Positions 1 through 64,000 of a stretch of 64,000 bases of DNA are shown here, piece by piece (within the stretch, counting starts at the first letter, position 1; every line of letters begins with the position of its first letter). Source of the stretch: Thermoplasmata archaeon. GTDB taxonomy: Archaea; Thermoplasmatota; Thermoplasmata; Lutacidiplasmatales; UBA184. Below the pieces are notes generated by a model. The model did no database searches and was not told the DNA's origin. It worked only from the letters and a program-made list of their open reading frames with translations. The DNA is taken from the NCBI GenBank assembly GCA_050013595.1, contig JBEKEY010000002.1:1522-65521 (forward strand). The letters run 5' to 3'. The translations under genes and the position numbers were made by a program.

Positions 1-53
1 ACCAGCACGAACAGGGTGCCCCGGGTGACGCTCGACAGCCCTTCCCGGGCCAT
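1..53 (-). CDS. 5' end of an unidentified gene running off the left edge (MAREGLSSVTRGTLFVLV...)
   Basis: ATG at 53..51 on the minus strand, open to position 1, with G/C-rich third positions. Only 17 codons are visible. Confidence 0.25.
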   Translation of the reverse strand, partial: MAREGLSSVTRGTLFVL

Positions 54-229
54 CGCTTCCGAATCTGTGGCCACGCGCTTCGCCTACGCGTCGCGTTCCC
101 TTCGGGATGGTAAAAGTGTAGCGTTCCGACGGCAGGACCCGGGTTCGGGTCACCGACCCGCGGCGGTCTCGGTCGGAGTTTCTCGGACCGACCCGCGGAA
201 TTCCCGGTCGGCCGACCGGGCTGAGGGCG

Positions 230-1129
230 CTATACGAACTCGTCGAGGAGGCTATCGCGTCCCTTGAGCCCCGCCGGCTGGTGGACGAGCGGACCGGCTG
301 CCAGCACTTCCTCGAGCTCCTCGTAGGAGGGCTTCTCGACCGAGTAGAAGAGACCGATCGGGATCTTGTCCCCCCATTCGAGCGCCCGCTGCCAAGCCGC
401 GACGATGTCGCTCGGGTTGTGGCCGGCGCTCTCGAGCTTGTAGACGCGCTGCCGGAAGAAGTCGAACGTGTTGATCTTGTTGTAGGTCACACACGGGGAG
501 AACACATCGACGAACGCGAAGCCCTTGTGGGCGATGCCGTTCGCGACCAGGTCGGTGAGCTGCTTCACGTCACCGGAGAATCCCCGAGCCACGTACGTCG
601 CTCCGCTCGCGAGCGCCAGAGCGATCGGGTCGATCGGGTTCTCGATGACTCCGAAGGGGGTCGACTTGGTCTTGGTCCCCATCTCGGAGGTGGGGCTGGC
701 CTGGCCGGTGGTCAACCCGTAGATCTGGTTGTCCATGGTCACGTAGGTCAGGTCGACGTTCCGTCGCATCGCGTGGATGAAGTGGCCGGCCCCGATCCCG
801 AAGCCGTCCCCGTCCCCGCCCGTCGCGATGACCGTGAGACCGTGATTGCCCCAGCGGATCCCCTCGGCGAGCGGGATGGACCGGCCGTGGATACCGTGGA
901 ACCCGTAGGAGGAGAGGAAATGCGGAAGGTTCGACGAGCAACCGATCCCGGAGACGATGACCACGTTGTGGCTCGGGATCTTGAGCCGCTTCAACGCCGA
1001 TTCCACGGCCGCGACGACCCCGAAGTCGCCGCATCCGGGGCACCACGTCGGCCGGATCTCCGACTTCCCGACGATCGGGAGCTTCGTCAGGTTCGCGGTC
1101 GTGGCGGGAGTTGCCGCACTGTCGGCCAT
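230..1129 (-). CDS. korB: 2-oxoacid:ferredoxin oxidoreductase, beta (TPP-binding) subunit
   Basis: 299-aa reading from the internal ATG at 1129 of track ORF 230..2797. Motifs CPGCGDFG and GGDGDGFGIGAGH are present. The korA stop lies 3 nt upstream. The rest of the 855-aa track ORF is an alternate frame of korA. Confidence 0.92.
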   Translation of the reverse strand: MADSAATPATTANLTKLPIVGKSEIRPTWCPGCGDFGVVAAVESALKRLKIPSHNVVIVSGIGCSSNLPHFLSSYGFHGIHGRSIPLAEGIRWGNHGLTVIATGGDGDGFGIGAGHFIHAMRRNVDLTYVTMDNQIYGLTTGQASPTSEMGTKTKSTPFGVIENPIDPIALALASGATYVARGFSGDVKQLTDLVANGIAHKGFAFVDVFSPCVTYNKINTFDFFRQRVYKLESAGHNPSDIVAAWQRALEWGDKIPIGLFYSVEKPSYEELEEVLAAGPLVHQPAGLKGRDSLLDEFV

Positions 1130-1131
1130 CG

Positions 1132-2871
1132 TTACATCACCTCGAGCGCGCGGGCGACGATCTCGTGCGGAAGGAACGGCTCTCCGTCGTACTTCAGGAA
1201 GTGCTCGGACAGGTGGATACCGGTCTCGGCCCGCAGGAGGCGACCGAACTGGCCGGAGTAGTTCGCCTCCACGAGGAGGGTGTGTTGAGTACGGGCGAAC
1301 GCCGCCGCCACCGCCTCGGGGTCGAGCGGATAGACGGTCGGGAAGTGCAGCAGGTTCGTCATCTTGCCTTGTTCGCGAAGGACGACCATCGCGTCCCGGA
1401 TCGCGCCGACGGTCGACCCCCAGGCGACGAAGGTGAGGGGAGCGTCGGGCGAGCCCTCGAAGACCGGGGGAGGAGCCTCCTTCGCGATCCCGTGAAGCTT
1501 CTTCATCCTCTTCTCCATCATCCGCTGCCGTTCCGAGACCCACATGGGGATCCCCGCGCGGATATCGGAGATGAGGTGGCCCCGCTCGTCGTGCTCGTCC
1601 GAGCCGGCGATGTGGTTGAGACCCGGCTGGCCCGGGAAGGCTCGCGGGGAAACCCCGGATTCCGTGTACAGGTATCGACGGTAGTCGTGCCCGTTCGGGG
1701 TGACGGTGAACAATGACGGGACCGGGACGTTGAGGTCGACCTCTTCGCGGTCCACCGTCTCGAGACTCTCGGACAGGTGGAAATCGCTCGCCAAGAGCAC
1801 CGGGGTCTGCCAGCGTTCCGCGAGGTCGAACGCGGCGATGGTGGCCTTGTAGGCCTCGGCGGGGTTCGAGGGGGCGAGGATCGCACGAGGGAACTCGCCC
1901 TGACCCGCGCCGAGCATGAGGTTGAGGTCGCCCTGCTCGGTCTTCGTCGGTAACCCGGTGGAAGGCCCGGCGCGTTGGGCTTCGACCACCACGACCGGGG
2001 TTTCCGTCATGCCGGCCATCCCGAGGCCCTCGGTCATGAGCGCGAACCCGCCGCCGCTCGTGGCGGTCATCGACCGGACGCCGGCGAACGATGCTCCGAT
2101 GGCCATATGGATCGCAGCGAGCTCGTCCTCGGCCTGCTTGACCACGATCCCCAGCGATTGCGAATGGGCCGCCATCCAGTGCATCACCGTCGATGCGGGC
2201 GTCATCGGGTACTGCGCGAGGAACTTGCAACCCGCCGCCGCCGCCCCGAGGGCGATCGCCTGGTTTCCCGTCATAAGGAGCTTCGACGCACCTCGCTTCG
2301 AGAGCACGTGCTCGTGCGGGCTCGCCTGCTTCTCGGCGAAGTGGTAACCGTCGGCGCTCGCTCCCAGGTTCCAGTCGACCACGTCGCCCTTCTTCCTCCC
2401 GAAGGAGTCGGACAGTACGCCGTGGAGGAGGTCGAGCGGGATGCCGGCAAGGAATGCGGTCGCACCGACGCCGCCCGCGTTCTGCAGGATCGACTGGCTC
2501 GTGTACTTGCGGGCGATCTCGAGCGTCGGAACGGCGAGGGTCTTGACCCCCGCCGGTACGTGGGTCGCGTCGAGCGTGAACTTCTCCGGGTCGTAGACGA
2601 TCGTGCCGCCCGGCCGGATCCCCGACGCATGGATGTCGACCGTCGCCCGGTCGAGCGCGTACAGGATGTCCGCCCCGTCCCCGGGAGAGTACGGTCGGGC
2701 CTCCGAGACCCGCGCCTGGAACCATACGTGGCCGCCCCGGATGACCGATTGATAGGCGTTCACGCCGAATACATGGAGACCCATCCGCGAGAAGCATCGC
2801 GCGATGTTCTCGCCGAGCGAGGCGATGCCGTCCCCGGCCTGACCCCCGATGCGGACGGCAAGCTCGGTCAT
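1132..2871 (-). CDS. korA: 2-oxoacid:ferredoxin oxidoreductase, fused alpha/gamma-type large subunit
   Basis: 579 aa. The N-terminal GGQAGDG gamma-like region is followed by an alpha domain (GMAGMTETPVVVVEAQRAGPSTG). This is the two-subunit arrangement typical of Thermoplasma, Sulfolobus and haloarchaea. Confidence 0.92.
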   Translation of the reverse strand: MTELAVRIGGQAGDGIASLGENIARCFSRMGLHVFGVNAYQSVIRGGHVWFQARVSEARPYSPGDGADILYALDRATVDIHASGIRPGGTIVYDPEKFTLDATHVPAGVKTLAVPTLEIARKYTSQSILQNAGGVGATAFLAGIPLDLLHGVLSDSFGRKKGDVVDWNLGASADGYHFAEKQASPHEHVLSKRGASKLLMTGNQAIALGAAAAGCKFLAQYPMTPASTVMHWMAAHSQSLGIVVKQAEDELAAIHMAIGASFAGVRSMTATSGGGFALMTEGLGMAGMTETPVVVVEAQRAGPSTGLPTKTEQGDLNLMLGAGQGEFPRAILAPSNPAEAYKATIAAFDLAERWQTPVLLASDFHLSESLETVDREEVDLNVPVPSLFTVTPNGHDYRRYLYTESGVSPRAFPGQPGLNHIAGSDEHDERGHLISDIRAGIPMWVSERQRMMEKRMKKLHGIAKEAPPPVFEGSPDAPLTFVAWGSTVGAIRDAMVVLREQGKMTNLLHFPTVYPLDPEAVAAAFARTQHTLLVEANYSGQFGRLLRAETGIHLSEHFLKYDGEPFLPHEIVARALEVM

Positions 2872-2957
2872 CGTCCCATCGAGCCCCCCTTCGTATTAAT
2901 CGGTTCTGTCAAACCGGAACTCCGAGGAACTCCAACAACCCTTAGAGGGGCGGCCGA

Positions 2958-3227
2958 TTGGGACCCACGATGACCGATCGGGTGACCGTCCTCCTCTTCG
3001 CAACCGCTCGGGTCGCGGTCGGCGCGCCGCGGCTCGACTGGCCGGTCGACCCGGCCCATGCGACCGCCCGATCGCTGGTGCGTTCCCTCGGCGACGCGTA
3101 TCCGGACCTCGTGCCCACGCTCCGAGTGAGCCGCTTCGTGCTCAACGGACGGTATCTCCCGAACCTCGCCGTTCGCCTCCGTCCGGGCGATGAGTTCGCC
3201 GTGCACCCGCCGTACGGAGGAGGCTGA
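2958..3227 (+). CDS. moaD: MoaD/ThiS-family sulfur-carrier protein
   Basis: 89 aa ending in ...HPPYGGG (C-terminal Gly-Gly), directly upstream of moaE. GAGGGG lies 7 nt before TTG 2958; ATG 2970 is an alternative start. Confidence 0.75.
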   Translation: MGPTMTDRVTVLLFATARVAVGAPRLDWPVDPAHATARSLVRSLGDAYPDLVPTLRVSRFVLNGRYLPNLAVRLRPGDEFAVHPPYGGG

Positions 3228-3229
3228 CG

Positions 3230-3661
3230 ATGAGCGTGCGACTGGACCGCCGGCGGCTATCCTACGTCGCGGCCCTGCGAGCCCTAACGGGACCGGGACT
3301 CGGCGGGATCGTCGTCTTCATCGGTCGGGTCCGGCCGGACCCAACGCCTCGCGGCCGCGTCGTCGCCCTCGACTACGAGGCGCATCTCCCTCTCGCCCGA
3401 AGCGTCCTCGCCGGTCTCGAGCGAACGGCCCGCACGCGCTTCGGAGCGGAGCGGGTCGTCCTCTGGCATCGAACGGGCACCGTTCCGGTCGACGAGGCCT
3501 CGGTCCTGGTCGGGGTCGCCGCGGGCCATCGCGCGGAGGCGTTCGCCGCTGCGCGCTTCCTGATCGAGGAGCTGAAGGCCAAGGCTCCTATTTGGAAGTC
3601 GGACCGAGCACGATCCGCGCGTCGACCGCCACGGCGCCCTCGTGGATCGGGCGGACGATGA
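3230..3661 (+). CDS. moaE: molybdopterin synthase catalytic subunit MoaE
   Basis: 143 aa with a MoaE-like core (WHRTGTVPVDEASVLVGVAAGHRAEAF...KAKAPIWK). A GGAGGAGG Shine-Dalgarno sits 6 nt upstream. The Arg/Pro tail overlaps the convergent acd gene by 74 nt. Confidence 0.8.
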   Translation: MSVRLDRRRLSYVAALRALTGPGLGGIVVFIGRVRPDPTPRGRVVALDYEAHLPLARSVLAGLERTARTRFGAERVVLWHRTGTVPVDEASVLVGVAAGHRAEAFAAARFLIEELKAKAPIWKSDRARSARRPPRRPRGSGGR

Positions 3662-5723
3662 GCGGGTTGATGTCGAGCTCGACCACATCGGGCAGCTCCA
3701 TCGCGAGTTGAGAAATGCGCTCGATCACTTCCGTGAGCGCCTCGAGGTCGCTCGCGGCCTCTCCGCGGACCCCCTTGAGGAGCGGGAACGCCTTCAGCGA
3801 CTGGATCATGTGCAGCGCCGAGAGCGCCCGTACCGGTGCGAGGCGGAACGTGACATCTCGGAGTACCTCGACGTAGATACCGCCGAGACCGAACGCGATG
3901 ATCGGTCCGAAATGAGGGTCCCGCTGGACGCCGACCAGGACCTCCTTGCCGTCCGGGACCTCGGCCTCGACCTCGAACCCCTCGACCCGGGCGTCGCGGG
4001 CTTTGGCGGCGAGGGACTGGTGCATCGCTTGCCACGCCGTCCGGAGGGTGCCCGGGTCGTGAATGTCGAGGGCGACCCCTCCAACGTCCGTCTTATGGAG
4101 GATGTCGGGAGAGACGACCTTGACCACGACGGGGAACCCGATATCTTCGGCGGCCTCGATCGCCTGGTCGAGCGTCTTCACCAGTTTGACCTCGGGGAAC
4201 CGAATGCCGTACGCGACGAGGAGGGAGCGGGCGGCGTAGTCCGGCAGGACGGTCATGCCCTCCTTGCGCGCCTTGTCGATCGACGCCTGGGCCGCCGCGC
4301 GGTCGACCGAGAACTCCATCACGGTCGTACGGGGCCGGGTCGACCACGCGTGATACCGGGCGAGCGCTCCGAGCCCCTGGGTCGCTTCCTCGGGGAACGT
4401 GAACGTCGGGACCCCGTTATCCTCGAGGAGGGCGACCTCTCGCGAGAGGTCGTTGACCCCGAAGAGGCAAGCGGTGATCGGCTTCGATGTCGAGGCCTTC
4501 GCGTCGAGGATCGCTCGCGCCACCGACTCGCCCGTCATGGTCGCGGTGGGCGTCGTGATGACGAGCGCCCCGTTCATCTCCGAGCCGGCGAGGAGGGTCT
4601 TCAGGGTCTCCCGGTACTGGTCGGGGTTCCCGTCCGCAGTCATATCGAGCGGGTTGGCGATCGACGCCGAGACGGGGAGACGACGACGGAGGTCTTCGTG
4701 CAGCGCCGGAGGGAGCAGGGGGAGCGCCAGGCCGTGCCGGATCGCGGAATCGGCGGCGACGATCCCCGGGCCCCCGGAGTTGGTGAGGATCATGAGGCGC
4801 GGCCCCTCGAGCTTGAGCCCCGACGCGAAGATCTTCGCCGTCCGGAACAGTTCGCCGAGCGTCTCGATCCGTTGAACGCCCGCCTGCTCGAAGAGCGAAT
4901 CGTAGAGCTGGTCGCGCCCCGATTGCGCGAGCGAACCGGTGTGGCTCTTCGCGGCCCGTTCTCCGGCGATCGTGCGTCCGCTCTTGATCACGAGCACCGG
5001 CTTTCGCTCCGTGACCTCCCGGGCGGTCTCGAGGAACCGTCGGCCGTCCACGAGGCTCTCGACGTAGAGCAGGATGACCTTGGTCGCGTCGTCCCGGCCG
5101 AGTGAGTAGAGGAGGTCGTTCTCGTCCACTCCCGCCCGGTTTCCCACGGAGACGAACCGAGAGAACCCGATCCGCTCGGTCGTCCCGTAGGCGAGGATCC
5201 CGGCGCAGAGCGCGCCGCTCTGGGAGACGAAGCCGATGTTCCCCCGCGGAGGTAGGTTCTCGCTGAACGTGGCGTTCAGGCTCACGTCCGGGGCCGTGTT
5301 GATGACCCCGAAACAGTTGGGGCCGACGACGGACATCTTGTACTTCGCCGCCCGGCGAACCACGTCCGCTTCGAGCAGCCCGCCGGCTTCACCCATCTCC
5401 CGGAATCCCGAGGAGATGACGACCACGCCTCGGGCGCCCATCTTTCCGAGGTCCTCGACGACGTCCGCGACGGCGGGGGCGGGTACGATGACGATCCCGA
5501 GGTCCGGCCGCTCGGGCAGGTCCGAGATCGTGGAGTAGCACCGGACGCCGGACACGCTCTTCGAGGAGGGGTTCACCGGGTAGACGACGCCCTTGAACCC
5601 GGCCTGGATGATGTTGCGGAAGAGGCTCGTTCCGACCTTCCCGGGCTTGTTCGACGCTCCCACGACGGCGACGGAGGAGGGAAGGAAGAGCTCGTCCAAC
5701 TCGTTCGAACGGCCGCTCGTCAT
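3588..5723 (-). CDS. acetyl-CoA synthetase (ADP-forming), fused alpha-beta chain
   Basis: 711 aa. An N-terminal CoA-binding domain (VAVVGASNKPGKVG), succinyl-CoA-synthetase-like domains and a C-terminal ATP-grasp domain occupy one polypeptide. Confidence 0.9.
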   Translation of the reverse strand: MTSGRSNELDELFLPSSVAVVGASNKPGKVGTSLFRNIIQAGFKGVVYPVNPSSKSVSGVRCYSTISDLPERPDLGIVIVPAPAVADVVEDLGKMGARGVVVISSGFREMGEAGGLLEADVVRRAAKYKMSVVGPNCFGVINTAPDVSLNATFSENLPPRGNIGFVSQSGALCAGILAYGTTERIGFSRFVSVGNRAGVDENDLLYSLGRDDATKVILLYVESLVDGRRFLETAREVTERKPVLVIKSGRTIAGERAAKSHTGSLAQSGRDQLYDSLFEQAGVQRIETLGELFRTAKIFASGLKLEGPRLMILTNSGGPGIVAADSAIRHGLALPLLPPALHEDLRRRLPVSASIANPLDMTADGNPDQYRETLKTLLAGSEMNGALVITTPTATMTGESVARAILDAKASTSKPITACLFGVNDLSREVALLEDNGVPTFTFPEEATQGLGALARYHAWSTRPRTTVMEFSVDRAAAQASIDKARKEGMTVLPDYAARSLLVAYGIRFPEVKLVKTLDQAIEAAEDIGFPVVVKVVSPDILHKTDVGGVALDIHDPGTLRTAWQAMHQSLAAKARDARVEGFEVEAEVPDGKEVLVGVQRDPHFGPIIAFGLGGIYVEVLRDVTFRLAPVRALSALHMIQSLKAFPLLKGVRGEAASDLEALTEVIERISQLAMELPDVVELDINPLIVRPIHEGAVAVDARIVLGPTSK

Positions 5724-5888
5724 GCTTCGCTCCCCGAGAACGCTCCGCGGACGGGCGGTCCGTTATATAGCCACAGCCCCGTGGTTCGCGCCGTGACCGC
5801 CGAAGGAGCGCACGACCCTTCGCCCGCGGCACGTTCGTCGCCTCCGCCGGCGCCCGCTCGCCCCCCCGCGCGCGGGCTCCTCCAGCGC

Positions 5889-6665
5889 ATGGACAAGGGC
5901 GGCATCCGTCACGTGGTCGCGGTGGGCAGCGGCAAGGGAGGCGTGGGAAAGTCCTCCGTCACGGCGCTGCTCGCGATCGAGCTCGCCCGCAAGGGCTTGC
6001 ATGTCGGGATCCTGGACGCGGACATCACGGGCCCCTCGATCCCGAAGCTTCTCGGCCTTTCCGGCCCCCTGACGGACCGCGGCGAGGGGATCGAACCTTC
6101 CATCAGTCCCGGAGGCATCTCGGTCGTCTCCTCGCAGTTCATGGTCGAGGACGAACAGACGCCCGTGATCTGGCGGGGCCCGCTCGTGACCCGGCTGATC
6201 ACCCAGTTCTTCGGTAGCGTTCATTGGGGGGAGCTCGACTACCTGCTCATCGACATGCCACCGGGGACGAGCGATGTGCCCCTCACGGTCTTCCAGACGA
6301 TCCCGATCGACGGGATGGTGTTCGTGCTGACGCCGCAGGACCTCGCCGCGCTCATCGTGAAGAAGGCGATGAACATGGCCCGCGACCTCCACGTCCCGCT
6401 GCTCGGGGTCGTCGAGAACATGTCGTGGGTGGTCTGCCCGCACTGCCACGAGCAGGTCCAGCTCTTCGGCCCGAGCCGGGTCGCGCGCGTCGCCCAAGAG
6501 TACGGGATTCCCGTGCTCGGCAGCCTCCCGGTCCTACCGCCGGTATCGGAACTTTCGGATGTGGGCCGCTTGGCCGAGCTGCGGTCGAGCGAGGTCGCGG
6601 CGCTCACCGAGACGTTCGCCCGGGCCGTCGACGACGCTACGAAGAACCGGGTGACGGTGCTGTAG
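5889..6665 (+). CDS. Mrp/NBP35-family iron-sulfur cluster carrier ATPase
   Basis: Deviant Walker A GSGKGGVGKSS and a CPHC motif are present. The start is placed at ATG 5889. The track ORF starts at GTG 5781 with a Pro/Ala-rich extension. Confidence 0.85.
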   Translation: MDKGGIRHVVAVGSGKGGVGKSSVTALLAIELARKGLHVGILDADITGPSIPKLLGLSGPLTDRGEGIEPSISPGGISVVSSQFMVEDEQTPVIWRGPLVTRLITQFFGSVHWGELDYLLIDMPPGTSDVPLTVFQTIPIDGMVFVLTPQDLAALIVKKAMNMARDLHVPLLGVVENMSWVVCPHCHEQVQLFGPSRVARVAQEYGIPVLGSLPVLPPVSELSDVGRLAELRSSEVAALTETFARAVDDATKNRVTVL

Positions 6666-7353
6666 TCGCCCGGAGTTCGGAAAAGCGAACGACCTCGCTC
6701 GGTAGACCCCGTCGGGCGAGCGCGGCGCGAAGCCCTTCGATATGCGCGTCGCCCAGTACGACCGCCACCCGTCCGTAACCCTCGCGCCGGACGGAGGCGA
6801 GCCGGTCGGCCATGTGCTCGTTCCGGTCATCCAGTAGGACGCGAGCGATAGTCGGACTCACCCGCCGGAGCTCGTCCGTGTACTCGGTCGGCGATTCCGT
6901 GTAGCGGTCCATCTCCCGGACCACCAGGCCGGACGGGAGCACGAGTCCGACGAGCCCGCTGACCATCAGGGTCACTCGCTCCTTGAACGACATTTCGCGG
7001 ACGAGGGTCGCGAGCGTGGCTCGGATGGGGTCGTCGACGAGGAAAACGGGAAGGTTCTTCTCCCGTGCGAAACCGATGGCGACCTTCATCTCCGTCCCCG
7101 GAACGCCGCCACCGATCTCCGCGCCGAGCCGCCGTTGGAGGACCCCCCAGAGGCGGGCGAACAGCGGGCCGGACGCGGAGCCTCGCTCGCTTCCCTCCGG
7201 GGACATCAACGCCTGGGCTCGTTCCGTATCGAGCTCGACCGCGATCCCGTCGAGGACGCGCGAGGAGAGCATCCGGCGCAACGGGTCGCTCAGGTCCACG
7301 ACGTGGGCGCACCCCAGGAGCAGGATCGGGCTCTCGAGCGAGGAGGAGTACAC
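6637..7353 (-). CDS. TraB/GumN-family protein
   Basis: The ILLLGCAHVV...VELDTERAQAL pattern is typical of the TraB family. The start is uncertain: GTG 7353 is preferred, and ATG 7437 would add an Arg-rich 28-aa extension and overlap the divergent gene. Confidence 0.7.
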   Translation of the reverse strand: MYSSSLESPILLLGCAHVVDLSDPLRRMLSSRVLDGIAVELDTERAQALMSPEGSERGSASGPLFARLWGVLQRRLGAEIGGGVPGTEMKVAIGFAREKNLPVFLVDDPIRATLATLVREMSFKERVTLMVSGLVGLVLPSGLVVREMDRYTESPTEYTDELRRVSPTIARVLLDDRNEHMADRLASVRREGYGRVAVVLGDAHIEGLRAALARRGLPSEVVRFSELRATTAPSPGSS

Positions 7354-7406
7354 GACCGCCCGAGGTCGGAGGCGCTCATCTCGCTGGCTATCCTCCTGAC
7401 AACGCC

Positions 7407-7414
7407 CATATAGG
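7407..7414. promoter_or_regulatory. quasi-palindromic TATA-like box (CATATAGG) about 26 nt upstream of ATG 7436
   Basis: An AT-rich octamer in GC-rich surroundings. The spacing fits a leaderless transcript for 7436..7738. Read on the other strand it could also serve the TraB-family gene. Confidence 0.4.
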
Positions 7415-7435
7415 CGGGCCGGGTCGCCCGACCGC

Positions 7436-7738
7436 ATGGCGTGGACCCTCTTCTCCGTCCCTTCCACCAAGCGGACGGAACTGGACGCCGCCCTCAAGGA
7501 CGACCGTGTCTCCCGGCAGAGCCAGACGGTTCGGGACGCGGCAGCGATGGGAGGCCCCTCCGGAGCCACGTACGTTCTCGTCGAGGGTGCGGCCGACGCG
7601 GTGAACCGCGCGGAGGAGCTCCTCGCGACCGTCGGCACGCGCATCCCGGCGGCCGACGCTGAAGGGCTCTACCGACGGTTCAAGGACGAGGAAGAGTCGG
7701 CCTCGGCGGGCATGGGCCTCTTCTTCACCGAAGAGTAG
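7436..7738 (+). CDS. hypothetical 100-aa protein with an acidic C-terminal tail resembling the ribosomal P-stalk tail
   Basis: Good G/C third-position bias and a TATA-like box at -26. The C-terminus is ...FKDEEESASAGMGLFFTEE. Confidence 0.6.
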   Translation: MAWTLFSVPSTKRTELDAALKDDRVSRQSQTVRDAAAMGGPSGATYVLVEGAADAVNRAEELLATVGTRIPAADAEGLYRRFKDEEESASAGMGLFFTEE

Positions 7739-7745
7739 AGGATCG

Positions 7746-8537
7746 TCACTCGTTGGTCGGGTCGTGCGAGGGCACGAGGTCCTCGCCACCGGAGAAGACC
7801 TTCTGGAAGGATTGGTAGAGCGCCTCGAGACCGCTCGCCTCCTTCGCCGAGGTGGGAACGAGTCCAACGAGCGGCGCCATGTTCTCGATGGCTCGGAAGA
7901 GCTCGGTGGAGAGCTGGACATCGGGGGTCGGTGCGTCGGCACGGACCGCCTCGTAGAGCGCCCCGGGATCGTCAGACCACGACATGATCTCCCGCAGCTG
8001 ATCGGGAGTCAGCACGTCGGACTTCGCGAGGATGTTGAGCGTGGGCAGACGGAAGCGGAACTCCACCGTCGCGCCCAGCATGAGGAGCGAGACGAACCCC
8101 GCCGCGGTCCGGGCCAGCACCGGGTCGTAGAGGAACGCGATGACCGAGTGGTCCCCGCTCAACGCCTCCACGATCGCCTTCGAGGCCTCGCGGAAGGCGA
8201 ACAGCTCGATCTGTCCGGGTGTATCGATGAGGATGTAATCGGTCTTCAGCTCTTGGATCGCCTGCTTGACCTCGAAGATCTTGAGCGCGATCATATCGGC
8301 AGCGACGACCTGGGCACCGTTCGGACCGAGGCCGTACTCGTCCTGCAGGTCCGCGAGCCGCACCCACTCGCGGATGTCCACGTCCGTGTCGCTCTCCGAG
8401 GCCTCGCTACCCGGGTCGAGGTTCACGATGGTCGCGTCGTAGCCGGCCGAGCGCATCCACACGGCGAACGCTCGCACGAGGGTGGTCTTCCCCGCCCCGG
8501 CCGTTCCCGTGAAGTAGATGGTCCCCGGTTCCTCCAT
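7746..8537 (-). CDS. GPN-loop GTPase
   Basis: 263 aa with P-loop GTAGAGKTT, the GPN motif (GLGPNGA) and DTPGQIE. Confidence 0.9.
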   Translation of the reverse strand: MEEPGTIYFTGTAGAGKTTLVRAFAVWMRSAGYDATIVNLDPGSEASESDTDVDIREWVRLADLQDEYGLGPNGAQVVAADMIALKIFEVKQAIQELKTDYILIDTPGQIELFAFREASKAIVEALSGDHSVIAFLYDPVLARTAAGFVSLLMLGATVEFRFRLPTLNILAKSDVLTPDQLREIMSWSDDPGALYEAVRADAPTPDVQLSTELFRAIENMAPLVGLVPTSAKEASGLEALYQSFQKVFSGGEDLVPSHDPTNE

Positions 8538-8540
8538 GGG

Positions 8541-8840
8541 TCACTTCTTTCCCGCGACCGCACGCTGCTTATGGAGCTCCGCGGCCAGCTGCCGCAGGAA
8601 ATGGGCCTTCGTGGTGGTACCTTTCTTCGCCACCTTCACGCGTCCCGAATAGTCGAAGAACCGGCGCGGGTACTGCTTTCCCGCCTCGAGCTCGGCCTTG
8701 AAGCCGAGACGCTTCGCCGCCTCGACGATCTCCTCGGCGGTGAGGTCGGGCAAGCTCTCCGGGGCCGGCACACGGCGACCCCCGTTTCGGGAAAGACCGC
8801 GTCCGAGATAGGCCGGATAAACGTAGAAATGGTCGGGCAT
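8541..8840 (-). CDS. srp19: signal recognition particle protein SRP19
   Basis: 99 aa with the N-terminus MPDHFYVYPAYLGRGLSRNGGRRVP, typical of archaeal SRP19. Confidence 0.85.
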   Translation of the reverse strand: MPDHFYVYPAYLGRGLSRNGGRRVPAPESLPDLTAEEIVEAAKRLGFKAELEAGKQYPRRFFDYSGRVKVAKKGTTTKAHFLRQLAAELHKQRAVAGKK

Positions 8841-8859
8841 CGCCGGTGCCGGCGCCGCT

Positions 8860-9255
8860 CTAGGTCGAGGCGGGTGTGGCGACCCGCACCCCGTTCAGCA
8901 CGCCGTCCTGGCCGGGGCGGGAGCGAACGCGCACGAGGCCCACGTCGGTCTCGAGGATCGCACCCTTCGTGATGATGTTCCGCTGGACGTAGTTGGGGTT
9001 CGCCGGGTTCTCCCGGACGGTAATGACCTTCGCCGGCTGCATCTTCTTCGTCGCCGGGTCGAACACGTTGATCATCTGGGTCGTGAGGATCCTCAGCTTG
9101 CGGTTCCCACCCCGGACCCGGTAGACCTTCACGGTCCCCGTGCCGAGCGTGGCATGCTGCAGCTCGCGGCCGATCTCGAAGCGGCGCTTCTTGCGGATCG
9201 GTCGAAGACGACCGCCCGTGCGCTTGCGCCGCGAGCGACCTTGCCAGATTCCCAC
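8860..9255 (-). CDS. rps8e: 30S ribosomal protein S8e
   Basis: 131 aa starting MGIWQGRSRRKRTGGRLRPIRKKRRFEIGRE... Confidence 0.9.
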   Translation of the reverse strand: MGIWQGRSRRKRTGGRLRPIRKKRRFEIGRELQHATLGTGTVKVYRVRGGNRKLRILTTQMINVFDPATKKMQPAKVITVRENPANPNYVQRNIITKGAILETDVGLVRVRSRPGQDGVLNGVRVATPAST

Positions 9256-9304
9256 GAGTCCCTCCGAGAGGTTCGTTCCGACCGGGGTACCGTATATGAC
9301 CTTT

Positions 9305-10417
9305 TCAGCGAGGTGCGGCGCTCGGGTTGACGGTGACCACGGACTTGACCGCCCCCCGGCCGCGGCTGCCGAAGACCTCGGAGAACTCCTCGATCGGTCG
9401 CCGTGACGAGATCATCTCACCCACCGCCCCGGGCCAGCGCTGTTCGAAAACGATGAGGTCGCGAAGCCCGCTCTCGAAGTAGGCGCGGTTGGCGTTGACC
9501 GAGCCGACGATCGCCTGGTTGCCGAGCACGACGTCCCGGAAAAGGGCGCCCCCGGCGACACTGGTCGGCGGGGTCCCGGCGTCCGGTATTCCGGTGACGA
9601 CCAGGACACCATTGAGCCCCAGGCGGTCGACCAGGGTGAAATCGAGCGCCACCGACCCCGTAGCTTCTACCACGAGGTCGAATCGCCGGTCGCCGAGGGC
9701 GGCAAATCCGTCCGCGACATTCACGTGGCTCGCTCCGACCCGACCCAGCAGTCGGGCAGCCACCGTCGTGTCGTCGTGCCGGTCGATGGCCACCACGTCG
9801 TAGCCTCGCAGGCGAAGGACGAACGCCGCGAGCATGCCGATCGCCCCCGTGCCCGCGACCAGCGCTCCGGGCGTTCCGATCTTCGGTTCGCCGGGGGTCG
9901 GCTCCTTGCGGTCGAGCACACGCTGGCCCTGGAAGACGGCCTTCTCGACCACGCTGAGCGGTTCGAGGAGGACCGCGACCGGGGCAAGAATCGGGGGTAC
10001 GGCTACTAGGTACTGGGGGAGCTCCATGTACTCTTCGGCCATGTACCCGTGGGCCCCGCCGATCCCACGCTCGGTGAACCCGCCGGTCTCGCAGAAGTCC
10101 GAGCGGTTCGTTCGGCAGAACCGGCAACGCCCGCAGCCTCGGCGGACGGTCGCGACGACCAGGTCGTCGGCGCGGAAACCGGTCACCTCGGGAGCCACTT
10201 CTCGCACGCGCCCCAGGTTCTCGTGGCCGAGGATGAGGAACGGAGAGCCGGCCGGCGGGCGTCCGTACTTCCCGTCGACGATGTCGTGGTCGGTCCCACA
10301 GACGCCGCATTCGACCACGCCGACACGGACGCCTCCCGGCGGAAGGTCGGGAGCGGGGACATCGAGGAGCTCGACACCGGGGGTTGGCGGCCGGACCACG
10401 AGGGCGCGCACGGTCAC
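9305..10417 (-). CDS. zinc-dependent medium-chain dehydrogenase, glucose 1-dehydrogenase-like
   Basis: 370 aa with GVCGTDHDIVDGKYG...LILGHENLGRV and a Rossmann GTGAIG. The start overlaps the stop of the upstream KDG-aldolase-like gene (ATGA). Confidence 0.75.
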   Translation of the reverse strand: MTVRALVVRPPTPGVELLDVPAPDLPPGGVRVGVVECGVCGTDHDIVDGKYGRPPAGSPFLILGHENLGRVREVAPEVTGFRADDLVVATVRRGCGRCRFCRTNRSDFCETGGFTERGIGGAHGYMAEEYMELPQYLVAVPPILAPVAVLLEPLSVVEKAVFQGQRVLDRKEPTPGEPKIGTPGALVAGTGAIGMLAAFVLRLRGYDVVAIDRHDDTTVAARLLGRVGASHVNVADGFAALGDRRFDLVVEATGSVALDFTLVDRLGLNGVLVVTGIPDAGTPPTSVAGGALFRDVVLGNQAIVGSVNANRAYFESGLRDLIVFEQRWPGAVGEMISSRRPIEEFSEVFGSRGRGAVKSVVTVNPSAAPR

Positions 10418-11316
10418 TTCCCCAGGAACGGGGCCAGCCGGGGGCGGAGCGGCTCGAGCCGGGCGAGGACCGCGGCCTCCTCGGCCGGGGTGAGTGGTTC
10501 GAACGGCGCACGGTAACCCACGTCGGAGTCCCGTAGCTGCGCGGCGAGGAACTTGCCGGTGGAAGGGAAAGGGCCGGACTTCGTGACGCCGACCAACCCG
10601 TCGACCAGCGATTGGAGCTCCTGCGCCCGCACCGCGTCCCCTCGACGCGCGGCGGCCACCAGTTCGACGCAGAGCTTCGGAACGATGTTCGCCATGCCCA
10701 TCACCGCGCCCTTCGCGCCGCGGGCGATCGCGGACGAGGCCAGCGCGTCATCGCCCGGGAACACCGCAAACCCTTCGGGAGCACCGTCGAGGAAAGAGCA
10801 GACGCTCTCGAACGAGCCCGCGGTGTCCTTGATCCCGGCGAGGACGCCGTCCCGGGCCAGCGCGTGGACCAGCGTCGGAGGAAGCGCGTAACCGACCAGG
10901 GACGGGATGTTGTAGGCGAACAACGGTACGGTCACCGCTTTGCGGAGCGCCCGGTAATAGTGGTCGACCCCGGCGAGCGCAGGGTGGAGATAGTAGGGTG
11001 GGACCGCGACCAGTGCGGCCGCTCCTATGCCCTCCGCCTCTTCCGCGAACCGGATCGCCTGAGCGGTGGACGGAGCGCCGCATCCGACCCACACGTCGGT
11101 CTGGCCGCCCGCGCTCTCGATCACGACGTCGATGAGGGGCCCGCGTTCGGTGGGAGTGATCGACGGGAACTCCCCGAGCGACCCGAGAACGAACAGATGG
11201 TCGACGTGCGCGTCGGAAAGCCCTCGCGCAAAGCGGGCATTGCGCGCCGAGTCGATGGCGCCCTCCGCGTCGAAGAGCGTCGGGACCGGGACCGAGAGAC
11301 CTTCGATCGCCATCAT
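10414..11316 (-). CDS. DHDPS/NAL-family aldolase, probably 2-keto-3-deoxygluconate aldolase
   Basis: 300 aa of dihydrodipicolinate synthase family pattern (GLSVPVPTLF...GSLGEF...GIKDT), translationally coupled to the glucose-dehydrogenase-like gene. Confidence 0.75.
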   Translation of the reverse strand: MMAIEGLSVPVPTLFDAEGAIDSARNARFARGLSDAHVDHLFVLGSLGEFPSITPTERGPLIDVVIESAGGQTDVWVGCGAPSTAQAIRFAEEAEGIGAAALVAVPPYYLHPALAGVDHYYRALRKAVTVPLFAYNIPSLVGYALPPTLVHALARDGVLAGIKDTAGSFESVCSFLDGAPEGFAVFPGDDALASSAIARGAKGAVMGMANIVPKLCVELVAAARRGDAVRAQELQSLVDGLVGVTKSGPFPSTGKFLAAQLRDSDVGYRAPFEPLTPAEEAAVLARLEPLRPRLAPFLGK

Positions 11317-11390
11317 CCGCGGTAGGACCGCGCCGTCTTAATGCTGCCACAACCTCGTGGTCCATCGAGGAAGCTACGGTCGCGCCGAGG

Positions 11391-12041
11391 ATTCTGGGGG
11401 TCGACGAGGCGGGCCGAGGAAGTCTCGTCGGACCGCTCGTGGTCGGAGGGTTCTGTCTGGACGCGAACCGTATCGACGAGCTCGTAGCGCTCGGGGCGAA
11501 GGATTCGAAGGCCCTCTCCCCGTCGGCCCGCGAACGCATCTTCGCGGGCCTCGAATCCATCGGGACACGAACGGAGGTCGTGCTCTCGCCGCGGACGATC
11601 GACCGTGCGGTCGCGCGGGGTGGCCTCAATGACCTCGAGGCAGAGGCGTTCGCGCGCATCATCCGGGCGACTTCCCCGGAGGTCGCGTACGTGGATGCTT
11701 GCGACCCGAACGAGCGACGATTCGGTCAGCGGGTAGCTCGCCTTGCGGGTGGGTCGACCCGCGTGATCTCCCGCCATCATGCCGACCGCGACTTCACGGT
11801 CGTGGGCGCCGCATCGATCGTGGCGAAGGTCCTGCGGGACCGTGCGTTATCCCGACTTCGCCAACGGTTCGGCGACGCGCTCGGTAGCGGGTACCCCTCC
11901 GACACGAAGACCATCGAGTTCGTTACCGCGATGCTTGCCGACGGCCGTCCGGGGCCATCGTGGATGCGGGCGTCCTGGTCCACGATGCAAAGGGTTAAGC
12001 CGCGCCGACCAGCTCGCACGCTCGACGGCTTCGTTCCATGA
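11391..12041 (+). CDS. rnhB: ribonuclease HII
   Basis: The catalytic N-terminal motif GVDEAGRGSLVGPLVVGG is encoded at 11397..11450, upstream of the first ATG/GTG/TTG (GTG 11439). The start shown (ATT 11391) is a guess; see findings. Confidence 0.8.
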   Translation: MLGVDEAGRGSLVGPLVVGGFCLDANRIDELVALGAKDSKALSPSARERIFAGLESIGTRTEVVLSPRTIDRAVARGGLNDLEAEAFARIIRATSPEVAYVDACDPNERRFGQRVARLAGGSTRVISRHHADRDFTVVGAASIVAKVLRDRALSRLRQRFGDALGSGYPSDTKTIEFVTAMLADGRPGPSWMRASWSTMQRVKPRRPARTLDGFVP

Positions 12042-12373
12042 CGGTCGAGGATACCCTCGCATCCGTGGTCGACCGGTTCAACCGGCACGCGGAGAAGACC
12101 CCGGCCATGGCCGAGGAGCTCGACGGGATCTCCCGCACCATCCAGATCCGTCTCACGGACGGCGGCACCTATTCCGTGGACCTGTCGGAAGGGCGTCTAA
12201 GAAACCTGCGAACGGGCCCGGCGTCCGCCGCGGACGTGCGGATCACGACCGATGTGGGCACGTTCGAGGGCCTCGTGAAGAAGGAGATCGGGCCGATGAA
12301 GGCCCTCGTGACGCGGAAGCTCTCGATCGAAGGGAGCCTCGAGGACAAGCTCCTTTTCCGGAAGCTGCTCTAG
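12038..12373 (+). CDS. SCP2 sterol-carrier-like domain protein
   Basis: 111 aa with a C-terminal ...GEIGPMKALVTRKLSIEGSLEDKLLFRKLL pattern typical of SCP2. ATGA overlaps the rnhB stop. Confidence 0.7.
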   Translation: MTVEDTLASVVDRFNRHAEKTPAMAEELDGISRTIQIRLTDGGTYSVDLSEGRLRNLRTGPASAADVRITTDVGTFEGLVKKEIGPMKALVTRKLSIEGSLEDKLLFRKLL

Positions 12374-12391
12374 TCGCGCGGGCCACGCGCG

Positions 12392-12892
12392 CTACGGCAA
12401 GAAGACGCACGCGGCGATGCAAACGCCGTAGTGGTCCATCGGAATGACGAGCTCTTCCGTGCGGTAATGGATCCGTCGGAGCTCGACGCCCCGGAAGTGC
12501 GCGATCTCCTCCATCCGCCACTTGAGGAACTCCTTCAGCGACTTCTGGTTCCCGTGGAGATGACCCTCGGCGACGTATCCGCCCTGTCCGTCGTCGCGGA
12601 ATCCGTACGCGATACCGGCGCTGATGACCTCTCCTTCACCGCCGGCGTGGCGGGCGAGCACGGCATGTGTGATCGCGCCCCGGGAGATCGGGACGCGCTC
12701 GACCTGGCGGATACCGATCGGCAGGACCGAGGAGACGCTCACCAGGTTCTGCTCCCCGATTCCGGCCTTGAGGAGGGCGAGGTCGAAGGCGTTCAGCTCG
12801 CTCGTCTTATTGATCCCCTTTCCGCTCGTGACGAAGAATCGCGAGGGGACCGGCACGAGCGTGAGCGCAGCGGGTTCGGCGCGACGCGGCAC
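12392..12892 (-). CDS. pdaD: pyruvoyl-dependent arginine decarboxylase
   Basis: 166 aa. FVTSGKG...NLVSVSSVLP contains the Ser-Ser self-cleavage site typical of PdaD. Confidence 0.85.
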   Translation of the reverse strand: MPRRAEPAALTLVPVPSRFFVTSGKGINKTSELNAFDLALLKAGIGEQNLVSVSSVLPIGIRQVERVPISRGAITHAVLARHAGGEGEVISAGIAYGFRDDGQGGYVAEGHLHGNQKSLKEFLKWRMEEIAHFRGVELRRIHYRTEELVIPMDHYGVCIAACVFLP

Positions 12893-12944
12893 GACCGAAG
12901 TTCAAGTCCGTGGGACCTTAACCTTTGGGCCGTTCGCTCGCCCG

Positions 12945-13517
12945 TCAGACTATGATCGCGTGCCGGCGACGCATGGAAGCCTCGGTCTCGCCCCGCACTC
13001 GGAGGAGCTCGGCTACGAGGCCGTCGGTGAGCCGAAGGCTCGCTTCCTCGAAGAGCGTCCCGAGCGGGGCGTAGCGCGAGCGGTCGGGGTCCTCGTCGAA
13101 CTCGATCACGAGGAGATGGGTCGCGGTATGGGCGATCTTGGACGCCGGCTTCGACGTGAGGATGATCAGCTCGGCCCCCTCCCGCCGAACGATGTTCCCG
13201 GTCTGGATGGAGGAGTAGCTCTCGCCCTGACCGGAGAGGATGAAGACGGCGTCCCCCCGGCTCACGATCGGTGTGACGCTTTCGCCGATGACGTAGGCGC
13301 GAAGGCCCGCCTGGACGAGGCGCATCGCGAACGCGCGACCGATGATCCCGCTGCGACCGGCGCCGTAGACGAAGATCTGGGGTGCCTTGAGAAGGATCTC
13401 GATGGCCCGCGCGATCGAGGCGGGGTCGATCTTCTCGAGCGCGACCGTGACGCGTTCGCCGATGTACCGCTGCGAGCGGACGAACGTCGTGCCGTTATCG
13501 ACGTCGGTGGCCACCAC
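12945..13517 (-). CDS. SIS-domain protein, 6-phospho-3-hexuloisomerase-like
   Basis: 190 aa with the SIS motif IFVYGAGRSGIIGRAFAMRL...FILSGQGES. Confidence 0.75.
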   Translation of the reverse strand: MVATDVDNGTTFVRSQRYIGERVTVALEKIDPASIARAIEILLKAPQIFVYGAGRSGIIGRAFAMRLVQAGLRAYVIGESVTPIVSRGDAVFILSGQGESYSSIQTGNIVRREGAELIILTSKPASKIAHTATHLLVIEFDEDPDRSRYAPLGTLFEEASLRLTDGLVAELLRVRGETEASMRRRHAIIV

Positions 13518-14700
13518 GGCGGACCTCCGCGGGTCGCTTGCGGGGAGGGGTTCGGGACGGTTTCGGTCGATGGCGGACGGGGCGCGCCGCCTTCGGCTTC
13601 GTCTTCGGGGAGGGTCTCACCGGCTTCGCCCCCGGGCGCGGCGGTGGGGCGGTCGGGGGCTTCGGCGGCGCCCGCGGGGCGGGCGGAGCATGCAGCTTCG
13701 ACCAGCGGCGCGTGAGGGCGCGCTCGTAGAGGAGCTTCATGTACATCGCGTCGTGCTCGAGCAGCGGCGAGCTCGAGATCACCGTCACATCGTAGTCGCG
13801 CTCGGCGAGGATCTCCGCGAGCGGGTCGAAGCGCACGAGACCGCGCTTGATCGGAGTGAGGCGGAACTCGCCGGGCCCATAGAACTCGACGCCCGAGAAG
13901 TTGAGGTAGACCGGTCCGTCGGTCGCTCGGACGAACTCCTTCACCACCGGGTCGAGCTGCTCGGCCTCCTCGAAGCTCGTGCGCTCGCGCGCCGCGATGT
14001 GCGGCAGGTTGAGCACGGGTACGGTCCCCTTGACGCGTCGCACGAGCTCGAGGACCTCCTCGCGCGAGCCGAAGACATCGGGGTGGCCGCTCGGCTCGAT
14101 CGCGAGCCGAACGGTTCCCTTCGAGAACTTGTTGAGCCAGTCGGAAAGGTCGGACACGATCTCGGTCAGCTGCTGGATCGAATCGGCCCGGTCGCCCGGA
14201 CCGTAGAACCCGAGGTGCGTGACCGCGAGACGCGCCCCGAGACCCTGCGCGAGCACGCCGGCCCATTGGATCTGCCGGGTCGATTGCTCGCGCGCATCCG
14301 AGGAACCGAAGAAGTCGACGTAGTAGGGAGCGTGCAGCGTGAGGTCGGTGTCGAGCGCCTTTGCGAGCGCTCGCGTCTGCTGCAGGTCCGCGTAGTCCTT
14401 CGCGAGGCTCCAGGTAAGGGTCGTGATCGAATCTCGTCGCTTGAGAGGCGTCGTCATCGCGACCACGTTCGGGGCCCCCCCCTGATGTTCCGCCGGCCCC
14501 ACGCTCACGGCCAATTGCAAGAGGAGGTCGCGGGCCGCCTTCCCGATCTCCTCGTCGAGGACCCCTCGCGTGAGGTGGTTGACCTTGATGAACTGGACTT
14601 CCATCGCGGTGAGGCCCAGGTGGTGCACGTCGGCGATCCCGTCGCGGAGCGTGCGCCCCTTGCAAGAGAGCGGGATCCCCGCGGGCCCAAAACGGATCAC
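13495..14700 (-). CDS. xylose-isomerase-like TIM-barrel protein (endonuclease IV / AP endonuclease 2 superfamily) with a Pro/Lys/Arg-rich C-terminal tail
   Basis: 401 aa. The N-terminus is MIRFGPAGIPLSCKG...GLTAMEVQF. The last roughly 70 residues are PPAPRAPPKPPTAPPPRPGAKPVRPSPKTKPKAARPVRHRPKPSRTPPRKRP... Confidence 0.65.
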   Translation of the reverse strand: MIRFGPAGIPLSCKGRTLRDGIADVHHLGLTAMEVQFIKVNHLTRGVLDEEIGKAARDLLLQLAVSVGPAEHQGGAPNVVAMTTPLKRRDSITTLTWSLAKDYADLQQTRALAKALDTDLTLHAPYYVDFFGSSDAREQSTRQIQWAGVLAQGLGARLAVTHLGFYGPGDRADSIQQLTEIVSDLSDWLNKFSKGTVRLAIEPSGHPDVFGSREEVLELVRRVKGTVPVLNLPHIAARERTSFEEAEQLDPVVKEFVRATDGPVYLNFSGVEFYGPGEFRLTPIKRGLVRFDPLAEILAERDYDVTVISSSPLLEHDAMYMKLLYERALTRRWSKLHAPPAPRAPPKPPTAPPPRPGAKPVRPSPKTKPKAARPVRHRPKPSRTPPRKRPAEVRRGGHRRR

Positions 14701-14745
14701 GAGTAACCAGGCCTCAAAATCGGGAAAACGCGCTAATCGACGGTC

Positions 14746-15399
14746 CTATATATCGGAATCCGGGCGAGGGGCCGCTTCGGTCTTCGGCCCTTCCGGACGC
14801 GCGCGGACGGGGTGGAATCCGCGAGCGACCACGTAGATCTCGGAAGACGGAGCCCGGGACGCGGGTGGCTTCGTCCGTAGGACATCGGAGAAGCGGGGAC
14901 GTATCTCGGCGACCAAGGCGTCCACCATGTCGCCCGCGAAGACCTTCGCGGCGAACGCGCCGCGGGGTGCGAGCACCCGGAGCGCGAGGGAGTAGGCCGA
15001 GCGAACGAGGTCGACGGAGCGCGCGTGGTCGGTGGCATACGCACCACTGATTGACGGAGACATGTCGGATAACACTACGTCGAACGGGACAGGGCCGAGT
15101 CGCTCCAGCAGCGTGGGGTCGCCGACGCGTCCCCGCACGATGTGCAATCCTTCCGCCGGCGCGATCGGCCGTGGGTCCACCGCGACGACCGTGCCCGAGC
15201 GCCCGACGCGGTCGAGGGCGATCACCGACCAGCCTCCCGGGGCCGCACCGAGGTCGAGGACCCGGGCGCCGCGTCGGAACAAATGGAAACGCTCGTCGAG
15301 GTACGCGAGCTTGAACGCCGCCCTCGAGCGCAACCCCTCGCGCTGCGCCGCCCGGTAGTACGGGTCGGCTCGCCGCTGGTCCACGAAACGACGGCCCAT
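14746..15399 (-). CDS. rlmE: 23S rRNA 2'-O-ribose methyltransferase RlmE/FtsJ
   Basis: YYRAAQREGLRSRAAFKL and the SAM motif VLDLGAAPGGWS are present. The start is set at ATG 15399 rather than the track start 15504. Confidence 0.85.
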   Translation of the reverse strand: MGRRFVDQRRADPYYRAAQREGLRSRAAFKLAYLDERFHLFRRGARVLDLGAAPGGWSVIALDRVGRSGTVVAVDPRPIAPAEGLHIVRGRVGDPTLLERLGPVPFDVVLSDMSPSISGAYATDHARSVDLVRSAYSLALRVLAPRGAFAAKVFAGDMVDALVAEIRPRFSDVLRTKPPASRAPSSEIYVVARGFHPVRARPEGPKTEAAPRPDSDI

Positions 15400-15602
15400 G
15401 GGAAGGTCGGCAGCGGACGCGCCTACATGAAGGGCTTCGGTCGGGCCGGCGCAGGCCGGTGGGGCCGTCCGAATTTGAATCGGAGTCTCTTGCACCCCAA
15501 GCAAGAAGGATGGTCCAAGCTACCCCACGGCCCCACGCCACGCCGGTGGCGCATCGACCCGACCGACTTAGATAATGGTTTGCCCGGGGGAACGGCGCGG
15601 GG

Positions 15603-15782
15603 TCAGTGGACGACCCACCAGGTCGCGATGCCCGCGGCGGCGATGATGGCCGTGTTGAGGAGCGCGAGCCAGAAGAAGGTCCACAGGTCCTGCCGCCCCT
15701 CCTCGGGCGTCACGTTCGCGGAGGGGGTCGAGCTCCCCGGGTAGGGGGTGTACGGGTTCCGGAACGGTTCTCCCTCGGACAT
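15603..15782 (-). CDS. small single-pass membrane protein (59 aa), below the 60-aa cutoff of the ORF track
   Basis: Hand translation gives MSEGEPFRNPYTPYPGSSTPSANVTPEEGRQDLWTFFWLALLNTAIIAAAGIATWWVVH*. Third positions are strongly G/C and there is one clear TM helix. Confidence 0.5.
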   Translation of the reverse strand: MSEGEPFRNPYTPYPGSSTPSANVTPEEGRQDLWTFFWLALLNTAIIAAAGIATWWVVH

Positions 15783-15836
15783 CGGATACCGGGTCGACAG
15801 GGTGGCTCTTCTTAACGGCTCGGTTCGACCCGGAGC

Positions 15837-16565
15837 CTAGGCGGCGAACCAGGGAAGCCGCGCCGCGGGTCCGGTGGGTTTGAGGACGAGCAGGTGGAGG
15901 TTCGCGCCCGAGTCGCCAGGCGCGTACGAGTCCCGGGACGCGAGCTGGTAGAGGATGAAGAGCGCGTCCTCGTCCGATCGGACGCCGAGCGATCGTTGGA
16001 CGTCGATCCCGAAACGGTTCGTGAGCAGTTCGAGGAGCTCCTCAAAGTCGATCTGGTTGCCGCCGTCGCCCGACGCGGCCCGTCGGAAGAGCCCGACCAC
16101 AATGCCGGTCGAGAGCGCCAGGATCTCGCGGGGCTCGGCGACGCGCAGGTGAAAGTGCGGAAGGTCGTCCGGGCGCCCCGCCGGCGGGACGACGAGGATC
16201 GAGACCTCGTGGTCGATCACCGAGCCGCCGGCCGTTCGGGAGAACCGTCGCCAGGCTTCCTCCGCCGTCTGGTCCGTCGGCACGACGAAGATCGCCCGTC
16301 GTTGGGCCGGGCGGGCCCCACGGACCCCCGTGACCCACCGCTCGATACCCGCCTCGACCGCGGAAGGGTCTCCGTGGGGAACGTAGACGGGGAAGGTGCG
16401 TCGAGGGACACCGGCCTCTTGGACCCAGAACGACGCCTCGCCCACCGGTCCCCGCCGGGGATTCGAGACCTTCGAGTAACCGAGCTTCTTGAGGACGAGC
16501 TCGGCGTTGCGCTGCCGCTCGGGGGTCGAACCGACCCGGTCGGATTCCGACATCCTCGAAGTCAA
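15837..16565 (-). CDS. hypothetical protein
   Basis: 242-aa ORF with host-like codon bias. I recognise no family. Confidence 0.6.
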   Translation of the reverse strand: MTSRMSESDRVGSTPERQRNAELVLKKLGYSKVSNPRRGPVGEASFWVQEAGVPRRTFPVYVPHGDPSAVEAGIERWVTGVRGARPAQRRAIFVVPTDQTAEEAWRRFSRTAGGSVIDHEVSILVVPPAGRPDDLPHFHLRVAEPREILALSTGIVVGLFRRAASGDGGNQIDFEELLELLTNRFGIDVQRSLGVRSDEDALFILYQLASRDSYAPGDSGANLHLLVLKPTGPAARLPWFAA

Positions 16566-16614
16566 TCAGGCTCCTCGAGATAAGGTCGACGCGCCGAAAC
16601 GACCGGTTTCGAGC

Positions 16615-17541
16615 TCAAAGGCCGCCCGGGACCCCGGACCGGACGAGCGGAAGGTTCGCGGCAATCGCGATCACGACGAAGAGCAGGTACGGCCCCGAGA
16701 AGACGAATCCCCGCCGCGCGTTCCGCGGCGTGACCGACCGCCAGAGCGGGGCGGTCATCGCGACGAAGAGCCCCCCCAGCGCGACGATCACGATCGTGAT
16801 CGGCCACGTCACCGCGCCGGTCGCACCCGTGAGCAGGGCGGCGGGGATCAGGAGGGCGGCGGAGACCACGACCACCTTGCCCGAGTAGGGGACATCCTCC
16901 ATGCGTGGGAGCATCGGGAGGTTCGCCCGGGCGAAATCGTCCTTGAGCAGGAGCGCGAGGCTCCAGAAGTGCGGCGGGGTCCAGAGGAAGACCAAGAGCG
17001 CGAAAGCGAGGACCCCGAACGTCCAGTGCCCGACCGCGGCCGCGCTGCCCGCGAGCGCGGGGGCACTGCCCGCGAACCCCCCGATGACGATGTTCCAGTT
17101 GGAGCGGCGCTTCAGCCAGACGGTGTAGACAACGACGTAGGTGAACCCGCCGAGGAAGATCGAGAACCCCGTGAGCGGGTTCAAGAAGACGGACGCGAGG
17201 CAGATCCCGAGACCGAGGAGGGCGAGGCCGACCACCGCGACCGCTGACCCCGAGACCACGTGTTCGTCCGCGAGCGGCCGGCCGCGGGTGCGCTTCATCC
17301 GGCGGTCGATGTCCCGGTCGAGGTAGTGGTTCAGCATCGCCGCGCCAGCGGACGCGGCGGCCCCGGTCGCGACGAGGATGCCGAGGCGCACGAGGTCGAC
17401 CGACCGCGGGTCGGCGAGCAGGAACCCGGCGACCGCGACCAGACAGATGAGCATCGTGATGCCGGGTTTGGCGAGCGGAAGGTAATCCCCGGGGCCGAGG
17501 GGACGCATCGGCGCGGGCTCCGGTGGGCTCGATGGAACCAT
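16615..17541 (-). CDS. ctaB: protoheme IX farnesyltransferase (heme O synthase)
   Basis: 308-aa UbiA-family polytopic protein with NHYLDRDIDRRMKRTRGRP. Confidence 0.9.
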   Translation of the reverse strand: MVPSSPPEPAPMRPLGPGDYLPLAKPGITMLICLVAVAGFLLADPRSVDLVRLGILVATGAAASAGAAMLNHYLDRDIDRRMKRTRGRPLADEHVVSGSAVAVVGLALLGLGICLASVFLNPLTGFSIFLGGFTYVVVYTVWLKRRSNWNIVIGGFAGSAPALAGSAAAVGHWTFGVLAFALLVFLWTPPHFWSLALLLKDDFARANLPMLPRMEDVPYSGKVVVVSAALLIPAALLTGATGAVTWPITIVIVALGGLFVAMTAPLWRSVTPRNARRGFVFSGPYLLFVVIAIAANLPLVRSGVPGGL

Positions 17542-17577
17542 GAACGCGGGGGTCGAGTATACGGAAGGGCGCTTAGC

Positions 17578-18156
17578 CTAGACTTCCCGCAGCGACTCGA
17601 ACGGGGTGCCCGGCGCGGGGTTCGGGACCTTCGGCGGGGCTCCGCGGGCAAAGGCCGGCGCAGGGGCTTCCTCGTCCGTCGCGCGACGCGCCCACTCGAT
17701 CCATCGGCGGGGGAGCTCGCGCAGGTTCGAGAGGAGGACGAGTATGAGCAGCAGACCGAAGAGGGCGGTCGCGATCGCGAGATGGACGAGGACGAGGGTC
17801 GAGCTCAGCTGGCTCTGGACCACGAGCCCGCCGAGGAGCGCCTCCGTCACGACGAGGCCGAGGGCGACGAGCGCGATGCGCAGGAGGACCTTGCGTTGAC
17901 GCTCGTAGGCGATTCCGAGCAGGGCGAGGACGAGGATCGCGGTCGAGAGGAAGAACGCCATCACCCGGTGGCTCCATTCGAGGGCCACGCCGCCCTGGAA
18001 CGCGGGCAGGAAGTTTCCGTTGCCGAAGCACGACGGCCAGTCGGGGCAGGCGAGGCCGCTATCGCTCGCCATCACGTTGCCGCCGAGGAGGATCGTCGAG
18101 TAGCAGAGCACGCACGCGAAGACCGCGGCGTATCGGAAGAGGTCGTGGCCCCGCAT
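17578..18156 (-). CDS. ctaA: short (4-TM type) heme A synthase CtaA/COX15-like
   Basis: 192 aa with a CPDWPSC cysteine pair and conserved His in TM helices. It lies between coxI and ctaB. Confidence 0.7.
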   Translation of the reverse strand: MRGHDLFRYAAVFACVLCYSTILLGGNVMASDSGLACPDWPSCFGNGNFLPAFQGGVALEWSHRVMAFFLSTAILVLALLGIAYERQRKVLLRIALVALGLVVTEALLGGLVVQSQLSSTLVLVHLAIATALFGLLLILVLLSNLRELPRRWIEWARRATDEEAPAPAFARGAPPKVPNPAPGTPFESLREV

Positions 18157-18166
18157 CGCTCGTCGC

Positions 18167-19849
18167 CTACGGGCCCTCGGTGCCGGTCGCGTTCGGAAGG
18201 GGCGTCGGGACCCGGGCAGGCGAGGGGGCGGGAGAGGCGACCGGGCCGGTCATCTTCACCGTGAGCTCCTCGCCCCACGGGTCCGACGTTGTCACGGGGT
18301 CGCCCGCGTAGTAACTATAGACCATGTTGAACGCGAAGACGAGCTGTCCGGCCCCGATCACAAAGGCTCCGACCGAGGAGAGGAAGTTCAGGAACTGGAA
18401 GTTCCCCGTCCAGAGATAGTCGTAGACGCGGCGCGGCATCCCCTCCGCGCCGAGCAGGAACATCGGGAACAGGAGCAGGTTGATCCCGACGTACGTCAGG
18501 ACGAAGTGCACCTGGCCGAGCGCTTGGTTGTACCAGCGCCGGGTGATGATCGGATACCAGAAGTAGATCCCCGCGAAGACCGCCATCAACGTCCCGCCGA
18601 GGATGATGTAGTGGAAGTGGGCCACCACGAAGTACGTCCCGTGGTAGAGGTAGTCGATCGGGATGGAGGCGAGCATCAGGCCGGAGAGGCCGCCGATGAC
18701 GAACCCGGTGATGAACGCGACGCAGAACCACATCGGGAGCGCCATCCAGATCCGACCGCCCCAGAGCGTCGCGACCCAGTTGAACGTCTTCACCGCCGAC
18801 GGGACCGCGATCGCCATCGTCGCGAGCATGAAGACGAAACGGACGTTCGTCGAGATGCCCGTCACGAACATGTGGTGCTCCCAGACCGCGAACGAGAGCA
18901 CCGCGAAGACGCCGAGAGCGATCGCCATCGCGCCGTAGCCGAAGATGTCCTTGCGGGCGAGCTTCGGCAGAACGGTCGAGATGATCCCGAACGCCGGCAG
19001 GACCATGATGTAGACCTCGGGGTGAGCGAAGAACCAGAACACGTTCTGGTAGAGCAACGCCCCGCCGAGCGGGGTGCCGTTCGCGGTCGCGAGCAGATGG
19101 GTCCCGAAGTTCCGGTCCGAGAGGACCATCGTGAGCCCGATCGAGAGGGACGGGAGCGCGAAGATGAGCAGGACCGAATTGATGAGGGTCGCCCAGACGA
19201 AGAGGGGCATGTTCCAGTAGTGGACGCCCGGCGCGCGGTGCTTCAGGATCGTAACGAGGAAGTTGATCGCGCCGAGCATCGAGGAGATCGTGAGCACATG
19301 GAGGCCGAGGATCCAGAGGTCCACCCCGATACCGCTGGCCTGGATCGAGAGCGGGACGTACCCGGTCCATCCGACGTTCGCGTTCGAGAGAATGAGGATG
19401 ATGCCGGCCGGCGGAACGAGCCAAAAGGCGATCGCGTTGATCCTCGGCATCGCCATCTCGCGCGAGCCGATCATCGACGGGACGAGGTAGTTTCCGAACC
19501 CCGCGAGGGTCGGGATGACGAACATGAAGACCATCAGGACCCCGTGCATCGTGAACAGGGTCGAGTAGACGTCGGGGGTGACGCCGAGCGTGGTCTGGGG
19601 GTTGAGGCCGAGTCCCTGAACGAACCCGAGGTCGGTGCGGATCAGGCTCGCGTAGATCCCGCCGATGAAAAAGAACACGAATCCGGTCGTGATGTACATC
19701 AGGCCGATCCGCTTGTGGTCGGTCGTGAAGACCCACTTCTTGATCGTCGGGACGAGCCACGCCCCGTGGTAGGAGAACGCCCAGAGGAAGAAGCCGGACA
19801 GACCGGCGATGAGAGCGACGACCGTGACCGGTACGGTGAAGTCGGTCAT
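18167..19849 (-). CDS. coxA: heme-copper oxidase subunit I
   Basis: 560 aa with WFFAHPEVY (CuB His), WEHHMF and 12-TM-like hydrophobicity. Confidence 0.95.
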
Positions 19850-19865
19850 CGCTACCCCCCCGCGT

Positions 19866-20168
19866 TCATGCGATAAGTCCCCCTAGTATGTACGCGATCG
19901 AGGCGGCGGCGGCCACCACGATGAGGATCTTGAAGAAACGAATCTCGCCTTCGAGGGTGACGTAACCCGGCCAGGTGGGTCGGACACGGCGGCCGAACGG
20001 CCAGGTCCGGTAGGTCCGGTCGACCAAGTGGAAGACGACCGCGCCCATGAGGAACATCAACGCGACCGCGTACCCGAACGATTGCTCGGCGCCGGGACTC
20101 GTCAACGGACCGATCCGGAACGCGTAGACGATCAGCACGCCGATCCCGAGCAGCATCAGCACCGTCAC
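19866..20168 (-). CDS. small membrane protein in the oxidase operon
   Basis: The C-terminal ~100 aa of track ORF 19866..20489 is hydrophobic ([17 protein letters not shown]...[22 protein letters not shown]). The upstream part of that ORF is an alternate frame of 20230..20493. GTG 20168 is the first possible start; ATG 20156 is an alternative. Confidence 0.55.
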
Positions 20169-20229
20169 CGCCGTGTAGAGGTCGAGCAGGCGGTTGCGAA
20201 GGCGACGGACCTCGGACGAAAGCGGAGGG

Positions 20230-20493
20230 CTACTCAAACAGCTCGACCCTCCGTCCGTTCTTGCCTCGGTAACGGTCGACCCGGTAGAGGATGCCCACCG
20301 TGAAGAGGAAGGCCAGGAAGGCGACGAGCGCTCCCGCCACGGCCACGAGCCCACCGACCCAGGCCCCCGCGAGGAGCCAGGTGAGGCCGTAAACGAAGGT
20401 CGCGGCCCCGACGCTCCCCAGCACGAGGAAGACCGCGAGGACGCCCCAGAGAACGTTCGTCCGCCACTGCGGGCGGTCGTCCGGTTCACTCAC
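20230..20493 (-). CDS. small two-TM membrane protein in the bc/oxidase operon
   Basis: 87 aa: MSEPDDRPQWRTNVLWGVLAVFLVLGSVGAATFVYGLTWLLAGAWVGGLVAVAGALVAFLAFLFTVGILYRVDRYRGKNG... It overlaps the cytochrome b stop. Confidence 0.65.
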   Translation of the reverse strand: MSEPDDRPQWRTNVLWGVLAVFLVLGSVGAATFVYGLTWLLAGAWVGGLVAVAGALVAFLAFLFTVGILYRVDRYRGKNGRRVELFE

Positions 20494-21832
20494 TGGACTT
20501 CGCCTCCGTCGTGGCGAGGGCGCCCGGCCCCGAGACCGGCGCCCCGTACGCCCCCGCGTACGACGTGCCCCGGGCGGCCAGCCGTTGCTTGTACGAGCGC
20601 ATGTATCGCCAGTGGAAGAGCGCGGTCACGACCGCGTTCACCGCGAAGATCGGCGCGAGGGTCATCACGACGGTCGGGATCGTGATCTGGACCCCCGGGG
20701 TTTCGCCGCCCCAGACCGTCATCAGGATGAAGAACTCGAGCAGCGACGTCCCGGCCCAGATGAACAGCGGCCGGTCGCGCGGATGGGTCCGCTTCGAACG
20801 GTCGAGGAACGGCAGGAACAGGAAGTAGACCAGGATGGCGGTCGAGAGGCCGACCGCGAGGACGGGAGTGATGCCCGCGAAATCGACGAGCTTGAACACC
20901 CAGAGGAAGTACCAGTCGGGTTCGGTGACGACTCCGACGGCGGCGACGTTACCGACGTACGTGGGGAGCGACCACGGCCAGAGGGCCGCGATCCCGAAGA
21001 GGATGCCGACGTAGAGCAGGCCCCATTTCGTCATGTAGAATAGGATGTGCGGGAAGAACGGGACGTGGTCCTCGTCCTCGAGCGCGGTGAACCGCCGCCG
21101 CTGATGCGGGTCGGAGGTCGCGGGTGGGGCGATGCCGTGCGACTCGAAGAGCGCGATGTGGGCGTAGAGGAGGCCCGCGAGCGCGATCGGGATGAGCACT
21201 ACGTGGGCGTCGAACATCCGGGAGAGCAACCCCTGGGAGGTTCCGTCGGCTAAGATGAAAGGAGCGAGAAGAGGGCCGAACGTGGGGAGTCGGATCGCGA
21301 GCACGAGACCGACGTTGGTCGCGTTGTACGAGAGCTGGGTGTAAGGTAGGAGGTACCCCGTGAACCCCATGCCGAGGGTCATGACCATGAGGAGGGTCCC
21401 GGCCATCCAGGAGAATTCGCGCGGCGACTTGTAGACGCCGAGGTAGTAGCCCCGGAAGAAGTGCACGAACATCAGAAAGATCATCGCGTACGCGCCGTAG
21501 AGGTGCGTGGTCACGAGCAGCGAGCCCATCGGCACCGAATTGATGATGTAGTACGTCGAGCACCAGGCGGCCGGCGCGACCGAGTACGCCCCGACGGTCT
21601 GGCCGCAAGCGGTCAAGGTCGGCGCGGTGCTAGGCTGGTAGTACAGTAACAGGAGAGCGCCCGAGACGACCTGGTACAGGAACGCCGTGGCGACGAACGC
21701 CCCGGTCCAGTACGACGGCTTGAAGGTGAACGCCGGCTGGGGCCGCAGCGCCCACTTGCGCATGCCGGTGCGGTCCTCGACGAACCCCCAAATCTTGTTC
21801 AGGGATCGATTGTACCAGTTCGAGAGCCCCAA
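20486..21832 (-). CDS. cytochrome b (bc-complex type, N- and C-terminal domains fused)
   Basis: 448-aa polytopic protein. The N-terminal region YWTGAFVATAFLYQVVSGALLLLYY and conserved His-bearing helices match cytochrome b. It lies directly downstream of the Rieske gene. Confidence 0.88.
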   Translation of the reverse strand: MGLSNWYNRSLNKIWGFVEDRTGMRKWALRPQPAFTFKPSYWTGAFVATAFLYQVVSGALLLLYYQPSTAPTLTACGQTVGAYSVAPAAWCSTYYIINSVPMGSLLVTTHLYGAYAMIFLMFVHFFRGYYLGVYKSPREFSWMAGTLLMVMTLGMGFTGYLLPYTQLSYNATNVGLVLAIRLPTFGPLLAPFILADGTSQGLLSRMFDAHVVLIPIALAGLLYAHIALFESHGIAPPATSDPHQRRRFTALEDEDHVPFFPHILFYMTKWGLLYVGILFGIAALWPWSLPTYVGNVAAVGVVTEPDWYFLWVFKLVDFAGITPVLAVGLSTAILVYFLFLPFLDRSKRTHPRDRPLFIWAGTSLLEFFILMTVWGGETPGVQITIPTVVMTLAPIFAVNAVVTALFHWRYMRSYKQRLAARGTSYAGAYGAPVSGPGALATTEAKSSE

Positions 21833-21845
21833 CGCGCGTGCCCTC

Positions 21846-22679
21846 CTAGGTCGGGAATTGGCACAGGATGACCGGCGTCTCCTTCACGACCTGGCTCGTG
21901 ACGCCGACCCCGTAGTCGCCCTGCAACGTGCTGATGTGCCCGTTCACCGGGGGGCTCGAGGCGGTGATCCCCGTCGCGAAGATGTTCCCGTTCGCATCGG
22001 GTGCGAGGATGACCTGGGGGAGCGGCAGCACCGCCGGCCCGGTGAGATTGGACGCGGCGTTGGCCGGGTCGTAGGTCGAACCGTGGCACGAACAGTGGAT
22101 GTAGAACGACCTCCCGCCCGGTGTGTTGGGACAGGTTCCCGGCGGGTAGAAGGCGATCGCCGGTGCCGGGCAACCGAGGTGCTGGCAGATCCCGCTGAAC
22201 GCGACGATCGACTTGTTCGTCCCTACGCCCCCCGGGACGTTCGCCGCGCCCGGATTGGACGCGCTCGGGGGATTGCCGTTCGACGGGTAGAGGTTGAGGA
22301 GGAAGTTCGGCTCGTTCCGCAACGGGTAGTTGAACAGGTAGAGGTCGGAGGTCCCGACGTTGTACTCCGCTTCGACCTTGGCGACGGTGAGCGGGCTCCC
22401 GTCGACGTCAAGCAGCTGGACGTTCGGGTAACTCGAAAGGCCGATGGCAGGCGGTTGGAGGTACTGGAGCGACCCGCCGACGAGACCTCCGGCGCCGGCT
22501 CCGATGAGACCGCCGACCGCGAGCAGCTTCAGCACGTTGCGTTTGGTCTCGTCGACCTCCCCGAGCTCTTCGTCGTCGTGGGAGGCGAAACGGCGGACCC
22601 GCCCGACCGGGAAATCGAGCGAAGGGTCCCGGCTCACGGACCAGGGACAACTCTCGCGGCAGTGGAACCCTCCGTTCAT
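21846..22679 (-). CDS. Rieske 2Fe-2S protein
   Basis: Both cluster boxes are present (CQHLGC and CSCHGS). There is an N-terminal TM/Tat-like segment: TKRNVLKLLAVGGLIGAGAG. Confidence 0.92.
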   Translation of the reverse strand: MNGGFHCRESCPWSVSRDPSLDFPVGRVRRFASHDDEELGEVDETKRNVLKLLAVGGLIGAGAGGLVGGSLQYLQPPAIGLSSYPNVQLLDVDGSPLTVAKVEAEYNVGTSDLYLFNYPLRNEPNFLLNLYPSNGNPPSASNPGAANVPGGVGTNKSIVAFSGICQHLGCPAPAIAFYPPGTCPNTPGGRSFYIHCSCHGSTYDPANAASNLTGPAVLPLPQVILAPDANGNIFATGITASSPPVNGHISTLQGDYGVGVTSQVVKETPVILCQFPT

Positions 22680-22864
22680 CGGAGCGTCCTCCCGCGCATG
22701 TCGGGGGTCGTGTCGTCGACCTGCCGGGGGTCGGGGATGCGCGCATCGCCCGGTAGCTCGGCGCGTTCGCTCCCGTGGTAGACGGCCCAGGTGATCCCGA
22801 TCCCCATCAGGATCATCAGCACCTCGGTGAGGTCGACGATCTGGTCGGGCGTCAGACCGCTCAT
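22676..22864 (-). CDS. small single-TM protein upstream of the Rieske gene
   Basis: 62 aa from ATG 22864 (MSGLTPDQIVDLTEVLMILMGIGITWAVYHG...). There are ATGA overlaps at both ends, with the tatA-like stop and the Rieske start. Confidence 0.55.
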   Translation of the reverse strand: MSGLTPDQIVDLTEVLMILMGIGITWAVYHGSERAELPGDARIPDPRQVDDTTPDMRGRTLR

Positions 22865-23250
22865 CGGTCGCCCTCCCCCCGCCACGTCCCGCTGGGCACC
22901 GTGGTCGACCAGGTCGGTACCGGATACCCTCCGGTCCACGGGAGGGTCGGCTCGTACGTCGGAGCGTACGGTACCGCGGGAGCCGCTCGCACGGCCGCCG
23001 GGATGCCGCTCACGTGCGTCACGGGCGAGTCGAGGCCGAGAAGGGTGCCCCGGATCGAGAGCTGCTGACCCGCGGCGATCGGTAGGTCGGCCGCTTTGGT
23101 GAGCTCACCGAGGAGCTCCTGCTTCAGGTTCATCGCGCGACCGTACCAGCGGCCGAGCGTGCGCAACATCTGGCCGTTCTCCTTCCCGAAGAGGAGGAAG
23201 ACCGCGACCGCGGCGATGATCACCCAGTCCATATCGGAAAAGAGCGCCAT
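22861..23250 (-). CDS. TatA/TatB-like Sec-independent translocase component
   Basis: 129 aa. An N-terminal TM helix, FG hinge and amphipathic helix are present (DWVIIAAVAVFLLFGKENGQMLRTLGRWYGRAMNLKQ). The tail is long and rich in Pro, Thr and Trp. Confidence 0.55.
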   Translation of the reverse strand: MALFSDMDWVIIAAVAVFLLFGKENGQMLRTLGRWYGRAMNLKQELLGELTKAADLPIAAGQQLSIRGTLLGLDSPVTHVSGIPAAVRAAPAVPYAPTYEPTLPWTGGYPVPTWSTTVPSGTWRGEGDR

Positions 23251-23254
23251 CAGC

Positions 23255-24091
23255 TCACCCCGCTCCGACCGCGCTCGGAGGGCGGCTCCTCGCCGCGTCC
23301 CGCCGGGATTCCCAGCGGCTCGCGAAGTAGGCGCCGCCTAGGTAGAGTCCGATCATCGGGGTCGCGATGAGGAGCATCGTGATCCCGGAGTTGTCGGGCG
23401 TGACGATCATCCCGAAGATGAGCGCACCGAGCACCGCGCCCCGCCAATGCTTCCGCCACGCGGCGGCCTTCACCACCCCGAGACGCGTCAACGCGTAAAC
23501 GAAGACCGGCAGCTCGAAGACGACTCCGAAGGCGAGCGAATAGACGAGGGCGAAGGTGACGAAGTCCTGGACCCCGAGCACCGGCTCGAGCTGCATCGCC
23601 GCGACGTAGAGGAAGAGCAGCCGGAACGTGAACGGGGTCAGGAAGAAGATCCCGATCCCGGTGCCGAGCGCGAAGAGGGCAGTGGCCGGGATCCCGATCT
23701 GGCGCAGAAGGGCGCGTTCGTTGCGCCGCAGCGCGGGCACGAGGAAGGCACCGACCTCGTGGACGATCCACGGCATCCCGAGGATGAGTGTGAGCAGAAG
23801 GCCGATCTCCATCTGCGCGAAGATCGAGTCGCCGACCCCGACGTTGAGGAGCCGGACGCCGGGCGGGAGCATCCAGGCGACCATGGCCAGGAACACCTGG
23901 GCGCTGATGTTGTAGAACGGGTTCGGCCAGGGGTAGGCGAACGGCACCGAGTACCCGAGGACCGGGATCGAGACCAGTTTGAGCTCGAAGAAGAGAAGGA
24001 AGCCGAACAGCGGCCCGAGGACGAGGGCGATCCGCACCAGCCGGTGTCGTATCTCCCCGAGAATGGCGAGGATCCGGTCGAGGTCGCCCAC
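23255..24091 (-). CDS. tatC: Sec-independent protein translocase TatC
   Basis: 278 aa with a six-TM pattern and the N-terminus ILGEIRHRLVRIALVLGPLFGFLLFF. Confidence 0.85.
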   Translation of the reverse strand: MGDLDRILAILGEIRHRLVRIALVLGPLFGFLLFFELKLVSIPVLGYSVPFAYPWPNPFYNISAQVFLAMVAWMLPPGVRLLNVGVGDSIFAQMEIGLLLTLILGMPWIVHEVGAFLVPALRRNERALLRQIGIPATALFALGTGIGIFFLTPFTFRLLFLYVAAMQLEPVLGVQDFVTFALVYSLAFGVVFELPVFVYALTRLGVVKAAAWRKHWRGAVLGALIFGMIVTPDNSGITMLLIATPMIGLYLGGAYFASRWESRRDAARSRPPSAVGAG

Positions 24092-24194
24092 GGGTCAAGG
24101 GCTCCTCAGTGCGACCCCGGGATGGTGGGGGCCTCCACGGGCGCTTGCGATCCTTGTGAGATTCCCTCGGGCATGCCGGCTCGCGCCGTCCGGT

Positions 24195-24416
24195 CTAGTG
24201 GACAGGGCCCGTGGGCGCCGACGCGTTCGTGGCCTGTTCCGCCTTGATCTCCCGATCGACCTCAAGGCGGCCCTTCTTGAACTCGCCGACCGAGCGGCCG
24301 AGGCTGTGCGCGAGCTGCGGGATCTTCGAGGACCCGTAGAACAGGATCCCGGCCACCACGGCTATGATCAACCAATCGTCGATAGAATCGAACACTGACT
24401 GCCCCCGAGTGAGCAC
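24195..24416 (-). CDS. tatA: Sec-independent protein translocase TatA
   Basis: 73 aa with DWLIIAVVAGILFYGSSKIPQLAHSLGRSVGEFKKG. Confidence 0.75.
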   Translation of the reverse strand: MLTRGQSVFDSIDDWLIIAVVAGILFYGSSKIPQLAHSLGRSVGEFKKGRLEVDREIKAEQATNASAPTGPVH

Positions 24417-24505
24417 CCGGGTGGGTCCGATATGGCGTTCGTACCGGAGGACCCTACCCGTAGGAGTAGTGCGTACTCACGGTAGATAAACCGAGGTCGG
24501 GCGCA

Positions 24506-25549
24506 TCACGCCGCTTCGACGAGGATGTTCTCGGTCCCGCCGGCGACCGCGCGGTCGATCGCGATCTCGGCGAGGAGCGAAAGGCATCCGGCACCGCGTT
24601 CGAGGAGGAGCGTCGCGGTCCGCACGGCCGCGGGCGAGCGGCCCGAGCGACCTCTCCGGGGCGAAAGGAGATTGGCACCGCCGAGCAGGATCCCTTGGTG
24701 ATGCACATCGCACGCGCGGTCGAGGGACGGGTGGATGAGGGTATCGACCACCGCCTTCATCTGGCCCTTGAGCTCGGGCAGGTACGCCGCGAGCGCGGCC
24801 GCCCCGGCCTCGGGGATCGCGGCGGCGTCCTCGTTGAGCGTACGCAACGTGGCGCCGAACAGGTCGGCGAGCTCCTCGAGGGCGTGGACGACGACCCGCC
24901 ATTCCAGGAGCTGGCGGGGGTCGGGGCTCCCGATACGGCGCGCGAGCGACCAGTCGCGGCTCGCGAGGAAGAGCTGGCGAACGAGGAGCGCGAGGACCTT
25001 TCCCGACTCCTCCTCGAGGGTCGCGAGGCGTCGGCTCCGGACGCGGCGCTGGACGACCTCCTCCATCTCCTCGAGGAAGGCGAGCAGGATCATCCGGACC
25101 CGTTGGACGAGCTGCGGCAACCCGTACTTCGAGGGGTCGATGAAGTTCTGGAGTACGACTCTCGTGGGCTCCTGCGCGACCACGGAGACCCCGAGGAGAC
25201 TGCGCGCCGTCTGGTGGAGCTCCTCGATCCGCTCGGGGGCGAGCGGCAGCTCGGTTCGGATCTCGATCGCGTCGTGTCCGACGCGGTAGGCGCCCACGAC
25301 CAGTCGTTCGAGGGTGCCGGGCGTGTCGAAGGAGCGAGCCTGCACGAGGAACGGCGCGTCGGGCGGGTCCCCACCGGGCAGTGGGGCGGGCTTGAGGAAG
25401 AGCGTGCCGTCATCGTTCTGGTCGAAGACGATCAGGTCCCCCGGCCGAAGGTTCATCGCCTCCGCCCACGGTTTCGGGAGCGTGACCGCGATGGAGGAGT
25501 GACCGGCCTTCAGGACTCTACGCTCTCGACTCGGGTTCCCCCACGCCAT
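24506..25549 (-). CDS. AbrB/SpoVT-domain plus PhoU-like repeat regulator
   Basis: The N-terminus is SSIAVTLPKPWAEAMNLRPGDLIVF (swapped-hairpin AbrB type), followed by helical PhoU-like repeats. This fusion is common in archaea. Confidence 0.7.
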   Translation of the reverse strand: MAWGNPSRERRVLKAGHSSIAVTLPKPWAEAMNLRPGDLIVFDQNDDGTLFLKPAPLPGGDPPDAPFLVQARSFDTPGTLERLVVGAYRVGHDAIEIRTELPLAPERIEELHQTARSLLGVSVVAQEPTRVVLQNFIDPSKYGLPQLVQRVRMILLAFLEEMEEVVQRRVRSRRLATLEEESGKVLALLVRQLFLASRDWSLARRIGSPDPRQLLEWRVVVHALEELADLFGATLRTLNEDAAAIPEAGAAALAAYLPELKGQMKAVVDTLIHPSLDRACDVHHQGILLGGANLLSPRRGRSGRSPAAVRTATLLLERGAGCLSLLAEIAIDRAVAGGTENILVEAA

Positions 25550-25640
25550 TCGACCGCTCCGAACCTACTACAGGTTCCGTAGGTCATGAGAGGTCCCCCT
25601 CTTGAACGTTGCGGAAGCGATAAATCGGCTGGCTTCGGCG

Positions 25641-26354
25641 TCAGGCGTGGGGCGGTCCCTCGGACGACGGCGGGAGCGGCGCTCCCTCCGTCGGGGGTTC
25701 CGAGTAGCCGAGCCGCTCGGGCAGCATCTCGTGCATCGAGCCCTGGCGGCGTCCGACCACGAATCCGAGGACGAGCGCGATGACGACGAGCGAGACGATC
25801 GTTCCGATGATGATGAAGAGCGCCGCTCCGGGCTGCGGTGTGCCGCTCGAGACCGTCAGGTTGGCCGGAAGGTTCATTCCGAACGCGATGAACCCGTACA
25901 TCCCGGATTGGAAGTGTCCGGGCTCGGTGCAGACGAATTCGTACCAGCCGGGGCCGGGCGACGTGAACGTCCCGGGGAACGTTCCGACCCCGGACACGTT
26001 CAAGTTGAACACGATCGGCGGGCTCTTCCCGTAGACCAGGTTCGAGAAGTCGCTCGCGGAGATGCTGGCCGGGATCACCCAGCCCTCCCTGCCGATGATC
26101 GTGAACGTGTGGGAGACCGAGGAGGCGTCGGTGAACGAGACGGAGATGGTCGTGTTGGTCGGTACCTGCTCGAACGTGTTCGGCGCGTACGCGTAACCGC
26201 TCGACGCGGTGAGGTCGATCGAGTCGCCGGCGGCCACGCGGACCGGCTGGGCGCCGACCTGTCGGACGGCACCGACACCGGCCAGCATCGCGAGGACGGT
26301 CGCCACGGCGAGCACGACAGCGAACGCTCGCATCGGAAGACCCCGCCGTCTCAT
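25641..26354 (-). CDS. sulfocyanin-like type-1 blue copper protein, membrane anchored
   Basis: RRRGLPMRAF signal, SHTFTI (His ligand) and CTEPGHFQSGMYG (Cys-x4-His-x4-Met), with a C-terminal TM anchor. The start is set at ATG 26354. Confidence 0.85.
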   Translation of the reverse strand: MRRRGLPMRAFAVVLAVATVLAMLAGVGAVRQVGAQPVRVAAGDSIDLTASSGYAYAPNTFEQVPTNTTISVSFTDASSVSHTFTIIGREGWVIPASISASDFSNLVYGKSPPIVFNLNVSGVGTFPGTFTSPGPGWYEFVCTEPGHFQSGMYGFIAFGMNLPANLTVSSGTPQPGAALFIIIGTIVSLVVIALVLGFVVGRRQGSMHEMLPERLGYSEPPTEGAPLPPSSEGPPHA

Positions 26355-26414
26355 GCCCTCACCGGACAAATCTCGACCGCCCGCGGGACGGGGGGTCGGG
26401 TTCAAAGCCCCTTT

Positions 26415-26476
26415 GTACGAACCGGAGGGTTGACGGGGGCCTTCCGGCGCGCGAACGTCGGCGTTGCGGTTCGTAC
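26415..26476. repeat. perfect 10-bp inverted repeat GTACGAACCG ... CGGTTCGTAC with a 42-nt spacer
   Basis: Read directly at 26415..26424 and 26467..26476, in the divergent intergenic region between the sulfocyanin-like gene and coxII. Confidence 0.7.
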
Positions 26477-26615
26477 GCGGGGAATATGTAGCTGCAGCAT
26501 CCCCCTAGCCTTCGTGCCGGCGTCGCTCGGGACCACGATCCTATCGGTCGCGGCCGAGGGGCTCCGGAAGGTCGGGGCCACGGGAGAGACCGACCTTCAG
26601 CAGATCTCGCCGCTG

Positions 26616-26729
26616 ATGTGGATCATGGTCGCGATCTCCGCGGCCGGAGCGATCATCACGTTCGCGTTCTTGACCTACGCGCTCTGGAAGTACCGCGACC
26701 CGAAGGTGAAGCACCGTCGCTATGGTTAA
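26616..26729 (+). CDS. cytochrome oxidase subunit II N-terminal TM helix segment (subunit-IIa-like peptide, or 5' part of a frameshifted coxII)
   Basis: MWIMVAISAAGAIITFAFLTYALWKYRDPKVKHRRYG* is the tail of track ORF 25602..26729. In-frame GTG 26514 is an alternative start. The segment ends 8 nt inside the next ORF, in a different frame. Confidence 0.55.
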   Translation: MWIMVAISAAGAIITFAFLTYALWKYRDPKVKHRRYG

Positions 26730-27183
26730 CAAGCTCGAGGTCGCATGGACCCTCGCGACCGTGGTCCTCATCACCGGTGTGGCGGTGTACTCAACGATCC
26801 TCGTCTACCACCTGGACGCGCTTCCGACCAACCCGACCGAGTACGTGGACGTCACCGGCCACCAATGGTACTGGGAGTTCTGCTACCCCGTCAACGACTC
26901 CTGCTACAACTCTTCGTACGACGCGAGCACGAATTCGGTGAGCGGCGGAGCGTTATGGGCTCCTCCGGGCGCCGTCGTCCAGATCAACGTCACGGGGGCC
27001 GACGTCATCCATTCGTTCAACATCCCCCAGCTCGGGATCCGGATCGATGCGATCCCCGACCGGGTCAACGAGTTCGCCTTCACCGTGCCGAACGTCGCCG
27101 CGGGCACCGAGTATCTGATCCAGTGCACCGAGTTCTGCGGAACGTTCCACGGAACGATGCGCTCCTTCCTCGTCGTGACCTAA
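26722..27183 (+). CDS. coxB: cytochrome c oxidase subunit II (TM2 plus CuA cupredoxin domain)
   Basis: 153 aa with NKLEVAWT, HQWYWEF and the CuA site HSF...CTEFCGTFHGTM. Confidence 0.9.
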   Translation: MVNKLEVAWTLATVVLITGVAVYSTILVYHLDALPTNPTEYVDVTGHQWYWEFCYPVNDSCYNSSYDASTNSVSGGALWAPPGAVVQINVTGADVIHSFNIPQLGIRIDAIPDRVNEFAFTVPNVAAGTEYLIQCTEFCGTFHGTMRSFLVVT

Positions 27184-27276
27184 GCTTCCCCGCGGCGTCG
27201 AGCGGCCGAGGGAGTCGCCCGGGCGACGCGAACCCGAGATGCCCCTGGATCTTCCGATTCACCCCGAGGCGGGCGT

Positions 27277-28308
27277 TCAGACATGATGGCCCGGCGACTT
27301 CGGTCGCGAGGGGAATCGGCCCGCGAGGGAGGCGACGGCCGTCAGGACGACTCCGATCCCGAGGAGGAAGGCCGACCCGACCAGCACCCAACCCTCCACG
27401 ATCGCCGCGCTCGGCGCCGCGGGCGGCAGGGGGACCGGAACACCGACGTAGAGGAAGCCGTACATGCCGTTCGCGAAGTGGCCGGCCACCTCGCAGATGT
27501 ACTGGAACACGCCCGGGGCCGAGATCGTAAAGTTCGCCCAGACACTTCCTCCGGGGACCGCAGGGACCAGCTGGTTCACGAGCGGGGCGTGGTCCGCGAA
27601 GTAGTCGGTGAAGTTCGTGGGCGAAAGGGTCACGTTCGACTGGGGCGCCAGCGTGAACGTGTGCCCGAAGCTCCCTACGTTCGTGACCTGCACGGCGATG
27701 ACGATCGGGTAGTGCGTCGGGGTCGCGGAAAGGACGTTCGGCAGGAAGGCGAGCGAGTCGGTGGTGTTCTCGCTCAGCGCGAGCCCGGCGGCCTGCGAGG
27801 TGATGTTGAGCAGGCCCCACATACCGGATTGGAACTGGTAGGGCACGACGGATGCGAACTCGAACGAGTCGAACCCTTCGGAGAGGTTGAAGGTGAGATT
27901 CGCCCACCCCTCACCACCGGGCGCGAGCGACACGTTCGCGAGGGTGCCGTTCGCCGCGAAGAAGGCATCCACCTGACCGGGTGTTAGCGTGGCCGGGAGA
28001 CGGGCGCCCGGCGTCTTCGCGAGCGTGAACGTGTGGTCGAAGCTACCGATGTTCACGAGATGCAAGGCGACCGACGAACCCGCGGGGACCGCGAGGAACT
28101 GAGGCGAGAACGAAGGATGGTCTGTCAGGTTGACGGTGAGGTTCTCGACCGTGCTCACGGGATGGGCGACCCCGACTTCCGGCGCGACCGGCACGATCGC
28201 GAGCCCCGCGACGGTCGGTAGACCGATCGAAACGAGCAGGAGGCCGCCGACGAACCACGGGAGCGCCCGCCGCAGGACCCGAGGTGTGCGGGACGGGCGG
28301 TCGGTCAC
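27277..28308 (-). CDS. membrane-anchored tandem-cupredoxin protein (one intact type-1 Cu site, one degenerate)
   Basis: 343 aa. Domain 2 has GHTFTL...CEVAGHFANGMYG. Domain 1 has DHTFTL...SVVPYQFQSGMWG (Cys to Ser, His to Gln). There is an RR-containing N-terminal signal/anchor, a C-terminal TM and many N-x-S/T sequons. Confidence 0.8.
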   Translation of the reverse strand: MTDRPSRTPRVLRRALPWFVGGLLLVSIGLPTVAGLAIVPVAPEVGVAHPVSTVENLTVNLTDHPSFSPQFLAVPAGSSVALHLVNIGSFDHTFTLAKTPGARLPATLTPGQVDAFFAANGTLANVSLAPGGEGWANLTFNLSEGFDSFEFASVVPYQFQSGMWGLLNITSQAAGLALSENTTDSLAFLPNVLSATPTHYPIVIAVQVTNVGSFGHTFTLAPQSNVTLSPTNFTDYFADHAPLVNQLVPAVPGGSVWANFTISAPGVFQYICEVAGHFANGMYGFLYVGVPVPLPPAAPSAAIVEGWVLVGSAFLLGIGVVLTAVASLAGRFPSRPKSPGHHV

Positions 28309-28396
28309 GGACTCCTCTGACGGCGCGTTGACCTGGGTGCGGTTGATATGGATAGTGTACGAATATCCCGCACGCCCCTTCGCTCGGGAAGAACGT

Positions 28397-29413
28397 TCAG
28401 CGACCGGCGGTCGGGAGGTCGGCGGGCCGGGTATCGAGGACCGGTGGCAACCGCGGGTGGGCGTCGTCCGCGGCGGACGACACGTCCTCCGGTGCGCGGG
28501 CGAGCCACGGACGGGCCATCCTCCCCTGGTAGTACCGCCGTACCAGATACGCGACCTCGACCCCCATCACCACGCCCATCACCGACCCGAAGGTGAGGAC
28601 CGCGAGCACCGCCCCCTGCGAAGCCGCGACGGTGAACCCGGCGAGCGCCATTAGCAGGAACGCTGCCGCGAGGCCGACCAGGAGGCGGCCTTCGTCGGCC
28701 GCGACCCGACCTCCGAGCAGGGCCCGCACGAGGACGACAAAGCTGGCTCCCATGAGCACCGCCATCGCGACGCCCCCGACGGTGGGATAGGTCGTGACCC
28801 AAGGACCGAGCACCGCGGAGGTGCTCAGCGTCAGGAGCGCCCATCGCTCGACCGTCCCGAGGGGCGCCCAGACGAGGAGCGCCGCCATGACGGCGGCCAT
28901 CGACCAGAAGAACCAGACGGAGGAAAGGCCGACCGCGAGGGTGGGAAGGGTGGGGGCGGGACCGCCTACGGCCCCGTAGGCGAAGAGCACGCCCATCAGC
29001 GCCTCCGAGCCGGTCACGACGAGCGAGAGCAGGACGGGCCAGAACCACCCCGTCGCATCGATGCGGTGGTCCCGGAAGAGGATCTGCGAGACGAACCAGA
29101 TGCCCGCCGGGAACATCATCATGAAATTGAACGCGAGCAGCACGTACGTCCACGACTCGGTGCCGTTCGGGTTCAGGAAGACGAACAGCAGCGAGAGCAG
29201 CAGGAGGGTCCCGCCGAGAAGGACCGAGAGGGTGATGACCATCTGGGTAACGAGCGGGGGTCGGCCATCGACCGGAAGGACCTTCCAGATGAGGAAGACC
29301 GTGACGCCGATCATCGACACGGCGATGATCGCGAAGGGAAGGAGCGCGGCCGTGAGCACGAGCGCCGGGAGGGGCAGGAACATCGGTACCGATGCGACGA
29401 CCGCCCGGCTCAT
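28397..29413 (-). CDS. polytopic integral membrane protein, unknown function
   Basis: 338 aa with roughly 9-10 hydrophobic helices and host-like codon bias. It is adjacent to the cupredoxin genes. Confidence 0.65.
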   Translation of the reverse strand: MSRAVVASVPMFLPLPALVLTAALLPFAIIAVSMIGVTVFLIWKVLPVDGRPPLVTQMVITLSVLLGGTLLLLSLLFVFLNPNGTESWTYVLLAFNFMMMFPAGIWFVSQILFRDHRIDATGWFWPVLLSLVVTGSEALMGVLFAYGAVGGPAPTLPTLAVGLSSVWFFWSMAAVMAALLVWAPLGTVERWALLTLSTSAVLGPWVTTYPTVGGVAMAVLMGASFVVLVRALLGGRVAADEGRLLVGLAAAFLLMALAGFTVAASQGAVLAVLTFGSVMGVVMGVEVAYLVRRYYQGRMARPWLARAPEDVSSAADDAHPRLPPVLDTRPADLPTAGR

Positions 29414-29461
29414 ATTCTCCCGGTACCGACCGGCCGACCCGGCCGCGGGCGACCGGGGCGC

Positions 29462-30307
29462 TCAGTGCGCCGTGGTGGAGGTATCGGACGAGCTGCCGCC
29501 CTCGAACCGGCGGATGAGCTGCGTCGTGACCTCGATGAGCGGGTGATGGCTCGCCCGGTCGATCTCGATATCCGCGACCGTCGTCAGGTGGTGCTCGCGG
29601 GCGATCCGCTCGAACCCGGTCTCCTTCTTCGCGAACTCCTCGGGGTGGTCGCACGTCAGGATGAAGGCCTGGAGCTGGGTCAGGCCCATCTCTCGGGCCG
29701 CGAGCGCCCGGTGGTGGCCGTCGACGAGGATCCATTCGTCGCCCTTCTGGACGACCAGAACGGGCTCCGCGAAGCCGCGCTCGAGCTCGTAACGGCGGCC
29801 TTCGAGCTCGTCCTCGAAGACCTTCCATTGCGTCGGGGTGAGGCGCGAGATGGGCACGAGGCCCCGGGTGAACGTGAACGTGAGCCCGTAGCGTTCCGTG
29901 AGGAGGCGCTTCAGCGTGTCGGCCTTCATCGGGGACGCACGCTCGAAATGCGAGCGCACGACGTCGAGGTTGGAGAGGATCCCGCAGAGACGGCCGGCCT
30001 CGTCGATGATCGGAAGGTCGCGAAGCCCGAACCGGAACATGATCCGTGCCGCGTCGTCGAGGCCCGTTTCCGGGTACGCGGTGTACGTCCCGGGGCGGAT
30101 GATCTTCGCGATCGGCGCGTCCCCCTCGCCGACGTGCCGCAAGAGCTCCTTCGCGCTCACGAAGCCGACGAGCTTCCCCGAGGTGTCGGTCACCGGGAGA
30201 CCGTGATGGCGGCTCTTCGTGAGCTTCCCGATCGCTTCCTCGATCGTCGTGGTCGAGCGGAGATGCTCGACCTCGAGGATCATGTAGTCCCGGACGCGGA
30301 CGATCAT
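29462..30307 (-). CDS. CBS-pair plus ParB/sulfiredoxin-like nuclease domain protein
   Basis: The N-terminal tandem CBS pattern (HHGLPVTD...GLRDLPIID) is followed by a ParB-like core (PVLVVQKGDEWILVDGHHRALAAREMG). Confidence 0.75.
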   Translation of the reverse strand: MIVRVRDYMILEVEHLRSTTTIEEAIGKLTKSRHHGLPVTDTSGKLVGFVSAKELLRHVGEGDAPIAKIIRPGTYTAYPETGLDDAARIMFRFGLRDLPIIDEAGRLCGILSNLDVVRSHFERASPMKADTLKRLLTERYGLTFTFTRGLVPISRLTPTQWKVFEDELEGRRYELERGFAEPVLVVQKGDEWILVDGHHRALAAREMGLTQLQAFILTCDHPEEFAKKETGFERIAREHHLTTVADIEIDRASHHPLIEVTTQLIRRFEGGSSSDTSTTAH

Positions 30308-30909
30308 CAGTCTCGAACGGGCTGCTCGTCGCGCAGGTACGCGGTGAGGAGATGCAGCACGATGAGGTGGGTGTCCTCGGTGTGTTGCATGCTGTTCGAG
30401 GGCACCACGAGCGGGACGTCCACGAGGTCCTTCAGCTTCCCTCCGCCGATGCCGGTGAGCCCGATCGTCGCGAGCCCCATCGCGTGGGCGGTCTTCACGG
30501 CCTCGAGGACGTTCGGGGAGTTCCCGCTGCCCGAGATCGCCACGACGACGTCACCTTCCTCGGCGAGCGCTTTGAGCTGCCCCGCGAAGATCTCGGCGTA
30601 GCCGACGTCGTTCGCCCAGGCCGTCATTCCCGGGATGTTGTCGTTGAGGCTGATGCAACGGAACCGCCGTCCCTTGCCGCGGCCCTCGGTCCCTCCGGCC
30701 ACCTTCGCGATGTCGGTCACGAAGTGGGAGGCGGTGGACGCGCTGCCTCCGTTCCCGAAGAAGAAGATCGTGCGGTCGTCCGCCCGGGCCTTCAGCAGGA
30801 CGGGCACGATCCGTTGAATCGCGGTCAACAGGAACGGTTCGGCCAGGATCGATCGGGCCTCGTCCACATACCGGCGGAGGTAGGTTTCGAGGGTCGGGAG
30901 CTCGGTCAT
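30307..30909 (-). CDS. gmhA: D-sedoheptulose-7-phosphate isomerase (SIS domain)
   Basis: 200 aa with FFFGNGGSASTASHFVTD...ISGSGNSPN...H. Confidence 0.8.
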   Translation of the reverse strand: MTELPTLETYLRRYVDEARSILAEPFLLTAIQRIVPVLLKARADDRTIFFFGNGGSASTASHFVTDIAKVAGGTEGRGKGRRFRCISLNDNIPGMTAWANDVGYAEIFAGQLKALAEEGDVVVAISGSGNSPNVLEAVKTAHAMGLATIGLTGIGGGKLKDLVDVPLVVPSNSMQHTEDTHLIVLHLLTAYLRDEQPVRD

Positions 30910-31893
30910 TCACTCCCTCCGTCCCACGAACAGGATCCGCGAACCTTCCGGCGTGATCCGCACGGGAAGCCGCGTCATCGTCGAGAGGGCGGCCGCTATT
31001 TGATGGCTGCGTTCCGGCGGGTGGAGGAGGAGCAGGAATCCACCTCCGCCCGCCCCCGTGATCTTGCCGCCGTAGGCTCCGTTCTCCTTCGCCAGGGCGT
31101 ACTGACGGTCGATGGTCTCACTCGAGATCCCGACGGTGAGTCCTCGTTTCAGCCGCCAGCCTTCGTCAAGGACCTCACCGAGGCGTTGCCATTGCCGCGC
31201 GAGGATTGCCGAACGGGCGGAGCCGGCGAGCTCACGCATGCGCAGAAGGGACTCCTTGTTCGCCGTCGTTCGCTCGTTCTGCGGTTTCAAGATCCCCTCG
31301 GCCCTCCGCGTGGTCCCCGTGTAGAACAGGGAGAGGTGGTCGCTCAACGCGATGCGGTCCGCCGTCGAGAGCGGTATGGGGGACGCTCGCACCGAGTCGT
31401 CGGGTCGGAAGTCGAAGTACTCGACGCCGCCGAACGCGGCGATGTACTGGTCTTGCTTTCCGAGCGTCCCGCCGAGAAGGTCGATCTCGATCCGACACGC
31501 CTCCTCCGCGAGCTCGGCGGGGTCCTTGAGGATCCCGCGGTGCGCGTAGAGGGCATTGAGGAGCCCCACGGTCAGGCTCGACGAGGAGCCGAGCCCGGTT
31601 CCTTCCGACGGAATATCGGCGATCGTGTGGACCTCGAGCGCCTCGTGGACCCCCGCCACGCGCATCGCCTCGCGCACGAGGCCGTGCTGTAGGTCCTCAA
31701 GCCGTTCGACGTTCTCCGTTCGGGAGTAGGCGACCCGGATCGACTTGTCGAACTTCTCGTTCACGAGAACGTGGATGTACCGGTCGATCGCGGCGCTCGT
31801 GACCGCACCACCGTCGAACGCCCGGTAGAAATCGGGAAAATCGGTGCCTCCGCCCGCGAAGCTGATGCGAAGGGGGGTCCGGGTGATGATCAC
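30910..31893 (-). CDS. GHMP-family sugar kinase, D-glycero-D-manno-heptose-7-phosphate kinase-like
   Basis: ITRTPLRISFAGGGTDFPDFY and PSEGTGLGSSSSLTVGLL are present. The start is set at GTG 31893. The track ORF continues upstream in a frame that overlaps the xpd stop. Confidence 0.75.
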   Translation of the reverse strand: MIITRTPLRISFAGGGTDFPDFYRAFDGGAVTSAAIDRYIHVLVNEKFDKSIRVAYSRTENVERLEDLQHGLVREAMRVAGVHEALEVHTIADIPSEGTGLGSSSSLTVGLLNALYAHRGILKDPAELAEEACRIEIDLLGGTLGKQDQYIAAFGGVEYFDFRPDDSVRASPIPLSTADRIALSDHLSLFYTGTTRRAEGILKPQNERTTANKESLLRMRELAGSARSAILARQWQRLGEVLDEGWRLKRGLTVGISSETIDRQYALAKENGAYGGKITGAGGGGFLLLLHPPERSHQIAAALSTMTRLPVRITPEGSRILFVGRRE

Positions 31894-31919
31894 GCGTCGA
31901 ATAGGGCCCCGAGGGCCAC

Positions 31920-33911
31920 TTATCCGTTGTGGGGGTCGGTCTCGGGTTCCGTGGGAGCCGAACCCGCGAGCGGGGCGGGGGTGGCGCTCCGCGACCAGCG
32001 TGCGCGCCGTCCGTAGAACGCCCGGGTCGTCGCGGCGAGGTCCCCGACCGGGGCTAGGCCGGGGAGCACCTTCGCGAAGTTGGTGGCGCGGCGGTCGAGG
32101 ATGATGGCGATCCCCCGGTCGTTCTCGGAACGGATCATGCGCCCGCACGCCTGCAGGATGGCTCGTTGAGCCGGCGCCTCGACCGTGTACTCCCAACCTT
32201 TCCCGGTCTTCGAGTCGAGGTAAGCGCGCAGCGCTTCCCGTTTCGCGGTCGGCTTCGGGTACGGGATACCCACCATCACGACCGCCTCGAGCTCCTCGTC
32301 GGGGTAGTCGATCCCCTCCGAGAGCCGACCACCGGCGACGCCGAGCAGGACCGTTCCCTCGGGGTCCTTCTTCCAGCCTTCGATCGACCGCCAGAGGTCG
32401 CCCATCGGCACCCGGCTATATTCGATGAAGACGTTGCCCGGAAGCTGGGATTGGAGGCCGGCCTCGAGCACCTTCTGGAGAAGGTCGAAGCTCGGGAAGA
32501 ACACCGCCGTCTTGACGGGAAGCGTCTCGAGCACCGCGACCAGGCGGTCCGCGAGCCGCTGGACCGCGCGCGGGTCGTTGCGGATCTCCTCGAACCGGGT
32601 GGTGACGCTCGGGTCGTAGAGGAACCGACGGTTCTCCGCGGGGAAGTACGAGGGCACGTCGAGGAGCCGGGTCGTTTCGCCGAGACCGAGGGAGTCGCGG
32701 TACTCCGCGAGCGGAGCGAGCGTCCCCGAGAGGTGGACGGAGAGGTGGCAATCCAGGATGGGTTGGGCCGGGCCGCTCGCGTCGAGCGCGAACGCCTCGA
32801 GCGCGGGGCGGGGCGTGCGCATGGCCACCTTGACGTACTCGGGAGAGTCGAGCTGGGGCCAGGAGAGGAGCGTGAGGGCCACCGTGTGGACCCACGACCG
32901 CGGGAGATGGCGCTCGCGACGGCGCTCGTCCCGCAGGTTCTCGCCCCAGGTCGCGAGAGCTCCGAGCCAGGTGTCGAGACGATGCGAGGTACCCCCGAGC
33001 GCGGTGAGCAGTGCGTCCTCGAACACGGACGGAGGCAGGACCGCGTCCTCTTCCCGGACGAGCGCGTGGATCAGCTCCTCCACCGCGGCAGCGACGATAT
33101 CGAAGAACCGGCTCGCGCTCGGCCCGTCGGGGAGCTGGAAATCGCCCCGCTCGGCGATCTCGGCGCGCGCCCGCCGTACGGATTCCTGCGGAAGCGCCAC
33201 CGTCGTGAGCTCTCGGAGATGGTTCGGGAGGTTGTGCGCCTCGTCGATGACCAGGTCGACCTTCTCGGGCCCGGTCCCCATCCAGCCGAGGAGCGCTCGC
33301 CGGATCTGGGGGTGGAAGAAGAAGGCATACGGCGCCGTCACGAGCCGAGCGTGCGGAACCAGCTTCTTCGAGAGTTCGTACGGGCAGAGGTTCTCCTCGC
33401 GGCTGTACTTCTCGAACTCGTGCGGCAGGGGCAATTTCGTCTGGAAGCGCTCGATGAGCGCGTCGAGGTCGGTCTGCAGGACGCGAGCATAATACGGACA
33501 GCCATCGAGGTCGGTCAGGTCGATCTCGCCTCCTTCGGGAAGCTCGGGCGGAGGAACGAGCGGCGCCTCTCCCTGGATCGCCCGCTCGGTCGCCCGTTTC
33601 CGGTCGGCGCAGAGCTTTCCGTGCTCCTCCGCCGTGGCGCCCTTCACTTCGGCGACGTTCTCGAGCAGGAAACAGCGGCGCGCGCGCCCCTGCAGGCCGA
33701 CCGCGAGCACCGGTGCGTCCAAGCGGTGGGCGATCGCACGGGCTTCGTGGAGGACCTGCACCTCTTGGGAGTGGGTCCGAACGAGGTAGAGGATCCGGTG
33801 GTCCGCCCGGACCGCATGCTCGAGAAGCGGCGCGAGGGTCGCGACCGTCTTTCCGCTCCCCGTCGGGGCGTTCACGAGGAGCGCTCCCCCGCGACGGGCG
33901 ACCTCCGCCAC
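31920..33911 (-). CDS. xpd: XPD/Rad3-family Fe-S DNA helicase
   Basis: NAPTGSGKT and VIDEAHNL are present, with four Cys (RRCF...KLCADR...DGCPYY...NLCPYE) forming the 4Fe-4S domain. The conserved FPYRPRPGQ motif is encoded in frame upstream of GTG 33911, so the true start is probably near 33998..34001; see findings. Confidence 0.9.
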   Translation of the reverse strand: MAEVARRGGALLVNAPTGSGKTVATLAPLLEHAVRADHRILYLVRTHSQEVQVLHEARAIAHRLDAPVLAVGLQGRARRCFLLENVAEVKGATAEEHGKLCADRKRATERAIQGEAPLVPPPELPEGGEIDLTDLDGCPYYARVLQTDLDALIERFQTKLPLPHEFEKYSREENLCPYELSKKLVPHARLVTAPYAFFFHPQIRRALLGWMGTGPEKVDLVIDEAHNLPNHLRELTTVALPQESVRRARAEIAERGDFQLPDGPSASRFFDIVAAAVEELIHALVREEDAVLPPSVFEDALLTALGGTSHRLDTWLGALATWGENLRDERRRERHLPRSWVHTVALTLLSWPQLDSPEYVKVAMRTPRPALEAFALDASGPAQPILDCHLSVHLSGTLAPLAEYRDSLGLGETTRLLDVPSYFPAENRRFLYDPSVTTRFEEIRNDPRAVQRLADRLVAVLETLPVKTAVFFPSFDLLQKVLEAGLQSQLPGNVFIEYSRVPMGDLWRSIEGWKKDPEGTVLLGVAGGRLSEGIDYPDEELEAVVMVGIPYPKPTAKREALRAYLDSKTGKGWEYTVEAPAQRAILQACGRMIRSENDRGIAIILDRRATNFAKVLPGLAPVGDLAATTRAFYGRRARWSRSATPAPLAGSAPTEPETDPHNG

Positions 33912-34130
33912 CTCGTGCAGGATCGATTCCTGGCCCGGCCGCGGGCGGTAGGGAAAGAGGAGAGGAGATTCGGGCGCGGTCGTGGCGGCGGGCGTGATCA
34001 GCCTCCCGACGCGCCGAGCGAACGGCGGGGGTTTTAAGGTGCGCCTTGACTCGCACCCGTCGCGGGCGATGGCACGTCGCGAGGTGGGTCCGGGCGGACC
34101 TCCGGAACGCCCGTACGGGAATCGAAACGG

Positions 34131-34451
34131 TCAACCGTAGGCGTACCGAACCCCGTACGGGCCGCGGGGCAGGGTCCAGGTGACCGACCCCTGGTCGCAG
34201 GCGATGTCGCACGCCCCGCATTCCACGCAATCCTCGTAGCGGAAGACGAGGCGGCCCTCGATCCGCTCGTAGCAGGCTGCGGGACAGACGAAGGTGCAGA
34301 GCGAGTGCGGGCAGCGAGCGCAGATCTCGGGCTTGACCGTGATGTGAGCGTGGTCGACGGAATCCGTGGTCGTCCGAAGCGTGCCGAGCCGACGCTTCAC
34401 CTCCACAAATTCGACCGTCCCGGTCGAGGGAAGGGGAGCGGGGGTCGACAT
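34131..34451 (-). CDS. FixX-like ferredoxin
   Basis: 106 aa from ATG 34451 with CARCPHSLCTFVCP...CVECGACDIAC. It lies 13 nt downstream of mdh. Confidence 0.7.
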   Translation of the reverse strand: MSTPAPLPSTGTVEFVEVKRRLGTLRTTTDSVDHAHITVKPEICARCPHSLCTFVCPAACYERIEGRLVFRYEDCVECGACDIACDQGSVTWTLPRGPYGVRYAYG

Positions 34452-34464
34452 CGTCCGAACCCCC

Positions 34465-35409
34465 TCACTTCGGCAGCTTCGCGAGGATCTCGAGGTCGGC
34501 GCGCACGGCGAGCACGCTCTGCCGGAACGCTTCCCGCTCGGCGGGAAGGAGCTCGACCTCCACCACGCGTTCGACGCCCTGACGGCCGAGGACGACGGGC
34601 ACCCCGATGCAGACGTCCTTCTCGCCGAACTCTCCCGAAAGGTGGGCCGCGACCGGAAGGAGGCGGTGCTCATCGAGCGCGATCGCCCGGACCAGCTCGG
34701 CTTGGCTCGCGGTCGGGGCGTAGAAAGCGCTCCCGGTCTTGAGCAGGTTCACGATCTCAGCGCCTCCCTGCTTCGACCGGGCCACGATCGCCGCGAGCCG
34801 GTCGGGAGGGAGCAGCTTCGTGAGCGGGACCCCCGAAACGCTCGTGAGCGACAGGAGGGGAACCATGGTATCGCCGTGGGTTCCGAGGACGAAGCCGGTG
34901 ACGTCCCTCGGGGCCACGTGCAGGGCTTCGGCGACGAACGTCCGGAACCGCGCCGTGTCGAGCGTACCCGACTCCCCGAACACGCGCGCCGGAGGAAGAC
35001 CGCTGACCGCACGGAAGTAGTAGGTCATCACATCCACCGGGTTCGTCACCACGATCGAGACGGCGTTCGGCGCGTGGAGCTTGACCGCCTCCGCGTGTCC
35101 TTTCACGATCCCGGCGTTCTTTTCGAGGAGGTCCGAGCGGCTCATGCCGGGCTTCCGAGCGAGCCCCGCGGTCTCGACGACCACGTCCGCGCCCTTCAGG
35201 ACGTCCATCGAGGTCGAGCCCGAGACGCGCGTCGAGAACCCGAGGATGGGAGCCGACTGCTGGATGTCGAGCGCCTTTCCCTGCGGCAGACCGTCGATGA
35301 TGTCGACCAGCACGACCTCGGTCGCGAGGTCCATCTCCGCGAGGCGCTGGGCCAGCGAGCCACCGATATTCCCTGCGCCCAACACCACGACCTTGCCGAG
35401 TGCGCTCAT
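34465..35409 (-). CDS. mdh: malate dehydrogenase (LDH-like family)
   Basis: 314 aa with VVVLGAGNIGGS and GLARKPGMSRSDLL. Confidence 0.9.
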   Translation of the reverse strand: MSALGKVVVLGAGNIGGSLAQRLAEMDLATEVVLVDIIDGLPQGKALDIQQSAPILGFSTRVSGSTSMDVLKGADVVVETAGLARKPGMSRSDLLEKNAGIVKGHAEAVKLHAPNAVSIVVTNPVDVMTYYFRAVSGLPPARVFGESGTLDTARFRTFVAEALHVAPRDVTGFVLGTHGDTMVPLLSLTSVSGVPLTKLLPPDRLAAIVARSKQGGAEIVNLLKTGSAFYAPTASQAELVRAIALDEHRLLPVAAHLSGEFGEKDVCIGVPVVLGRQGVERVVEVELLPAEREAFRQSVLAVRADLEILAKLPK

Positions 35410-35517
35410 TCGGTACCCTTCCCGTGCACCCAGCCGCCGTCGGGCTTAAACGGTAGCGCCACGGGCGCCCCCGCGTCCGCCGAAAGGTTGATTCACGGGG
35501 TGGCCCGTTCGCCCCCG

Positions 35518-35763
35518 ATGGTCGACGTCGACTCGATCCTGCTCAGCGTCCAGGAACGGGACAAATGGCGGAACCGGGTGGAGGTCCTCGAGCGCTCCCT
35601 TCGGGACGTTCGCGACCACCGCCGTCGCCTCGAGACGCGGCTGCGCCGCGTCAAGAAGGAGATCAGCCGCCTCCGCATCACGGTCGATGCAGTGCTCGAC
35701 CTTTCCCGAACGCGTGCACGTCAGGACATGACCAATGCCCCGGGCTCTCCCCCCATTCGATAA
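35518..35763 (+). CDS. small coiled-coil protein, unknown function
   Basis: 81 aa from ATG 35518 (the tail of track ORF 34366..35763). It has a heptad-like Arg/Glu/Leu pattern and host-like third positions over most of its length. Confidence 0.4.
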   Translation: MVDVDSILLSVQERDKWRNRVEVLERSLRDVRDHRRRLETRLRRVKKEISRLRITVDAVLDLSRTRARQDMTNAPGSPPIR

Positions 35764-35959
35764 GCAGGAATCGCTCTTCTCGACCCAGCAGCAACTGCTG
35801 GACGAGATCGAGCGGATTCGTCGCGAGGAGGAGTATCTGATGCTCAAGGTCCGACAGGCCCGCGAGCAGGCCCGCTACTACGAAGGACTGCTGACCCTCC
35901 TGCGTCGCGACCTCGGAAAGGCCCCGGGCCTCTCCGACCTCGTGCGTCGGCTCGGATGA
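35735..35959 (+). CDS. small coiled-coil protein, unknown function
   Basis: 74 aa containing QQQLLDEIERIRREEEYLMLKVRQAREQARYYEGLL. It overlaps the previous small ORF by 29 nt in another frame. Confidence 0.45.
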   Translation: MPRALPPFDKQESLFSTQQQLLDEIERIRREEEYLMLKVRQAREQARYYEGLLTLLRRDLGKAPGLSDLVRRLG

Positions 35960-35972
35960 CGTTCGGTCGGCC

Positions 35973-36923
35973 GTGAAGATCCTCATCCTCGGTGCAGGGG
36001 CGGTTGGCAGCCTGCTCGGCGCATTGTTGCAGGAGGGGGGCAATTCGGTACTCCTCGTCGGACGCGAGGAACATGTGGCCGCGGTGCGGGCCCAGGGCCT
36101 GCGGGTCTCGGGTTCTCGGCCCCGGGTCGTTCCCCTCGAAGCCGCCGCGCAGATTCCCTCGAACGCGGAGGTGGACGTAGTGATCGTCACGACGAAGACC
36201 TTCGACCTCGCGAAGGCGATGACCGCGCTCGCGCGGTCGCTCACGGCGCGCCCGACCCTCCTCCTCCAGAACGGCCTCGGTGTCCTCCCCCTCGCCCGAA
36301 ACGCCCTCGCGACGGGAGGCTGGAGCGACCCCGTCACCTACCTCGTACGTGGGGTGAACTCGATACCGGCAACCTGGGTGGGCCCGGGCGAGGTCCGGGA
36401 GACCGGTCTCGGGGAGGTCCTGCTGCCGGTTCCGGGCGAGGCGGGGCCGGCCGCGGGGGCCGCCCGGCTCTTCCGCATGCTCTTCGAAGGTGCCCGCGTG
36501 CCGGTCGAAGCGGCCCCCGAGTTCGAGCGGGAGGTCTGGCGCAAGGCGCTCGTGAACGCCGCCATCAACCCGGTCACCGCGGTCCGCGGGGTCACGAACG
36601 GCGAGCTCCTGAACGAGCCCGGACGCACGGAGGCGCTCCGGCTGCTGGGGGAGGCGCTCGCGGTCGCGCGAGCGGCTGGCTTCGATTTCACGAGTGAGGA
36701 GGTGACGCGCGACTTCGAGCGGATCGCGCGGGCGACGGCCGCGAACCGCTCGAGCATGCTCCAGGACCTCGACCGGGGACGCCCGACGGAGATCGACGCG
36801 ATCTCGGGGGAGATCCTTCGGGAGGCCGAGCGCCACGGCCTTGAGCTGCCCGCCACCCGGGCGGTCGTGGCGGAGGTCACGGCGCGAGCGACCCGTTCCT
36901 CCCCCCGGCCACAATCCTCATAG
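35973..36923 (+). CDS. panE: 2-dehydropantoate 2-reductase
   Basis: 316 aa with MKILILGAGAVGS and a C-terminal ApbA/PanE pattern (SSMLQDLDRGRPTEID). Confidence 0.85.
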   Translation: MKILILGAGAVGSLLGALLQEGGNSVLLVGREEHVAAVRAQGLRVSGSRPRVVPLEAAAQIPSNAEVDVVIVTTKTFDLAKAMTALARSLTARPTLLLQNGLGVLPLARNALATGGWSDPVTYLVRGVNSIPATWVGPGEVRETGLGEVLLPVPGEAGPAAGAARLFRMLFEGARVPVEAAPEFEREVWRKALVNAAINPVTAVRGVTNGELLNEPGRTEALRLLGEALAVARAAGFDFTSEEVTRDFERIARATAANRSSMLQDLDRGRPTEIDAISGEILREAERHGLELPATRAVVAEVTARATRSSPRPQSS

Positions 36924-36947
36924 TGACCCAACCCTCGCTCTTCTTGG

Positions 36948-38129
36948 ATGGTCGAAAAACGCGGGATCTCGTCCGCGCCGGTCCACGGCCGCCGGGCGCT
37001 CGTCCGCGTCGATTTCAATGTTCCCCTCACCGCGGGCGGCCAGATCGCCGACGACCGAAGGATCCGGGAAGCTCTGCCCACCCTCAACCACCTGCGGACC
37101 GCCGGCGCGCGCACGATCCTTCTCTCGCATCTCGGACGGCCCGACGGCCGGCCGGACCCCCGGTTGTCGCTGCGGCCCGTGGCGCACCACCTGAGCTCCC
37201 TGCTCGGCCAGCCGGTGAACTTTGCCGACGAGGTCGTGGGCGTGCGTGCCCTCGAGCGAGCGACCCGGCTCGAGAACGGCCAGTTCCTCATGCTCGAGAA
37301 CCTGCGCTTTCATCCCGGCGAAGAGGCGAACGACCCTGCGTTCGCTTCCGCGCTCGCGAACCTCGGACAGGTCTTCGTCGAGGACGCCTTCGGAACCGTG
37401 CATCGAGCGCACGCGTCGACGGTCGGCGTGCCGAAGCGGCTCCCGTCGTTCGCGGGCCTGCTCGTCGAGCGCGAGGTCCGCGAGCTCTCGAAGCTCGTGG
37501 AGGCGCCCGCGCGCCCCTACGCGGTCCTCGTGGGAGGTGCCAAGGTGGCGGACAAGCTTCCGCTGCTCACGAGCTTCCTCGGTCGCGCGGATTCGCTTCT
37601 CATCGGCGGGGCACTGGCGTTCCCGTTCCTTGCCGCGCAGGGCGCTCGTCTCGGTGCCACCCCCATTGAGCCGGGCCTTCGGGACGCCGTGGGCGAGTTC
37701 TTCAAGAAGGCCACCGCCGCCGGCACCGAGGTCGTCCTGCCCACGGATGTCATGGTCGAGCGAGCGGACAAGCCGGAAGCCGCCGCGTACGCGGTGGGCC
37801 ACCTGCCCCCCGGAGGCCTCGCGCGGGACATCGGACCGGCGACCCGGGCCCGATTCGTCGAGGTGCTCGCGCGCTCGAAGACCGTCTTCTGGAACGGACC
37901 TCTCGGCCTCGCCGAGGACCCGCGTTTTGCCGACGGGACCCGGGAGGTCCTCTCTCGGCTCGGCGGAATCCCGGGATATCATGTCGCGGCCGGCGGCGAC
38001 TCCGCCCGGGTGGCCCAAGACCTCGACGTGTCGGGAGCCTTTCAGTTCATCTCGACCGGCGGCGGTGCGGCGCTCGAGTTCGTCCAGGGACTCGAGCTCC
38101 CGGGGCTCGCCGTGCTCCCCGACGCGTAG
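36948..38129 (+). CDS. pgk: phosphoglycerate kinase
   Basis: 393 aa with RVDFNVP, SHLGRP and the GGGAALEF C-terminal motif. Confidence 0.95.
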   Translation: MVEKRGISSAPVHGRRALVRVDFNVPLTAGGQIADDRRIREALPTLNHLRTAGARTILLSHLGRPDGRPDPRLSLRPVAHHLSSLLGQPVNFADEVVGVRALERATRLENGQFLMLENLRFHPGEEANDPAFASALANLGQVFVEDAFGTVHRAHASTVGVPKRLPSFAGLLVEREVRELSKLVEAPARPYAVLVGGAKVADKLPLLTSFLGRADSLLIGGALAFPFLAAQGARLGATPIEPGLRDAVGEFFKKATAAGTEVVLPTDVMVERADKPEAAAYAVGHLPPGGLARDIGPATRARFVEVLARSKTVFWNGPLGLAEDPRFADGTREVLSRLGGIPGYHVAAGGDSARVAQDLDVSGAFQFISTGGGAALEFVQGLELPGLAVLPDA

Positions 38130-38508
38130 AGCCGCCGCCCATCGGGGGCGGGGGCGATTCGGGGTCGAGCGTCGCCGCGAGGTAGCGCAGGTAGGCGCTC
38201 CCCACGCGAGGCACATCGAGCTCGGCGATCTCGGGAACCTCGTACGGATGGTTCGTCTCGAGGTACCGGAACAGCGCACCCACCCGCTTCGGGACGGTCT
38301 TGAACAAGACCAGCGCCTCGTCGGCCGATTCGAGCTCCCCCTTCCACCAGTAGCGGGAATGCGCGGGCACGACATTGGCGCAGGCGGCCAGCCCCCCGCG
38401 AAGGACCTCCTCGACCACCACGAGGGCCGCTTCGCGCGAGGGGTACGTCGTGAGGACGAGTCGCATCGGACCGACCGCGCGGACCTGGTCGAGAGGATAC
38501 GGGCTCAT
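38047..38508 (-). CDS. cutA: divalent-cation tolerance protein CutA
   Basis: The CutA core is present (LAACANVVPAHSRYWWKGELESADEALVLFKT...HPYEVPEI). The ATGA overlap with the stop of the upstream PolD gene supports the start at 38508. A basic tail overlaps the pgk 3' end. Confidence 0.8.
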   Translation of the reverse strand: MSPYPLDQVRAVGPMRLVLTTYPSREAALVVVEEVLRGGLAACANVVPAHSRYWWKGELESADEALVLFKTVPKRVGALFRYLETNHPYEVPEIAELDVPRVGSAYLRYLAATLDPESPPPPMGGGSTRRGARRAPGARVPGRTRAPHRRRSR

Positions 38509-40031
38509 GCCGGGGGCTCCCCCACGGTGGGGCGCCCGGCCGAGAAATCGAGCGTGGCGAGTCCGAGGGTCGCGAGGTCGACCACCGCGGCGCGGGCGGG
38601 AACGGGAGAGATGTTGCGCATGCGCTGATACTCGGTCTCGGACTGCCAGGTCGAGGCGTTGAGCAACAGTACCCCGCGGTACCGGTCGGTCCCGTAGGTA
38701 TGGGCATGGCCGGTGACGAGGATGTCCGGCGGCGGGTCGATGACGAGCCCGTCCCGGGGCAGCGGCGCGAGCGGCGTTCGGTCACCGTAGATCGGCGCCA
38801 GGTGGCGCATCTGGAGCATGCGCTTCATCACCTCCGTGGGCCGAGCGTAGGAAGCCCCCGGGATCGCGGGGATCAGGTCGTCGAAGCTCCTCCCGTGATA
38901 CGCCTCGACCACGACCCCCGAGAGCGCGAACGTGGACGGGTTCGCGAGGTTCCGCACGTTCGGAGGGAGCAGCGAGCTGAGGTTGGTCGGGAGCGCCGGC
39001 TGAGGCTCCGCGGGGGAAACGGCATCATGGTTTCCCGGGATGGCGACCACGTTGAGGCGGTCCGGCAGCTCCGCGAGCCGTCGACCGAGCTCGGCGTATT
39101 GTTCGACCACGTCGGTGATCGCGAGGTCGCGTTCCTGCCGCGGATAGATGCCGATCCCGTCCACGAGGTCGCCCGCGATGACGATGTGGTCGATCGAGGC
39201 CGCGAGGTCGGGGTAGGGGCCCCGACCGCGGAGGAACTCGACTAGATGCGCCCAGTTCTCGCCCAGGAACGATTTGCTGCCGATGTGGAGGTCGGAGAGG
39301 AACATCGCGCGGCGAGGCGACGCCGCCCGGCCCATCGGTCGGGTGGAGGGGACATCCGGGCGCTCCACGTGGGCCACCCGGGGGATCCGGCCCGGGTCTT
39401 TCGAGAAGCTCACCGTGAGACCGACCACCTCGTCGGAAAGGAACGTGAGGCGCGAGCCGGGCGAATCTTTGGGGACGAGCATTTCGACGGAGCCGGTCTC
39501 GTCATCGACGGTAAGGATGATGTGGTGGCGCTGGGGCGTCTCCCGGACCTCGCGCACCATCCCGATGATCGAGGACACACCCTCGGTCGCGCGCAACTCG
39601 CGGATCGGTCGGAGGTTCGGAAGCTCCGGTCGTCCTCGGAGCATCCGTGCGATCGCCCGGTACCGGGATTGGAAGAGCGCTTCGTAGGCCGCGATCGGCT
39701 GGGTCGTGACCGGCGGACCCGTGAACCCCTCGCACACGAGTTCGAACGGCACGGGCGGGCGACGGGCGGTGGCGTTCGCGACGAGCCCGGGATTGAGTGG
39801 TTCCGAACGGGGCTCGGGCGATTGCCGCCGGGCGAGGGCTGCCTCCACCATCTCCCGGGTGACGAACGGGGACTCCTCGCCGGACCGGGCCACGAGCTCC
39901 CGCGAGAGCGCGAGTGGCTGGCGGTCGGAGAGGATCAGCTGGAGAGCTCCGGCCTCGAGGAGCTTGTGGTGCTCTTCGAAGTAGGCCACTAGGTGCTCGC
40001 GCAACGCAGCCGCCACGTACCCCTCGGCCAT
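38505..40031 (-). CDS. DNA polymerase II (PolD) small subunit DP1
   Basis: 508 aa with calcineurin-like phosphoesterase motifs (FLSDLHIGS, IAGDLVDGIG, IPGNHDA, GHAH) and the OB-fold region typical of DP1. Confidence 0.9.
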   Translation of the reverse strand: MAEGYVAAALREHLVAYFEEHHKLLEAGALQLILSDRQPLALSRELVARSGEESPFVTREMVEAALARRQSPEPRSEPLNPGLVANATARRPPVPFELVCEGFTGPPVTTQPIAAYEALFQSRYRAIARMLRGRPELPNLRPIRELRATEGVSSIIGMVREVRETPQRHHIILTVDDETGSVEMLVPKDSPGSRLTFLSDEVVGLTVSFSKDPGRIPRVAHVERPDVPSTRPMGRAASPRRAMFLSDLHIGSKSFLGENWAHLVEFLRGRGPYPDLAASIDHIVIAGDLVDGIGIYPRQERDLAITDVVEQYAELGRRLAELPDRLNVVAIPGNHDAVSPAEPQPALPTNLSSLLPPNVRNLANPSTFALSGVVVEAYHGRSFDDLIPAIPGASYARPTEVMKRMLQMRHLAPIYGDRTPLAPLPRDGLVIDPPPDILVTGHAHTYGTDRYRGVLLLNASTWQSETEYQRMRNISPVPARAAVVDLATLGLATLDFSAGRPTVGEPPA

Positions 40032-40147
40032 CCCTCCCGGTCCCCGGACCGTCCAGGAGATGGCGGGTCGTCGGACGAGCCCCGGCTTATTTCAAGACTC
40101 GGGCGACCGGAGCGACGCCGGGCGGTGCCGCCCCGTGGGACGGGCGC

Positions 40148-40885
40148 TTAGCGGTACGATTCCTTCGCGTAGGAGGCCCCTTTCGGGTACTTCTCCTTCA
40201 GATGCGCGACGAACGACTCGGGTGTGCGCGCGAGGTGCGCCGCGTACCACTGCACCACGACGTCCTTGAGCACGCGGTGGAGCTCTCCCACCTTGACCTC
40301 GTCCTCGTCACTATCGTAGAGCACGGCCTGGCTCATCATCCGCATCCAACCGGAGTAACGGTGGTAGCTCTCGCCGTCGCACCACTCGAAGATTCCACGG
40401 ATGTGCGACTTCCCCTCGGGAGTACGGTAGTACCAGAAGCGGAGCGTGAACCCGCCCCAACCGGTCGCGCGGTCGGCGAGCTCGACGGTCTTCACCGCAC
40501 CGAAGTCGAACGTCTCCTTGAACGTCCACTTCGTCGGGTACTCGGCGAACGTCGCGAAGAGCGTCTGGGAGGGGTCGATCGTGAGATGGACCGAGACCTC
40601 TTCGAACTGGTTGTGGACCTCCCAGAGGTCCTGGAGGAGTCGGCGATTGATCTCCGCTCGCGCCGAAAGGTCCTCTCCCGTCTTCGCGCTGGCCGCTTCC
40701 TGGGTCTTCGAAAGCTCGATCTTCAGCGACGAGACGAAGTCGTCGTCCGCGAGGGGAGGTTCGGGTGCGGGAGTCCCGGGTTCCGGGACGGACACCACTT
40801 TGCGCGCAGATTTACGGGGCATGAGTGCAGGCTCCGAGGTCGCGTAGCGGAGGCCGCTATAAAGACTGTTAGCCTCGTCTCGCAT
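40148..40885 (-). CDS. hypothetical protein
   Basis: The start is set at ATG 40885, downstream of a TATTTAA box at 40940..40946 (minus strand). I recognise no family. It lies between the PolD DP1 and dnaG genes. Confidence 0.55.
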   Translation of the reverse strand: MRDEANSLYSGLRYATSEPALMPRKSARKVVSVPEPGTPAPEPPLADDDFVSSLKIELSKTQEAASAKTGEDLSARAEINRRLLQDLWEVHNQFEEVSVHLTIDPSQTLFATFAEYPTKWTFKETFDFGAVKTVELADRATGWGGFTLRFWYYRTPEGKSHIRGIFEWCDGESYHRYSGWMRMMSQAVLYDSDEDEVKVGELHRVLKDVVVQWYAAHLARTPESFVAHLKEKYPKGASYAKESYR

Positions 40886-40939
40886 CGCGGCTCGCCGGTG
40901 GGCGTGAGGTTCGTCGAGCGCGAGTTCGGTGGGCGCCCG

Positions 40940-40946
40940 CTTAAAT
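40940..40946 (-). promoter_or_regulatory. TATA box (TATTTAA on the minus strand)
   Basis: An AT-rich heptamer in a locally lower-GC stretch, about 55 nt upstream of ATG 40885. Confidence 0.4.
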
Positions 40947-41165
40947 ACGGTCTTCGACTCATCACGGTTGGAAAGCACCCCTCCGGGGACGAAAGGAGGT
41001 ACCCTCCCGACGTCGCCAGGTGATCCGGAAGCACGACTCATGTTCCGCCCACGATCCTGTCGTAATCTCCGCGCATCGTCCGGCGACCCGGGTCGTACCT
41101 AGATTCGTCCCTCGGGGAGACCCCCGCAACTGTGCGGGCGCTTTTCACCATGAGGAGAATCGAAC

Positions 41166-42494
41166 ATGACCAACGACCCAAACGCCGCAAAATACCAGAT
41201 CCGAGCCCGCATTTCCGCCGAAGGCGTCATCGACAAACCTGACGTCGTCGGGGCGGTGTTCGGACAGACCGAAGGACTGCTCGGTGACGAGCTCGACCTG
41301 CGCGACCTCCAGAAATCCGGACGGATCGGACGCATCGAGGTCGAGATCGACAGCCGCAAGGGAAAGAGCGAAGGCGAGATCCTGATCCCGTCGTCCCTCG
41401 ACCAGGTCGAGACCGCCATCCTGGCCTCGGGACTCGAGACCGTCGACCGCATCGGCCCGTGCCGAGCGAAGATCGAGGTGATCAGCGTCGAAGACATCCG
41501 GATCTCGAAGCGCCAGAAGGTCGTCGAACGCGCGAAGGAGATCCTCGCCCACCTCCAGGAAGAGTCGAAGGGGGTCGGGATGGACCTGACCGAGGCCGTC
41601 CGCAAGGCGGTCCAGGTCGAGGAGATCACGACCTACGGTCCCGAGCACCTCCCATCCGGACCGAACATCGATCAGGCGGACGCGCTCATCGTCGTCGAAG
41701 GGCGCTCCGATGTGCTGAACCTCTTGCGCTGCGGGATCAAGAACACGATCGCGGTCGAGGGGACGAGCGTCCCGCAGACCGTGAAGGACCTCTCGCGCGG
41801 TAAGACGGTGACCGTCTTCACGGACGGCGACCGCGCCGGGGAGCTGATTCTCCGGGAAATGCTTCAGACGATGGACATCGATTTCGTCGCCCGCGCCCCG
41901 CGCGGAAGCGAGGTCGAGGAGCTCACCCAGAAGCAGCTCCTGAAGTGCCTGCGGAACAAGATCCCCCTCAACCAGTACCTCGAGATGAGCGGGTTCGAGT
42001 CCACGGGCGCGACCCGGGAACCGAGAGAAGAGCGCAGCGAGGAAGGCGGCGGCCGCGGCGAGCGACGGGACGAGCGTCCCCGCGATGGCGGCGGACGACG
42101 GGAGGAGCGCGAACGCGCCCCGCCCGCCCGCATGGCCGTGCCGCTTCCCCCGCCACCGCCCCCGCCCGCGGCCCCGCTCTCGCCCGAGCTCCAGCACTAC
42201 TTCGAACTGCTCGACGGCGTCGAGAACCAGTCGAAGAGCCTCTTCCTCGGCGAAGGCGACGCCGTGGTCGGCGAAGCCCCCGTGAAGGAGATGATCGAGG
42301 CGCTCGCGAACCTCACCGTTCCCGCTAAGGCGGTCGTCTTCGATGGGATCGTGAGCCAGCGGCTCCTCGATGTCGCCCAGGAGAAGGGGATCACGACGGT
42401 CGTCGCGACCCGCCTCGGCCCGGTCGGGAAGATGCCCGACAAGGTCCGCGTCTTCACAAAGGCGGACCTCGGCGCCCCCGGCGGCAATCGCTAG
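41166..42494 (+). CDS. dnaG: archaeal DnaG primase-like TOPRIM protein
   Basis: 442 aa with the N-terminus KYQIRARISAEGVIDKPDVVGAVFGQTEGLLG and a TOPRIM core (LIVVEGRSDV...TDGDRAGE). GAGGAG lies 8 nt upstream of the ATG. It contains an Arg/Glu/Gly- and Pro-rich insertion. Confidence 0.9.
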   Translation: MTNDPNAAKYQIRARISAEGVIDKPDVVGAVFGQTEGLLGDELDLRDLQKSGRIGRIEVEIDSRKGKSEGEILIPSSLDQVETAILASGLETVDRIGPCRAKIEVISVEDIRISKRQKVVERAKEILAHLQEESKGVGMDLTEAVRKAVQVEEITTYGPEHLPSGPNIDQADALIVVEGRSDVLNLLRCGIKNTIAVEGTSVPQTVKDLSRGKTVTVFTDGDRAGELILREMLQTMDIDFVARAPRGSEVEELTQKQLLKCLRNKIPLNQYLEMSGFESTGATREPREERSEEGGGRGERRDERPRDGGGRREERERAPPARMAVPLPPPPPPPAAPLSPELQHYFELLDGVENQSKSLFLGEGDAVVGEAPVKEMIEALANLTVPAKAVVFDGIVSQRLLDVAQEKGITTVVATRLGPVGKMPDKVRVFTKADLGAPGGNR

Positions 42495-42575
42495 GGACCC
42501 ACCGCACGTCGCGGGACCTCCCCCCGAGGCTCCGCGACGAACCTTTTACCTCCCGCCGCGTTTTCTCACCCGACC

Positions 42576-44123
42576 GTGACGACCCCGGCGAGCGACAGCG
42601 CCCACCGCGCTCCGACAGCGCTCGACGAGGTAGGCACCACCGAAGACATCCACATCCCGACCGACCCGCTCGAGCGGGTCATCGGCCAGGAAAAGGCCGT
42701 TGAGATCGCTCGCATCGCGGCCTACCAACGACGGCACCTCTTGCTCGTCGGCCCCCCCGGCATCGGGAAATCGATGACCGCGCAGGCCCTCGCGCTCCAC
42801 CTCGAGCGACCGAGGTCCGAGCTGCGCGTCGTCCACAACCCGGAGAACCCCGAACGGCCCAGCATCGAAGTGGTCTCCCGGGAGGAGGTCTACCACGAAC
42901 GCGAGGCGGCCCGGTCGGTCGAAGGGGAGCTGATCCCTCCCACCGAAGCTCCGGCCACCGTCGCCGAGCGGCTCGGCTACCGATGCCCGCGATGCAGCTT
43001 CTACTCGCTCCCAACCGAGCGCTACTGCCCGAGCTGCGGGAACGTGAAGCAGGCGCCCCCCGGGGTCACGGGCAGCGGCAACCCGTTCCGCGACCTCGTC
43101 GGCGGGATCCTCGAGCTCACCGTGAGCCCCGGAGGGAATCCGCAGGAATCGGTCCGAACGACCCGGCTTAAGTCCGGTGTGGAGGAGGTCGTTGCCTACG
43201 AACGGGCGGGCGACCAGATCAAGGTGCTCGACCAGCGGGCGCTCGAACGCCGACGCCAGCTCCAGCACCAGAGCCCGCGCAAGGTCCTCGTCAAGCTCGA
43301 CCGCAACACCTTCCTGATGGCGACCGGGGCGACCGAGACGGAGCTGCTCGGGGACGTTCGCCACGACCCGTACGGCGGCCATCCGCAGCTCGGGACCCTG
43401 CCGTACGAGCGCGTGATACCCGGCGTCGTGCACGAGGCGCACGAGGGGGTGCTCTTCATCGACGAGCTTCCGCACATCGGGTTCCTGCAACGACACATCC
43501 TGACCGCGATGCAGGAAAAGCGATTCCCGATCACCGGCCGCAACCCGCAATCCGGCGGCGCCGCGGTCCGCGTCGACGGCGTCCCGTGCGACTTCATCCT
43601 CGTGGCGGCCGCCAACATCCAGGACGTTCACCGGATCCTCTCCCCGCTGCGTTCCCGCATCGCCGGCTCGGGGTACGAAGTGCTGCTCGAGACCGCCATG
43701 CCCGACAACGAGGCGAACCGGCTCCGTATCGCTCAGTTCTGCGCCCAGGAGATCGCGGTCGACGGCCGAATCCGACCGGCGACACGCGCCGCGATCCTCG
43801 AGCTCATCCAGGAGTCGCGCCGACGAGCCGAGGTGCTCGACGGACGGCGCAACGCGCTCACGCTGCGTCTGCGCGAGCTCGGCGGACTCATCCGGACCGC
43901 GGGCGACCTCGCCGCGGTGTCGGGAAGCGAGTTCCTCGACGCGAGCCACGTCCGGGAAGCCCTGCTCCGGGCCCGCTCGATTGAAGAGCAGGTTCGCGAG
44001 GTCTACGGCTCGTTCCAGGGTGGGCTCCGCCAGGAGTCGACCGAATCCCAGCGGCAGTCGATGGGCTACTACAATTGGAACGACCACCCCGACCCGGGCC
44101 AGTTCCCCGGCGGCTACGGCTGA
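42576..44123 (+). CDS. Lon-like AAA+ ATPase without protease domain, with a zinc-ribbon insertion
   Basis: VIGQEKAVEIARIAAYQRRHLLLVGPPGIGKSM (Walker A) and GVLFIDELP (Walker B) are present. CPRC...CPSC lies between them. The protein ends after the lid domain, 48 nt before a tRNA gene. Confidence 0.7.
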   Translation: MTTPASDSAHRAPTALDEVGTTEDIHIPTDPLERVIGQEKAVEIARIAAYQRRHLLLVGPPGIGKSMTAQALALHLERPRSELRVVHNPENPERPSIEVVSREEVYHEREAARSVEGELIPPTEAPATVAERLGYRCPRCSFYSLPTERYCPSCGNVKQAPPGVTGSGNPFRDLVGGILELTVSPGGNPQESVRTTRLKSGVEEVVAYERAGDQIKVLDQRALERRRQLQHQSPRKVLVKLDRNTFLMATGATETELLGDVRHDPYGGHPQLGTLPYERVIPGVVHEAHEGVLFIDELPHIGFLQRHILTAMQEKRFPITGRNPQSGGAAVRVDGVPCDFILVAAANIQDVHRILSPLRSRIAGSGYEVLLETAMPDNEANRLRIAQFCAQEIAVDGRIRPATRAAILELIQESRRRAEVLDGRRNALTLRLRELGGLIRTAGDLAAVSGSEFLDASHVREALLRARSIEEQVREVYGSFQGGLRQESTESQRQSMGYYNWNDHPDPGQFPGGYG

Positions 44124-44171
44124 GCCGACCTCCGAAGGGCATAAGTGCCGGGCGTCGGTGGCCGCCCGCGC

Positions 44172-44244
44172 GGGCGCGTAGTCTAGTGGTTATGACGTCA
44201 CCCTGACACGGTGAAGGTCGCCAGTTCGAATCTGGCCGCGCCCA
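44172..44244 (+). tRNA. tRNA-Val (anticodon GAC)
   Basis: Hand-folded cloverleaf. The acceptor is GGGCGCG/CGCGCCC, the anticodon stem is TCACC/GGTGA, the loop is CTGACAC (GAC at 44205..44207), and the T arm is GCCAG-TTCGAAT-CTGGC. The discriminator is A and no CCA is encoded. Confidence 0.9.
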
Positions 44245-44415
44245 TGACCCTCTTCTCGTCGAAGTTGATCGCGGAACGCGTCACTTCGTGCTCGACCGAG
44301 GAGACGGGATCACAGGCCCCGCCGCCGTTCGCCTCCGCTCGTGGCCCGATCCGTCGCCACGTTCTGCACGTGCGCCAAAATCGGCTTGGAGCGCCCCGAC
44401 CCTAGCCCGGATGCC

Positions 44416-45804
44416 ATGACGCGGGGACTCAGACCTCGGGAAAGGCGCCTTCTGCTCGAATTTGGAGTGGCCGCGTTGGGAATTGCCCTGCTCGTGGGAT
44501 TCTCGCCGGCCCCGACCCCCGTCTCGGCCGGCGCCGCGACGACCTCGCTCTCCCCCACGACCGCGGGTCTCACGTCGGGGACGGCCGACTTCCCCGTCGT
44601 GTTCAACGAGACCGGATTGCCGACGGGCACGAGTTGGACGGTCACGCTCAACGGGACACTCGAGAGCTCCACGACGGCTACGATTACGTTCGAGGAGCCG
44701 AACGGGTCGTACTTGTTCACAGTACAGCCCGTCTCCGGGTACTCCACCATACTCGAGGGCAACATCACCGTCAACGGGGCGCCGTTCTACTTCACCGTTG
44801 AGTTCACCTCGAACGCGCCTCCACCGCCCCAGAGCTGTCCCGGCTTCCTCTGGGCCGGTGCTAACAACACGCTCTACGGGGATTGCACCGGGGGGTTCAA
44901 TGCCGAATATCGCTCCTACAACGCATCGACGGGATGGACGTTCGACAACGACTCGTTCCGGATCGGTCCCGTCGCCGAAGTGACTCCGTCGGGGACAATC
45001 GATGCACTGGCGGTTCCGGGCTGGTCCGGACACGGGTCGGTCGCCGTTGCCTATTCTCCGCACGAGGTCAACTTGACGGACACGATCGTCGGGTTCGCCA
45101 CAAACGCGGTCGGCGTCAATAGCACGGATGGACAACCGGACGGCGTGACGCCCCAGTGGATCCCGGAGCAGCTCCCCGGCGCGGGTGGATCCACCATCTG
45201 GAGTCTCGGCGGCGTGACGTTCGGGAACGTTACGCTCGTCATCGTCTTCCATTTCGCGAACGGCACCGGGACGAGTCGGGTCAAGTTCGACGTGAAGGTC
45301 CTCGACTGGCCGTGGGTCAGCTCGGGCGATTCTCTCGGGCTCGCGGTGGAGCAGGAGGCGTACGCGCTCCCGGGAGGCTCGCATTTTGTCTACACGGTAG
45401 CCACCGACACGATCTCCCAGCTCTGGAACTCCAACGACACCCCCATCGCGAGCCTGGCCTTCGGGCCGACCGCGAACACGACCGGAGCATCTCCGACGGA
45501 ACTCCGCGTCTCCGATCAGGTGGAGCTCTTCGCGAACGCCTCCGTTCCGACCGTGGCCGTCGCGCTGCTGAGTTTCTCGGGGCCGGGAGGGTACCGGAAC
45601 ATGACGTACGATCCGTGGGTCGAGTTCGGAACGACCGGCGCGGTGCCGGTCTCCCTCACCCCGGGAGGGGCTTCGGGAGCATTTCCCCCGCTGGCACTCG
45701 TTGTCGGCGTCTTTGGCGCGTTGGTCGCGGGACTCCTCCTGGCCGTCTACGCTCAGCGGGCACGACGCCGCCCGATCGAGGACGGCCTGAGGTCCGCAAG
45801 CTGA
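44416..45804 (+). CDS. secreted, C-terminally membrane-anchored surface glycoprotein candidate
   Basis: An N-terminal signal/TM (RRLLLEFGVAALGIALLVGF) and 15 or more N-x-S/T sequons are present. It also has an FNETGLPTGTSWTVTLNG beta-sandwich-type motif and a C-terminal TM followed by RRRP. Confidence 0.6.
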   Translation: MTRGLRPRERRLLLEFGVAALGIALLVGFSPAPTPVSAGAATTSLSPTTAGLTSGTADFPVVFNETGLPTGTSWTVTLNGTLESSTTATITFEEPNGSYLFTVQPVSGYSTILEGNITVNGAPFYFTVEFTSNAPPPPQSCPGFLWAGANNTLYGDCTGGFNAEYRSYNASTGWTFDNDSFRIGPVAEVTPSGTIDALAVPGWSGHGSVAVAYSPHEVNLTDTIVGFATNAVGVNSTDGQPDGVTPQWIPEQLPGAGGSTIWSLGGVTFGNVTLVIVFHFANGTGTSRVKFDVKVLDWPWVSSGDSLGLAVEQEAYALPGGSHFVYTVATDTISQLWNSNDTPIASLAFGPTANTTGASPTELRVSDQVELFANASVPTVAVALLSFSGPGGYRNMTYDPWVEFGTTGAVPVSLTPGGASGAFPPLALVVGVFGALVAGLLLAVYAQRARRRPIEDGLRSAS

Positions 45805-45843
45805 GGCTACGGCCGCGCCCCGCCGAGAGGGCGATCGAGGAGC

Positions 45844-46359
45844 TCACTCTCGGGTGAGCCCACCCCACGTCGAGGAGAACCGGTCGATCCACCGGTCCTC
45901 GAACGAATCGCGGAAGGAACGGTAGAGCCGAAGCACGAGGTCGGGCCGACGTGCCCGGTACTGACGCGTGACATTAGTTGCGTCGACCTCGACGATCCCC
46001 AGAGCGACCAGAAACTTGAGATGGAATGCCAGCGTCGATTTTCCGACGCCGAGGCGTTCCATTAAGTCGCCGAAGCTCAGCCCCGGGAAGCGGGCCAGCT
46101 CGACGAGGAGCGCTCGCTCGACGGCGCTTTGCATCGAGAGCAGTAGCTGTCGGTCGATCGGAAGCATGTCGGCTGGAAAGTAGAAGTCCCGACGCCCGCC
46201 CCGCTCCCGGTACAAGAGCCCGGCCCGCAGCATCTGGTCGAGGTGGTAGGCGGTCTCGCCCCATCCCATGCCGAGCCCTCGTTGAATGGTTCGGGCGCTC
46301 GCGCCCGGATGCTCGCGGACGAATTCGAAAATGCTCCGGCGGGTCGGCAGTTCGAGCAC
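45844..46359 (-). CDS. double winged-helix (ArsR-like) transcriptional regulator
   Basis: Two HTH-like segments are present (RRSIFEFVREHPGASARTIQRGLGMGWGETAYHLDQM and VERALLVELARFPGLSFGDLMERLGVGKSTLAFHLKFL). GTG 46359 lies 1 nt after the stop of the upstream membrane gene. Confidence 0.65.
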   Translation of the reverse strand: MLELPTRRSIFEFVREHPGASARTIQRGLGMGWGETAYHLDQMLRAGLLYRERGGRRDFYFPADMLPIDRQLLLSMQSAVERALLVELARFPGLSFGDLMERLGVGKSTLAFHLKFLVALGIVEVDATNVTRQYRARRPDLVLRLYRSFRDSFEDRWIDRFSSTWGGLTRE

Positions 46360-46360
46360 A

Positions 46361-46660
46361 CTACGGGTTTGGAGGAGGGGGGATCTTCCCCCGAGGGGCG
46401 ACGAACGATAGATACAACAGCACCTCGGACGCGATGAGGAGCAGAACCGGAGCGATCCCCAGCTGCCCGTCCGGGATGGCATCCGACCAGAGCGCATCTA
46501 CAGCCCCGACCCCGCCGACCACACCGACCACGGCGAGGGCGGTCCCGACGAACGCAAAACGTCGATCCCGGTACCGACGGGCGGCGGCGAAACCAATCCC
46601 AGCGAGGAGCGCGGCGAGCACGATCGCGAGAACGTCGAGCAGCAGAAGTGTCTCGTTCAC
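46361..46660 (-). CDS. small three-TM membrane protein co-transcribed with the wHTH regulator
   Basis: 99 aa from GTG 46660 (VNETLLLLDVLAIVLAALLAGIGF...). The upstream part of track ORF 46361..46777 does not look like coding sequence. Confidence 0.5.
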   Translation of the reverse strand: MNETLLLLDVLAIVLAALLAGIGFAAARRYRDRRFAFVGTALAVVGVVGGVGAVDALWSDAIPDGQLGIAPVLLLIASEVLLYLSFVAPRGKIPPPPNP

Positions 46661-47000
46661 GGGGATCGATTCCTCTCCCGAGCTACGCGGACACAGCGTA
46701 CCGACCCGTAGCCGGCACGATTTCCGCACTGCTCCCGTTACGCAGCGCTCGGGGGTTAGAAGAATCGATTGGTGCAAGCCCTGCTTACCGAACCTACGAG
46801 CCCACGCCGTTGCCCTCGTCGCCGACGTTTCAAAGGGACACGGCCAGGCAGCGTGGGTTCAGGGGGAATGTACGAAGGTCGGGGGGGACTGAGAGGACAC
46901 TCAATGCCCGGAAGGTCCCGCTCCGGATTATTCGAACTGCCGGGCAATGAGAGCGTGGCCGCGCCCACGTTCCCCCGAGGGGGGCTCCGGCCCCTTCCGG

Positions 47001-47651
47001 TCAGAATCCGAGGACTTCCTCGACGAAGACCACGGTCGCTCGGCCCGGATTGAACTCTCGGGAGATGACGAGGATCTTGTTGAGCCCGCTGTTCATGCCG
47101 TAGGCCTTCAACGATCGGGCATCCTCCATCGGGTAGGAGTATTCGCGCAGGCGTTTCAGACCGTCCTGGAGCGTCGGCACTACCTTTTGTGCGCCCACGA
47201 CCCAGATCACCTTGTCCGCACCGTAGGCGTACGGACCGAGCTGGCTTCCGGTCGCCGAAGCGATCAGGAGGTCGCCCTCCTCGGTGACGGCGTGGACACT
47301 TCCGACACTGTACTGGGGGGCCCCGCCGATCTGCCGCATCTCCCGTTCCTGGGTCTTCCGGTCCAGGGCCATGAGGCGTTTACGTACCGACTCGTACCGA
47401 CCGGAGTCTTCCAATTCCTTCACGAGGCCGACCTCGGCGAGCGTTTCGGAGGTCGAGGTGAGCACCTCAGAGTGCTCCGGGATGAGGGATAGGACCGTTC
47501 GCAGCGCCTCGGCCCGGGTAGGGACGACGAGCGCGTGGATCCCGTGCTCCTTCAAGTGAGCGGCGGCGCGCTCGAGCTGCTGGTGCGTGGCGGACTTCGC
47601 GTAGCTCGGATTCGGAACGAGGTTCGACTTCTTGGCGGGTCGGACCGACAT
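47001..47651 (-). CDS. LUD-domain (lactate-utilisation LutC-like / DUF162) protein
   Basis: 216 aa with the pattern ...GADKVIWVVGAQKVVPTLQDGLKRLREYSYP... Confidence 0.7.
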   Translation of the reverse strand: MSVRPAKKSNLVPNPSYAKSATHQQLERAAAHLKEHGIHALVVPTRAEALRTVLSLIPEHSEVLTSTSETLAEVGLVKELEDSGRYESVRKRLMALDRKTQEREMRQIGGAPQYSVGSVHAVTEEGDLLIASATGSQLGPYAYGADKVIWVVGAQKVVPTLQDGLKRLREYSYPMEDARSLKAYGMNSGLNKILVISREFNPGRATVVFVEEVLGF

Positions 47652-47830
47652 AGAAAACCGCAGCGTCCTAAAGGTCCAACCGCTACAAAGCGGAGCGCTG
47701 GGGGACGCGTAACCAACTGCTTGCGCCGGTATCCGGCCGCTCGAGGTCGCGGGGCGCGGGGACCCACGTTCTACGCGGCTCGGACGATCGTCCCTTCCCG
47801 GAAAGGTCTTCTCCGACTATTTTGTCAATA

Positions 47831-47843
47831 CCTAATAATTAGG
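47831..47843. promoter_or_regulatory. perfect palindrome CCTAAT-A-ATTAGG, candidate DtxR/MntR-family operator overlapping the promoter
   Basis: It sits in the only AT-rich patch of this region, 37 nt upstream of the GTG start (47880) of the DtxR-like repressor that heads a metal ABC transporter operon. The half-sites resemble the TTAGG/CCTAA arms of DtxR boxes. Confidence 0.55.
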
Positions 47844-47879
47844 GATGCCGATAAGTATGGTCGGTGACTCCGTTCGGAC

Positions 47880-48317
47880 GTGGAGACCCTCCAGCGCCTG
47901 ACGCATCGCCAAGTCGAGGCCCTTCGGACGATCGGGGCGCGTCAAGGAGAACTTCGCGGCGCGAGCCTCAACGAGATCGCCGCGGGTTTGGGCGTGCGGC
48001 CCCCGTCGGCCCTGGCCCATCTCGGACCGCTCGAAGAGCTGGGACTGATCTCGCGATTCCGGGGGAAGAGCCGGCTCACCGCCCGAGGATTCACCTGCCT
48101 CGAGGAGTACCGTCGTCATCACCGGGTGGCTGAGAGCCTCTTCTCGCGGGTCGGACTTTCCCCCGAGGCCACCTGCCGGGCTGCTCGGGAAGTGGACCTC
48201 TCGCTGAGTCACCTCACGGTCGAGAAGATCTGCGCCGCGGAGGGTCACCCGTCGGTCTGCCCTCATGGTGCGCCGATCTCCCCCTGCGCTTCCGAGAAGG
48301 GGGGGACCGATCGTTGA
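47880..48317 (+). CDS. DtxR/MntR-family metal-dependent transcriptional repressor
   Basis: 145 aa. An N-terminal wHTH (LTHRQVEALRTI...SLNEIAAGLGVRPPSALAHLGPLEELGLI) is followed by a metal-binding/dimerisation helix region (RHHRVAESLF). Confidence 0.8.
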   Translation: METLQRLTHRQVEALRTIGARQGELRGASLNEIAAGLGVRPPSALAHLGPLEELGLISRFRGKSRLTARGFTCLEEYRRHHRVAESLFSRVGLSPEATCRAAREVDLSLSHLTVEKICAAEGHPSVCPHGAPISPCASEKGGTDR

Positions 48318-49435
48318 ACCGGAAGCTCAGGATCGCGATTGCCGTCGTCGTGGTCGCGGCACTCGCCGGCGCCGGGCTCTACGAGGCCTACGTTCTGAGC
48401 GTGCCACCGGCGCCCTGCGCCGGCGTGACGACCCCGACCGGCCCGAGCGGAGTGGCTGCGGCCGAGCGCGGGGCCGCGAGCGCGGGCTCGCCGGATTTCG
48501 CCCGGGCCAAGTTCGCCTTGGCGAGCACCCTCTCCCTCACCACGGCTTGGGACACGAAGGCGAGTGCCGCTTCCACCGGCGCGGCCGCCGGAACCGGCGG
48601 CATCGTCATCCCGGTCGTGGCTGCCGAGAACTTCTGGGGGAGCCTCGTCAGCCAGATCGGTGGGACCCACGTCAGTGTCACGAGCATCATCACCGACCCG
48701 AATACCGACCCGCACGAGTATCAGTCCAACGATTCGACCGCCATCGCGATCAAAGATGCCCAGTACGTGATCCTCAACAACGTCGGCTACGACGATTGGG
48801 CCTCGGCTCTCGTCGCCGCGGACGGTACGCCCAACCAAACGGTCCTGAACATCGGCGACGATCTCGGAATCCATGTGGACGGGGGCATCGTTACCGGCAA
48901 CCCCCACATGTGGTACAATCCGACCTACGTCAACCAGACCGTTGCCTGGATGTACCACAACCTCACGACGATCGCTCCGTCGCTCACAGGGTACTTCACG
49001 GACCAGTACGACAACCTGACCACCTCGCTGACCGCGCTCTATTCCGAGGTCGGGGCCATCCGAGCCCAATTCGTCGGCACGGTCGTGGCATCGACCGAGA
49101 GCATCTTCGTCTACCTCGCGAACGCGACCGGCCTTGACTTGGTCTCTCCGCCGACGTTCATGGAAGCGATTGCCGAAGGGAACGACCCCCCCGACGCGAG
49201 CGTCGTGACCTTCCAGTGCCAGCTCGAGAGTGGCCACGTGCGGGTCCTCGTGTTCAACGCGCAGACCGTGACGCCGATCACCACGAACATGAAGGTGATC
49301 GCCCAGGAAAACAACGTCAGCGTCATGAGCGTCACCGAGACGATCGTGCCGCCGACCGCGACGTTCCAGGAGTGGATGGGCGGGGAGCTCAATGCATTGT
49401 ATGTCGCGCTCGATGCCAAGGTGCTGGGCCAATGA
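48314..49435 (+). CDS. metal ABC transporter substrate-binding protein (ZnuA/TroA-like)
   Basis: 373 aa with an N-terminal signal/TM and DPHEY and NPHMWYNP motifs typical of cluster A-I binding proteins. It overlaps the repressor stop. Confidence 0.8.
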   Translation: MNRKLRIAIAVVVVAALAGAGLYEAYVLSVPPAPCAGVTTPTGPSGVAAAERGAASAGSPDFARAKFALASTLSLTTAWDTKASAASTGAAAGTGGIVIPVVAAENFWGSLVSQIGGTHVSVTSIITDPNTDPHEYQSNDSTAIAIKDAQYVILNNVGYDDWASALVAADGTPNQTVLNIGDDLGIHVDGGIVTGNPHMWYNPTYVNQTVAWMYHNLTTIAPSLTGYFTDQYDNLTTSLTALYSEVGAIRAQFVGTVVASTESIFVYLANATGLDLVSPPTFMEAIAEGNDPPDASVVTFQCQLESGHVRVLVFNAQTVTPITTNMKVIAQENNVSVMSVTETIVPPTATFQEWMGGELNALYVALDAKVLGQ

Positions 49436-50274
49436 GCCGATCCGACACGATCTCCCTTCCAGGGCATCCTTCAGTCCCCACCGAGATCGCCCGCGCGGAC
49501 CACCTGGAGGTGAGATACGGTGGCCGGACGATCTGGAGCGATGCCAACTTCCGTATCAATCGCGGCGAGTTCGTCGCGGTCATCGGGCCGAACGGGGCCG
49601 GCAAGACCACCCTGTTCCGGCTTCTCCTCGGTCTGATTCGACCCGCAGGCGGAGACCTCCACGTCTTCGGAGACACCCCGCGACGCGGCAATCCGAAGAT
49701 CGGCTACGTTCCGCAGAGCCACCTGGTCGATCGCGATACGAACGTCGAGGCGGTTCAGCTCGTCCGCCTCGGGTATTCGGGCAACCGGTGGGTACCGAAC
49801 CTCACGCCCCGAGGAATCCGCCGCGAACGGCAAGCGACGGACGAAGCCCTTCGGTCGGTGGGCGCCACCGAGCTCGGCAAGAAGTCGCTCGGCGCGATGT
49901 CGGGCGGAGAGTTGCAGCGGATCTTCCTTGCCGAGGCTCTGGTCGGACGCCCGGAGATTTTGCTCCTCGACGAGCCGCTCGCAAGTCTCGATATCCGTCG
50001 AGCGAAGGAGCTTGTCGAGGTCGTTCATGAACTCGTCCGGATGCGCAACGTCGCGACCTTGCTCGTGGCGCACGACATCAATCCGCTCATTCACTGCCTC
50101 GACAAGGTCATCTACATCGCGAACGGCCGAGTCGCGACCGGCCTACCGAGCGAGGTCCTGACCACCGAGAGCCTCACTGCCCTCTACGGGGTCCGTGTCG
50201 AAGTGCTCCGGGATTCGCGCAACAACATGGTGATCGTCGGCGGGGAAGATTCCCACAAGGACCCGGACGCATGA
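49432..50274 (+). CDS. metal ABC transporter ATP-binding protein
   Basis: GPNGAGKTT, LSGGELQR and LLLDEP are present. The start is ATG 49432, with an ATGA overlap on the binding-protein stop. Confidence 0.9.
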   Translation: MSRSDTISLPGHPSVPTEIARADHLEVRYGGRTIWSDANFRINRGEFVAVIGPNGAGKTTLFRLLLGLIRPAGGDLHVFGDTPRRGNPKIGYVPQSHLVDRDTNVEAVQLVRLGYSGNRWVPNLTPRGIRRERQATDEALRSVGATELGKKSLGAMSGGELQRIFLAEALVGRPEILLLDEPLASLDIRRAKELVEVVHELVRMRNVATLLVAHDINPLIHCLDKVIYIANGRVATGLPSEVLTTESLTALYGVRVEVLRDSRNNMVIVGGEDSHKDPDA

Positions 50275-51275
50275 CGAACATCTCCTGGAACTGGTGGGGA
50301 TGGAACATTATCCTGGACCTCCGGGAGATGCTTCAGTATGAGTTCGTTCGCAACGCGTTCGAGGCCGGCACGATCATCGCCATCCTGGCCGGCATCGTGA
50401 GCTACCTCGTCGTGCTTCGGCGCTCCTCGTTCGCGGCCCACGCACTCGGTCACGTGGGTTTCTCCGGAGCCGCCGGGGCCGTGCTCTTCGGGGTGGCCCC
50501 GATCTATGGGCTCTTACTGTTCACCACGGTCTCCGGTAGCGGGATCGCGCTCCTGGGCCAGAAGGCCTCCCACCGGGACGTCGAAATCGGGACCGTTCTC
50601 GCCTTCATGCTGGGCCTCGGATTGCTCTTCCTCGCCTTCTACAATGGGTTCGCAACCGAGGCGTATTCCATCCTGTTCGGGGAGATCGTCGGCATCAGCA
50701 ACGCCCAGGTGCTGTTCACCTTCGAAGCGAGTCTGCCGGTGCTCGTCGTTCTGGCGCTTGTCTACCGCCAGCTCCTCTTCGCATCGCTCGACGAAGAGGT
50801 CGCCGAAGCGAAGGGAATGCACACCTTGCTGCTGGGCGTCATTTTCATGCTCGCCCTAGCGGTCGCGATCTCGATCGCGGTCACGATCATCGGTGTCCTG
50901 CTGATCTTCGCCCTCACCGTCACCCCGGCGGCCATCGCGATCCGCCTCGCCAAGCGGCCGCTCTACGCCGTGATGATCGCGGTCCTCGTCGCGCTCTTCG
51001 CTACCTGGGCGGGCATCTTCATCGCGTTCTACGAGATCGAACCGACCAGTTTCTTCATCGTAACCATCGTGTTCATCATCTACGTCGTCGTGCGAAGCCT
51101 CCCGCTCCTCGCGCGGGTCCGGGCCTGGTTCGCACGGATCCTCCGCCTGCCACCGGCAAGGCCTGCCCCGCCTGTCGCTCCTTCCCTTCCCCCGGCTCGG
51201 TCGGTGCCCGAGCACCTCGACCTCGGCCCCCTGGAGCCTGCGACGGCTCCCTCGGCCGATCCAGAGGCGACCTAG
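50271..51275 (+). CDS. metal ABC transporter permease (ZnuB/TroC-like) with a Pro-rich C-terminal tail
   Basis: 334-aa polytopic protein with the family pattern EVAEAKGM...L. It overlaps the ATPase stop. Confidence 0.85.
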   Translation: MTNISWNWWGWNIILDLREMLQYEFVRNAFEAGTIIAILAGIVSYLVVLRRSSFAAHALGHVGFSGAAGAVLFGVAPIYGLLLFTTVSGSGIALLGQKASHRDVEIGTVLAFMLGLGLLFLAFYNGFATEAYSILFGEIVGISNAQVLFTFEASLPVLVVLALVYRQLLFASLDEEVAEAKGMHTLLLGVIFMLALAVAISIAVTIIGVLLIFALTVTPAAIAIRLAKRPLYAVMIAVLVALFATWAGIFIAFYEIEPTSFFIVTIVFIIYVVVRSLPLLARVRAWFARILRLPPARPAPPVAPSLPPARSVPEHLDLGPLEPATAPSADPEAT

Positions 51276-51282
51276 CCGCGGG

Positions 51283-52173
51283 CTAAGGACCTCTCGGGTC
51301 TGAGCCCGGATCGGAAACGGAAGGGTCGAGCGACCCTCTGGACCGCCGCATCTTTGGCGAGAGCTGCAGGAATTCCTCGAGACGGCCCTGAGCGGCCTGA
51401 ATGGCGGGCAGGTCCCCGCCGGGACCCCGGAGCGCGTACGCCGCGCCGACCGCCAGCAACGCTCCGAGAATCGGACCCAGGACGTAGACCCCGAAGTGGG
51501 CGAAGTTCCCAAGGAAGAGGTCGGGCCCGAACGACCGAGCCGGGTTCATCGATGCGCCGCTGATCGGGCTTGCCCAAAGGCCCGCGAGCGCGATGTACCC
51601 CCCTACCGCCAGCGCGGCGATAGGGCCCACGTTCTGCGCCTTCGATGCCGTTCCAAGGATGACGCTGACGAGCCCGAGCGTCAACACGAGTTCCATCACC
51701 ATCGCCTGAAGGTCCGAGATTCCTGGTCCGGGCTCGGTCGCTCCCATCATGCCGACCCGCCCGAACATCAGCCATAGGAACAGGCAAGCGACGGTCGCGC
51801 CGAGCAGTTGCGCAAGGATGTACCCCGGAACCCGTTTCCATGGAAAATCTCCCCGCGCTGCGAAGCCGATGCTCACTGCCGGGTTGAGGTGGGCTCCTGA
51901 GACCGCGCCCATGAATAGGATGATGGCCATCACCATGAGGCCGGGCGCGATGACGGCCGCGTCACGGCCGACCGCTCCGGGGCTCACGGCGGAGACCACC
52001 CCCGCCCCGGCCGCGACGACGACGAGGAAGAATGTCCCGAAGAACTCCCCGAACAGCCTTCGCCCTTCGAGCCTGGGGTCGTCGAAGTCTCGCCGGTTGA
52101 AAGGGAACCTCCACTGTAGGCTAGTCACCGTACCCCGCTCGGCTACCGTCCCCGGGGGGGTTAGGCCAGTCAC
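51283..52173 (-). CDS. MIP-family channel (aquaporin/aquaglyceroporin)
   Basis: Both NPA boxes are present (HLNPAVSIGF and SMNPARSFGP), with a six-TM pattern. Confidence 0.9.
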   Translation of the reverse strand: MTGLTPPGTVAERGTVTSLQWRFPFNRRDFDDPRLEGRRLFGEFFGTFFLVVVAAGAGVVSAVSPGAVGRDAAVIAPGLMVMAIILFMGAVSGAHLNPAVSIGFAARGDFPWKRVPGYILAQLLGATVACLFLWLMFGRVGMMGATEPGPGISDLQAMVMELVLTLGLVSVILGTASKAQNVGPIAALAVGGYIALAGLWASPISGASMNPARSFGPDLFLGNFAHFGVYVLGPILGALLAVGAAYALRGPGGDLPAIQAAQGRLEEFLQLSPKMRRSRGSLDPSVSDPGSDPRGP

Positions 52174-52491
52174 GGCGGGTTCCTAGCGCGGATGCGACCC
52201 CCGGCCCGTGTTTGGGGCCGTGGTGGGGACTTCCGCATATCGCGGGGAGAATACGGGCGATGATATTCGCCTTTCGAACCCGAACCCCGAAAGGGAGTTG
52301 CGACAGCTGCGATAGGTCCGAGTCACGCCGCCGGATTGTTCCGGCACGACGCATCTCGGAATCGTGGGTGGCGCCCCCCGCTCCAACGTGCGCGTCGGCC
52401 GGCGGCTCCTCCTTCGACCCTTCCATGAGGGTCGACCCGATGGAACGGAGCCGAAGTCCGCCACGGAGCGTGCTCGGCCCCTCCCGGATAC

Positions 52492-52499
52492 GTATTAAT
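52492..52499 (+). promoter_or_regulatory. TATA-like box GTATTAAT about 27 nt upstream of GTG 52523
   Basis: An AT-rich octamer within a palindromic ATACGTAT context. The same CGTATTAAT string occurs at 2892..2900 upstream of moaD. Confidence 0.4.
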
Positions 52500-52522
52500 C
52501 CCGGAAGAGGGTCGGAGGTCCC

Positions 52523-52963
52523 GTGTCGCGGTCCGTGGACTATCCTGTGGGCCAGATCGCCGAACGACTCGAAAGGGTCTCCATTCTGCGCAGCCTTAGC
52601 GGCCGGCAGCTCCACAAGCTCGCGAAATGGGTGAAGGTCCGGGAATTCTCCGAAGGCGAGACGATCGTCAAGCGCGGCGAGGGAGGACTCGGCCTTTTCC
52701 TAATTCTCGAGGGAGCGGCGGAGGTTCGTCGCGGTACTCGCAAACTCGCGCGCCTCGGGGTCGGCCAGTTCTTTGGTGAGATGACACTGTTCGATGACCA
52801 ACCTCGTTCGGCCGATGTCATGGCCATCCAGACCTCGAAATGCGCTGTCCTCTCGAAGTGGGAGTTCTGGGGTTTCGCCACCGCGGAGCCGGTCGTGCTT
52901 CGCGGCATCCTTGAGGAAATGTCCCGCCGGCTTCGAGAAACGAACCAAGCCCTCTCCGAGTGA
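52523..52963 (+). CDS. stand-alone cyclic-nucleotide-binding domain protein
   Basis: 146 aa with GEGGLGLFLILEG...FFGEMTLFDDQPRSADV, the canonical cNMP-binding cassette. No DNA-binding or effector domain is attached. Confidence 0.85.
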   Translation: MSRSVDYPVGQIAERLERVSILRSLSGRQLHKLAKWVKVREFSEGETIVKRGEGGLGLFLILEGAAEVRRGTRKLARLGVGQFFGEMTLFDDQPRSADVMAIQTSKCAVLSKWEFWGFATAEPVVLRGILEEMSRRLRETNQALSE

Positions 52964-53155
52964 TCACTCCTCGGCCGAGTTCCCGCCGTTCCCGCGGGCC
53001 GGTGCGCGGCGGTACGTGATTCCCGGTTTCCACCAGGGTTGGGGGGATTCGAGAAGTTAGCAGCCGTTCGGGCCGCATTTCGGCGCCTCTCACTCGGTCG
53101 GGTTTTACTCCCGTCGCGGCGTAGTCCTCTTCGGAGACGAACGGAGGTGGCTCGG

Positions 53156-61056: not shown

Positions 61057-61368
61057 TTAACCGCTTCGGACGGACAACGGGGCGCTCCGCTGAAACCGGA
61101 GGAGTTCTCCCTCCGGGTTGAACGCGAACACGAATCGTGCGTTCGCTTCTCCCGAGGTCACGGCACACGTTCGTCCCCGTCGGTCCCCGGCGATCTCGAT
61201 CGAGTCGATCTCGTTCCACCCGGTATCCTGCTTGACCCGGGCGATCAGCCCCCGATACTGGACCACGCAAAGGTCGCAGCAGAAGAACAATCGCTCACCC
61301 TCGACCTCAGCCCAGACGTTCCCCCACGTGGAGTTGCAAATGGCGCAGCCGTCGTAGTTACGCTTCAA
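61057..61368 (-). CDS. small Cys-rich (probable zinc-binding) protein
   Basis: 103 aa from TTG 61368 (MKRNYDGCAICNSTWGNVWAEVEGERLFFCCDLCVVQY...). It overlaps the upstream gene's end by 11 nt. From memory it resembles the Thermoplasma TA0938-type zinc protein family. Confidence 0.55.
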   Translation of the reverse strand: MKRNYDGCAICNSTWGNVWAEVEGERLFFCCDLCVVQYRGLIARVKQDTGWNEIDSIEIAGDRRGRTCAVTSGEANARFVFAFNPEGELLRFQRSAPLSVRSG

Positions 61369-62254
61369 ACTGCCCCGCCCGTTCCAGTCGTGCGATGAGG
61401 TAATCGTCGAAGAGGTCGATCGAACGCAAGAAGACGGCTTGAACCTCCTCCACCACATCGAGCTCCCCCGCGAACCGGCTGGCGAGAGCCAGCGCTTCGT
61501 CCGAATGTCCTACGTCCGCTTCGTAGCCTTCCCGGAGGAACCCCTGGGCCGCGCCGGTGATCTCGTTCCCGCTGAGGATCGTCGGGTCGAAATAGTGCAC
61601 CGAAGCGCCGTCGTCGGTGAGATTGCGATTCGCAATGAGCTCGAGACTGTGCATGGCCGTCAGGACGGCCACCCAATGCTCGCGGGTCGCCATCTCTCCC
61701 CATTGCTCGATGGCCCGGCGCGTCGCCGGAAGCGGAGGAGTGGAAAGCACCGTGGCGCGATCGACGCCGAGGCTTTCGCCCATTCGGAGCAAGAGCTCGT
61801 AGTGAGAAGGGCGGTCCGGGCCGAATCCGGCGTACTCGGTGGTCAGATTGTCGAGCTCGTACTGAATGACCTCGGGCCGGTCGGTGCGGGCCATGATGTA
61901 CGCGCACGAGCGCACCCATTGTCGGAGAAAGTGCTGGTGCTCGACCACGTACCCGAGCAGCGTGGCTCGCGACGGATGTTGCAACGCCAGGACGAAAGGA
62001 TGGGGCACTTTTCCGAAGAACTTCGCGATGAATCGCATCTTGACCCATCGCGTGAGTGAGGTGGGACCGAGGTCGAAGAACGCTCGGAGGGGCGGAACGA
62101 GCGATCCCGCCTCGGTCTTTCGGCGCGTGAGGTTCTGGTTCAGCCATCGAACGTGATCCGAATCGCTCGCATCGGCCTGGTCGACCAAGTGCTGAGCCAA
62201 GGCGGGAAAGTCCGCTCGCGCGAACCCGACCAGACAGGCCGGACACTTCGTCAC
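61358..62254 (-). CDS. heme-oxygenase-like fold (PqqC/TenA/Haem_oxygenase_2-type, possibly di-iron) protein with an N-terminal CPAC motif
   Basis: 298 aa, all-helical pattern. GYVVEHQHFLRQWVRSCAYIMA...HYELLLRMGESLG...EHWVAVLTAMHSLELIA...FLREGYEADVGH carries spaced E/H residues typical of this fold. Confidence 0.6.
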   Translation of the reverse strand: MTKCPACLVGFARADFPALAQHLVDQADASDSDHVRWLNQNLTRRKTEAGSLVPPLRAFFDLGPTSLTRWVKMRFIAKFFGKVPHPFVLALQHPSRATLLGYVVEHQHFLRQWVRSCAYIMARTDRPEVIQYELDNLTTEYAGFGPDRPSHYELLLRMGESLGVDRATVLSTPPLPATRRAIEQWGEMATREHWVAVLTAMHSLELIANRNLTDDGASVHYFDPTILSGNEITGAAQGFLREGYEADVGHSDEALALASRFAGELDVVEEVQAVFLRSIDLFDDYLIARLERAGQFEA

Positions 62255-62272
62255 GAATTCGACCTCCTCCCG

Positions 62273-62488
62273 TCAGAAGGGAAACGATGGAGGCAGGCGG
62301 CCCCGAAGCTTCTGATACTCCGGTTCGGAGCCGTATCGCTGCGCCATGGCGGCGAGGGTCTGCTTGACGTCCTCGGGAGTACGGCGTCGGCTATCGGCGA
62401 CCATCCCGACCGTGCCTTCGAAGTCCGCGCCACACGCCTCGTAGCAGTTCCCCATTCCGGTGAGCAGCTCGCGTTCCCGGGAATCCAC
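62273..62488 (-). CDS. small protein (71 aa), first gene of the heme-oxygenase-like operon
   Basis: MDSRERELLTGMGNCYEACGADFEGTV...YQKLRGRLPPSFPF. It lies 18 nt upstream of the next gene and has host-like codon bias. Confidence 0.5.
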   Translation of the reverse strand: MDSRERELLTGMGNCYEACGADFEGTVGMVADSRRRTPEDVKQTLAAMAQRYGSEPEYQKLRGRLPPSFPF

Positions 62489-62611
62489 ACGGAAAGGAAT
62501 CCGGGCGACCCCTTAAGGATTCACTGGACGGCATGGAGATGGGCCGACACGGCCGCGAAAGTGGCGCCGGAAACGTGGATTATCCGCTGCACCTACCTCC
62601 GAGAGTTCGGG

Positions 62612-64000
62612 TTACTTCTGACGTCCCTTCCGCACGCCCGCGAAGGCCGCCTTGCGAAGCTTGCGGAGTCGTGCCTTGGCCTGGCGATGGGTCAGGGTCG
62701 AAGTGTCCACGTCGATCGGCTGGCCGGTGGCCTGCGCCTCGTGGGCCACGGCGAGTTCGAAGAGATGCTTTCCCAGTTTCCCCAACGGTCGGTCGAGGAA
62801 GTCGATCAAGCGGCCGCTGAATTTGAGGGGTCGAGCCGCGACCTGGGGCCACTCCTCGGGCGGTCGCGGGCGATCCCGTGTGAGCACGGTCGCGATATCT
62901 TCGGCGCCCGCGTCGCGCAAGGTGAGGGGGCCACCGAGCGGCCATCGCTCTCGTAGCGTTCGGATCACGGAGGTCGAACGGAACACGGGATTCACCACGG
63001 TTCCCGGGTCGACCCAGGCTGAGATGGCGAGGGTCGGGATTCGGACCCCAGCGCGCTCGAATGTGAAGCCCATCTGACCGGGGGGAGCGCCGGGCGAGGG
63101 GGCGGGGACCGCGGGCGGAGGAACATGGTCGTAGGTCCCGCCATGCTCGTCGAACGTGACGATGAGGAGAGTGTTTTGCCAGTTGGATCCCTTGGTATTC
63201 GATGCGTCCCGGACCGAGCTGTAGACATCGGCGAGCAGCTGTTCGCCCCGCAGCATCGACGCGGGAGCCGGAAGTCCGAGACGGTGTCTCGTGCGGGCGA
63301 ACCCGGGCGGATGCATGTCGTCCCGCGGAGGCAGGATGTTCGGCTCGATGAACGAATACGCCGGCAACGTCCCCGCCGCTGCCTCGGCGTGGAAGTCGTG
63401 GATCGTGGAGAAGTGCGTATCGAAGTGGGCCGCGAGCCGGCGGGCGTGGATCAGACCCGTGATCGAAACGATCTGTTCGGGGTTGATGTAGACCTTCCAC
63501 GGAAGCTTCGCCTCCTCCAGACGTTCGAAGATGGTGGGAGCGTCGTTCTGCGTGACGAAGTTCTTCAGGGGAAAATCGAGGACGAGACCGGACGAAGACG
63601 CGGCATGGAAGAATGACCGGTTGGGCAGGGTCTGTGTCGGAACCTCGCAGAACCAGTGGTCAAAGCACGCGAATCCCTTCGCGAGCGTGGTCAGTACCGG
63701 AATCTGATCCGGAGTATAGGAGGCCATGATCTCCGAATACTCGTCGTACGATGGAAGGCGGCCGACCTCCGTCCGGAACGAGTTGATGTAGTCGGCCACA
63801 AACCCATTCATCCCGGGCACCGCGTCCGCTGAGCGGGGGGCGTTGAAGGGCCCCGCCATCTCTTTGGCCGGCTTGAACCGGTTCTCCGGCGGATCGACCG
63901 TTCCGAACAGTTGGGTGTTGATGTGGGGATACTCCTCGCCCGGATCCGGGTCGGGAACGTCGAGGTCGGTCGCCGGATGTACGGGAACCGTCCGTCGGTC
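62612..64000 (-). CDS. phosphoesterase-family protein (phospholipase C / acid phosphatase type), 5' end beyond the window
   Basis: IVTFDEHGGTYDHVPPP and LPNRSFFHAASSSG are present. The reading frame stays open from 63859 to 64000 (...DRRTVPVHPATDLDVPDPDPGEEYPHINTQLFG...), and the family's N-terminal ENRSFD region is missing. The gene is therefore truncated by the window edge. Confidence 0.8.
   Translation of the reverse strand, partial: DRRTVPVHPATDLDVPDPDPGEEYPHINTQLFGTVDPPENRFKPAKEMAGPFNAPRSADAVPGMNGFVADYINSFRTEVGRLPSYDEYSEIMASYTPDQIPVLTTLAKGFACFDHWFCEVPTQTLPNRSFFHAASSSGLVLDFPLKNFVTQNDAPTIFERLEEAKLPWKVYINPEQIVSITGLIHARRLAAHFDTHFSTIHDFHAEAAAGTLPAYSFIEPNILPPRDDMHPPGFARTRHRLGLPAPASMLRGEQLLADVYSSVRDASNTKGSNWQNTLLIVTFDEHGGTYDHVPPPAVPAPSPGAPPGQMGFTFERAGVRIPTLAISAWVDPGTVVNPVFRSTSVIRTLRERWPLGGPLTLRDAGAEDIATVLTRDRPRPPEEWPQVAARPLKFSGRLIDFLDRPLGKLGKHLFELAVAHEAQATGQPIDVDTSTLTHRQAKARLRKLRKAAFAGVRKGRQK

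Follow-up and report, generated by a model that had tools for sequence, protein, structure and literature searches.

Subunit II of an archaeal A-type oxidase is very probably encoded by two overlapping genes, split between its two transmembrane helices

Our analysis provides strong evidence that subunit II of an A-type oxidase is encoded by two separate genes in a Thermoplasmata archaeon of the Lutacidiplasmatales. The two genes very probably originate from the fission of an ancestral two-helix coxII, and their stop/start overlap would couple the translation of the second gene to that of the first. The locus lies in a 64,000-nucleotide stretch of contig JBEKEY010000002.1 (hereafter the window; all positions refer to it). 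The case is built on sequence and homology, namely on the conservation of the split among relatives, on the homology of the pieces to CoxII proteins made in one piece, and on the A-type nature of the accompanying subunit I. We further infer that the two genes are co-transcribed and coupled in translation, and that the small protein is expressed and present in the oxidase complex.

Read directly, the upstream frame runs (after cgc) through TAT GGT into a TAA stop at 26727..26729, and the downstream coxII frame opens with ATG GTT AAC at 26722; the two frames therefore share the eight nucleotides ATGGTTAA. An earlier note on this DNA had placed the break of coxII between the first (TM1) and the second transmembrane helix (TM2) at exactly this point, and it is correct to the base. 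It had also noticed that deleting one T of the TT at 26726..26727 restores the canonical junction of two-helix subunit II proteins, and with one T omitted the sequence indeed reads through as ...HRRYG-NKLEVAWT. The downstream ORF of 153 aa matches Pfam COX2 (E=1.8e-17) and possesses the CuA ligands (HSFN...CTEFCGTFHGTM), comprising the full set H...C-x-E-x-C-x3-H-x2-M. Its only hydrophobic helix covers residues 10-28. The upstream ORF is laid out as a periplasmic (T/S)(N/D)LQ-x-T stretch, TM1, the basic cytoplasmic tail KYRDPKVKHRRYG and the stop; its single strongly hydrophobic segment (residues ~34-57) is preceded by an acidic stretch. The two N-terminal helices that an A-type subunit II carries on one polypeptide thus sit on two ORFs, and this is the one true coxII copy in the 2.06-Mb MAG. 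The features of the locus are collected in Table 1.

Table 1. Positions of the oxidase genes and of putative control elements in the window.
Feature	Position	Strand	Basis
coxI, A-type, in a Rieske / cyt b / coxI / ctaA / ctaB operon	18167..19849	-	PF00115, 481 bits
Sulfocyanin-type blue copper protein gene, divergent from the coxII pair	25641..26405	-	Pfam SoxE PF06525, E=4e-6
Inverted pair GTACGAACC / GGTTCGTAC, putative regulator site in the divergent sulfocyanin/coxII control region	26415..26476		conserved
TATA-like GAATATGT, putative promoter for a leaderless mRNA of both genes	26482..26489	+	~25-28 nt 5' of GTG 26514
Small TM1 ORF, 71 codons, GTG start, very probably the split-off N-terminus of subunit II	26514..26729	+	conceptual fusion colinear with one-piece CoxII
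Stop/start overlap, proposed translational coupling (termination-reinitiation) site	26722..26729	+	conserved among relatives
coxII proper, 153 aa: N-terminal tail MVNKLEVAWT, TM2, CuA cupredoxin domain	26722..27183	+	Pfam PF00116

The small ORF may start at the GTG at 26514 or at an ATG at 26617 or 26626. In two loci of the same genus (L016 and L018) no ATG, GTG or TTG is found 5' of a conserved ATG at codon -34, and signal-like residues upstream of this ATG remain in frame. These two loci may use a non-canonical start, or the product there may be a peptide of 34 aa.

The locus differs from a continuous gene by one additional T, and no difference could be smaller; the genome is a MAG of 102 contigs. 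For this one genome, both facts would suit an indel introduced by sequencing or assembly, or a frameshift that recently inactivated the gene. However, four metagenome runs from peat yielded Logan contigs that cover positions 26560..26900 with zero letter differences and zero gaps; the four runs come from different samples and studies, one of them possibly being the source sample of the MAG. Furthermore, all 40 related species examined at the sequence level (49-99% protein identity) have the same gene split, with varied junction sequences and both ORFs intact everywhere. The indel suggested in the earlier note as one explanation fails because independent contigs agree and because the relatives are split in 40 of 40 cases, and we regard a sequencing or assembly error as excluded. 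The comparison of the junction in related genomes, which the same note had proposed, revealed no continuous orthologue among these species. Recent inactivation can be dismissed as well, since the small ORF stays open and free of indels in the genus-mates and accumulates substitutions of the coding type. Taken as one explanation, an artefact or a recent decay retains a negligible probability.

The genus-mates show this in detail. coxII was found in 21 of the 24 sampled genus-mates (58-99% CoxII identity), and in 21/21 an open frame around CoxII of 156-187 aa is accompanied by TM1 immediately 5' in another frame. Over the last 48 codons of the small ORF the 21 genus-mates analysed display zero indels and zero stops, and variability decreases from third to first to second codon positions. 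The median dN/dS of ~0.47 speaks for only moderate constraint. Gene callers predict the small ORF in 49 clusters of homologues, mostly with a length of 74 aa, and several of these have been named oxidase subunit 2 by the JGI pipeline.

The junction itself is conserved in its arrangement rather than in its letters. Overlaps of the identical length of 8 nt occur in 37 species that belong to two genera (the 21 genus-mates, 13 additional members of their genus and three members of a second one), and the small ORF ends there with ...R-x-(Y/H)-G-stop. Thirty of the 37 species share the junction ATGGTTAA; three have ATGGTTAG, two ATGGATAA, and one each ATGGATAG and ATGGTTGA. Within this overlap the stop is TAA, TAG or TGA, the glycine codon GGT or GGA, and the base following the stop C, G or T. 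Two more genera of the same family solve the junction in other ways. In the two species of genus g18 the last residues of the small ORF are ...SHP or ...VNP, and its TGA and the ATG of coxII overlap as ATGA, which is the opposite (-1) frame relation to the 8-nt overlap. In the single species of genus g17 both ORFs lie in one frame; the small ORF stops at a TGA, the ATG of coxII follows after a 6-nt spacer, and an AGGAG is found just 5' of this ATG. A conserved overlap or abutment of stop and start, as it characterizes coupled gene pairs, is thus found throughout (37 8-nt overlaps, two ATGA, one spacer), and an ATG is present at the junction in 40/40 species. In the CoxII tree the split proteins of the whole family form one clade (SH-aLRT 95). 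The 153-aa CoxII has 527 homologues, and the best 120 of these 527 measure 152-163 aa.

Such a pattern bears the mark of selection for ending one frame and opening the next at this point; neither decay nor a recoding event tied to one slippery sequence would be expected to leave junctions of this kind. The earlier note had also considered a programmed frameshift. In such a case the ribosome would pause at the stop of GGT-TAA and slip by one base in the +1 direction, and a complete subunit II with two helices would be made, with or without the two separate products beside it. One skipped T does regenerate the canonical junction ...G-N-K-L-E-V-A-W-T, +1 shifts classically occur where a stop codon in the A site is decoded slowly, and the junction is strongly conserved within the genus. 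Against these points stand the -1 relation in g18 and the in-frame stop in g17: because the frame relations differ between sister genera, no single recoding event suits all of them. In addition, the P-site codon is GGT or GGA, neither of which can pair again after a shift to the +1 triplet (GTT or GAT), and three stop codons with three different following bases have been seen. The Thermoplasmatales, treated below, have an ATGA with a GGAGG encoded just upstream, i.e. a plain coupling signal. The ATG is retained at every junction, and translational coupling therefore fits where frameshifting does not. We consider the programmed frameshift highly improbable.

With the reading frames established as genuine, the origin of the small ORF must be found in its relation to TM1. 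The nearest CoxII homologues outside the clade (39-48% identity) all possess 60-110 extra N-terminal residues, which include TM1. A conceptual fusion of the two ORFs is colinear with one such protein made in one piece (P0179) over residues 25-215 (E=9e-32), from the segment preceding TM1 onwards and with no break at the junction, and it aligns across the junction likewise with a second one-piece protein (P0180). Among solved structures the closest to the fusion is subunit II of the Rhodobacter sphaeroides aa3 oxidase, with the alignment beginning at residue 36 in TM1. Against this protein the fusion scores 89.5 bits and the CuA ORF alone 70.1 bits, so that the small ORF contributes ~19 bits. 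Within TM1 the fusion reads ...LTYALWKYRD... versus ...LILYAVWRFHE... in Rhodobacter, an ungapped YA(L/V)W(K/R)(Y/F). Pfam COX2_TM is hit by the fusion only, at residues 40-93 and below threshold (E=0.0065; 17 bits versus a cut-off of 22.8). The profile of the small ORF matches the TM1 end of the profile of one-piece proteins (hhalign, E=1.6e-4). When an HMM was built from the TM1 segments of 107 one-piece homologues, the small-ORF frame came second among 839 six-frame ORFs of the window, at E=0.11 with a short helix as target. The small-ORF profile found nothing under E=1 in PDB sequences, the query being a short hydrophobic membrane helix.

Taken by itself, then, the small ORF has no significant sequence similarity to TM1, for which it is too short and too hydrophobic. 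This would be in line with a further scenario, in which the upstream ORF codes for a conserved membrane protein whose unrelated helix was recruited beside a subunit II that had one helix from the outset, as in B-type enzymes, for which unrelated IIa helices are known (PMC3128077). The gain of ~19 bits against the Rhodobacter protein, the ungapped motif and the continuous junction speak against such a recruitment, as do the colinearity with P0179 from ahead of TM1 and the presence of TM1 on the same chain in all of the nearest homologues from outside the clade. The predicted orientation of the helix also is that of TM1 and not that of IIa. Net charges are -1.4 in the N-terminal flank of TM1, +4.2 in its C-terminal tail and -3.1 in the region after TM2. 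The predicted topology accordingly has TM1 running from outside to inside, a cytoplasmic loop, and TM2 running from inside to outside, which is the canonical one of CoxII. We regard recruitment of an unrelated helix as very unlikely. The comparisons support a small ORF that is homologous to TM1 of A-type subunit II and whose helix is predicted to lie in the native orientation.

The partner of the split subunit is an A-type subunit I. Its gene, 7 kb from coxII, encodes the helix VI motif AHPEVY, glutamate included, and together with the strong PF00115 match this identifies it as A-type (xGHPEVY plus a strong PF00115 match). All coxA of the Thermoplasmatota have been classed as A1 (PMC9287336). 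CoxII itself points the same way: its matches among solved A-type subunits II reach E=5.5e-20, and it compares at E ~1e-20 with aa3 subunit II versus 1.8e-7 with subunit II of the Thermus ba3 oxidase. Aa3 subunit II of Rhodobacter sphaeroides (2gsm_B / 1m56_B) and Paracoccus denitrificans (1qle_B / 1ar1_B) shows the same succession of TM1, basic loop, LE..WT, TM2 and CuA domain; among solved structures none match better in sequence, and the predicted topology is alike. The archaeal locus differs from them by the stop and the new start within the TM1-TM2 loop, and the protein would therefore be made as two chains.

Two other known arrangements resemble the archaeal one, each only in part. In the ba3 oxidases of Thermus thermophilus and Aquifex aeolicus the small one-helix protein IIa (CbaD) is encoded directly 5' of a one-helix CuA subunit II (PMC3141039, PMC3128077). 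IIa and the small ORF product are alike in that both are expected at the place of TM1 in A-type enzymes, and in that annotation often misses them or calls them hypothetical. However, IIa partners a B-type oxidase, its helix runs opposite to TM1 (PMC3141039), and it has no sequence similarity to TM1 (PMC3128077); the helix of the small ORF is predicted from charge to have its N-terminus outside and its C-terminus inside, as TM1 has. Pfam CoxIIa gave no match to the 71-aa ORF at E<=10, and the motif P-x(1-3)-G-(T/A), which together with a conserved Trp characterizes IIa (PMC3128077), is not conserved before the helix in the small-ORF alignment. The parallel with Thermus IIa drawn in the earlier note consequently holds as an analogy of function and architecture but does not extend to relationship; IIa is an analogue of the small ORF, not a relative. 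The mitochondrial cox2a/cox2b genes of chlorophycean algae, apicomplexans and scoliid wasps are natural fissions of subunit II with complementary products that reassemble (PMC5374615). There the break falls after TM2, within the extramembrane domain, with cox2a keeping the heme-patch region and COX2A both helices (PMC5374615), whereas the archaeal break falls between the two helices.

The arrangement in the window also has a published counterpart. The complex IV locus of Lutacidiplasmatales (TMEG) contains a coxB of 155 aa with one TM (AcS3-62_00358) (Sheridan et al. 2022, PMC9287336 Suppl. Data 9). The adjacent gene of 76 aa and two TM (AcS3-62_00359) is listed there as ‘UnF’, i.e. of unknown function (PMC9287336 Suppl. 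Data 9). Gene order and sizes match those of the window: coxB, small gene, divergent blue copper protein, tat, Rieske, cyt b, coxA, ctaA and ctaB. The terms ‘split’ and ‘subunit II’ are absent from the main text of that paper, and no earlier mention of a split subunit II was found in it or in Yelton 2013 (PMC3750248).

Upstream of the gene pair lies what is probably a shared regulator site combined with a leaderless promoter (26415-26489). The TATA-like element is kept in position and sequence in 21/21 same-genus loci. The two inverted elements between it and the sulfocyanin gene are the sole two copies of their kind in the window and are likewise kept in 21/21. The product of the divergently transcribed sulfocyanin-type gene is a probable electron donor to CuA. 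Two neighbouring genes deserve mention in their own right. Directly 3' of coxII, a gene at 27277-28308 (-) encodes a tandem cupredoxin protein of 343 aa with weak matches to SoxE and Cu-oxidase_2. Between tatA and the sulfocyanin gene, a gene at 24506-25549 (-) encodes a protein of 347 aa with an N-terminal AbrB/MazE-type domain (PF04014, E=5e-10); the published locus lists its counterpart as a 346-aa ‘UnF’, and the protein is a candidate for regulating the respiratory island.

Of the explanations listed in the earlier note, the genuine gene fission with coupling through the ATG/stop overlap is the one borne out, by the conserved split, by the TM1 homology of the fusion and by the ATG at each junction. 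In the mechanism that we propose, the ancestral coxII was broken in the cytoplasmic loop that joins TM1 to TM2. The first gene would give rise to a small membrane protein with a TM1-homologous helix, its N-terminus outside and its basic tail inside, and the second gene to TM2 with the CuA domain. A single promoter would probably drive both genes and give a leaderless bicistronic mRNA; a search for the stretch in RNA-seq runs gave no hit. Ribosomes terminating at the TAA at 26727 could then restart at the ATG at 26722, five nucleotides upstream, and this termination-reinitiation coupling would yield roughly equal amounts of both products. Coupling is here deduced from the overlap itself, because no Shine-Dalgarno-like motif precedes the ATG at 26722 in the genus. 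Finally, the two chains would assemble side by side on subunit I and restore the usual two-helix anchor.

A comparable split is seen in the low-GC Thermoplasmatales loci (L067-L075, and L082, which is E-plasma KI542675). CoxII has one helix here as well (148-164 aa), and the gene is preceded by a conserved small membrane ORF of ~82 aa. This ORF has two clear helices and ends with WED(F/Y)(R/K)-stop at the position of the loop, unlike the small ORF of the window with its single helix and different tail. Its Trp-Glu-Asp codons TGGGAGGA double as the Shine-Dalgarno-like GGAGG for coxII, and its stop overlaps the coxII start as ATGA. A profile-profile comparison of the two small-ORF families yields a weak but colinear match (E=1.3e-4). 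In the CoxII tree the Thermoplasmatales form a clade with an SH-aLRT of 100; they and the family described above are each monophyletic, and their mutual relation is a polytomy, so that one or two fission events are possible.

A fission between the two helices has been proposed, not shown, by Prunetti et al. (2011) as a possible origin of II and IIa. One could accordingly read both archaeal splits as a single old break of an A1-type subunit II between TM1 and TM2, common to Lutacidiplasmatales and Thermoplasmatales, after which the freed helix-1 protein perhaps took on a role of its own. We consider this joint scenario unlikely; if true, the step envisaged by Prunetti et al. (2011) would here be preserved in living organisms. 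The role in question might be that of an assembly factor or a factor controlling stoichiometry, or the helix might be shared with a subunit I lacking its own coxII on another contig of the MAG (C41).

Irrespective of the number of events, the split subunit II offers a TM1/TM2 fission that can be traced in sequence, and does so in the A family; before, such a fission had only been hypothesised in discussing the B-type IIa. It would assign a function to a conserved gene of ‘unknown function’ in a published complex IV locus, and suggests that an A-type oxidase can work with the anchor of subunit II divided over two chains. The hosts are widespread archaea of acid soil and peat. For annotation, our results imply that coxII genes of this kind should not be flagged as frameshifted or as pseudogenes, and in structural or biochemical work on Thermoplasmata oxidases an extra peptide of ~5-8 kDa is to be expected.

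The ORF on contig C41 (genome G000, locus L004, 349-3120 (-)) is a second and divergent subunit I-like ORF of 923 aa. It matches PF00115 with 238 bits over residues 85-540 and possesses a C-terminal extension of ~380 aa. No coxII adjoins it, and its upstream neighbour is a metallophosphoesterase gene.
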